This document shows positions 1-41,330 of a stretch of DNA of 41,330 nucleotides, one piece after another. The position numbers and the translations under genes are program-made. The stretch comes from Promethearchaeota archaeon (GTDB lineage Archaea; Asgardarchaeota; Lokiarchaeia; Sigyniarchaeales; SOKP01). The notes beneath the pieces were generated by a model. It did not search any database. It was not told the DNA's origin and saw only the letters and a program-made list of their open reading frames with translations. Location of the stretch: the NCBI GenBank assembly GCA_016839745.1, contig JAEOTS010000179.1, positions 1-41,330 on the forward strand. Reading direction: 5' to 3'. Position 1 is the first letter of the stretch, and each line of letters begins with the position of its first letter.

Positions 1-498
1 ATTGATATTGATGTAGATGCCGATATAGATGTAGATACTGATATATTTGGCACTACAACTAGCCCTGCTCCAATTATGCTATTGGCGTCTGCGTTTCTCT
101 TAGTGTTCGGCATTTCAGGAATCTCGCTTTACTATATAATCACCATTGAAGCCTTAAAGTTTATTATGTTCATAGGATCACCAAGTATTGCGCTTATCTC
201 TTCAAAATATCTTAATGCAGCTTGGAAATATATTGCGAAATCGGAGTATTATAAAATATCCTCAACGCAAAATTTAATAGGAAAAGAGGGAGAGGTTATA
301 TTACCTATTGATGAGAGAGGAGGCGTAATTAGAATAAATTCAACAACCCCTATGAAATACGAGAAGCTTCATGTTATGCCTTATAACGATCCATCTTATT
401 TTGAGAGAGGCATGAAAGTTTATATTGTAGCAATTAAAGATAACAAAGTGAGGGTAGCTCCTAATAAAAATATAATTAAAAAAAAAGGTGAAAAATAA
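1..498 (+). CDS. NfeD-like (YuaF/YqiJ-type) membrane protein, flotillin partner; 5'-truncated by the window edge
   Basis: Frame 1 is open from base 1 (IDIDVDADIDVDTDIFGTT...). It has an Asp-X repeat, then two hydrophobic segments, then a NfeD C-terminal OB-fold signature (LIGKEGEVILPI...GVIRI...GMKVYIVAIKDNKVRV). It lies upstream of an SPFH gene. Confidence 0.8.
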   Translation: MDIDVDADIDVDTDIFGTTTSPAPIMLLASAFLLVFGISGISLYYIITIEALKFIMFIGSPSIALISSKYLNAAWKYIAKSEYYKISSTQNLIGKEGEVILPIDERGGVIRINSTTPMKYEKLHVMPYNDPSYFERGMKVYIVAIKDNKVRVAPNKNIIKKKGEK

Positions 499-697
499 AG
501 AAATGAGCGTGAGTGAAAGAGAAATGGAAGAGAAAAAATATAACTGGCTCTATTTTCATGGTAAAGATGTAAATACTAAAAAGTTTCAAAAGAAAATTAA
601 CAAAAAGTCTACTTTGGCTTATGTTATTTTGATAAACAGCGTTATTATTATAGGTATTATTTTGATTATTTGGATATTAGCTAGCCTAGTGGGTTAG
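488..697 (+). CDS. Small membrane protein with a single C-terminal TM helix
   Basis: 69 aa, GTG start, overlaps the NfeD stop. Charged N-terminus and hydrophobic C-terminus (YVILINSVIIIGIILIIWILASLVG). Confidence 0.55.
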   Translation: MKNKEMSVSEREMEEKKYNWLYFHGKDVNTKKFQKKINKKSTLAYVILINSVIIIGIILIIWILASLVG

Positions 698-762
698 TAT
701 ATTGATGACAATTAAAATTTATAAAAAAATGGAATAAAAAAAGAGAAAAAAATTCAAAAAAA

Positions 763-769
763 AGGAGGT
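763..769 (+). promoter_or_regulatory. Shine-Dalgarno-like motif for the flotillin gene
   Basis: AGGAGGT ending 12 nt before the ATG at 782. Confidence 0.5.
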
Positions 770-781
770 TTTAAGAAAAAA

Positions 782-1954
782 ATGTTGTTTCAAGAGATTA
801 ATGGATGGGTTGTCGGCATTGCAGTGACTTGTGCTATAGTAGCGTTCTTATTCATAATATTTATGGCCGCGCGATATCGGAAATTTAAAACAAATCAGTT
901 TGTAATTCACTTAAGAAATGGTAAGGTAAAATCAGCAGGGCTCGGTGGTCGTATATGGTTATTGCCTTTAATTGACGAATATATTGTTATTCCGACGACT
1001 AGTATACAAACGATTTTAGAAGCCCACGATCAAGTAGTTTCAAAGGAATACCAAAATATTGAATTCGTGGGAATGATTATTTGGAAAGTCGTTGATCCTG
1101 AGAAGGCGTTTAGTGCGGTTTCATGGAACTTGCGGGATGAAAATTATGTTGAAAAGATTCTAAAGGGAGCTGCTGAAGCCGTAATTAGAACAATATGTGC
1201 AAATATGCCACTTGAATTAATCATTAGAGAAAGAAGGGAGATAATTGATCATGTTCTAAAAGATTTACACGAATTATCAGCGGATTGGGGTATTTTAATC
1301 GAAACTTTCGAAATATTGGAAGTTATAATCGTAGAGACTGAATTAAAAAAGAACATGGAAGCTCTCAAGCAACAAATTGAGTATCAAAAAGCTAGAATCG
1401 CCAAAGCTAACGCAGAACAGGAATCTAGATTGAGAGAATTACAAGTACAAAACGAGATAGGCACTCAAGAACAATTGGTTCAGAGAGAAATTGAATTACG
1501 CAAGAAGGAAAAAGAAATCGCAATTGCTGAGAAAGAACGAGAGCGTAAACAAATTGAAGCAGATGGTGAACGCCTAAAGTTAGTAATTGAAGCTGACGCT
1601 CAAGCTTCTGCAATTAAGAAGAAATTAATTGCTCAAGCTGAAGGTGAAGCTGAAAGCATTAGACAGCAAATGCTTGCACAAGCTGAAGGTTTCCAAGAAC
1701 AAGTGAATGCTATGAGTAGTGCCGATCAGAGGTTCTTAGCGGTTCAATTAACTAATATTTTACCTGAGATCTTTAAAAACTTAAGTCCTGATAAAATGTT
1801 TATCATGGGTAACGGCGATGAAGCATTTAGCTCGCTTTCAAAAGCTATCTTACCTTTTCTGCAGTTACTACCCGAATATTCAGATAAAATAAAGAACTTC
1901 TTAGGAAACGGAGACTTAAAGTCTAAGGTTCAAGAATTATTGGTCCAGAAATAG
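782..1954 (+). CDS. SPFH/band-7 domain flotillin-like protein
   Basis: N-terminal TM helix, then an SPFH domain (WKVVDPEKAF, IRTICANMPLELII, DWGILIETFEI), then an AE/EA-rich flotillin coiled coil. Confidence 0.9.
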   Translation: MLFQEINGWVVGIAVTCAIVAFLFIIFMAARYRKFKTNQFVIHLRNGKVKSAGLGGRIWLLPLIDEYIVIPTTSIQTILEAHDQVVSKEYQNIEFVGMIIWKVVDPEKAFSAVSWNLRDENYVEKILKGAAEAVIRTICANMPLELIIRERREIIDHVLKDLHELSADWGILIETFEILEVIIVETELKKNMEALKQQIEYQKARIAKANAEQESRLRELQVQNEIGTQEQLVQREIELRKKEKEIAIAEKERERKQIEADGERLKLVIEADAQASAIKKKLIAQAEGEAESIRQQMLAQAEGFQEQVNAMSSADQRFLAVQLTNILPEIFKNLSPDKMFIMGNGDEAFSSLSKAILPFLQLLPEYSDKIKNFLGNGDLKSKVQELLVQK

Positions 1955-1960
1955 GAATAA

Positions 1961-1972
1961 TTTTTTTTTTTT
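1961..1972 (+). terminator. Poly-T archaeal terminator
   Basis: A 12-T run starting 7 nt after the flotillin stop codon. Confidence 0.55.
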
Positions 1973-2091
1973 ATAAATATTTTTCTTATCCTTATCATTT
2001 TCTTACTAAATAGTTAGAAATGAGTAAAAAAATTTTTAATTTAGAAATAATTTATTAATGTAAAAATTTACATAAATCTGAATTAAGCCTT

Positions 2092-2214
2092 GCCTCCGTG
2101 GCTTACATTATTTGTATATCACAAATAATAGCTAAGGTGGTAGAGCATTGCCTTGGTATTCATAAGAACGAACCAAACAGGCAAAGGTCGCGGGTTCAAA
2201 TCCCGCCGGAGGCT
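2092..2214 (+). tRNA. tRNA-Thr(GGT) with two introns (14/15 at 2106-2135; canonical 37/38 at 2159-2178)
   Basis: Spliced cloverleaf: GCCTCCG/CGGAGGC acceptor stem, GCTT/GAGC D-stem, TTGCC-TTGGTAA-GGCAA anticodon arm, GCGGG-TTCAAAT-CCCGC T-arm, T discriminator. Both insertions fold as bulge-helix-bulge motifs (the second is relaxed). Confidence 0.93.
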
Positions 2215-2221
2215 TTATTAC

Positions 2222-2337
2222 GCCGGTGTGGCTTAGCTTGGTTATAGCGCCAGACACACATTCATTCGAAACTGGGTCAGACTGATTGTGCTGGACTCAT
2301 AATCTGGAGGTCGAGGGCTCAAACCCCTCCACCGGCA
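2222..2337 (+). tRNA. tRNA-Met(CAT), probably the elongator, with a 41-nt intron at 32/33 (2256-2296)
   Basis: GCCGGTG/CACCGGC acceptor stem. After splicing the anticodon arm is CCAGA-CTCATAA-TCTGG. T-arm GAGGG-CTCAAAC-CCCTC, A discriminator. BHB: CCAG/CTGG helix with ACA and ACT bulges. G1-C72 argues against the initiator, and the GCC start argues against typical archaeal Ile2. Confidence 0.9.
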
Positions 2338-2412
2338 CTTTTTCTGCATATTATAAGAATTGTAATATCGAAGAATTTAAGATATATCTTTAATTTGATT
2401 TCTTTGATTCTA

Positions 2413-3186
2413 ATGACCTCCTCAAAAGAAATTAAACGATTTCAAGAATTTTTGATGAACGCTTGGCCCGCAGAACATTACTTCTTTTTGAATGGATGGA
2501 TATTGCGATTTACTACGGGAGTAACTTATCGAGCTAATTCAGTGATCCCAATTAATTACACTGGAAACAGAGCTCTTGTCGAAAAGGACATCAAAATTGT
2601 AGAAAATGCTTACAAATCTTACGATTTACCAACTATATACACTATGCATGAACATTTTGAACCTGCAGGACTGGATGAAATTTTACGAGACCGTGGATAT
2701 ATTGAACAAGATCGCACAAATGCCTTATTAATGTCTGTCGAACATCTTAATTTAAAAGACATTAACGAAGATTATAGATACGAGATTTATAATGAACGAG
2801 TAATTAAATTTTCGTCTTTATTATCAAGATTTACGAAACGAGATAAATTCCAGCAGGAGGTAATAAAAGAGATAACAAGTAGAATTGTGGTTCCAAAGAA
2901 ATGTTTTGTCATAGCTAAATTGGAGGGAGAACCTATAGGGACTTTAATGGGTGTACTAAATCCTCATGGCTATGTGTATATTGCTGATGTATTTGTTATC
3001 CCAGAATTTAGGCGTCAAAAAATAGCAAACTCTATGCTCAAAACCGTAATAAAAGAATGGGCAATATCGAATGGTGCTAAAAATATATGGCTTCAAGTAG
3101 AACTACGAAATAACGATGCTATGAAATTATATGAGAATTTAGGGATGGAAAAAATTTACAGTTATTATTATCTAAGAAGAGATTAA
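2413..3186 (+). CDS. GNAT family N-acetyltransferase
   Basis: NAWPA and RANSV N-terminal motifs; acetyl-CoA motif VIPEFRRQKIA; C-terminal WLQV...N..AMKLYENLG. The ATG at 2413 is preferred over the TTG at 2395. Confidence 0.88.
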   Translation: MTSSKEIKRFQEFLMNAWPAEHYFFLNGWILRFTTGVTYRANSVIPINYTGNRALVEKDIKIVENAYKSYDLPTIYTMHEHFEPAGLDEILRDRGYIEQDRTNALLMSVEHLNLKDINEDYRYEIYNERVIKFSSLLSRFTKRDKFQQEVIKEITSRIVVPKKCFVIAKLEGEPIGTLMGVLNPHGYVYIADVFVIPEFRRQKIANSMLKTVIKEWAISNGAKNIWLQVELRNNDAMKLYENLGMEKIYSYYYLRRD

Positions 3187-3376
3187 TCTAATTTTTTGAG
3201 TTTAAAATTTGCATTTCGTTTTTTCAAATGAATTTTCATCGGAATCAGACTCTGAATTTACCTTTTCGTCCTTTTTAAAAGAGTAGTTTTCTTTGACAGC
3301 ATAGTAAAAGATTTTTAAGTTAACTAATCCTAGTATTCTTCACCTTGGAATCCATTAAAAAAAATGTCAAATAGAG

Positions 3377-3709
3377 GTGAAAGTTATGTATATGGTCTCA
3401 ATCACAAAATTTCCCGTGAGTAAAGGTAAAGAAGTGGGTAAAAGGTTTATTGAAGCATCAAAGAAATTTCCTCCTGATAGAACAATAGATAAGCAAATTT
3501 TGCGTATGGCCGCAAGAATTGTGGGAGACGAAGTAGTTTCTATAACTATATCAGAGGTTAAAGAAGGAAAGTTCCAAGAAGCGTTTCAGCGAAGTCATGA
3601 AATTCAAATGTTTTATTCAGATATAGAAGGAATGAAATTTGACGTACAACCTTACTTATCTGGGGTAGAATCTTTCCCACTAGTAGGTTTGGAGATGCCA
3701 TCTGAATAG
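3377..3709 (+). CDS. Hypothetical small alpha/beta protein
   Basis: 110-aa ORF with an AGAGG SD-like motif overlapping the GTG (the ATG at 3386 or 3392 may be the true start) and a downstream T run. No recognisable motif. Confidence 0.7.
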   Translation: MKVMYMVSITKFPVSKGKEVGKRFIEASKKFPPDRTIDKQILRMAARIVGDEVVSITISEVKEGKFQEAFQRSHEIQMFYSDIEGMKFDVQPYLSGVESFPLVGLEMPSE

Positions 3710-3747
3710 TCGTATCATTTAAAGTTCATTAAATATAATTATTATTC

Positions 3748-3757
3748 TTTTTTTTTT
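3748..3757 (+). terminator. Poly-T terminator
   Basis: 10-T run downstream of the 3377-3709 ORF. Confidence 0.45.
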
Positions 3758-3821
3758 ATTTTAGGATAAAATACTGATAAAAAATGAAAAGTTCTTTTTA
3801 CTGAGAATTTTATATAATAAT

Positions 3822-5201
3822 ATGTTTGTCCATCCTTCTTCTCATGCTTTTGAACCTTTTAAGTACACAACTCTGGAGGATTTAAAAAATGAGTTAAAGA
3901 GATTGTCGATCCCTCTCCCCATAAGTTCTTTTACTGAAAATTTGAGCGAAGCTATTCAATCTAAACATCTTATTATCCCTAACAGACTTTCAATCCAACC
4001 AATGGAAGGATTCGATGCAAACCTTAATGGTTCACCGAGTGATCTTACATTCCGACGTTACAAGCGCTATGCTAAAGGTGGAGTTGGTCTCATCTGGTTT
4101 GAAGCGACTGCAATCTCAGAGGACTGTCGATCAAATGACCATCAATTAGTGCTTTCGGAAGATAATGTAAATGATTTTAAGCAACTCACTTCTCTCATTA
4201 GAGATCAATGCGACCGTAATTTGGAATTATTAGGATTTAAAAACAGGTGTTGTTTAATACTGCAATTAAATCATTCAGGTAGGTATTCAAAACGAAATGG
4301 AAATAAATATCCGATTAGAGCTTATCATAGTGATGAATTAGACAGCGCGATTTCCGTAAAAAGAAAGGATGGTGTTATTATTTCAGATGATGAACTAAAA
4401 GAGATTGAAGAAATCTGGGTAAGAAAGGCTATTTTAGCAAAGGAAAGCGGATTTGATGGCGTAGATATTAAAGCGTGTCATGGCTATTTGATTAGCGAAT
4501 TGTTATCTTCTTTTCATCGCGAAAATTCTAAGTATGGAGGATATAGTTTAGAAAATCGATCCAAATTATTTTTAGATATAGTTACTCAACTGCAGAATAA
4601 ATTTAGAAAAGATTCCGATTTTTTAATTACTTCACGCGTAGGAGTATACGATGGTATTCCTTATCCTACAGGATTTGGAGTTAAAAGTATTGTCAATGAT
4701 AATTTTCCAGCATCTATTGATCTTGAGGAACCTGTCGAGTTAATTAATAAATTATACGATCTTGATGTAAAGCTTATTAACATCACAGCAGGTAATCCTC
4801 ATTACAAAGGACATATCACGCGTCCATACGATGTTCCAGTAAAGGGAGGAAAGTTACCTAAAGAGCATCCATTATTTAGCGCTTATAGAATAATATATTT
4901 AACCTCAGTGATTAAAAGTTTAGTTCCACATGATATGATAATTGTAGGATCAGGTTATTCCTATTTCCGACAGTTTGCAGGTAATCTTGCATCAGGAGTT
5001 ATTCAAAAAGGAATGGTAGATATATGTGGCTTTGGGAGAATGTCTTTTGCGAATCCAGAATTTGCTAAGCAAATTTTTCAAGGAAAAACCATAGATAAAA
5101 CAAAATCTTGTATAAGTTGTTCGAAATGTTCACAATTTATGAGGGAGGGCAAATCTACAGGATGTGCCGTTAGAGATCCCGAGTATAGAAATAAAGAATA
5201 G
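3822..5201 (+). CDS. NADH:flavin oxidoreductase (Old Yellow Enzyme family) with a C-terminal Fe-S motif
   Basis: PNRLSIQPME, GGVGLIWFEA, LQLNHSGR, GFDGVDIKACHGYL, YGGYSLENR; C-terminal CISCSKC...GC. Confidence 0.88.
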   Translation: MFVHPSSHAFEPFKYTTLEDLKNELKRLSIPLPISSFTENLSEAIQSKHLIIPNRLSIQPMEGFDANLNGSPSDLTFRRYKRYAKGGVGLIWFEATAISEDCRSNDHQLVLSEDNVNDFKQLTSLIRDQCDRNLELLGFKNRCCLILQLNHSGRYSKRNGNKYPIRAYHSDELDSAISVKRKDGVIISDDELKEIEEIWVRKAILAKESGFDGVDIKACHGYLISELLSSFHRENSKYGGYSLENRSKLFLDIVTQLQNKFRKDSDFLITSRVGVYDGIPYPTGFGVKSIVNDNFPASIDLEEPVELINKLYDLDVKLINITAGNPHYKGHITRPYDVPVKGGKLPKEHPLFSAYRIIYLTSVIKSLVPHDMIIVGSGYSYFRQFAGNLASGVIQKGMVDICGFGRMSFANPEFAKQIFQGKTIDKTKSCISCSKCSQFMREGKSTGCAVRDPEYRNKE

Positions 5202-5204
5202 TTT

Positions 5205-7226
5205 TTAACGTACTACTTTACCATCATTATAATCCTTCCAAACATTCTCAAACCAGCTAGAAGATTCTGGGATTTCTCTGACCTTAACCCATTTAATATT
5301 TATTTGGTCATTTTTCAAGGAAATTGTTTGAATTTGATTAGACAAGTCTAAATCGCTTTTTATAAAGTTATATGAGGATAATTTCTTTGGAAGGGAGACT
5401 AACCTTTCACCTAAATTAGCATTTAATTTATTTCTGTTAATTAGAAATGAACCTCGACTTTGTCCATAGCGTTTGTGATAATCGAAAATTGCTGAAAAGA
5501 AAAGATATTGAGTTAATAGAGAATCTTTTACTTGAAAATATTTAATTAAATCAGAAGCATCGTTGATAGTGATGATATCATCAAGATTTAGTAACTGTAG
5601 TTTAACATTGTATATTTCTCCTTCTAGGTCTTCTTTAGACCTTAAAATCCCTGCATATTTTTCCATTCGATTTTGAATTAACTCAAGAATTTTATTTGGA
5701 GTGAATTTTTCTTTATTTTTCATATTTTCTAAACATTTTTTTATCCTTTCTAAATAAGAAGTGAGTTGGTCTTCAATTTCAAGATAGAATTCTTCACTTG
5801 TTAAAGAAAGCATAGTATTGTATGTGCTAGCAATTTTTTGTGCGGTCCTCAAACCTCCCACTTGCCCCGCATTTAATGCAGCACCCCCAGGTCTATGAAT
5901 GCCGTGGCTTCCGTTGCTTTCACCAATAACAAATAGATGTTTAATATTAGATTCCCACCATATATTGCACGATACGCCACCATTCAAATGTTGATTACAC
6001 ACAGCAATTTGTAGAGGTTCAGTTGAGAGATCTATATCATGATCTTTATAATGTAAGAAGGCCTGTTCATTCAGAGATTTTAATCTTATAACCGGTAATT
6101 CTCCTTTAGAATTGGATTTCTCAAGGTATGTTTTTGCAGCTGAAGCCATTGAATTTAGATCGTATCCGCTGGGATTTCTAGTAAAATCTAGAAACACTCT
6201 TCTCCCAAGAATTTCTGTTTCGTAATATACAGCGATATCTATCAAAGACGATCCATAATCCTCAATCCGATCCGAACTGAAAGGCCATTGATATCCTTTT
6301 AAAAAAATTGCTTTTGACATTTCCTTAAATGAGGGAAAATATTCGTTGAGAAATTCATATTCTTCACCGTTTTCATTGATAGAAATATAACAGGGAATAA
6401 CCTGTTGGTAGGACCCTGAGACATTCCAGCGAAATTGAGTTGATGCTAATCCAAATTGAGATTCGGTAAGGTTTTGCATAATGCAACCTGCGTCAATAGC
6501 TAAAGAAGTGCTTCCTTTTTGAGAAAGTGGGTAAACTGAATTTTTATATAATAGTGAAGGCCCTCCAGTGGCTAAGACGATATTTCTCGTTTTAAAGATT
6601 TTAATTGATTTAATTAGATCCTTTAATTTTTCTTGATTAGATAATGAATTTATATCCAGACATATCATACCTATTACTTGTGGCTCATCGTAATCATCAA
6701 TAATTAATTCAGTAGCATAATATCTGTCAAATATGTTGATGCTTAATTCGGATACTACTTCAAGTAGTCGTTTACACATTTCTTGAGAGGTATAAGGGCC
6801 AATTGATGTAGCTCTTTGTTTGGGATCGTTATCTGTTTTATACCCTACAAATCCTCCATATTTATCGTATGGAAAAGATACCCCAAGTTGAACTAAATGA
6901 AAAAATTCTCGTATCGAATTGGTTGATTCTATCAAAGCAATATCTCCATGCATAGCTCCACCTGAAAACAAATCTTTGGCCATTTCAAATGGGGAATCAA
7001 CCTGGTCTCCGACGACAGACAATTTGTAGTACGTTTGTTTATCAGAACCTGCATTAAAAGAAGTTCCACCTCCTAATTCTTCAGTTACAAGGGCAATCTG
7101 CCATGGAGCGATACCTTCTTCTACTAAATGGATAGCACAATTTAACCCCGCAGCTCCAGTACCTATAATAACTGTATTGTACTCTAATATCTCAATGTCC
7201 TGTAGATCAATATCAAATAGTTCCAT
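5205..7226 (-). CDS. FAD-binding oxidoreductase, SdhA/FrdA/NadB flavoprotein superfamily
   Basis: Rossmann motif VIIGTGAAG, IVLATGG, HLNGGV, LFVIGE...HGIHRPGGAAL, and C-terminal SRG. Confidence 0.85.
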   Translation of the reverse strand: MELFDIDLQDIEILEYNTVIIGTGAAGLNCAIHLVEEGIAPWQIALVTEELGGGTSFNAGSDKQTYYKLSVVGDQVDSPFEMAKDLFSGGAMHGDIALIESTNSIREFFHLVQLGVSFPYDKYGGFVGYKTDNDPKQRATSIGPYTSQEMCKRLLEVVSELSINIFDRYYATELIIDDYDEPQVIGMICLDINSLSNQEKLKDLIKSIKIFKTRNIVLATGGPSLLYKNSVYPLSQKGSTSLAIDAGCIMQNLTESQFGLASTQFRWNVSGSYQQVIPCYISINENGEEYEFLNEYFPSFKEMSKAIFLKGYQWPFSSDRIEDYGSSLIDIAVYYETEILGRRVFLDFTRNPSGYDLNSMASAAKTYLEKSNSKGELPVIRLKSLNEQAFLHYKDHDIDLSTEPLQIAVCNQHLNGGVSCNIWWESNIKHLFVIGESNGSHGIHRPGGAALNAGQVGGLRTAQKIASTYNTMLSLTSEEFYLEIEDQLTSYLERIKKCLENMKNKEKFTPNKILELIQNRMEKYAGILRSKEDLEGEIYNVKLQLLNLDDIITINDASDLIKYFQVKDSLLTQYLFFSAIFDYHKRYGQSRGSFLINRNKLNANLGERLVSLPKKLSSYNFIKSDLDLSNQIQTISLKNDQINIKWVKVREIPESSSWFENVWKDYNDGKVVR

Positions 7227-7235
7227 ATTCCTCCC

Positions 7236-8036
7236 TTAAAGTCGATGTATGTGAAATCCTCCGTCGATATCTATTACGGATCCAGTTGAAAATGGTAAGA
7301 GCCCAGAAACAATAGCAACTACCGGTTTCGCTATATCAATGGGTTTTCCCCACCTCCTTATAGGAGTTAGGCCTTCTTTTATTAATTTGTCGTAATTATC
7401 ATGAACTTTTTCCGTCATAGGCGTATCAATAATTCCTGGCGAAATTTCATGTACAGGTATCCCATATTCGGATAATCTTTCTCCGAACAGTTTCGTCATC
7501 ATATTCATAGCTGATTTTGAAAGGCAATATTCTCCTCTATTAACAGAAGCAGTATATCGATTAATTGATGAAATATTGATGATATAAGGTTGATAAGTAT
7601 TTTTAAACTTTTCTCGTAATTGGATCATCCATTTAGAAATGGCTTGAGTTAGAAAATAAGGTCCCTTGAGATTAATTGACATTACTCGATCGTACGATTC
7701 TTCGGATGTTTCTAAAATATCTTTTCTGATTTTTGGTGCGACTCCAGCGTTATTAACCAAAACATCTATTCTTTTAAATTTATCTTCAATTTTTTCTATT
7801 AAAGTCTCACGATCTTCTTTTTTGCTTATATCTGCTTGTACATATAAAATTCTATCGTCGATTTCTTGACTATAAATTCCCTTTAGCTCGGAGTAATATT
7901 CTTCGGATAAAGCTTTAGTCGCGGCACCATTAATTACTACAGAATAGTCTAATTTTGCGAGTTCTAATACGATGGCTTTCCCAATTCCATGTGTACTTCC
8001 AGTTACTAATAGAACTTTTTTATTATGTGGTTCCAT
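7236..8036 (-). CDS. Short-chain dehydrogenase/reductase (3-ketoacyl-ACP reductase-like)
   Basis: TGSTHGIG, NNAG, catalytic YCLSK, PGIIDT and IDGG motifs. Confidence 0.92.
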   Translation of the reverse strand: MEPHNKKVLLVTGSTHGIGKAIVLELAKLDYSVVINGAATKALSEEYYSELKGIYSQEIDDRILYVQADISKKEDRETLIEKIEDKFKRIDVLVNNAGVAPKIRKDILETSEESYDRVMSINLKGPYFLTQAISKWMIQLREKFKNTYQPYIINISSINRYTASVNRGEYCLSKSAMNMMTKLFGERLSEYGIPVHEISPGIIDTPMTEKVHDNYDKLIKEGLTPIRRWGKPIDIAKPVVAIVSGLLPFSTGSVIDIDGGFHIHRL

Positions 8037-8143
8037 AGATTATAATTTATTTTATTGTTTTAAAATTGTTTTTAATTGACAACTATAATTACGGTATAAA
8101 AATCTAAAACATTTATTATCTCATAATCTTAAATTTAATTGTT

Positions 8144-9709
8144 ATGGAAAGATTTATATCAAAAAAAATTTCTTCTGAAGAATTATCTATATTAGATAAT
8201 AATTCAGAATGGTTAGGAATTCCAAAAAGCCATTTAATGGAATGTGCAGGCTATTCATTCACAAATGAAATTATAGCTCAAGGTTTTGTTAAAGAAAAGA
8301 CAAAAGTGGCGATTTTCTGTGGGACAGGGAATAATGGTGGAGACGGTTTTGTCGTAGCTCGGCATTTATCTTCCTATGGAGTAAAAGTTTTAGTGATTTT
8401 GGTTGGAACACCTGACAAGATAAGAACAAAAGAAGCCCGAATTAATTGGAATATAATATACAACCATCTTAACTACTCAATTAAGACCAGATTCATTAAG
8501 GATTCGACCGATACTAAGGATATTATGAAAATATTTGAACAAGATCAGGCTTATTCCTTAATTGTAGATGGATTATTAGGTACTGGAATAAAAGGCAAAA
8601 TTAGGGAGCCATGTTCTTCAGCAATAGATTTGATAAACAGCATCAAAGAAAAAGAAAAAGAGCGCATTAAAGTTGCTTCCATAGACGTACCTTCAGGATT
8701 AGATCCGGATACAGGAAAAAGTCCCGATAAAGCTGTACTATCAGATTTAGTGGTAACTTTCCATCGAGTAAAAAAAGGATTGAAAACAACAGCAAAATAT
8801 AAGGTAATCGAGAAATCTATTGGTATTCCCCCCGAAGCAAGTATTTTTGTTGGAAAAGGCGACTTACTAGCTAACTTAAAAATTAGAAATGTTGATAACC
8901 ATAAAGGAGAATTTGGAAGGGTATTAGTCATCGGGGGTTCAAAAAATTATTCCGGCGCTCCTGCGTACACTTCCTTAGCGTGTATTCAGTTTGGATGTGA
9001 TTTAGTTATAACTTACGTTCCAGAAATTATTGGCGATGTTATACGTTCCTTTTCTCCGAATATGATAGTGAGAACCAGTCCGGGAGATTGGCTAACAACA
9101 AAAGCTTTTGAAGAAGTATCATGGCTAGCTGATTGGGCAAACACAATCGTTATTGGCCCAGGATTAGGAACTGAAAAATCAAGCGAAGAACTCTTAATAA
9201 AAATATTCGAAAATGGCGATATAGCTAAAAAATCTTTTATTATAGATGCTGACGCTTTGAAATTAATAAAAACACATCTGGATTTAATTAAAGGGAAGAA
9301 AGTTGTTTTAACACCACATGAGGGAGAATTAAAGATAATCTCGGGTATTGATTTACCACCCTATAACGAAATTGAAAAAAGGAGTGCAGAAATCTTCAAA
9401 ATATCGAAAAAACTAGGAGTTACTTTGTTAGTAAAGGGACCATACGATTACATTAGTAATGGTAATCTGTTAAAAATAAATAAAACCGGATGCCCTGAAA
9501 TGTCAATTGGCGGAACTGGAGATGTCCTTGCTGGTTTATGCGCTAGTTTTTTAACAACGGGCAGTAATTTATTCCAAGCTGCGTGTTCTGCTTCTTTTCT
9601 TAACGGATATATAGGAGAATATTGTAAGAAAATAACTGGGCCTAGATTTACAGCTATCGACATGATAAATAAAATTAATGATGGAATCTTGGACTTATTA
9701 AAAAAATAA
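8144..9709 (+). CDS. nnr: Bifunctional NAD(P)H-hydrate epimerase / ADP-dependent dehydratase
   Basis: YjeF-N part (LMECAG, CGTGNNGGDG, DGLLGTG, IDVPSG) fused to YjeF-C part (HKGEFGRVLVIGGS, GPGLG, DADAL, TPHEGE, GGTGDVLAG). Confidence 0.95.
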   Translation: MERFISKKISSEELSILDNNSEWLGIPKSHLMECAGYSFTNEIIAQGFVKEKTKVAIFCGTGNNGGDGFVVARHLSSYGVKVLVILVGTPDKIRTKEARINWNIIYNHLNYSIKTRFIKDSTDTKDIMKIFEQDQAYSLIVDGLLGTGIKGKIREPCSSAIDLINSIKEKEKERIKVASIDVPSGLDPDTGKSPDKAVLSDLVVTFHRVKKGLKTTAKYKVIEKSIGIPPEASIFVGKGDLLANLKIRNVDNHKGEFGRVLVIGGSKNYSGAPAYTSLACIQFGCDLVITYVPEIIGDVIRSFSPNMIVRTSPGDWLTTKAFEEVSWLADWANTIVIGPGLGTEKSSEELLIKIFENGDIAKKSFIIDADALKLIKTHLDLIKGKKVVLTPHEGELKIISGIDLPPYNEIEKRSAEIFKISKKLGVTLLVKGPYDYISNGNLLKINKTGCPEMSIGGTGDVLAGLCASFLTTGSNLFQAACSASFLNGYIGEYCKKITGPRFTAIDMINKINDGILDLLKK

Positions 9710-9860
9710 ATATTTGGACGAATTATCTTAAAAATTAGATTTTTAAGTGATTAATTCACATTTTATTTAGAATAATTTATTTCATAAATGTTTATTAACA
9801 CCTAACCTATTATTATAGTATAAATTTTATTTCTTTCAATAACAGAGAAAAATTAATTGG

Positions 9861-10718
9861 TTGAGAATATTGGGAACGCAAATTTTCGAAATTGTTGAAG
9901 ATGGAACAACTCAAGAGCTTACAACAGATGGTGCTATTAAAGATATACTTCTAACAACTAAATGTTATGTGTTAGTTGCTGATGAGTATCGTAAAGTATA
10001 TCTATGGAAAGGAATCGAGAGCAATGTAAGATCCAAATTTATTGGAGCAAAACGAAGTCAGGATATACGAGGTCAAGTCGGTCTTATGTATGCAGTAATC
10101 CCTTTAGATGAAGGTGAAGAGGAACCGGATTTTTTAAAACTCATTGGAGGAAAAACTGAAGGTGGCATCGCTCAAGAGATTAAATTTGAAGCTGCTCCAG
10201 CAAGTGTTTCAACTCCATCAGTCCACCCTCTAAGAGATAAAGACCCTTTTGGAATTCCAAAACCTGCTGAAGGGATGAACATAGCTGGTTCGAAAGACAG
10301 ACTTTCTCAAAATACTGGACCTCTCTATACGGGAAAAGAGTCATTTTCCTCCCTCATTCAAGAAGAAACGCATATTAATTTTGACGAAATAATGCGAAAA
10401 TTAGAAGAGATTAAAATACCTGATGGATTTGAAAGAGAATTAATAATCATCGGCGATCACGCTTACTCTGTCGTCGAGAAAGTTCAGAATTTTTTAGGAA
10501 AGAAGCAAGTTACAAAGGAGATTTCTAAAGTAGGAGCGATTCCAGAAGGCGTATTTTTTGCTGAAGATTATTCTCCTCGAGTGTTAAGTGAAAATGGAAA
10601 AATCTTGGCCATAGAATTTCTTAAGCGTATTGGTGGTCCAATGGATGCTAAAGTAGAATATAAATCCAAGAAGGAAATTTTAAAAGATCAAATCAAAACG
10701 CAATTGGAATATAAATAG
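9861..10718 (+). CDS. Asgard gelsolin-like protein (single gelsolin domain plus a C-terminal domain)
   Basis: Gelsolin-repeat signature CYVLV...KVYLWKGIESNVRSKFIGA...DEGEEEPDF, then a low-complexity linker and a second domain. Resembles the Asgard 1DGelX architecture. TTG start. Confidence 0.75.
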   Translation: MRILGTQIFEIVEDGTTQELTTDGAIKDILLTTKCYVLVADEYRKVYLWKGIESNVRSKFIGAKRSQDIRGQVGLMYAVIPLDEGEEEPDFLKLIGGKTEGGIAQEIKFEAAPASVSTPSVHPLRDKDPFGIPKPAEGMNIAGSKDRLSQNTGPLYTGKESFSSLIQEETHINFDEIMRKLEEIKIPDGFERELIIIGDHAYSVVEKVQNFLGKKQVTKEISKVGAIPEGVFFAEDYSPRVLSENGKILAIEFLKRIGGPMDAKVEYKSKKEILKDQIKTQLEYK

Positions 10719-10975
10719 AATGCGTTTTTAACTCTGTTCCTTTATTACATCCAACTTTAAAGAATTTTTATACTTTTCTTCAAATAATTTTATTTTAAGA
10801 TAAGTTAATAGTTTTAATGGTAAAAGGTTCTATTAGTATCTTATACTAAACATAGCGAAACTTTAAAACGATTTAACCTATTATTTTATAAATATAAATA
10901 TTTAAGTCCGAAAATTATATTTTATATTAATTAAAGAAGAATTATAATAGAAATTAAAAGTCAGAGAATATTCAA

Positions 10976-11365
10976 ATGAGCGATTTAACTCAAGAACAAG
11001 CTAGCAGTCTTTCAAGATTTCTTGGAAATATAACAGAACACACTGAATTAGAAGCTCTTGCATTAGTAACCAATGATGGCTTACGACTTGCTTTTTCATG
11101 CATCCCCGATTACGATGTTGACCCCGATTTATTTTCGAGTTTAAGTGCTGTAGTAATGCAAAGTGGCCACGATGCAATCGACTCTATGGGGTACACTAAT
11201 TTGCTAGAGGTTGTACTTCGAGGCTCTAATGCGTTTATTATCCTTTCTGGGGCAGGAAGATTCTTCCTCATGGGAGCTAGTAGAAAAATTGAAGATCTAG
11301 GCAAAATTGTTACAGTATTTCGCTACTATGCAAGCGAGATATCTAAAAGGTATCCAATAACATAG
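10976..11365 (+). CDS. Roadblock/LC7 (MglB-like) domain protein
   Basis: 129 aa with the roadblock pattern: helix, ALALVTNDGL, D.D.FSSLSA, LLEVVLRGSNAFIILSGAG, LG.I...F. Confidence 0.85.
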   Translation: MSDLTQEQASSLSRFLGNITEHTELEALALVTNDGLRLAFSCIPDYDVDPDLFSSLSAVVMQSGHDAIDSMGYTNLLEVVLRGSNAFIILSGAGRFFLMGASRKIEDLGKIVTVFRYYASEISKRYPIT

Positions 11366-11428
11366 AATTTGAAAGAATTTTATTCTGTTTATGAAAAAAT
11401 GTTAAGAAAATAAGAAAGTTGATAAATA

Positions 11429-13699
11429 TTGTCAGAAATTAAGATTTTTGTTGATGTAAGCGAAGGTACCTCGGATAAAGTAGTTATCTGTCAAGAAAAT
11501 GCTGATAAATTGGGGACTAAAAACGGAGCTTCAATTGAAGTTCATAACCCAGATAACGGAAAAAAAGCAACTGCAGTTATAGAAATTTCTAATATGGTAC
11601 TAGATTTTGCTGGTCAAGTTTCTAAAAACATTGTCGATTCGCTGGATTTTATGGGTGTTGAGTTAATTCTTCGACCTATGAGTGCTGCTGGATTACTCAC
11701 CCCTACATTACAAATTCCGAAAGTTCCAAAGGTAGCACCAGTCGCTCCTCCTGCCACTTCACCATCTAAAACAAAACTAACGCCTTTACCTACAAAACCT
11801 CCTCAATTGACGCCTTCTAGACCAACACCTCAACCCCTCCCAGTATCATCCCCTCCACAACCAGTTTCTGGACATGTTCCACTCCCAACTCCACAACCTG
11901 AGGCTACACCCACGCCCCAATTAATACCTAAACAAACACCTACTCCCGTTCAAATACCCAAACCTACTCCTCCACCACAACCAACTATGGCCCCCGCACC
12001 ACAATTATCTCCTACACCCTCCCCCCCAACTCCAACACCGCTACCTCAAATCCCACCACCTCAAAGGAGTCAACCCCCCGTGAGACAAATCCCAATACCA
12101 ACTCCCGGACAGGATTATGGTGCTCCCGCGGCTCCAGCAGATCCATACCCAAATAGAATTGATGTGAACATGTTAAGTAGTCAAAAAAATGGGATTGTCC
12201 TAACTCCTATTGTAGACGATTCCGTTGAAGGAGGACGCGTCAAATTAAGTAGTACGGTTGTTCAGCAATTAGGATTAGGGCAAGGGATGTTAATCGGATG
12301 GGAAGATCCACTCACACGTGCTTTAGGATCTGCTAGGATTGATCAAGGTATGATCAGTCCTTCTGAGATTAGGATGAGTAGAGACACTAAAGAAGACACG
12401 AATATTTTCGCCGAACAATTAGCAGTGTTTTCCACTGAACCTCCAATTCAAAAAGCTTCTGAGCTCATGTTAGAAGTACAATCGCAACCAAATTTAATGG
12501 GATACGCACTGGTAAGTCCAAGAACACAACACTCTCTCTCACTTGCTCAAGACAACATTCTTGCTTTTGAAGACGAACTGACGGGAGCTATCGGAGCAGG
12601 CAAAGTAGAAATATTAGAATCTGTACCTGATAACACTATCATTATTGATAGTGAAATCTTGGAAGCGTCAGGAATCGGAAGTTTTGAAGTTAAGGTATAT
12701 AAAAATCTTCGACCGATAATTCCTTTACAAAATATATCACTCGGGATTTCACCAATCTCCGGTGAAAATATGTGGGAAATAATTAGTACTGCTCGACAGA
12801 ATGTTGCCTCACTTAAAGGGTGGTTAGCTAATTATGTAATTTTCAAGGGAATAAAGTTAAGATGGAGTGCCGTAAATATAGCATGCTCAATCCTTTCAAC
12901 TACTCCAGACTTAACTGGTGATATTTTAGCACAAGTTAATGAAAATACTGCTATAAATCTAAGCCCAACCGGTCTAGTCCCGTTCAATGCTATATTAATA
13001 ATTGATATTAGCCGCTCAATGATGGCTCGAGATGTGTTCGTGACTAATATCGCTCCTGCGATTGAAGGTATTAAAGCGGCTATGGAATCACGGGAAATTC
13101 AAGAATTTTTAAAACATTTCAAAGCGGGTATTAATATCCCTAGAAGAATTTCGGCAGCTTTTGCAGCAGTTCTTTTCTTAAGTGAAAAGGTTGGACGAGG
13201 ATTTGGGGAGAAAGTCTCTGTTATTCGATTCGCAGACGAAACTCAAATACTTCCTTTTGGGAACAGCTATTATATGGATTCAGCCAGCGGAAAAAAAGGA
13301 GTTTTAGAAGATGCGGCACGCATGATTGTAGATCGCATAGGAAATGCATACGGTCAAAGCACAAATATGGGACAAGCAATGATTAAAGCTCACCAAGTAT
13401 TGACGGAATTTGATAAAATGAGTCCTGGGAATCCGCAACCCACAATGATTATTCTCCTTACAGATGGAATTCCAACCGATGGAGATGATTTTCTTAAAAC
13501 GATCAAAATATTTGCAGAAAATCCAAATGTAGTAATATACATCGTTGGTCTCGGGAATCCTGATGATGAAATGATGACACGAGCAGCAGCTTTGTGCGGT
13601 GGAGAATATTTCAAACCAGAAGATGCTGGAGAACTATTGATATGGTATTCCAAAAGAGCTCGAGATTTAACTGTTAAGATGAAAGCTCATAAAGGATAA
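11429..13699 (+). CDS. vWA-domain protein with Cdc48-N-like (double-psi beta-barrel) repeats and a proline-rich linker
   Basis: C-terminal vWA with MIDAS residues (IIDISRS, STNMGQAM, ILLTDG, YIVGLG, GGEYF). Three segments resemble the Cdc48 N1 barrel (e.g. GRVKLSSTVVQQLGLGQG...EIRMSRDT) and one resembles N2 (...ILSTTP...QVNENTAINL). No Walker motifs. Confidence 0.8.
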   Translation: MSEIKIFVDVSEGTSDKVVICQENADKLGTKNGASIEVHNPDNGKKATAVIEISNMVLDFAGQVSKNIVDSLDFMGVELILRPMSAAGLLTPTLQIPKVPKVAPVAPPATSPSKTKLTPLPTKPPQLTPSRPTPQPLPVSSPPQPVSGHVPLPTPQPEATPTPQLIPKQTPTPVQIPKPTPPPQPTMAPAPQLSPTPSPPTPTPLPQIPPPQRSQPPVRQIPIPTPGQDYGAPAAPADPYPNRIDVNMLSSQKNGIVLTPIVDDSVEGGRVKLSSTVVQQLGLGQGMLIGWEDPLTRALGSARIDQGMISPSEIRMSRDTKEDTNIFAEQLAVFSTEPPIQKASELMLEVQSQPNLMGYALVSPRTQHSLSLAQDNILAFEDELTGAIGAGKVEILESVPDNTIIIDSEILEASGIGSFEVKVYKNLRPIIPLQNISLGISPISGENMWEIISTARQNVASLKGWLANYVIFKGIKLRWSAVNIACSILSTTPDLTGDILAQVNENTAINLSPTGLVPFNAILIIDISRSMMARDVFVTNIAPAIEGIKAAMESREIQEFLKHFKAGINIPRRISAAFAAVLFLSEKVGRGFGEKVSVIRFADETQILPFGNSYYMDSASGKKGVLEDAARMIVDRIGNAYGQSTNMGQAMIKAHQVLTEFDKMSPGNPQPTMIILLTDGIPTDGDDFLKTIKIFAENPNVVIYIVGLGNPDDEMMTRAAALCGGEYFKPEDAGELLIWYSKRARDLTVKMKAHKG
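11700..12150 (+). repeat. Low-complexity Pro/Thr/Gln-rich coding repeat (PTP, PQP, PPQP units)
   Basis: C-rich stretch in otherwise AT-rich DNA, encoding about 150 aa dominated by P, T and Q. Confidence 0.85.
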
Positions 13700-14030
13700 C
13701 CTTCATTTCTATCTTTTTTATCTTTTGTCGAAATAAAAAATCAAATTTTGTTCTCTAAAGATGTCTCAAATTATTGTACATTATATAAAATTTTTATACT
13801 AATAATTTAATAATCAATTTTAGTTTTTACTTATAATTGTTATAAAATTAAAGGATTAGATTTTTCTGTTTTATGATTTTTTCTTTTAGTGCTTTAATTA
13901 TACCTTCTGCTTCTATATATCAATCAGTCTTATCTGATTGGCAAACAATGGTAGATAGCATATATCATGTATAAACTACTCAAACAAGAATCATTCCTAA
14001 AAATGATTTTAGTAATAGGAAAAATGGGGT

Positions 14031-14198
14031 TTATAAGGTTGAACCCCAATTATAACCGCATCTTTTGCAAGTATATTTAGGACTATTAAGATTATTATTT
14101 AGGATTATCATCGGCGGTCGGTTAGTTCTTATTTCGTCTCCTATTGCACCGCATTCTGGGCAGCGCTCTATTTCATCATCTTTATGAAAACTTCCCAT
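14031..14198 (-). CDS. Small zinc-ribbon protein (55 aa; absent from the ORF track)
   Basis: Manual translation: MGSFHKDDEIERCPECGAIGDEIRTNRPPMIILNNNLNSPKYTCKRCGYNWGSTL*. Paired CxxCG knuckles, with YTCKRCGYNW typical of zinc ribbons. Confidence 0.8.
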   Translation of the reverse strand: MGSFHKDDEIERCPECGAIGDEIRTNRPPMIILNNNLNSPKYTCKRCGYNWGSTL

Positions 14199-14326
14199 AC
14201 AAATCAATAATCGTTAACTGAAAATGTACTATACGAATAATAGTACTTTAAATAAGAAGCACTTTAAGTAAAATTTTTAATCACCAAAGTTATTTTACTA
14301 AAATTTTCTAGCATGCATGAAAAACA

Positions 14327-15211
14327 CTACTCTGGATAGTTGGATCTAAAATCTCCTCTTGAATAACCACATCTAAGACATAAGGGATATTCTTCTTTCC
14401 TTATCTTGATCTTGTTTGAACCGCATGAAGGACATCTTAATATACTCATTGGGGGGAAATATATTAGGGGATCATCCAATGAAAATGGTAATTCGTTATC
14501 AAGAATAATTGATGCCCGCGGCAAGTTAGTTCCATATTTTTCTCTTATGGGTAGAGCTATCTTAGCAGCATTAGATTTCGCTTTTGCAGTAGTATTACAG
14601 CCTTCCCATAACCATTCTTTAAAATGCTGAGGATCAATAAACAAAAGAATGTGATCGTTGTGCAATAAGTCTTTCGATTTTACATCAGGATCCAAAATTA
14701 GTTCTTCAAAATATCCGCCCCTTCTCCTGCGATCAAGCCTAATCAGTGAGAACATTTTTTGCTCGTCCAATTCGTTAAAAACTTTAAATTGAAAGACTAT
14801 AAAATTCCTGTTATTGAGAGCCGTTTCAAGATGTGTTTTTGGAGTTATGTGTTCAAGGGTAGATTCTTTGGGAATTATTCTTCTTTTTGATGGAGACCTA
14901 GAGTTTTCCACTTGATAAAACTTGAAAAAAATTTCCTCGGGTATAATTTGCTCGGGAAGCCCTCTTTTTAGAGCTTTTGTAAATAATTTTGATAGTCTTT
15001 CTTTAAAATCATTTACATCGTAGGCATCTATAATTCTAGTACCACTTGGGATATGTCTCTTAGGATCTACTTCGACATCAATATATGAGAAGATATATTG
15101 ATAGTTACGTTTTCTATCTGTTTTTCGATATGTAATATCAAAAATTAATATGGGTTTATGTCCAACCCTAAGTTCGAAGTTTTTAATTTGTTCGTTCTTT
15201 ATCATTTTCAA
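14327..15211 (-). CDS. Hypothetical protein with a C-terminal zinc ribbon
   Basis: 294-aa ORF ending CPSCGS-x11-CLRCGY; the N-terminal part is not recognised. Confidence 0.75.
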   Translation of the reverse strand: MKMIKNEQIKNFELRVGHKPILIFDITYRKTDRKRNYQYIFSYIDVEVDPKRHIPSGTRIIDAYDVNDFKERLSKLFTKALKRGLPEQIIPEEIFFKFYQVENSRSPSKRRIIPKESTLEHITPKTHLETALNNRNFIVFQFKVFNELDEQKMFSLIRLDRRRRGGYFEELILDPDVKSKDLLHNDHILLFIDPQHFKEWLWEGCNTTAKAKSNAAKIALPIREKYGTNLPRASIILDNELPFSLDDPLIYFPPMSILRCPSCGSNKIKIRKEEYPLCLRCGYSRGDFRSNYPE

Positions 15212-15557
15212 GTTTGTTCTCTCTCCATTCTTTTCTTTATATTTTTCTCTTTTTTCTTTTTACATCGTCACTACTGTAGGATTCCATATAAACCAGTTTT
15301 CAAAATATGTATAGTAGTAATAGAAACGTGAATTTATTGTTGAAATTATAACCATTTCTAATAAATAAATAATTTTACAAATATATATAATTTTAAAAGA
15401 ATATATTGGAATCGGTATATCAGTTCAGTACAAGGAATAAATATATATCAAGATGATAGTATTAATAATTAAGAAGAAGTAGTTAAATAATACGTAAGGA
15501 ACAATTACAATTAAAAGGTAATAATTTAATAATACTTATAACAAAAACAAACAAATT

Positions 15558-15974
15558 GTGTTCAGATTAATGAAAGAAGTCAAAATTCTTACAATAGACG
15601 AACGAGGAAGGATAGTTATTCCACAAATCGTAAGAAAATCGTTAGGAATTACAACTAATTCACAACTAATGATGATCAGCGACTCAGAAATAAAGGAAAT
15701 AAAGATTACTCCAATTGGCTTACGGGATGAAAGTAACCTTATTAAATTGAGAATTACAATGGGAGATACTCCTGGAGCGTTAGCAAAATTAGCAACTACT
15801 TTTGGAGATTTAAAGCTTAGCATGATGTATAGCGAAGCAGTTATAGTTGAAAAAGACAAAACAGCTGTATGGACCGTTATTTCAGAGAGTCCAGATTTTA
15901 CCTTAGAAGAACTTGAAAATGTTTTAAAAGAAAAGGGAGAAGCACTTAAAATAGAATTCCTCTCACTAGAATAG
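15558..15974 (+). CDS. AbrB/MazE/SpoVT-type DNA-binding protein fused to an ACT domain
   Basis: AbrB motif TIDERGRIVIPQIVRKSLGI, followed by ACT motif DTPGALAKLATTFGDLKLSM. The ATG at 15570 is an alternative start. Confidence 0.88.
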   Translation: MFRLMKEVKILTIDERGRIVIPQIVRKSLGITTNSQLMMISDSEIKEIKITPIGLRDESNLIKLRITMGDTPGALAKLATTFGDLKLSMMYSEAVIVEKDKTAVWTVISESPDFTLEELENVLKEKGEALKIEFLSLE

Positions 15975-16012
15975 GTTATATTAATTAATTATAAGATTGT
16001 TGATTAAGTCGT

Positions 16013-16744
16013 ATGGCTAAAAAAAAGAAGAAGGATAAAGAAAAACCAAAAAGTAAAGTTCCTCTCGATACTTTAGATAATGTTTTGAAATTGTCTAAGA
16101 AAACCGAATCAACTCTACATGGTATGCTTAAAGGTGATACCGAAGAAAAAAGATTTGTTTCTTCAAAAGAAGAAGATACTAAAATTGCACCTAAACTTTC
16201 TTATGAATCTAAGAAAAAAATAGCAGAAGATTATATGTTGGAAGAGATTCCGCTCACAAAGAGGGATCCGGTAAAGAGGAGAACCCCTATTTCAATAACA
16301 CCAGAGAAACAGGAAACATCGGAGAAAGAAATGGCTAAAAAAGCAGCAAGTACAACCCAAACGCCTTCATTCTCTAAGAAAGATGGTATATATGTTAAAC
16401 TAGCTGATTTTTTTGAAGAAGTATTTGACAGTTATGTTGATAGATATAATCAATGGGAAAATTCGATATCTTCAATTCTTTCAATTCTTAGAAAAATGAG
16501 AAAAATAACAAAGAAAAACACAGAGGATTTAGTCTCATCAATAGGGAGTACATATGAAAGAATTCAATACAACTTGGAGCAATTTAAATTAAAAAGAGAT
16601 CAAGTCGAAAAGATTACAGATGTTGATATAGAATCTATGTCTAGTGAATTCAAAAAAGTCTTAGGGTTATTAGAATTACAAGTAAAAGAATATCAATTAA
16701 AAAAATTATCAGATGAATTTGTCCATCAACATCAAACTTTTTGA
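16013..16744 (+). CDS. Hypothetical protein: Lys/Glu-rich disordered N-terminus and helical/coiled-coil C-terminus
   Basis: 243-aa ORF with an amphipathic helical pattern in the last ~120 aa; directly upstream of the actin-like gene. Confidence 0.75.
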   Translation: MAKKKKKDKEKPKSKVPLDTLDNVLKLSKKTESTLHGMLKGDTEEKRFVSSKEEDTKIAPKLSYESKKKIAEDYMLEEIPLTKRDPVKRRTPISITPEKQETSEKEMAKKAASTTQTPSFSKKDGIYVKLADFFEEVFDSYVDRYNQWENSISSILSILRKMRKITKKNTEDLVSSIGSTYERIQYNLEQFKLKRDQVEKITDVDIESMSSEFKKVLGLLELQVKEYQLKKLSDEFVHQHQTF

Positions 16745-16792
16745 TAGTGGTTTCGTTTAATAAATCTTGATATTAACAATTTAAATAAAATT

Positions 16793-17989
16793 ATGTCAAA
16801 TAAGGATAAGAATCAATTACTTCCATTAATTCTAGACGTTGGTAGTGATAATTTCAGACTAGGATGGGCTGGAGGAGATTATCCCGATCTTATTGCTCCA
16901 AGCGTCTATGTTGATATCAATGATTATTTATTCAGTTCTAATATAATTGCATCTGACACGATAGATGGTCTAGAAGATATATTTTTAGATACAAATAATC
17001 AAACTCATTTAGTTGGTCACAATGCGTTAAAGTATCAAAATATTTTAAAAGTTCGTGAGTTTAGTAAAGAGAGTAATTATAATATTCTTTTAAAATTTTT
17101 TTATCACTATTATCACCACTTAAATATTAAAGAGGATTTCCAATTTAAGCAACCAATTATAATTATCACTCCATTCTATAAATCAGAGTTAGAAAAAACA
17201 AAATTTCAAGAAATATTCTTTAATTCTTTAAATTTTCCTTATCTCCTTTTTTTACCAGAAACCCAGGCTATTTTATCAACGTTACAAAAATCCAGCGGGG
17301 TAATCGTTAATATTGGAGAGTCTTACACCTATATATCAACAATTTTTCACGGTTTTACCAACATAATGGCTAGAGACATGTTTCCAATAACAGGATCCGA
17401 TATAACTAAGTATTTTTTAAACTTAATTTTAAGCAAAATTAGTGCAACTAAAAATATTTACCTTGATAAAGCAATAGCAAAAGAGATCAAAGAAAAAATT
17501 TCTTTATGTGTACTTGATCCTAATGGAGAAAAAAAGAGAGTAAAGGAAGGCTTAACAAAATATGATCGGGTAGTCGATCTGCCAGACGGTAGTAAATTAA
17601 ATCTAAATTCAGAACGGTTTTTATTGTCTGAGCCTTTATTTGACCCGAAAATTATTCATGTAGATTACATGAGTATAGCTGAAGCAATATCAAAAGCAGT
17701 AAAATCATGGGATAGAGAAAATTGGGAAGAACTTCTGGCAAATGTTGTTCTTTCGGGGGGAAGCAGCCTTATATCTGGTTTGAGTGAAAGATTAGAAGTA
17801 GAACTACAAAAACATTTTTCAGAAAAACTAAAAAACAAAATCAAAGTAGTAGCGGCATCAGGTAGAGAAAATATGAGCTGGATTGGAGCCTCAGTGTTAT
17901 ATTCAAAAGACCAATTAAAAAAAGGCTGGATAAGCAATCCCAATCTGAACGAGCCTGATCAGCAACAAGAAGATCAATCAACATCTTAA
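16793..17989 (+). CDS. Actin-related protein (divergent Asgard actin family)
   Basis: LILDVGSDNFRLGWAGGDYP (phosphate-1), GVIVNIGESYT (phosphate-2), ITGSDIT, KEIKEK, LPDG, ERF..SEPLFDP, NVVLSGGSS (adenosine) and SWIGASVL are all collinear with actin. Confidence 0.93.
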   Translation: MSNKDKNQLLPLILDVGSDNFRLGWAGGDYPDLIAPSVYVDINDYLFSSNIIASDTIDGLEDIFLDTNNQTHLVGHNALKYQNILKVREFSKESNYNILLKFFYHYYHHLNIKEDFQFKQPIIIITPFYKSELEKTKFQEIFFNSLNFPYLLFLPETQAILSTLQKSSGVIVNIGESYTYISTIFHGFTNIMARDMFPITGSDITKYFLNLILSKISATKNIYLDKAIAKEIKEKISLCVLDPNGEKKRVKEGLTKYDRVVDLPDGSKLNLNSERFLLSEPLFDPKIIHVDYMSIAEAISKAVKSWDRENWEELLANVVLSGGSSLISGLSERLEVELQKHFSEKLKNKIKVVAASGRENMSWIGASVLYSKDQLKKGWISNPNLNEPDQQQEDQSTS

Positions 17990-18020
17990 TGAAAAATAAT
18001 AATTAGTTTTGGTAGATTGA

Positions 18021-20609
18021 ATGGTTATTAACTTAAAAACAAAAAACGATTTTTTAGTAGAATTTCAGCAAAAAATCATACAAGGAAGAAAGTTGTTACA
18101 TTCAGCAAATCATCTCTGGGCTGATCGTTTACTAACTGATTTATATTTTGAAATCGAAAAAACAGAATGGCTCAATATCCAAAAAAAACACCAACTAATT
18201 ATGATTATATCAAATTCATGGTGGATATATATTAATTCTTTGATTCACAGAACTGAAGAAGGAATTGATATTGATTTCATAAGATATATTGATGGTTACA
18301 AACGTTTCTTTTCGTTCTTATCCAAATTAGATGATTTTTATATGTTAAATAACTTCGCAACTACCCTATTGAAATCGTTTATTAAAATGGATTCTCTATC
18401 TCAAACGGGTATTACGAAATTCATTAATTCTTTCTGTGTTAAAGTAAAGGAAAGGGGGGAATACATCAAGCTTATTGAATTACAAATGGTTTTGATGTAT
18501 TTAAGAAAATCCGTTATCCCACAAGAATTTTTTCACCTAAGTATGGAAGTGTTAGGTAGAACAATATATAAGTTAGACCCGAGTAAACGAGCGTTATTTC
18601 TTTATGTATTTATCGAAAATGTTAATAATCATTATCAGCTTATAGAGAATTCCGAGGATTTCGTTAAAGAAATGAATAAGATATTAGTAAATCGAATCCC
18701 TGGATATTTAAAGAATGAATTTAGTAATATTGGGAAAATCACGATTAACGAAAGAAATTTTAGCACAATTGTAGGAGAGTTAGAGGAACTCATTTATTAC
18801 ATGAACAACATTGGAGAATATGCTTGGATTATAATTTTAATTAAAAATTTATATTCTAAAATTCATGCTTATCAATCCTATGGGGATGCTGTTACTTATA
18901 TTAGGAAATTTATAGATTTCGCGATAACTAGGAATAGATTTGAAATAGCTTTTGATATCTATGATTTTTTAGAAGACTTATTTTTGTATCAAACTGATCT
19001 TGGATATGATAACATTTTAATCGAATTATGGGTTGAGGCTTGTAAGAAATTCGTAGAAATGAAGGAAAAGAAATATCTTTTGCAATCTCTGGAGAAGTTA
19101 AACACTCATTTAAAAATTCCTCAAACTAACGCGCAAATATATCATTTCTTTTATACTTGTAATTTCTTATGGCAATTTAAGTCACTATTCTTCTCGTTAG
19201 AGCAAAAAGATTTCTGGAGAATGATGTTTTATCGTGCCATATATGAGGAAAAAGATTACGATTTAGCTCAAAAAATATTACCTTACTTGGATAAGAATTT
19301 GGTAGTGTTGATTAACAACCCATTATTGTTACATAACAACACCAAAGATCTTGTAAGAGATATCTATTCATTTGGAGAAGATGATGATATCTTCGCAGGA
19401 TTTGAGGAGGGCTTTGTAATAAAGCAAATGGTATTTAGAATAAACACTGAAGGGCTAATATCTGTTCGAATGATATCTCACGAAAATAAAATAGTCGAAG
19501 GAAAAATTCATGATGAATATTGGAACGATGCTCAAATAATCGATTTATATAATGATATCTTCTCAGATAGTCTTGTAAAAACCTATAATTTTACGGTTAA
19601 CGAATTTGGCAGATTGTTGTATATTTTTCTCCCTAAAAAAATACGAACATTTCTAAAACAGTTTGAAATAAAATCTTTAAACACCATCCCTGAAGTTTAT
19701 TTTATATTAGACGAAATGACAATTCCCTTTGAATTAATTTATGACAATAATTTTTTCTTATTAAAGTACTCCATTGGTTATATAATTGGAGAGCCTCCAC
19801 TAGGGGGTATCACATTTGGCTACGAACCTGAAGAACAGAAGGATAAGTTAGAGATACAAAATAAATATAATGTTTTGATAATAGAATGCACGAATAGTTC
19901 AGAGCCTATTAGATGGAACGAAGAAATTAAAGCTAAAGAACTTATTTTCCCTTTCGAGGCGGGAATCAATGAGTTTAACTACATAACCGAGTTTTTCAAT
20001 AATCGTGAAGAAGTAGAACAAATTACTATACTAGTGGGTCCTGATTCTTCTCGAGATAATATTTTATCACACATAAAAAGTGGGTCAAACCATATCATCC
20101 ATTTTGTCGGAAATATCTTTTATTCTAAATGGAATCCCCGGGATAGCTTTTTTCTAACGAATGACAACGAGATTATCACTTTTAATGATGTTAACAATTC
20201 AATTCAATCAAATCAATCAGGTTTACGCCCTTTCCTATTTTTTAATTCTCAAATTTACGATACTCAAGGACAGAAGCTAAAAAATGTATTAAGAACTTTT
20301 GGAGAAATTGTAGAAAATTTCGATTACGAAAGAATTATCGGTATTATGTCCAGAAATTATCCTATTTTTGATAATGAAACTAATGAAATAATAGCGAATT
20401 TTTACAGTAATTTGTTTAACCAACATAGTCAAGGGATTTCTCTACTGAAAGCTCGCCAAGCATGTATGGCAAATAAAATGACCAAACTTGTAGAACAAAA
20501 ATTTAAAGATTTGTCTGCTGAAGAGGGTACCAAAAGCATTGATTTAGAAAGCTCGGTGGCAATATCTAGTTTTATTTTATATGGAAAGCCTTGGCGAAAA
20601 TTAAGTTAA
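18021..20609 (+). CDS. Alpha-helical (TPR-like) protein with a C-terminal CHAT (caspase-like) domain, catalytic dyad substituted
   Basis: CHAT motifs in order: FGRLLY, IPFELIYD, L.G..SSRDNIL, HIIHFVGN (normally HFAGHG), FLFFNSQ (normally LVFLNAC), YPIFD...FY..L...G.SLLKAR, FILYGKP. Confidence 0.8.
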   Translation: MVINLKTKNDFLVEFQQKIIQGRKLLHSANHLWADRLLTDLYFEIEKTEWLNIQKKHQLIMIISNSWWIYINSLIHRTEEGIDIDFIRYIDGYKRFFSFLSKLDDFYMLNNFATTLLKSFIKMDSLSQTGITKFINSFCVKVKERGEYIKLIELQMVLMYLRKSVIPQEFFHLSMEVLGRTIYKLDPSKRALFLYVFIENVNNHYQLIENSEDFVKEMNKILVNRIPGYLKNEFSNIGKITINERNFSTIVGELEELIYYMNNIGEYAWIIILIKNLYSKIHAYQSYGDAVTYIRKFIDFAITRNRFEIAFDIYDFLEDLFLYQTDLGYDNILIELWVEACKKFVEMKEKKYLLQSLEKLNTHLKIPQTNAQIYHFFYTCNFLWQFKSLFFSLEQKDFWRMMFYRAIYEEKDYDLAQKILPYLDKNLVVLINNPLLLHNNTKDLVRDIYSFGEDDDIFAGFEEGFVIKQMVFRINTEGLISVRMISHENKIVEGKIHDEYWNDAQIIDLYNDIFSDSLVKTYNFTVNEFGRLLYIFLPKKIRTFLKQFEIKSLNTIPEVYFILDEMTIPFELIYDNNFFLLKYSIGYIIGEPPLGGITFGYEPEEQKDKLEIQNKYNVLIIECTNSSEPIRWNEEIKAKELIFPFEAGINEFNYITEFFNNREEVEQITILVGPDSSRDNILSHIKSGSNHIIHFVGNIFYSKWNPRDSFFLTNDNEIITFNDVNNSIQSNQSGLRPFLFFNSQIYDTQGQKLKNVLRTFGEIVENFDYERIIGIMSRNYPIFDNETNEIIANFYSNLFNQHSQGISLLKARQACMANKMTKLVEQKFKDLSAEEGTKSIDLESSVAISSFILYGKPWRKLS

Positions 20610-20668
20610 AGTATTATCTTAAATTAATTATATTTAAATTTCAAATTAAGAAACTAAAATGATTAGAT

Positions 20669-21208
20669 TTGTCTGACAGAATTATAGAATTAAGAACCGA
20701 AAATTCAAGGTTAAAGAAGGAAGTTCAAAATCTAGAGAACAAAATTTTATCTTTAGTAGGGATGATAAGTTTGAAGTCTTCGGGAGGACATGAAGGTAAA
20801 AATGTACTGAATGAGCAATTAATTAACCTAATTATTTCAACAAATCGACAGTTAAACATTGTATCACCTAAGATTGATAGATTTTATGCTAACGAGATTA
20901 AGAAGTTAACACAAAAGGGAATTCCCATTTTAATAATTACTAATGATAGAGGAGGCATTCCAAAAGACTTCCAAGAGATTTATGACGATTTAAAAGCGAC
21001 AACGGGAATTAATATTATAAATAATCCCAATGTTAGATATTTATTAGTGTTCAATTCGGAGGAAGCCTTATACTCAGGAGGAGCATTAGTTAAAGAAGAG
21101 TTAGAAAAATCAATTCTGATTGTCACATCAATTAGAGAAGCTGCAAAACTTAGAAAAATAGCAGAGATTTTTAGTTTGATGCTTCCTTCGTTTATGAGGG
21201 GGAAATAA
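20669..21208 (+). CDS. Coiled-coil plus phospholipase D-like fold protein lacking the HKD motif
   Basis: Heptad N-terminus (RIIELRTENSRLKKEVQNLENKI). PLD/Nuc-fold pattern LNIVSP, KGIPILIIT; VRYLLVFNSEEALYSGGAL sits where LHAKxxxxD..AIIGSANL is expected. Confidence 0.7.
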   Translation: MSDRIIELRTENSRLKKEVQNLENKILSLVGMISLKSSGGHEGKNVLNEQLINLIISTNRQLNIVSPKIDRFYANEIKKLTQKGIPILIITNDRGGIPKDFQEIYDDLKATTGINIINNPNVRYLLVFNSEEALYSGGALVKEELEKSILIVTSIREAAKLRKIAEIFSLMLPSFMRGK

Positions 21209-21287
21209 TTAATCGATTTTTTGCATTATTATTAAGAACAACTATATTTACTTAAGTTAGTAGAAACGAGTCAAAGAGCACATTTAG

Positions 21288-23444
21288 ATGGCAGAAACAA
21301 TTGATTCTAAACAAATATCCAAATTATTTGGTTTAGGTTCAGAAATTTATAGTAAGGCTGCGAAGTTTCTAACACAACAAGGAAGTTCGAAGAATATAGA
21401 ATTTAAAAAAAAATACTATTTATGGGAATCAGTTTTTAAAAATATATATGGTAAAGAAATCAATGATGCCCTTTTTCTTAAACATTCTTACTTCGCTTCA
21501 ATTCTTAAGACACTTATACTAGTTAAAGCTAGTTCTCTAAAAGAAGTAAGCCTTATTGAAAAAGTTGATTTACCAGAATTAGCTTTTTTTTTCTGCCCTG
21601 ATTTAGAGCGTGATGTAATTAACGAAATTCAGAGGGTACTAAAAAATTCTCGCTTTTCTCCTCAAGATGTCTTTCAAGAATTATACCAACAATTTTTTCT
21701 TGTAATTACAAGACATAAAATAGGAGAATTTTACACTCCGTCGAATCTTGTTAAAGAAATGATTAATGCTACATATAAAGTCGGAATGAAAACCTTAGAT
21801 CCTTCTTGTGGTTCTGGGATTTTTTTAATAGAGCTCATTATTAAAATCTTAAAATCCAATGTTAAAAAATCATCAAAGTTTGAAGCGATTGAAAGGATTT
21901 TTGGATTTGATATCAATCCGTTGGCAACACTAACGGCGAAAATAAATATTTTATTATTACTTATTGAAGATTACGAGGTAGAGATAGGCAAATTCCCTAA
22001 AATCAATATTTTTTTAGTTGACGCTCTTTTTCCTAAGCAATACGAAAACAATTTAGGAATAACTTTATCAGAACTTTATAATTCGTTTGATTTAATCATT
22101 GGTAACCCACCTTGGTTAACTTATAAGGATATTATTAGCAAAAAGTATCAAGTTAAAATTCGAACATTATCGGGAACTCTAGGAATTAAACCTCCAAGTC
22201 AATATATTACACACATCGAGCTAGCATCGATTTTTTTTTACGCCATACCCTTATCCTACTTAAAAGTGGGAGGAAATATCTTTTTTGTACTTACTAAAAG
22301 CGTTTTAAATGGAGATCATTGCTTCAAGTTCCGTGCGTTTTCAGTTTTCAATAGAATTGAAATATGGGATTTTCCAAATAGCAATATCTTTAATGTAGAG
22401 CACATCTGTTTAAAAGCGGAATATATAGGGAAAAACACTAAAATTCAAATTTCCAAAAAATACCCAATTAAGACTAAAATTTACGATAGCGATCTTGTTC
22501 TTCAAAAAACAACTAAATACTCTAGTTTAGAATTTGATGAAAGCGGAGCGAAGATTATTCTACCCGAAGAAGAAATAGAATTCTTAGATTCGCTCTCCCA
22601 GAGCGAGTATAAATCCAAGTTCTTTCAGGGCGCGACTTTAGTCCCCAGATCTTTAGTTTTTTTTAAAACTCAAAAGATAGAAGGGAATTATCTATATATT
22701 TCTTCTGATCCTGAAGCTATTTCACGAATTAAGAAAAAATGGAAATACACCTTTCAGAATGTAAAAATTGAAAACAAATTTCAGTTTAAGACTTTTTTAA
22801 ATAAAGATTTAATCCCCTTTTATATAAAACAATTCAAAAAGGTATTTTTACCCATTAATAGAGATTTTAAATTGGACAAAAATCATCTTCGAGAAAACCC
22901 ACATGCGTTGGAATTTTATGATAAACTCAATTTATTTTACCAGGAAAACAAAAAAGAAACGAGCGCTATTAAGACTCTTTTTTTAAATTTAAATTACTGG
23001 AATAAGTTGACTAAGCAGGTCAAAAATAAGCAGTATATTGTAGTATACAACGCAAGCGGCTCACGTTTAAAATCGGCAGTTATCGATAATGAAGAAAAAA
23101 CAATCATTATCTGTTCAGAAGATTATTACTATTCTACGGACTCACAAAACGAGGCATATTATTTATCGGGTATTTTAAACTCTCCAATCCTTTCTAAAAA
23201 TATAAAATTAATTAAATCCAGCAGGCACATACATAAAAGACCGTTCTCTTTCCCTATCCCAATGTATGATCACGAGAATGAACTTCACAGAAAAATGGCA
23301 AAAAAAAGTCAAAAATATCATTCTGTTGTACAAGATTTAGTACATAACAATCCAAAGATAACATCTGAGAAAGTAAGAACGTTTATTACTCAAAAATTAA
23401 TTAAGTTGGATAACTTAACGAAAGAAGTTGTTTTTAAGATTTAA
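21288..23444 (+). CDS. N6-adenine DNA methyltransferase (type IIG/Eco57I-like MTase-TRD organisation)
   Basis: GEFYTP, motif I LDPSCGSGIF, FGFDINP, motif IV IIGNPPW, and C-terminal TRD-like YYLSGILNS. Confidence 0.88.
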   Translation: MAETIDSKQISKLFGLGSEIYSKAAKFLTQQGSSKNIEFKKKYYLWESVFKNIYGKEINDALFLKHSYFASILKTLILVKASSLKEVSLIEKVDLPELAFFFCPDLERDVINEIQRVLKNSRFSPQDVFQELYQQFFLVITRHKIGEFYTPSNLVKEMINATYKVGMKTLDPSCGSGIFLIELIIKILKSNVKKSSKFEAIERIFGFDINPLATLTAKINILLLLIEDYEVEIGKFPKINIFLVDALFPKQYENNLGITLSELYNSFDLIIGNPPWLTYKDIISKKYQVKIRTLSGTLGIKPPSQYITHIELASIFFYAIPLSYLKVGGNIFFVLTKSVLNGDHCFKFRAFSVFNRIEIWDFPNSNIFNVEHICLKAEYIGKNTKIQISKKYPIKTKIYDSDLVLQKTTKYSSLEFDESGAKIILPEEEIEFLDSLSQSEYKSKFFQGATLVPRSLVFFKTQKIEGNYLYISSDPEAISRIKKKWKYTFQNVKIENKFQFKTFLNKDLIPFYIKQFKKVFLPINRDFKLDKNHLRENPHALEFYDKLNLFYQENKKETSAIKTLFLNLNYWNKLTKQVKNKQYIVVYNASGSRLKSAVIDNEEKTIIICSEDYYYSTDSQNEAYYLSGILNSPILSKNIKLIKSSRHIHKRPFSFPIPMYDHENELHRKMAKKSQKYHSVVQDLVHNNPKITSEKVRTFITQKLIKLDNLTKEVVFKI

Positions 23445-23574
23445 TATGAATAGAAATTAAGCAATTATACTATTATTATCAATAATTTGAATTTTGCTAA
23501 AGTTTATCTTTCATAAATATATTATATAATTGAATAAGAGTGAAAAAGTAAGAACTTTTTAGTGAATATTTAAA

Positions 23575-24723
23575 TTGAATTTTACAGAATTAGGAATTAA
23601 CGATCATAACGTTAATGAGTTAAGAAGAAATAAAATTGTTAAACCCACACCTGTCCAACTAAAGGCTATTCCTTTAATTTTAAAGGGCCAAAATATTATG
23701 GCTCAAGCTAGAACGGGTAGTGGTAAAACATTAGCTTTTGTACTTCCAATAATCGAAAGCTTGAATTACACGCGTAATGAAGCTATAATTTTAGTCCCAA
23801 CTAGGGAACTAGCAACCCAAATATACGAAGTAATAAGAGATTTAGGAAATCCAAAAGTAAAGGCGCTTCCAATTTATGGTGGCGTTTCGATAAATAATCA
23901 AATAACAAAATTAGAAAATGGCATAAACATTGTTATCGGAACTCCAGGAAGAATAATCGATTTGTATAAGAGGAAAAAGCTGAGATTAAACGATATGCGA
24001 TTTGTTGTCGTTGATGAAGCTGATAGAATGTTTGACATGGGGTTTACTCCCGATGTGAAGTATATTTTAGATCAGATTCATAGCGAATACCAATTCATGC
24101 TTTTCTCTGCTACTTTTGACAACGGAATTCGAGAATTGGTGAAGAAGTATTCGAAAAATCAATTCAAATTCTTAAATTTAAGTAGAGATAACTTAACTGT
24201 TGGAAATACCAGACAGTTCTATTATATGATTGATCAATACCGTGATAAGTTTAAAACATTCCTCAAGATTCTTAGAAGAGAAAAGGCTACCCACCTTCTT
24301 GTATTCGTTAATACAAAGAAAACAGCTATGTGGTTAAGCAACAAGTTAAAATCGTTAAATAACTTCGATTACAATGTGGATCTTATCTCGGGGGATTTAT
24401 CTCAATATCAGAGAGAAAAGATTCTAAAAGCTTTTAAAGATCATCGGATAAATTTGCTCATCGCAACTGATGTAGCGGCTAGAGGATTAGACATCAATAA
24501 TATTTCTCATGTTTTTAATTACGACATTCCAAAATATCCAGAAAACTATATCCACCGTATTGGAAGGACTTCTCGTATGAATAAACTCGGAGTTGCAATA
24601 ACACTATGTGTAAAGGATGAATATGAATATTTATGCCACATTGAGGGATTGATTGATAAGGAAATTAAATTAAAAACAATATATTCCCCAGAAAGTAATA
24701 AATATCATAATCCGTTTTATTAA
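23575..24723 (+). CDS. DEAD-box RNA helicase
   Basis: Q motif PTPVQ, ARTGSGKT, PTRELA, GTPGR, DEAD, SAT, ARGLD, HRIGRTSR. Confidence 0.96.
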   Translation: MNFTELGINDHNVNELRRNKIVKPTPVQLKAIPLILKGQNIMAQARTGSGKTLAFVLPIIESLNYTRNEAIILVPTRELATQIYEVIRDLGNPKVKALPIYGGVSINNQITKLENGINIVIGTPGRIIDLYKRKKLRLNDMRFVVVDEADRMFDMGFTPDVKYILDQIHSEYQFMLFSATFDNGIRELVKKYSKNQFKFLNLSRDNLTVGNTRQFYYMIDQYRDKFKTFLKILRREKATHLLVFVNTKKTAMWLSNKLKSLNNFDYNVDLISGDLSQYQREKILKAFKDHRINLLIATDVAARGLDINNISHVFNYDIPKYPENYIHRIGRTSRMNKLGVAITLCVKDEYEYLCHIEGLIDKEIKLKTIYSPESNKYHNPFY

Positions 24724-24832
24724 AGCTAACTGAGAAGAAAAAACTTTTTGATTTACAAAGTTTAATAAATAATTATTGTTATTAGTTTATAAAATCAAAC
24801 TGCACTTTTAATTGAAATAGAGGTCATAACCA

Positions 24833-25453
24833 TTGCCAAGTAGACGAGGAGACGGTACTTTAGTCTTTAAGATTTGTTTTTATGGTCCTTCTCTCGGTGG
24901 TAAAACCACGGCACTAGAATGGGTTTATAATCGAGAAGGGCTTGCGAGTGGAGACATGCAACAAATTCAGGACCCTACTGGACGAACCTTGTTTTTTGAT
25001 CGAGTAGTAGCAAGAGTATCAAATGTAGTGTTTCAGGTTTACACAGTAGCAGGCCAACGTAGGCATAAATTCCAACGTCAAACGGTTTTAAAAGGCACAG
25101 ACGCCGTGATATTCACGTGGGACAGTCTAATAGATCAATGGGGCGAAAATATATGGTCTCTTAAAGAGCTCCTTAAATTTTATGGAAATAAATTAATTCC
25201 ACCTGCACCTTTCGATCCACCTGAAGTGCCAATAGTGGTGTTAGCAAACAAAAGAGATTTAGAAGATATAGTAGAGATTTCTAAGTTAAGACAAGTGCTT
25301 GATACCGCAAAACTTAACCATTGTTTAATCTATGAAACCATAGCTATTACCGGGGTTAATGTAAAGAGAGCTTTTGTCTACGCTGCTCGACAGGCTGTGT
25401 TAAATCACTATAAGAAGTTGAGCGGAAAATCAATGGATTCAGATCCATTTTAG
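24833..25453 (+). CDS. Small Ras-like GTPase, MglA-type
   Basis: G1 GPSLGGKTT, G2 RTLFFD, G3 YTVAGQ (MglA has TVPGQ in place of DxxGQ), G4 NKRD. GAGGT SD-like motif upstream of the TTG. Confidence 0.88.
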   Translation: MPSRRGDGTLVFKICFYGPSLGGKTTALEWVYNREGLASGDMQQIQDPTGRTLFFDRVVARVSNVVFQVYTVAGQRRHKFQRQTVLKGTDAVIFTWDSLIDQWGENIWSLKELLKFYGNKLIPPAPFDPPEVPIVVLANKRDLEDIVEISKLRQVLDTAKLNHCLIYETIAITGVNVKRAFVYAARQAVLNHYKKLSGKSMDSDPF

Positions 25454-25473
25454 TAAAAAAAATTTCTTTTTTC

Positions 25474-26016
25474 TTATAGGTAGATAATTTCAGGCTCTAT
25501 TTTTTCATTTGAAATTCTTAGATATCCATAAGAACTAATTGTTGTTAATCGATTGTCAATAGGAGTAGTAGTTCCCGGATTAAAAAATAAAATACCATCT
25601 TGTTTTTCATTAACTGGTCTATGTGTGTGTCCAAAAATTACGATATCGTAATCAGAATTAAGTAAATCTAGTTTTTTAATCAATCTTTTTATGATAATGT
25701 TTGGACCTCCCATTCCATGAAGCATTAAGACTTTAAAATTGTAAATATTAAATTCTAATTTTTCGGGTAGAATTTGCTTTAAATTGGAATCAAAGTCCAT
25801 ATTACCTCGAACGGCGATAACTTTTTCTTTACCAAATGTGTCGATAAGTTTCTCATATACCTTAAAAGAGGTGAAATCTCCCATATGAAACACATAATCA
25901 ACATTTCTTTTCTTAAAATCATCTAACACTACTTCTGGTAGGTTGTCTGTTCTCTGGGGAACATGCGTATCAGACAATAATCCAATTAAAATTTCCTCTT
26001 TATCTGTTTGTATCAT
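25474..26016 (-). CDS. Metallophosphoesterase, YfcE/MJ0936/Vps29 family
   Basis: SDTH, HMGD, VRGNMD, HG, FGHTH and NPG motifs. Confidence 0.92.
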   Translation of the reverse strand: MIQTDKEEILIGLLSDTHVPQRTDNLPEVVLDDFKKRNVDYVFHMGDFTSFKVYEKLIDTFGKEKVIAVRGNMDFDSNLKQILPEKLEFNIYNFKVLMLHGMGGPNIIIKRLIKKLDLLNSDYDIVIFGHTHRPVNEKQDGILFFNPGTTTPIDNRLTTISSYGYLRISNEKIEPEIIYL

Positions 26017-26064
26017 TCAGTTAACCTATGGAAATTAAATTAAGTCAATTAATTATATGTAAAT

Positions 26065-26991
26065 TTATTCCTCTTGACTATCCTGTTTTCTCATCCTAAA
26101 TTTAACGACTTTAAGCGCAAAATTTACTACTTCTTCGACATTTTTCCATCTTTCTTCGTCAAGTTTCTCTTTCATCCAATAATATAGATCTTGTTCAATT
26201 GGAACTGTTATGTATATAGGTTGCGATAACTGTGCTTCTTGAGAATGGGCTTTATTCATAAGCCAAGATATTATGTTAGCTATCAATTTAAAGTTATCCG
26301 CAGCGTGAATACCATATAAAGCGTGAAAGCCAGAAAAGAGTGACAAGTTTCCAATAGCTACGATTTTTCCCATTCCATAATGACCAATGGCGATTATAGG
26401 TGCATTTTCTACGGGTTCGTCAATCCAATCCTCTCCGTCAAAAATTTTATGCCAAGCTGATTCTTCAGAGGAGACTCCTATAGCAACTACATCGATATCT
26501 TCGGTTTCTACTGATTTATCGATCTCTATGGTGCATCCATTAGAGTGAATAATTTGGGTGATATCTCGCGTAATAAAATGTGTTTTAAAATCCTTAATTA
26601 TTGGACGAGAAATGTCCTTTGAATAATTTTCATTGTCAAAAAGCTGATCAGGATTGAATTTAATACCAAAAATTCTAGTCAGGTCATTTAAATTATTTTT
26701 ATTTTTGATTTCTCCTCCCTTATCGTTTACAATTAAAAGAGATCCCCCATCTTTAACGTATCTGGTTAAATATTCAATTTCTTCAGAACTTAAATGAGAA
26801 TCAGCAATTGGAACCCCGATTATAAACACATTGTAATCTGATAATTTTTCGTAAGTAATTCCTGCTTCAATTTTTCCCAACTTTAAATCTGAATTAAATA
26901 GATATTCTATAAAATCATTAAAGCCCGGATCCTCAATAGTTAATTTATTCTGGTGAGAATAATCAAACCCAATATTAAATTCAGTCTTCAT
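26065..26991 (-). CDS. GATase-like/GIFT (DUF4350/IFT52-like) domain protein with a C-terminal ribbon-helix-helix
   Basis: FDYSH, EEIEYLTRYVKDGGSLL, LNDLTRIFGIKFN, HFITRDI, GMGKIVAIGN, DN..L..NIISWL; C-terminal YITVPIEQDLYYWMKEKLDEERWKNVEEVVNFAL. Confidence 0.7.
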   Translation of the reverse strand: MKTEFNIGFDYSHQNKLTIEDPGFNDFIEYLFNSDLKLGKIEAGITYEKLSDYNVFIIGVPIADSHLSSEEIEYLTRYVKDGGSLLIVNDKGGEIKNKNNLNDLTRIFGIKFNPDQLFDNENYSKDISRPIIKDFKTHFITRDITQIIHSNGCTIEIDKSVETEDIDVVAIGVSSEESAWHKIFDGEDWIDEPVENAPIIAIGHYGMGKIVAIGNLSLFSGFHALYGIHAADNFKLIANIISWLMNKAHSQEAQLSQPIYITVPIEQDLYYWMKEKLDEERWKNVEEVVNFALKVVKFRMRKQDSQEE

Positions 26992-27063
26992 AAGTCAAAA
27001 TCCTTGAGATGAATAACGATTAATATATGATATTATTTTATTAGATTAAAAATTATTTCAATT

Positions 27064-27423
27064 ATGCGAAAAAAAAATTATAAAGATGTTGAGAATAAAC
27101 CCGCAGTATTAAGCGATGGTACTCCGGTTAAAAACGTTTACGTAAGATGGTTAATTGATAATGAGCATGATGGAGCTAAAAATTTTGCTATGAGACGATT
27201 TGAAATTAAGCCTAAAACTGAAGTACCTCTTCATAATCACCCACAGGACCATGAAATTTATATATTAAACGGTGAGGGTAAGTTTTACAACGATTCTGGA
27301 ATGGAAGAAATCGTTGAAAATGGGGATGTAATTTATATTTCCCCAAATGAGAAGCATGGAATAAAAAATATTGGGATTTCTGATTTTATCTTTTTATGTT
27401 CAGTACCATATCTTAATGAATAG
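27064..27423 (+). CDS. Cupin domain protein
   Basis: FAMRRFEI.P...PLHNHPQDHEIYIL.G and GDVIYISPNEKHG. Confidence 0.92.
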   Translation: MRKKNYKDVENKPAVLSDGTPVKNVYVRWLIDNEHDGAKNFAMRRFEIKPKTEVPLHNHPQDHEIYILNGEGKFYNDSGMEEIVENGDVIYISPNEKHGIKNIGISDFIFLCSVPYLNE

Positions 27424-27446
27424 AATTCTAATAAGATTAAAATAAT

Positions 27447-29918
27447 TTAATTTTCTTCCTTGTTTTCTTCACTTTCTTCTTCATTATCTTCGATTTGTGT
27501 TGCACACTTACCAATTGCAACAACTGAATCATTAGCATAAAGTTTAATGACCCTAACTCCCTTAGCTTTTCTATGAGTAATTCTTATCGAGTCTACAGGC
27601 ACCCTTATGACTTGCCCTTGCTCTGTGCCTATCAAAATATCCATAAGTTTTGCAATTTTTATTGCAATAACTTTATCTTTTTTTATGGGATCTAAAGTTA
27701 TATTTTTTACACCCTTTGCCCCACGCCCCGTTTTTCTATATTCCTTGAGGTAGGTTCTTTGTCCATAACCCCCTTCGGTCAGGGTTAAAATTATATTATC
27801 GTCAGTAACGAGTAAACTATCAATTACTTCGTCTCCTTCCCTTAACTCGGCTCCTTTCACACCTAGTGATGTTCTCCCTAATTCTCGCAATTCTGATTCA
27901 TCGAACCGGACTGCATAACCCAGTTTAGTTGCGATAAAAATGTCTTGGAGTTCGTTTGAAAGTCTTTTGACGCTAATTAATTCGTCACCCGGTCGTATCC
28001 GCTGAGCTTTAACACCCGTACCTCTGAATTTAGCGAATAATCTTAAAGGACACTTCTTAATGATTCCATTTTTCGTAGTCATAATAAGCATTTCGTTTGT
28101 GTTAAAGTTATGAATAGGAATCATCTCGGATATTCTTTCTCCAGCTTGTAGTGGAATTAAATTAATTATAGGTTTTCCCCTCGCAGTGCGTTGCTGTGCT
28201 GGGATTTCAAAACATTTTATCGAATAAACTCGACCTTTAGATGTGAAATTTAGGATTGTGTCGTGAGTAGAACAAACAAAAAGATCGTCAATAATATCCT
28301 CTTCGCGAATTGTCATTCCTTTTTTTCCACGTCCGCCCCGTCCTTGGGCGCGATAGTCTCCCACTGAGATTCTTTTAATGTACTGATTTTTAGTAAAAAT
28401 TACCATTGTAGGTTCGTTTTTAACTAAATCTTGCCTTACTATTTCTTTTTGTTCTACAATTTCTATTTTTGTTTTTCTGCCATCCCCGTATTTCTTGCTT
28501 AATTCTGTTAATTCCTGTTTAATGATATCTAATCGAATCTTTTTGCTTTTCAAAATCTTTTCTAAATCTTTTATACTTTCATTCAGAGATTGTTCTTCAT
28601 CAACTAATTTCTGTTGTTCTAAATTAGTCAATCGTGAAAGCGGCATACTTAATATTGCTTGGACTTGAATATCACTTAAGCTATAAGCCTTTTTTAACTT
28701 CTCCCTAGCATCGTTCGTGTCTTTAGCGCTTTTAATAATTTTTACGACGTCATCTATGTTATTTAAAGCGATTAAAAGACCCTCAACTTTATGGAGTCTC
28801 GCTTTAGCTTTCTTAAGGTAAAATTGAGTCCGTTTATAAATAATCTTAAGACGGTGTTCTATAAATTCATCGATCAATTCTTTTAAAGTAAGAATCTTCG
28901 GTTGTTTACCTTCATTGATTAAAACCAAATTGTTTATGCTAATGGTCGTTTGAAGCCTTGTTCTTTTAAATAAGATATTTTTAATTATAGCAGGTTGGGC
29001 GTTTTTAGTTAAATCTATTACAACTCGCATTCCATTCCTATCTGACTCGTCTCTCAAATCTCGAATATCTTTAAGGACTCCATCTTTTATCAGTTTGGCA
29101 ATAGATTCTACAAGAACAGTTTTATTCACTAAATATGGAATCTCAGTGATAATTAAGCTGTTTTTATTCCCTTTGGGTTCAAGTTCAACAGTTCCTCTTA
29201 AAGTTAGACTTCCCGAACCCGTTGTATAAGCAGTATAAATACCATTTGTATCAGTAATAGTTCCTCCTGTTGGAAAATCTGGTCCTTTTATTATTCCCAT
29301 AAGTTCTTCTACGGATATCTCAGGATCATCTACCGTAGCCATAATTCCATTACAGATTTCAATTAAATTATGAGGAGGCATTGAAGTAGCCATACCTACA
29401 GCGATTCCTTTTGTACCGTTAATTAACATATTTGGCAATTTAGCAGGTAAAAATATTGGCTCTTGTAAACTCTCATCAAAATTTGGTTGAAAATCTACTG
29501 TTTCATTATCCAAATCTTCAATCAGTTCGTTAGCGATTTGCGCTAACCTCGCTTCGGTATATCGCATAGCAGCGGGAAGGTCTCCGTCAATCGATCCGAA
29601 ATTTCCTTGAGGATGTATTAAAGGATATCTCAAAGAGAAGTCTTGTGCCATACGAACTAAACTGTTATATACTGCGGCGTCTCCATGAGGATGATATTTA
29701 CCCATAGTTTCTCCTACAATCCTCGCAGATTTCACATGAGGCCGATTGTAGAAGTAGGTATTATCCGCCATTGCGTAAATTATTCTCCGATGGACTGGTT
29801 TGAGTCCGTCTCTCACGTCGGGAATTGCGCGACCAATAACAACGGACATAGCGTAATCTATGTAGCTACTTTTCATTTCGTCTTTTAATTCAATATCTTG
29901 AATATTTTCTGAAGTCAT
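27447..29918 (-). CDS. gyrA: DNA gyrase subunit A
   Basis: DYAMSV, RDGLKPVHRR, YHPHGD, catalytic AAMRYTE, GyrA-box QGRGGRG, C-terminal beta-pinwheel repeats and an acidic tail. The ATG at 29918 is preferred over the TTG at 29930. Confidence 0.97.
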   Translation of the reverse strand: MTSENIQDIELKDEMKSSYIDYAMSVVIGRAIPDVRDGLKPVHRRIIYAMADNTYFYNRPHVKSARIVGETMGKYHPHGDAAVYNSLVRMAQDFSLRYPLIHPQGNFGSIDGDLPAAMRYTEARLAQIANELIEDLDNETVDFQPNFDESLQEPIFLPAKLPNMLINGTKGIAVGMATSMPPHNLIEICNGIMATVDDPEISVEELMGIIKGPDFPTGGTITDTNGIYTAYTTGSGSLTLRGTVELEPKGNKNSLIITEIPYLVNKTVLVESIAKLIKDGVLKDIRDLRDESDRNGMRVVIDLTKNAQPAIIKNILFKRTRLQTTISINNLVLINEGKQPKILTLKELIDEFIEHRLKIIYKRTQFYLKKAKARLHKVEGLLIALNNIDDVVKIIKSAKDTNDAREKLKKAYSLSDIQVQAILSMPLSRLTNLEQQKLVDEEQSLNESIKDLEKILKSKKIRLDIIKQELTELSKKYGDGRKTKIEIVEQKEIVRQDLVKNEPTMVIFTKNQYIKRISVGDYRAQGRGGRGKKGMTIREEDIIDDLFVCSTHDTILNFTSKGRVYSIKCFEIPAQQRTARGKPIINLIPLQAGERISEMIPIHNFNTNEMLIMTTKNGIIKKCPLRLFAKFRGTGVKAQRIRPGDELISVKRLSNELQDIFIATKLGYAVRFDESELRELGRTSLGVKGAELREGDEVIDSLLVTDDNIILTLTEGGYGQRTYLKEYRKTGRGAKGVKNITLDPIKKDKVIAIKIAKLMDILIGTEQGQVIRVPVDSIRITHRKAKGVRVIKLYANDSVVAIGKCATQIEDNEEESEENKEEN

Positions 29919-29961
29919 TTTTACACCCAAATTTTGTTAATAAAAAATTCAAATTTAAAGA

Positions 29962-32001
29962 TCAAATATCTAACACTTTAACTTCATCAAAATTAGAAAA
30001 AATGTATTTTTTCCGGGATAATACTTCTTTGCCCATCAATTTAGTAAAAATTAAATCATTTTCAATATAATCCTCGTATGTAATCTTCTTTAAAACTCTG
30101 GTTTCTCGATTCATTGTTGTTTGGAAAAGCTCTTCGGGGTTCATCTCACCCAAACCCTTATACCTTTGGATCTTTATTGAGCTAGTATCTTTCAATTTGT
30201 GTTTTGATTTTATTTCTTCCATAAATGTATCTCTTTCATTATCTGAATATACATAGTTCTTCGAAGTTTTATATGAAACTTTATAGAGTGGTGGCACAGC
30301 TAAATAAAGAAATCCCCCATCTATTAAAGCTCGTAAGTGCCTGAAGAAAAATGTAAGCAAAAGCGTTTCGATATGTTTTCCATCGATATCTGCGTCACAC
30401 ATTATTATAGTCTTATGATATCTTAACTTACTTAAATCAAAATCCTTCTCAGATTCATCAGATTCCTCGCTTTCCCCATTTTCTCCATTTTCTTTTTCAG
30501 TACCATTTACTTCGTTATATTCTTGAATTCCAACACCAAGTGCTTTAATTATAGAGATGATTTCATTGTTTTGTAATATTTTATCCATTCGCGCTTTTTC
30601 TACATTTAATACTTTACCCCTTAGAGGCAATATCGCCTGATAAGCTCTATCTCTTCCTTGTTTTGCTGATCCTCCTGCAGAATTTCCTTCGACTATAAAA
30701 ATTTCACACTCTTTTGGATCGTTAGAAGAACAATCGGCTAATTTTCCGGGCATTCTGGCGCTGTCTAAGACAGATTTTCTGCGAATTAACAACCGAGCCT
30801 TTTGAGCCGCTTCTCTTGCTAATTTAGCGTTAATTGTTTTTAAAACTATTTTTTTCGCTCTTTCAGGGTGCTCTTCTAAATATTGAGTCAATCTATCAGT
30901 TACGATCTGGCTTATAATTTGTCTAACTTCCGGGTTTCCTAGTTTAATTTTGGTTTGACTTTCAAATTGCGGATCGGGCAATTTAACCGAAATAACAGCG
31001 GATAAACCCTCTCTAGTATCAGCACCACTTAGAACGTGTTCTTTATACTTCTTATCCATGAACTTTTCAATATATGAATTAAATGTTCTTGTAAGAGCAG
31101 ATTTAAATCCTGTAAGGTGAACGCCTCCCTCTACGGTATTAATCGTGTTAGCATAAGTAAGAATATTAGATTGATAGGTGGTATTATACTGCATTGCTAG
31201 ATCGCAGTAAATTACTGAACCATTTTCGTCTTCGGCTGAATCACTAATATATATAACATCATTATGGAGAGGTTGTTTATCTTTATTTAAATACGAAATA
31301 AATTCTTTAATTCCTCCCTCATAGAAAAATTCTTCTTTTTCGTCTTTTATTTTGTCATGAAGCTCAAACCGTGCTTGAGGTGTAAGAAAGGCTAGTTCTC
31401 GCATTCTGTTGGTAATTGACGAAGGATTATAGATTACTTCATTTTTATCAAATTCAAAAATCTCGTCATCTGGATAGAAAGAAATTTTGGTATAAGAGCT
31501 ATTATTTTTAATTTCAGCTATCTCTGGTTCTGTTTCTTTCTTACCTTTGGAAAATCTCTGTTTGTAGAGTTGTCCATCCCTACAAATTTCAACATCCATC
31601 CATTCTGTTAGCGCGTTAACAACAGAAAGCCCAACCCCATGTAATCCTCCGGAAATTTTATAACTTTTATTATCAAACTTACCTCCAGAATGTAAATGTT
31701 CCATAATTACTTCAAGGGCAGGTTTATTATATTCGGGATGGATATCAATAGGAATACCACGTCCATTATCGTAGATTAGTACAGAATTATCTTTAAAAAG
31801 AGTAACCTTGATTTCATTGGCATATCCGCCAATAGCTTCATCAACAGCATTATCAAGGACTTCATAAATAAGATGATGGAGCCCTTTTTTACCTTGATCC
31901 CCAATATACATTGCGGGGCGTTTACGTACTCCATCTAATCCTTTCAGAACCTTGATGTCATCTGCGTCATAAGAGTCTTGATTAGGATTATTATTAGGCA
32001 T
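29962..32001 (-). CDS. gyrB: DNA gyrase subunit B
   Basis: VRKRPAMYIG, EVLDNAVDE, DNGRGIP, GGLHGVG, TOPRIM EGNSAGG/PLRGK/DADIDG, RYKGLGEM. Confidence 0.97.
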   Translation of the reverse strand: MPNNNPNQDSYDADDIKVLKGLDGVRKRPAMYIGDQGKKGLHHLIYEVLDNAVDEAIGGYANEIKVTLFKDNSVLIYDNGRGIPIDIHPEYNKPALEVIMEHLHSGGKFDNKSYKISGGLHGVGLSVVNALTEWMDVEICRDGQLYKQRFSKGKKETEPEIAEIKNNSSYTKISFYPDDEIFEFDKNEVIYNPSSITNRMRELAFLTPQARFELHDKIKDEKEEFFYEGGIKEFISYLNKDKQPLHNDVIYISDSAEDENGSVIYCDLAMQYNTTYQSNILTYANTINTVEGGVHLTGFKSALTRTFNSYIEKFMDKKYKEHVLSGADTREGLSAVISVKLPDPQFESQTKIKLGNPEVRQIISQIVTDRLTQYLEEHPERAKKIVLKTINAKLAREAAQKARLLIRRKSVLDSARMPGKLADCSSNDPKECEIFIVEGNSAGGSAKQGRDRAYQAILPLRGKVLNVEKARMDKILQNNEIISIIKALGVGIQEYNEVNGTEKENGENGESEESDESEKDFDLSKLRYHKTIIMCDADIDGKHIETLLLTFFFRHLRALIDGGFLYLAVPPLYKVSYKTSKNYVYSDNERDTFMEEIKSKHKLKDTSSIKIQRYKGLGEMNPEELFQTTMNRETRVLKKITYEDYIENDLIFTKLMGKEVLSRKKYIFSNFDEVKVLDI

Positions 32002-32285
32002 AGAAATCTAATCTTCTTATATGTTTTGTAAAGGTAAATTTATCAAATATGGTTGAAACTGGCGTGATAATTTAACAATTTACATATAATGTAAGGTATT
32101 GCGCAATTATAAATGTTAGCACATTTTTTTCACGCTTAAAATTAATAACTAGTAAAATCTTAGAACAGAATTCTCGAATTCTTTTTAATTTTCTTTTCAA
32201 TAATCAATAGATGCCTGAACTTCTTAGCATTTTAATTATAAAGCTTTCTATTGCTCGTGTTTTTACTTTAGAAATTAGGAATGGA

Positions 32286-33149
32286 TTATTCGTTTTTTCT
32301 GATTTCTTTTGCAATTTTTATGATTTCCATCAATTGCTGATTTACATCGTGAGTACGGATTATATGTGCTCCTTTATATATTGCTATTGCTGTCGCTGAG
32401 AGAGATCCATTTAGCCTTTTTTCCGGTTCTTTGATATTTAATAAAGCTCCTATAAATGATTTTCTGGAAATTGCGACTAATATTGGCTTATTAAGAGATC
32501 GAAGTTCATTTAAATTTCCAATTATTTTCAAATCAAATTCAGGGGTTTTTTTTTCTACCCACCTTCCAATTCCGGGATCTAAAATTATTTTTTTTCCGTC
32601 GTAACCTTTACGTTCCAAGAGTTCAATTGTTTTTTCAAATTCCTGGATAATTTCAGCGGTTGTTAATAAATCTCCTGGAACCTCCTTTGAAGCCATCAAT
32701 ATTATTGGTAGTTTATTTTCTGTAACAAAATCACCTAAGGAAGGATCAGTTTTTAAGCAACTTACATCGTTAATGATGATTTTTTTCTTGAATTTAGCTG
32801 AGATTTCTAACGACCTTTCAGCAACTCTTCTATATTGAGTATCAATTGACAATATAATATTATCCGGGATAATTTTACATACAATGTTCATCGCTGTTTC
32901 CATTCGATTAATTTCTTCCTCAATAGTTATCTTCTCCGACCAAGGAGCAGTTGATCTAGCACCAAGATCCAATATTACGGCACCATTTTCAATCATACTC
33001 TTGGTCGCAAATTCTATTTTTTTTTTATTATCATACACAGAACCTTTATAGAAAGACTCGGGACTTAAATTTAATACTCCCATAATGATAGTAGGATAAT
33101 TATCGCCAATTTCTAAGAAATTGAAAAACTTTGCATATATTTCATTCAT
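32286..33149 (-). CDS. folP: Dihydropteroate synthase
   Basis: IMGVLNLSPESF, LDLGARST, SIDT, INDVS, ILDPGIG, SRKSFIG, IIRTHDV. The ATG at 33149 is preferred. Confidence 0.92.
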   Translation of the reverse strand: MNEIYAKFFNFLEIGDNYPTIIMGVLNLSPESFYKGSVYDNKKKIEFATKSMIENGAVILDLGARSTAPWSEKITIEEEINRMETAMNIVCKIIPDNIILSIDTQYRRVAERSLEISAKFKKKIIINDVSCLKTDPSLGDFVTENKLPIILMASKEVPGDLLTTAEIIQEFEKTIELLERKGYDGKKIILDPGIGRWVEKKTPEFDLKIIGNLNELRSLNKPILVAISRKSFIGALLNIKEPEKRLNGSLSATAIAIYKGAHIIRTHDVNQQLMEIIKIAKEIRKNE

Positions 33150-33204
33150 GATCAACGATATTTTAAAAAAAGTATATCAAATAAGTTTAATTCTTTCTAG
33201 TATA

Positions 33205-33999
33205 ATGGAGCTATTTGCACTGAAACTTCCTTTGATTAAAAAAGGAGACCCCCTCCTTGATATAACTATCTCAGAATTAGATAAGCAAGGAAAATCGCTA
33301 AAAGAAGGAGATATTGTCGTTATAGCTGAAAAAGTCGTTGCAACCTCTCAAGGAAGAGTAGTAAGTTTATCTGATGTAAAAGAAATTTCTCTAAAGGCAA
33401 AAGATTTATCAAAGCTTTACGATATGGATGAAAGATACGTAGAACTTATATTGAGGGAAGCAACAATGATTTTAGGGGGGATGACTCATGTAATATTGGC
33501 AAAAGTCAACGATTTCTTAATTGCTAATGCTGGAATAGATCAATCTAATGCTGGACCCAATAAGGTGGTATTACTCCCTAGTAACCTAAAGAAAGTAGTT
33601 TGGGAATATCGCGATATCCTTAAAAAAAAATATTGTCTAAGAGATCTTGGTCTGATAATTGCTGATTCAAGAGTTCAACCTTTAAGGAAGGGTACGATTG
33701 GAATTGCAATCGCAACAGCCGGATTTGAACCAATTGAAGATTTAATTGGACAACCTGATCTATTCAATAGGCCTATGGAAATCACAACGAGGGCTATAGC
33801 AGACGATTTAGCCAGTGCTGCGCAATTTTTATTAAGTGAGACAGATCAAAGAACTCCTGTAGTGATTATAAGAGGAAGTAACATTGAATTCACAGATAAC
33901 CCCCTCTCAACTCCAGAAATGGAAGCTGAGAAATGTCTTTACATGAATATATTTTCCAAATACTTACAAAGTTTGGAAAATAAAAAAAACCTACCTTAA
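33205..33999 (+). CDS. cofE: CofE-family gamma-glutamyl ligase (F420-0:L-glutamate ligase or FolC2-like)
   Basis: LPLIKKGD, GDIVVIAEKVVATSQGR, NAGIDQSN, IIADS..PLRKG, DLIGQPDLFNR, ADDLAS, PVVIIRG. The ATG at 33205 removes the overlap with folP. Confidence 0.85.
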   Translation: MELFALKLPLIKKGDPLLDITISELDKQGKSLKEGDIVVIAEKVVATSQGRVVSLSDVKEISLKAKDLSKLYDMDERYVELILREATMILGGMTHVILAKVNDFLIANAGIDQSNAGPNKVVLLPSNLKKVVWEYRDILKKKYCLRDLGLIIADSRVQPLRKGTIGIAIATAGFEPIEDLIGQPDLFNRPMEITTRAIADDLASAAQFLLSETDQRTPVVIIRGSNIEFTDNPLSTPEMEAEKCLYMNIFSKYLQSLENKKNLP

Positions 34000-34152
34000 A
34001 CTATGCTCATTATTCCTAATTCCTAAGAAAGTTTTTTGTTTATAATGAATAGGTTATCATAAATCTAAGCTAGGAGCCTTTGAGCAAGCGTTTTTTTTCT
34101 AGAAATCTAAAATACCTTTACAATTTTAAATAACCTATTTAAGAGTTTTGAA

Positions 34153-34169
34153 TAGATTGAGTCAATCTA
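34153..34169. promoter_or_regulatory. Perfect palindrome TAGATTGA-G-TCAATCTA, putative operator
   Basis: 8-bp inverted repeat immediately upstream of an AAACAAAC-TTTTTATA BRE/TATA-like element. Further TCAATC half-sites at 34199 and 34225. Confidence 0.6.
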
Positions 34170-34281
34170 AACAAACTTTTTATAGGAGTATTGTTTGATC
34201 AATCGTAATAATAAAGTGTGACTTTCAATCTAATTTAATTAACAATCATCCAATTAAATCCGTAAGAGTTGATTATATTTA

Positions 34282-35958
34282 ATGAGAAAAAGATCGATAT
34301 TATTTATATTAATACTGATAACTTCAGTTATTATTCAATTATTTGGAATTCCGTATCTTGGCATAAAATTTACAGATCATGACTTAGAATTTGATTATGT
34401 TTACAATTGGGACATTACTGGAACGGGAGGATGGTATATAGGTTATACGGAGGCTTTTAGGGCAAATGGCCATTATGAAGTTGATTATAGTGGATCGTCT
34501 GCTAGCGTTTCATGTGAAATTACTTGGACATTTCAGAGTTGGCTTGAAGGATACCTCGAAGAGGATTACGGGGGAACAGATTATTATAGTTTTACTTATT
34601 CATTAATAGATGGACAGTATCTTTCTTTTGGTGATCAAGAGTATGATGCTACCGGTCTAAACATCTGGTTTCACATACCTGGAGGAATTCAAACTAATAC
34701 TTATTCCATGCTTAATGAGACTTATGAATTTGTTGGTGATGGTTTGATTTGGTTAGGACATCTCATGCCATTTACAGGAAAACGATTAACCTCTGCGGGG
34801 CAATATTCAAGAGACGATGTATATGGACAATTTGAAGCTACTTATACAATTGATGAATTTTTTACTCCTGAAGGGTATTTAATTGGAGAGGTATTACACG
34901 AAGAAGATATTGGTTATAGTAGTGGTTATTATTCAGAATTTGTATTGGATTCATACGTATTTATAACATCTTCAAGTTATTTACGTCCATTTTGCATTTG
35001 GATGTATCTCCTAGCCTATTGGAGTCCATTATTATTTTTCGCTATAATTTTTTATATAGTTTATGAACATTATAGATGGAGACCTAGAGTTATAAGAGCA
35101 GAAGGGAAAAAGCAAGAAGTGGTCGTAGAAAGAAAAATGCTAGGAGGATTAGAATTTTCCGTTGATTCTCCTTATTCAGAAATGATCCTTGCATTTCTTT
35201 CCAGAGCAAAAATTCAAGGAAAAACAATCGTTTCTGCTCATAATCAAGAACAGCTTAAAGGAATCGGATTTATTGAACCGAATGGAAAGGTTGGGACGTT
35301 TTTTGGAAAATATTCTGAGGACTTAATATTATATACTAAAGTAAAATATGCCCACGTTGAACTTTCTAGACTCTTTGGTTTTAAAACTATCGAGAAATAT
35401 GATGTGTTTAAGATTGACTACTTACAGGGAATGGAAGTTCATTACGATGCTAATCTAATTGAGCCTGCAACAGCTCAAGATTTAGATGCAATCATGAGAT
35501 TGATTGCTAATGAAGATAGCGGTAAAAAAAAAAAAAAGAATGCAAAATGGGTTATTGAAGCGGCGAAGAGTGATATCATAGTTATCGCAACAGCTTCTCC
35601 TAAGGAAGAATGGGTTAAAGAGATCTTAAAAGAGATCCTCAGAAGAAATTATGAAAAACCAGAAATATGCTTAGACCGAGTACTATTAGGTGTTGGATTT
35701 GCTACTCCAGGAAAAGAAACTGGATGGTTATATGGTCTGTATGTTCATCCTGCTTTCAGAAATAAAGGAATTGGTAGAGCACTAGTAAATGCTCGTATAT
35801 CAATTTTGAAAGAATTAGGATGTAATTCTGTTATAACAGAAATTGCTGAATGGAATAGCCCTGCAAAAAATATTTATGATGATTTTGATGCCCCAAAATT
35901 GGGAACGGTTACTTTATTTGGAACTAAAATGCCTAAAGTAAAGGTGAGACGCTTTTGA
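34282..35958 (+). CDS. Membrane protein: N-terminal signal/TM, aromatic and acidic extracellular domain, second TM, cytoplasmic GNAT acetyltransferase
   Basis: Hydrophobic N-terminus; Y/G/D/E-rich beta-type domain; TM IWMYLLAYWSPLLFFAIIFYIVY followed by RWRPR; GNAT motifs WLYGLYVHPAFRNKGIG and NSPAKNIY. Confidence 0.82.
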   Translation: MRKRSILFILILITSVIIQLFGIPYLGIKFTDHDLEFDYVYNWDITGTGGWYIGYTEAFRANGHYEVDYSGSSASVSCEITWTFQSWLEGYLEEDYGGTDYYSFTYSLIDGQYLSFGDQEYDATGLNIWFHIPGGIQTNTYSMLNETYEFVGDGLIWLGHLMPFTGKRLTSAGQYSRDDVYGQFEATYTIDEFFTPEGYLIGEVLHEEDIGYSSGYYSEFVLDSYVFITSSSYLRPFCIWMYLLAYWSPLLFFAIIFYIVYEHYRWRPRVIRAEGKKQEVVVERKMLGGLEFSVDSPYSEMILAFLSRAKIQGKTIVSAHNQEQLKGIGFIEPNGKVGTFFGKYSEDLILYTKVKYAHVELSRLFGFKTIEKYDVFKIDYLQGMEVHYDANLIEPATAQDLDAIMRLIANEDSGKKKKKNAKWVIEAAKSDIIVIATASPKEEWVKEILKEILRRNYEKPEICLDRVLLGVGFATPGKETGWLYGLYVHPAFRNKGIGRALVNARISILKELGCNSVITEIAEWNSPAKNIYDDFDAPKLGTVTLFGTKMPKVKVRRF

Positions 35959-37130
35959 ATACTTTCGAAAAATTTCTTCATGATTCGATTGATCTAGAAT
36001 TATATTCTGTAAATGCAGAAATATCAGCAATAAATCCACAATTCAAATCACATAAGAAATGGATAAAAGGATACATAGGTCCTGCTACGGCGGAATTACA
36101 CGATATCAAAGAACCAAAACTAAATGCGATAAAAGATGAAAATCGCAACGCAATATTTCCAGAATTTTCAGTCAATATAAATGGTAAAAAATTCTTCTTA
36201 GCTATTAAAGGTTGTGGAGCATATGAAGATATGTATGAAGGAAAATTATTATCACCTCTTCATATACGAAATGCTTGTCGCGATTCTACGTACCTTCATC
36301 TTGTAGATAAATTAACAACAGGTACAGGTTTTATTATGGGCGAATCATGGATGGGAGAAAGCCCATATGGTTGTCAAGGTTTTATTAATGCTTTTGATGA
36401 GTTAGCTTTCTCTAAGTTAGCAAAAATAGATTCCATCAATGGTGCTCACATTTGTCCGGTAATAGGAGTCGTAAAATTACCTCCTGAAATTGAAGAAATG
36501 GCTCGTAAGTTCTTTTGGTTTAGTACTTATAAAGATCATTTTTATCAGGAAATTAGACTTATGCCTTCGAATATTCGATTATACTTTGAATCTTCTCGTC
36601 TAGTTGCTAATCCTAGTTCTTTCTTTTCGTTATTTAACTTAGATACCGAAAAACTTATTGAAAATTTTGAAATCAACTTTATCAAAAGCGGGATAGCGTT
36701 ATTGTCTTTGTTTTCGAGGTCAGCAAAAAAAGAAGGAGATAAAATAACAGGAATTATATATCAAGATGTATGGCTAGATAAAGATTGTGTAGTAGCTCCT
36801 GACGGTACAATTCACTTCGCTGACTTGGAAGGATTGATATGGAAAGCTGTACCTCAAGACAAATTCGCAGAAACTCAAACTAAGGAGTGGGAGAAATTAA
36901 TTTTTGAATTTCTTTTTGCCTTAGTTAAAATAGATTCATATCGTCACCAATTAGAAGGTTCCCAAATGTCTTGGAATAGACAGAGAGAAGAATTAGCACT
37001 TCTCATCCAACTTGCTATAAATCGAGACAGTTTCGCATATTCAAAAAATCAAGAAAAAGATTTATTAATTGTTTTAGGGGGAGCTGAAGTTCCCTCAGTA
37101 GAAATTCCATTACTTGAAATGGTGAATTAA
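35955..37130 (+). CDS. Hypothetical protein with probable kinase-like (SelO-like) fold
   Basis: AIKGCG, RLMPSNIRL and YQDVWLDKD...HFADLE line up in order with SelO LKGxG, RVAPSHLRF and HGVMNTDN...LDYG. 4-nt overlap (TTGA) with the upstream gene. Confidence 0.6.
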   Translation: MNTFEKFLHDSIDLELYSVNAEISAINPQFKSHKKWIKGYIGPATAELHDIKEPKLNAIKDENRNAIFPEFSVNINGKKFFLAIKGCGAYEDMYEGKLLSPLHIRNACRDSTYLHLVDKLTTGTGFIMGESWMGESPYGCQGFINAFDELAFSKLAKIDSINGAHICPVIGVVKLPPEIEEMARKFFWFSTYKDHFYQEIRLMPSNIRLYFESSRLVANPSSFFSLFNLDTEKLIENFEINFIKSGIALLSLFSRSAKKEGDKITGIIYQDVWLDKDCVVAPDGTIHFADLEGLIWKAVPQDKFAETQTKEWEKLIFEFLFALVKIDSYRHQLEGSQMSWNRQREELALLIQLAINRDSFAYSKNQEKDLLIVLGGAEVPSVEIPLLEMVN

Positions 37131-37131
37131 A

Positions 37132-38595
37132 ATGGATTGTAAAAGAGCCTTAGAAATACTAATATCGATTAAAAATAGGATTGATATTCCTTGTTCTTCT
37201 GATGAGATTTCAGATTTATCAAAATTCTCCTTTATTAGCGAATATGGAAAAGAAAATACTATTCTACCAAAGGGAAGCGAGATAGATAGTCTTAAAATGA
37301 ATTATGATCGCCTAAATAGCGAGATTCATGAACTGAATAAGGAGTTATTATCTATAGAAAGAGAATATGAACATTCTTCTCTAGGAAGTAAGTTAGTCAG
37401 ATACTTACAATTTGGAAAAGGAAAAAAGCTGAAATCTCAAATTTCTAAAACGAATAACGAAATAAAAAAGTTGGATACTCAAGTCAGTATTATTAAGGAT
37501 CAAATTTTGAAATTAAATGATCAAAAGCAATCCATTAATCAGGCTATACGGGTCAATGGAAAAAACGTAATCTTAACACCTATAGGAGATAATATGATTG
37601 ATGAGATTGAAGCTCGAGAAAGATTTCTATCAAGGGATTTAAATGACTTAAATGATCTTATTGAGCAACTTGATGAAGAATTCTCTTCACTAATTGATAG
37701 AGTGGGCAATATAATGAAAACAGGATTATTTTCTCCAATTTGGGCAGTTTTTCTGTTAAATTCTAATCTAAATAGACTAGAGAATGCATTTAATTCGATA
37801 TCAAAAAGAGAATATACCTACTCACAAGCAGAGAAGAGAATGATGACACTTTCTATTAATTTTATGAGAAATCCTCAATTAAACAAACCTGATACAAATA
37901 GAGATATCCTAAAAATTGAAAGAAATATGCAATATGAATATCGAAAAGATAATCCTGCCAATGAGATAAGAGAATCTTTGTATGAACATGGTCTAAAGCA
38001 AGATATTATAAAAGCCATTTCAATAATCGGAAGATTATTCTCGAACTGGTCTCTACACCATGGAAGTAAAGCGTTGGGTGATGATTACGTAAAAAATCTA
38101 ATTAAAATCTTTAAGGATCAACCGATAGGTTCTTTAAGTAATAAAGAAGTTGTATATGCTTCATTTGTTATACCCTTTATAGGAGATCTATCAAAATTAA
38201 ACTATTTTAATGATTTGTTGCGCGATATTCCTGAAGGTTCAAAATTCTTTGCATCGGTTTCAGCTTTATTTCCATGGGATGTTAAGGAAACTTGGATGAT
38301 TCTATTAAGGGCAGAAATGAACATCTTACGAGCTCAGAGTGCAAAGTTTATACCTGAATTAATTGAATATGCTCTTATATTAGCAATGAATCCTAAAATC
38401 ATCAGAATTGAAAATAGCTTCTCACAAAGCCAATATGATGAATGGACACAACTAATAATCCCAATTGTCCATCTTTTAGCATATACTTTCTTAGAAAAAG
38501 ATTTAGAAAAATATGTGAGAAAAAGACCTTTAGCGTATATTATATCTCCAAGATATTATCATCATTCTTCTTTACATTATCATGTAATTGGATGA
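37132..38595 (+). CDS. Hypothetical coiled-coil/helical protein with a His/Tyr-rich C-terminus
   Basis: 487 aa, long heptad segments, ends RYYHHSSLHYHVIG; begins 1 nt after the previous stop codon. Confidence 0.8.
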   Translation: MDCKRALEILISIKNRIDIPCSSDEISDLSKFSFISEYGKENTILPKGSEIDSLKMNYDRLNSEIHELNKELLSIEREYEHSSLGSKLVRYLQFGKGKKLKSQISKTNNEIKKLDTQVSIIKDQILKLNDQKQSINQAIRVNGKNVILTPIGDNMIDEIEARERFLSRDLNDLNDLIEQLDEEFSSLIDRVGNIMKTGLFSPIWAVFLLNSNLNRLENAFNSISKREYTYSQAEKRMMTLSINFMRNPQLNKPDTNRDILKIERNMQYEYRKDNPANEIRESLYEHGLKQDIIKAISIIGRLFSNWSLHHGSKALGDDYVKNLIKIFKDQPIGSLSNKEVVYASFVIPFIGDLSKLNYFNDLLRDIPEGSKFFASVSALFPWDVKETWMILLRAEMNILRAQSAKFIPELIEYALILAMNPKIIRIENSFSQSQYDEWTQLIIPIVHLLAYTFLEKDLEKYVRKRPLAYIISPRYYHHSSLHYHVIG

Positions 38596-38672
38596 GACCT
38601 TAATATTAGGGAAATATAAAATTTTGTTTCCAATATCTAAATGAAATTGGAAGATTTCTAAAGAAGATTAGA

Positions 38673-39653
38673 CTAGATGATTTTCAATCTCTGCAATAAT
38701 CCAGTAATTAAAATTGGTAATGCAATGGTCGCGTCACACCAAACACTTACATCTTTAGATTCTAAAGAATATTTGCCCCATGATTTTGATTCAGAGATGG
38801 TGCATCCAGATAATCCTCCATCGTATTCAGTAGCAGTGTGTATTCTAACAGAGTATTTATAGCCAATACTCTCCAATTTTTCAATTTGATCCAAAAAAGG
38901 AAAAATTTGTTGAGCCCAATTTCTAGGCACTCCGCCACCGATTATTAGAGTTCCATGTTCTTTATGTGATTTTATAATTTCACCAAATTTCGCGATATCA
39001 CCAAGGATATCAAACTTAAACTCATAATCTTCTTTTAAAGAATATATAACTAAATCTAAAGCTAATTCAGAATCAGACAAAGCCGGAACAAAAACGGGAA
39101 TATTATTTTTTGCTGCTATTGATAAAATACAACGCTTATTTATGTTGTCACCTAACTTTTTCAAGAAATCTGAAGGAGTTATTTCAATCGTTTTTTGTTG
39201 AAAAATCTTTTTAATAAGTGATAAAATTTCCCTTTCTGTTTTCAAATAATTATCTTCTGGTAAAAAAACATTGTAAATCCTATTTATCCTATGTTGAAAG
39301 AGTTTATCATCATCTACATTAGCATTACCCACATAATGACCACCATCTGTAAAAACATCAACTAAATCATGAATCACATTTGCACCAGTACTTACGATAA
39401 CATCGATGAGATTTTTCTCTATTAAGGCGCAAATTATTTCTCCCATCCCAGCGGGGACCATTGCTCCAGATAAGGTTAAAACAGTTAAAATATCCTTAGA
39501 TGAAACCATATTCTCTAACACGTCGAGTGCTTTACCGAGATTTCTGCCTTGAAATCCGCAATTTTTTAAGGATTCTAATACATCTTCTACAGTTTTATTT
39601 TGATATACATTATAAGGAGAAATTTTATTATTCAAATATTCATCACTAGGCAT
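38673..39653 (-). CDS. dys: Deoxyhypusine synthase
   Basis: GFQGRNL, LSGAMVPAG, VSTGAN, RIYNV, VPALSDS, IGGGVP, DGGLSGC..SE..SWGK (active-site Lys), DATIALP. The ATG at 39653 is preferred. Confidence 0.93.
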   Translation of the reverse strand: MPSDEYLNNKISPYNVYQNKTVEDVLESLKNCGFQGRNLGKALDVLENMVSSKDILTVLTLSGAMVPAGMGEIICALIEKNLIDVIVSTGANVIHDLVDVFTDGGHYVGNANVDDDKLFQHRINRIYNVFLPEDNYLKTEREILSLIKKIFQQKTIEITPSDFLKKLGDNINKRCILSIAAKNNIPVFVPALSDSELALDLVIYSLKEDYEFKFDILGDIAKFGEIIKSHKEHGTLIIGGGVPRNWAQQIFPFLDQIEKLESIGYKYSVRIHTATEYDGGLSGCTISESKSWGKYSLESKDVSVWCDATIALPILITGLLQRLKII

Positions 39654-39916
39654 ATTAATCACAGTAATAATAATATTTTTCAAATTTTTTAAACAAATCT
39701 ATTTCAAATTGAAAATATCCCAAGTCAGTTTACTTCTAGCGTCTCTTAGATCTTATATATAATTAAAAAATTTTCATCTCATTCGTGATTTAGGATGAAT
39801 TTGATTGAATTAGTCTTTTACTTTTACAATTCTATATTGGGCTTAGAATAAATTTAAATACCAATAAGATTTATTTTATAATTAATTTACTATTATAACA
39901 GTTTTATCATTATAAG

Positions 39917-40465
39917 ATGTCACTTGTTCCTAAAAAGGTATTTTTTGTCTCAGGTAAAGGATATCACAAAACCAAATTAGCAGCTTTTGAACAAGCACTT
40001 AGAGATGCGGGAATTGAGAAATATAACTTAGTTAGCGTATCCTCAATCCTACCACCTTATTGTATTGAAATTCAGAAACAAGATGGCTTAAAGCAACTAC
40101 GTCCTGGTCAAATTGTATACTGTGTACTCGCAAGAGAAGAATCGAATGAGTATAATCGCGTTATAGCTTCATCAATAGGCGTAGCAAAACCCGCAGATAA
40201 AGGTCATTATGGCTATTTAAGTGAACACCACGATTTTGGAAAAAAACCTGAAAAAGTAGCTGAAATTGCTGAGGATTTAGCAGCAGAAATGCTTGCAACA
40301 ACTCTCGGGGTGCCGTTTGATCCTGATCTGAATTATGATGAAAAAAAAGAAGTATATAAAATGGGTGGTAAAATAGTAGAAACTAAAAGTATAACTAGCC
40401 ACACTATAGTTAGAGATGAAGATGAATGGGCATGCACTATAGTAGCCGCTATATTTATTATTTAG
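39917..40465 (+). CDS. pdaD: Pyruvoyl-dependent arginine decarboxylase
   Basis: AFEQALRDAGIEKYNLVSVSSILPP (Ser-Ser self-cleavage site), GYLSEHH, AEDLAAEMLATTLG. Confidence 0.93.
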   Translation: MSLVPKKVFFVSGKGYHKTKLAAFEQALRDAGIEKYNLVSVSSILPPYCIEIQKQDGLKQLRPGQIVYCVLAREESNEYNRVIASSIGVAKPADKGHYGYLSEHHDFGKKPEKVAEIAEDLAAEMLATTLGVPFDPDLNYDEKKEVYKMGGKIVETKSITSHTIVRDEDEWACTIVAAIFII

Positions 40466-40805
40466 AATCTTTAATTCTTAAATTGTTTTTTCACTTGTTT
40501 TCAGTTTTAAAAGATTATGGTTTATATGATTTTATTAATAAAAGTTGGAAAATCAATTATGTGTCTATTGAGAAATCAATTCAACCATTAGATGAAAATT
40601 TAGTAAGTCTAATCAATATAAATGGACCAATTGATATTGTTAAATTGTTTAAATAAAAGCGTTTCAATTATGGTCACACTTTTTTTAATAATAAACTCAC
40701 TCATTTTCCCTTGGTAGAAATAAGCATAGTCACAAAACAGTTTTCTCTCCATATCTCACTTTTTTCGTCGCTTTAAAAGTTCCAATCTGGTTAAGAAATA
40801 TATAT

Positions 40806-41330
40806 TTATATAAAAAGGTCTGATTGGAAAAATTCTTTGAATTTATTCAACAGAATTTTATTTATAGCTTTCAAGAAGTCATCATTTGAAATAACATCAG
40901 AATTTCGTCTGATTGCATACATTCCTGCTTCTGTACATATACCTTTAATGTCTGCCCCTGTTGCCCCCTCAGTGAGAGAAACGAAAACTTTTACGATTAT
41001 ATTTGGTTCTAAATTAAGTTTTCTCATATGGATTTTAAAGATCGATTCTCTAGCGTCTTTATTAGGTAAAGGAAATTCTATTATTCGATCAAATCGACCG
41101 GGTCTCAATAATGCTGGATCCAATGTATCATATCTATTTGTTGCAGCAATGAACTTAACATCTCCTCTCTTATCAAAGCCATCTAATTCGCTTAATAGTT
41201 GCATTAATGTTCTGTTGACTTCTCTATCACCTGAAGTTGCATCTTCAATCCTTATTGCACCTATAGAATCTATTTCGTCAATAAATAATATAGAGGGTGC
41301 TTTTTGTCTTGCCAAATCGAAAATTTCTCG
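40806..41330 (-). CDS. pan: Proteasome-activating nucleotidase (AAA+), C-terminal part; runs off the window
   Basis: Frame open to base 41330 (REIFDLAR...). Walker B FIDEID, SGDREVNRTLMQLLSELDGF, ATNR, LLRPGRFDR, CTEAGMYAIR. Confidence 0.93.
   Translation of the reverse strand, partial: REIFDLARQKAPSILFIDEIDSIGAIRIEDATSGDREVNRTLMQLLSELDGFDKRGDVKFIAATNRYDTLDPALLRPGRFDRIIEFPLPNKDARESIFKIHMRKLNLEPNIIVKVFVSLTEGATGADIKGICTEAGMYAIRRNSDVISNDDFLKAINKILLNKFKEFFQSDLFI

Follow-up and report, generated by a model that had tools for sequence, protein, structure and literature searches.

A self-contained, horizontally mobile archaeal cassette of a membrane-anchored GNAT, a predicted SelO-like kinase-fold enzyme and a helical protein with a conserved C-terminal tail

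The window (the whole stretch of Promethearchaeota archaeon DNA that was analysed, 41,330 nucleotides) contains three adjacent open reading frames on the forward strand, at 34,282–35,958, 35,955–37,130, and 37,132–38,595, exactly where the sequence-only reading had placed them. Gene 1 codes for a membrane-anchored GNAT of 558 amino acids, gene 2 for a putative SelO-like kinase-fold enzyme of 391 amino acids with a TTG start, and gene 3 for a helical, tail-bearing partner protein of 487 amino acids. Gene 1 ends in CGC TTT TGA and the TTG of gene 2 begins at 35,955, which gives a 4-nt TTGA overlap, and a single nucleotide separates the TAA of gene 2 from the ATG of gene 3 at 37,132. The overlap and the gap on which translational coupling of the three genes had been proposed are both present in the sequence, and GGTGA was found 8–12 nt upstream of each internal start. 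The trio is also set, as had been reported, among housekeeping genes, with gyrB, a dihydropteroate synthase, and a CofE-like ligase on one side, and a deoxyhypusine synthase and a pyruvoyl arginine decarboxylase on the other. No E1-type gene was found in the cassette by ORF inspection and Pfam searches, nor does it encode an acceptor, a ligase, or a hydrolase.

An alignment of eight species showed the ~200 nt preceding gene 1 (34,085–34,281, + strand) to be near-invariant from about 34,085 to the ATG, while the DNA further upstream was unrelated in genomes G252, G241, and G270/G245. Judging from this alignment, the leader travels with the cassette and probably includes its promoter; a TATA-like CTTTTTATAGG is located ~100 nt before the ATG, and relatives have TTTATATA. 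At the other end, some 35–40 nt past the stop of gene 3 are conserved in the same alignment (38,596–38,635, + strand), and the contexts diverge beyond. Neither the leader nor the cassette matched any family in Rfam. The palindrome described before the trio is real, being a perfect 8+1+8 repeat at 34,153–34,169 (TAGATTGA g TCAATCTA), but it is not conserved. Seven sister species have the non-palindromic TACATTGAGTTAATCTA at this site, so a conserved operator is improbable here and was rejected as a reading, and arms of 8 nt are at about chance level in an AT-rich spacer.

The expected co-occurrence of the trio in other genomes was borne out across archaeal phyla. Wherever a species locus had sufficient flanking sequence (73 of 73), all the components were found together, so their linkage is far beyond chance, and the module, of three or four components, is always inherited as a whole. 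The components are fused in Asgard archaea and Methanomassiliicoccales, and split into four genes in Thermoplasmata and Bathyarchaeia. The cassette is accessory, as it is carried by 36 of 400 Asgard genomes and by 19 of the 41 species of the genus, and is absent even from genomes rated 100% complete. It occupies several genomic contexts, with empty sites in sister species, and its flanks differ in every lineage, with no consistent linkage to genes for transporters or precursor supply. Transfer between phyla is indicated by the gene 2 tree, in which Bathyarchaeota nest inside Thermoplasmatota. The trio is a self-contained, horizontally mobile archaeal cassette. The cassette ends carry no direct or inverted repeats of at least 10 nt (one 9-nt inverted match only), and no integrase or transposase is adjacent. 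In agreement with the claim that the system has no characterised equivalent, none was found in Pfam, NCBIfam, PADLOC, PDB sequences, or the papers searched.

The homologues of gene 1 (n = 51) are confined to Asgard archaea, and their sole annotation is "GNAT family N-acetyltransferase". The receptor-like topology attributed to the protein was confirmed, with hydrophobic segments at residues 5–23 and 239–257 around an ectodomain (this and all further gene features are on the + strand). The first segment is the N-terminal signal anchor (34,294–34,350; Kyte-Doolittle 2.65) and the other a second transmembrane helix (34,996–35,052; Kyte-Doolittle 1.88), the position of which is kept in homologues. 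Between them, the 215-aa ectodomain (residues 24–238; 34,351–34,995) displays the motifs GTGxxYxGY and R(D/N)DxYGxF, and is homologous to that of separate TM/Zn-ribbon proteins of Bathyarchaeia and Thermoplasmata (BLASTP E 7e-13; motifs). It is not always fused to the GNAT, and is a separate TM/Zn-ribbon protein in 35 loci.

The cytoplasmic part of gene 1 begins with an N-sub-domain (residues 265–392; 35,074–35,457), previously read as a probable degenerate GNAT, which is conserved and aligns colinearly with the first half of the free-standing 255–290-aa GNATs of the split modules. It had no PDB sequence match, the PDB profile matches spanning only profile positions 125–258, and neither the ectodomain nor this sub-domain (~265–392) matched a Pfam family at E up to 5. 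The GNAT core follows (residues 393–558; 35,458–35,955), with the acetyl-CoA motif RNKGIG at residues 493–498; R229 and G234 of the GNAT motif were invariant in the GNAT alignment A8. That this GNAT is intact, as had been proposed, is supported by a match to PF00583 at residues 466–532 (E 2e-12), well above the curated cut-off (47.8 against 20.7 bits). The best PDB matches of the GNAT profile were the N-alpha-acetyltransferases RimI, Naa30, and archaeal Ard1 (E 7e-9 to 3e-5). While the acetyl-CoA motif of the RimI and NatA–NatC-type enzymes is kept, gene 1 differs from them in an extra ~130-aa sub-domain in front of the core and in the fusion to a transmembrane helix and a 215-aa ectodomain.

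Gene 2 is, by its predicted structure, a new family of kinase-fold enzymes. The kinase fold suggested earlier was recovered, since SelO was the best structural match in the fold search. NIS synthetases were the second-best fold class, aligned over the whole protein, and the GNAT-NIS fusion DfoC was among the matches. Both of these closest structural relatives, SelO and the NIS synthetases, transfer AMP from ATP. The SelO-like motifs noticed in gene 2 are present and in the SelO order. Among 183 unique homologues, K85 and G86 of K85-G-C-G88 (36,207–36,218; compare K107-G-x-G of SelO) were invariant, as were R201, P204, S205, and R208 of R201-L-M-P-S-N-I-R208 in 183 of 183 (36,555–36,578). The spacing of the latter appears to be that of the invariant R170...S174...R177 of SelO, and K85 with R201/R208 would match K107 and R170/S174/R177 in both order and spacing, as read from the sequence and not from superposition. 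In SelO, the Lys and two Arg (K113, R176, and R183 in P. syringae) clamp the gamma-phosphate of a flipped ATP (PMC8097203). The putative equivalents of the catalytic loop, D271-V-W-L-D-K-D277, and of the DFG motif, F288-A-D290-L-E-G293 (together 36,765–36,833), include D271, W273, D275, K276, D277, D290, and G293, all invariant in the 183 homologues. Here, the YQDVWLDKD...FADLEG of gene 2, invariant in its own family, stands against the invariant HGVMNTDN (H240–N247)...D256-Y-G of SelO. Because DVWxDKD differs from HGVMNTDN, gene 2 might instead phosphorylate its substrate, transfer an NMP other than AMP, or have some other activity.

Gene 2 has no detectable sequence homology to SelO/YdiU/Fmp40 (PF02696; PDB 6eac, 6lna, 6k20, 9jym). 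It matched nothing in Pfam or NCBIfam at E up to 0.1 and nothing in a PDB profile search at E up to 10, and PF02696 was not found anywhere in the genome. Alignment with hhalign to a seven-sequence SelO alignment gave a probability of 0.8%, and nothing significant was obtained against one SelO sequence; the sole local alignment paired KGCG with KGSG. In comparison with SelO (~480 aa, with an invariant C476), the 391-aa gene 2 product ends in ...PLLEMVN, lacks the ~130-aa C-terminal domain and the redox Cys/Sec tail, and has the DVWxDKD loop and an extra helical insert at residues ~100–120. Its family is moreover restricted to ~267 archaeal species genomes, and its operons always include a GNAT and a tail protein. 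The NIS synthetases (IucA/IucC, AcsD, SbnC, DesD) and DfoC (PDB 7cbb, 2w02, 5jm8, 5o7o) resemble gene 2 in fold, but NIS synthetases are ~580 aa long, with added domains and small-molecule substrates; gene 2 had no match to the NIS family (IucA/IucC) in Pfam, and there are no siderophore genes nearby. A distant gene 2-like protein, P0208 (E 2e-4), was considered as a further module and left out of the module count because it stands alone, with neither GNAT nor tail-protein neighbours.

Gene 3 (n = 98 homologues; AF2 pLDDT 82) is homologous to the 490–533-aa proteins of the non-Asgard modules (hhalign 98.7%, E 2e-16). The long coiled coil and the His/Tyr tail ascribed to it were both found. The N-terminal module (residues 1–161; 37,132–37,614) has a conserved MxCERALEIL start, a coiled-coil hairpin at 48–137, a beta-hairpin, and LTPxG, and is followed by an all-helical C-terminal domain (residues 170–464; 37,639–38,523; PWDxEETW...RAExNILxAQSAKFIPEL). 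The tail itself (residues 465–487; 38,524–38,592), RPLAYIISPRYYHHSSLHYHVIG-COOH, is disordered in the AF2 model, and its residues R465, P466, Y469, P473, H482, H484, and G487 are invariant. The last residue was Gly in all 75 intact copies (80 species), 70 of which end in HxH..G. This His-x-His...Gly-COOH tail, and not the coiled coil, is the most telling feature of gene 3. The protein had no Pfam family and no match to a DNA-binding family or fold. In fold searches with the complete model, the coiled-coil hairpin dominated the matches and no winged helix was among them, and the C-terminal domain gave no structural match, mostly within these whole-model searches. We also considered whether the tail might be a tail anchor, placed outside the cell. 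This was rejected because the C-terminal region is no more hydrophobic than the rest of the protein (median Kyte-Doolittle of 1.15–1.28 for the most hydrophobic 19-residue window of the last 90 residues).

The reading that we favour, and put forward tentatively, is that the trio is a dedicated protein-tail modification cassette in which gene 2 moves AMP onto the tail of gene 3. With ATP bound in the flipped manner of SelO, gene 2 would modify gene 3 as its dedicated substrate. We favour the carboxylate of the terminal Gly as the site of AMP attachment, which would give an acyl-adenylate that could then be handed to a nucleophile; side chains of Tyr, Ser, or His in the tail would be less favoured sites. 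Through or together with the ectodomain protein, the GNAT would be kept at the membrane, where it might perform a second acyl transfer on gene 3 or complete the first, and the ectodomain would place or gate the reaction at the cell surface. Because of the invariant gene 3 tail and the resemblance of gene 2 to NIS synthetases, activation of the C-terminal carboxylate is no less likely than side-chain AMPylation. The terminal Gly could, however, be a recognition or metal-binding (HxH) feature and not the reaction site.

In ubiquitin-like, ThiS/MoaD/SAMP, and Pup systems, a C-terminal Gly or Glu is activated with ATP. Gene 3 would be analogous in its invariant flexible C-terminus, which ends in Gly and is encoded next to an enzyme of an ATP-using type. 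However, at 487 aa and helical, gene 3 is neither a beta-grasp nor a small disordered tag and resembles no known protein tag in size and fold, with HxH where ubiquitin-like proteins have GG; gene 2 would be kinase-fold, not a Rossmann-type E1 or glutamine-synthetase-like. A ubiquitin-independent conjugation, in which the kinase-fold enzyme adenylates the C-terminal Gly of gene 3 and the tethered GNAT, positioned through the ectodomain protein, passes the activated C-terminus to an amine acceptor (a protein, lipid, or envelope component), is an unlikely form of the tail-modification reading, and the most novel one. An acyl-adenylate is also the basis of the mechanism of SidJ. This kinase-fold glutamylase of Legionella (PMC6858067, PMC8548325) would be a parallel for gene 2, as a kinase-like fold turned to non-phosphoryl chemistry on a protein carboxylate. 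SidJ is calmodulin-dependent, acts on a side-chain Glu, and was absent among the structural matches of gene 2.

It is possible, though doubtful, that the trio instead performs transmembrane signalling, as first proposed, by reversible side-chain modification, with the ectodomain sensing an external cue, the GNAT acetylating and the SelO-like enzyme AMPylating, UMPylating, or phosphorylating Tyr, Ser, or His of gene 3, and gene 3 acting as a winged-helix/coiled-coil output such as a transcription factor. The receptor-like topology is kept in both fused and split forms, SelO tops the matches of gene 2, and conserved Tyr, Ser, and His residues abound in the gene 3 tail. In the model, a conserved N-terminal helix-helix-strand and the beta-hairpin/LTPxG flank the coiled coil in a way compatible with a winged helix, although no DNA-binding match was obtained for gene 3 and the palindrome upstream is not kept in sister species. 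This explanation would also leave the universal terminal Gly unaccounted for, the cassette includes no eraser enzyme, and a sensor would not usually be encoded on an accessory cassette that moves horizontally and has no regulon linked to it.

That the enzymes act on a small molecule, lipid, or envelope component, akin to the amide chemistry of GNAT and NIS-synthetase siderophore pathways, with gene 3 as a scaffold, regulator, or metal-binding (HxH) accessory, is improbable. The whole-protein alignment with NIS synthetases, the presence of DfoC among the matches, the membrane association of the module, and HxH as a plausible metal ligand are all consistent with it. However, the flanks vary by lineage, with no consistent transporter or precursor-supply genes, the GNAT is nearest to protein N-alpha-acetyltransferases, and gene 3, extremely conserved at both of its ends, looks like a protein that is itself acted upon. 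Very unlikely is an anti-virus defence or conflict system with a membrane sensor triggering enzymatic effectors; defence, an earlier alternative, gained no positive support. The patchy occurrence, empty sites, and transfer between phyla would fit it, but in PADLOC 2.0 genes 1 and 2 had no match and gene 3 only coiled-coil-level ones (E > 0.003). The usual effector domains, such as nucleases, NADases, or pore formers, are absent, the sequence is conserved to a high degree where defence genes evolve fast, and the neighbours, here and elsewhere, are housekeeping genes and not defence islands.

SelO is a textbook "pseudokinase" that was found to transfer AMP, and its physiological substrates and evolutionary range are still open questions. 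Under the tail-modification reading, the cassette would package a separate SelO-like-fold family with its apparent own substrate, bearing an invariant accessible tail, and with a second modifying enzyme, so that substrate, site, and chemistry can be tested directly, using the three proteins in recombinant form. Reaction at the terminal Gly would amount to a new way of activating a protein C-terminus without an E1, and, if conjugation follows, to a new enzymology of protein tagging, archaeal in origin and spread from phylum to phylum in cassette form. Modification of side chains would make genes 2 and 3 the first AMPylase and substrate known to share an operon in archaea, with a link to a membrane ectodomain. 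The hosts of the cassette are Asgard archaea, the closest relatives of eukaryotes, together with the abundant soil and sediment Thermoplasmata and Bathyarchaeia.

Three genes on the forward strand of the window, gene 1 (34,282–35,958), gene 2 (35,955–37,130) and gene 3 (37,132–38,595), constitute a conserved three- or four-component module, in which a new SelO-like enzyme (gene 2) is joined by a partner (gene 3) with an invariant, accessible His-x-His...Gly-COOH tail. ORF calling returned exactly the coordinates proposed for the trio in the sequence-only reading, and the coupling described there is real: gene 1 ends with CGC TTT TGA and the TTG start of gene 2 lies inside this end (TTGA overlap), while the TAA of gene 2 is followed by one base and then the ATG of gene 3. 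A Shine-Dalgarno-like GGTGA motif is found 8–12 nt upstream of both internal starts. The trio also held up as a unit: a search of 400 Asgard genomes gave 30 loci, each with the three genes in the same order, and genes 2 and 3 are adjacent in at least ten further assemblies, according to NCBI locus tags.

By scanning one genome per species, relatives of gene 2 were detected in 267 of 185,579 species. The fused layout, in which an ectodomain-TM-GNAT gene precedes genes 2 and 3, occurs in 38 of the best 80 loci. In another 35, with a split layout, genes 2 and 3 are accompanied by a separate ectodomain-TM protein that has a Zn-ribbon at its end and by a stand-alone GNAT in convergent orientation; the other 7, which are incomplete, run off contig ends. 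Judged by sequence comparison, the components of the split layout are true homologues of the fused ones: the ectodomains match by BLASTP (E 7e-13) and have the motifs GTGxxYxGY and R(D/N)DxYGxF in common, the stand-alone GNAT is colinear with that of gene 1, N-terminal sub-domain included, and the gene 3 proteins align over 410 columns (hhalign 98.7%, E 2e-16). In the public records, the module proteins are named "hypothetical", "coiled-coil domain-containing" or "GNAT family", and a literature search returned no paper connecting SelO-like enzymes with these archaea. The sole bacterial-labelled record in the best 80 loci is an 8.5-kb contig of Candidatus Acidoferrum sp. (DASPTR010000040.1). 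On the gene 2 tree this record falls within the Bathyarchaeota, whereas no match to the Bathyarchaeota loci was seen in its upstream flank; either mis-binning or a genuine transfer may account for it.

Gene 2 codes for 391 residues with no match to a Pfam or NCBIfam family, and its relatives form only 90 clusters among the 1.8 billion representative proteins searched. An AlphaFold2 model built from a 31-sequence alignment was confident (pLDDT 94.3, pTM 0.92), and the top Foldseek matches were SelO/YdiU and the NIS synthetases (E around 2e-4). Both of these fold classes move AMP, not phosphate. NIS synthetases transfer it onto carboxylates. SelO transfers it onto side chains, and its residues K113, R176 and R183 in P. 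syringae (K107, R170 and R177 in E. coli) clamp the gamma-phosphate of a flipped ATP (PMC8097203). Invariant in 183 unique homologues of gene 2 are R64, K85, G86, E130, W132, Q198, R201, P204, S205 and R208, as well as D271, W273, D275, K276, D277, D290 and G293. As read from the sequence, the KGxG and R-x2-P-S-x2-R motifs of gene 2 repeat the order and spacing of K107 and R170/S174/R177, which are invariant in SelO (numbered as in E. coli). The catalytic loop, however, is DVWxDKD...FxDxEG, whereas that of SelO is HGVMNTDN...DYG; read by eye rather than by superposition, Val272 would occupy the HRD-Asp position, like the Val of the SelO HGV. Neither a PDB profile search nor hhalign detected statistically significant sequence homology between gene 2 and SelO. 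Gene 2 is therefore placed outside PF02696, in a new family whose fold is SelO-like. Canonical SelO was absent from this genome in a genome-wide search. On an archaeal contig (L040:6001–7224), topoisomerase VI genes and the gene of an MFS transporter flank a solitary, very distant protein resembling gene 2 (E 2e-4), with neither a GNAT nor a tail protein; it may represent a branch of the family that is older or arose independently.

The gene 3 protein (487 residues) was modeled as all-helical (pLDDT 82), with a short helix-helix-strand element, a coiled-coil hairpin (48–137) and a beta-hairpin with LTPxG on the N-terminal side, followed by a helical domain (170–464) and a disordered tail (460–487). 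Since fold searches gave generic hairpins only, neither the winged helix suggested earlier nor any known domain could be established. Most of the conservation falls on the motif PWDxEETW...RAExNILxAQSAKFIPEL and on the N- and C-terminal ends. Seven positions of the tail, RPLAYIISPRYYHHSSLHYHVIG, are invariant, among them H482, H484 and the final G487. In the best 80 loci, a C-terminal glycine is present in all 75 intact gene 3 proteins and 70 of the 75 fit a terminal HxH-(1–12 residues)-G pattern; the two exceptions are broken genes. Asgard tails read S-[SM]-L-H-[YH]-H-x-x-G, and in non-Asgard tails a Gly-rich or hydrophobic stretch comes after H-P-x-H-x-H. The idea of gene 3 as a tail-anchored protein was considered and rejected.

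Gene 1 (558 residues) has a signal anchor (residues 5–23) and a second TM helix (239–257) by hydropathy, so that about 215 residues are extracellular and about 300 cytoplasmic. No Pfam match was found for the ectodomain. The C-terminal part contains a GNAT (PF00583, E 2e-12, above the cut-off) with an intact acetyl-CoA motif, RNKGIG, and the best matches of the cytoplasmic-region profile, spanning its C-terminal 130 positions only, are the protein N-alpha-acetyltransferases RimI, Naa30 and archaeal Ard1 (E 7e-9 to 3e-5). The region of about 130 residues before the GNAT core, possibly the degenerate GNAT proposed earlier, is a sub-domain conserved in the alignment, with no match in profile or Pfam searches. 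The gene 1 proteins also share a conserved C-terminal Arg-Arg-x. The N-terminus of gene 3 (37,132–37,161) is strongly conserved as well, as M-x-C-E-R-A-L-E-I-L in Asgard and MKC or MNC in many others (alignments A2 and A4), and given the resemblance of the gene 1 GNAT to N-alpha-acetyltransferases it is a candidate acetylation site.

We infer that gene 2 transfers AMP from ATP, with the gene 3 tail as its target. The favored reaction would be activation of the terminal carboxylate of gene 3, because without it the universal conservation of the last residue is difficult to account for, and because enzymes of the second-best fold class adenylate carboxylates and cooperate with GNATs (DfoC). AMPylation or UMPylation of side chains in the tail, which is rich in Tyr, Ser and His, is a close rival of this carboxylate activation. 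The module may instead serve in receptor-type signaling, as first proposed, or have a small-molecule or envelope role; it may also act in defense, a role with no positive support.

The cassette is accessory and mobile. It is present in 36 of the 400 Asgard genomes, all of one order, and within this genus in 19 of 41 species, several genomes rated 99–100% complete being without it. In two sister species, G256 and G265, nothing separates the CofE-like gene from the deoxyhypusine synthase genes, and in the cassette-free G236 a different gene lies between them (L043:1988–2908; 306 residues, with weak matches to ATP-cone, AAA_18, Zeta-toxin-like and P-loop), so that the site looks like an insertion hot spot for accessory genes. 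Two tandem deoxyhypusine synthase paralogues, 61–67% identical to the single copy of the window, stand beside the CofE-like gene in G256 (C63:8621–10646) and G265 (C197:11386–13414), and the CofE-like matches themselves (G256:C63:7738–8553, G265:C197:13447–14280 and G236:C1:924–1778) were reported with 1–3 in-frame TAA codons, which may stem from overhanging alignments, frameshifts or gene decay. In an alignment of eight species, a near-identical leader of about 200 nt and about 35–40 nt after the stop are kept with the cassette, and the DNA beyond its limits (about 34,085 and about 38,635) is unrelated in several of them. No terminal repeats were found at the ends and no recombinase genes alongside. 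The palindrome noted upstream (34,153–34,169) is perfect in this genome only and has two mismatches in sister species, and thus is not a conserved operator; an Rfam search of the leader returned nothing. The neighbors differ in other lineages. A quick gene 2 tree by maximum likelihood separates a fused clade of Asgard and Methanomassiliicoccales-type sequences from a split clade of Thermoplasmatota. Bathyarchaeota are nested in the split clade (support 96–98), which points to transfer between phyla; as the tree is midpoint-rooted and its branches are long, neither the direction nor the order of events is read from it.

As described before, the cassette lies among housekeeping genes, with gyrA, gyrB, dihydropteroate synthase and a CofE-like ligase on one side and deoxyhypusine synthase and a pyruvoyl arginine decarboxylase on the other, in an Asgard window of about 32% G+C. 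An Asgard actin gene (16,793–17,989, +; PF00022, E 3e-53) is located 17 kb upstream, followed after 31 nt by an 862-codon ORF (18,021–20,609, +) matching no Pfam family. The only restriction-modification-like gene of the window codes for an Eco57I-type N6-adenine methylase-like protein and adjoins a DEAD-box helicase gene (21,288–23,444 and 23,575–24,723, both +), 11 kb from the cassette with housekeeping genes between. Rfam called a tRNA at 2129–2206 (+; 34.8 bits, model positions 8–63 of 71, over 78 nt) and ARAGORN none in the whole window; the call may represent an archaeal tRNA that contains an intron or is atypical in some other way. The only G+C-rich stretch (0.40–0.41 vs. about 0.31) coincides with the gene of a 756-residue von Willebrand factor type A protein (11,429–13,699, +).
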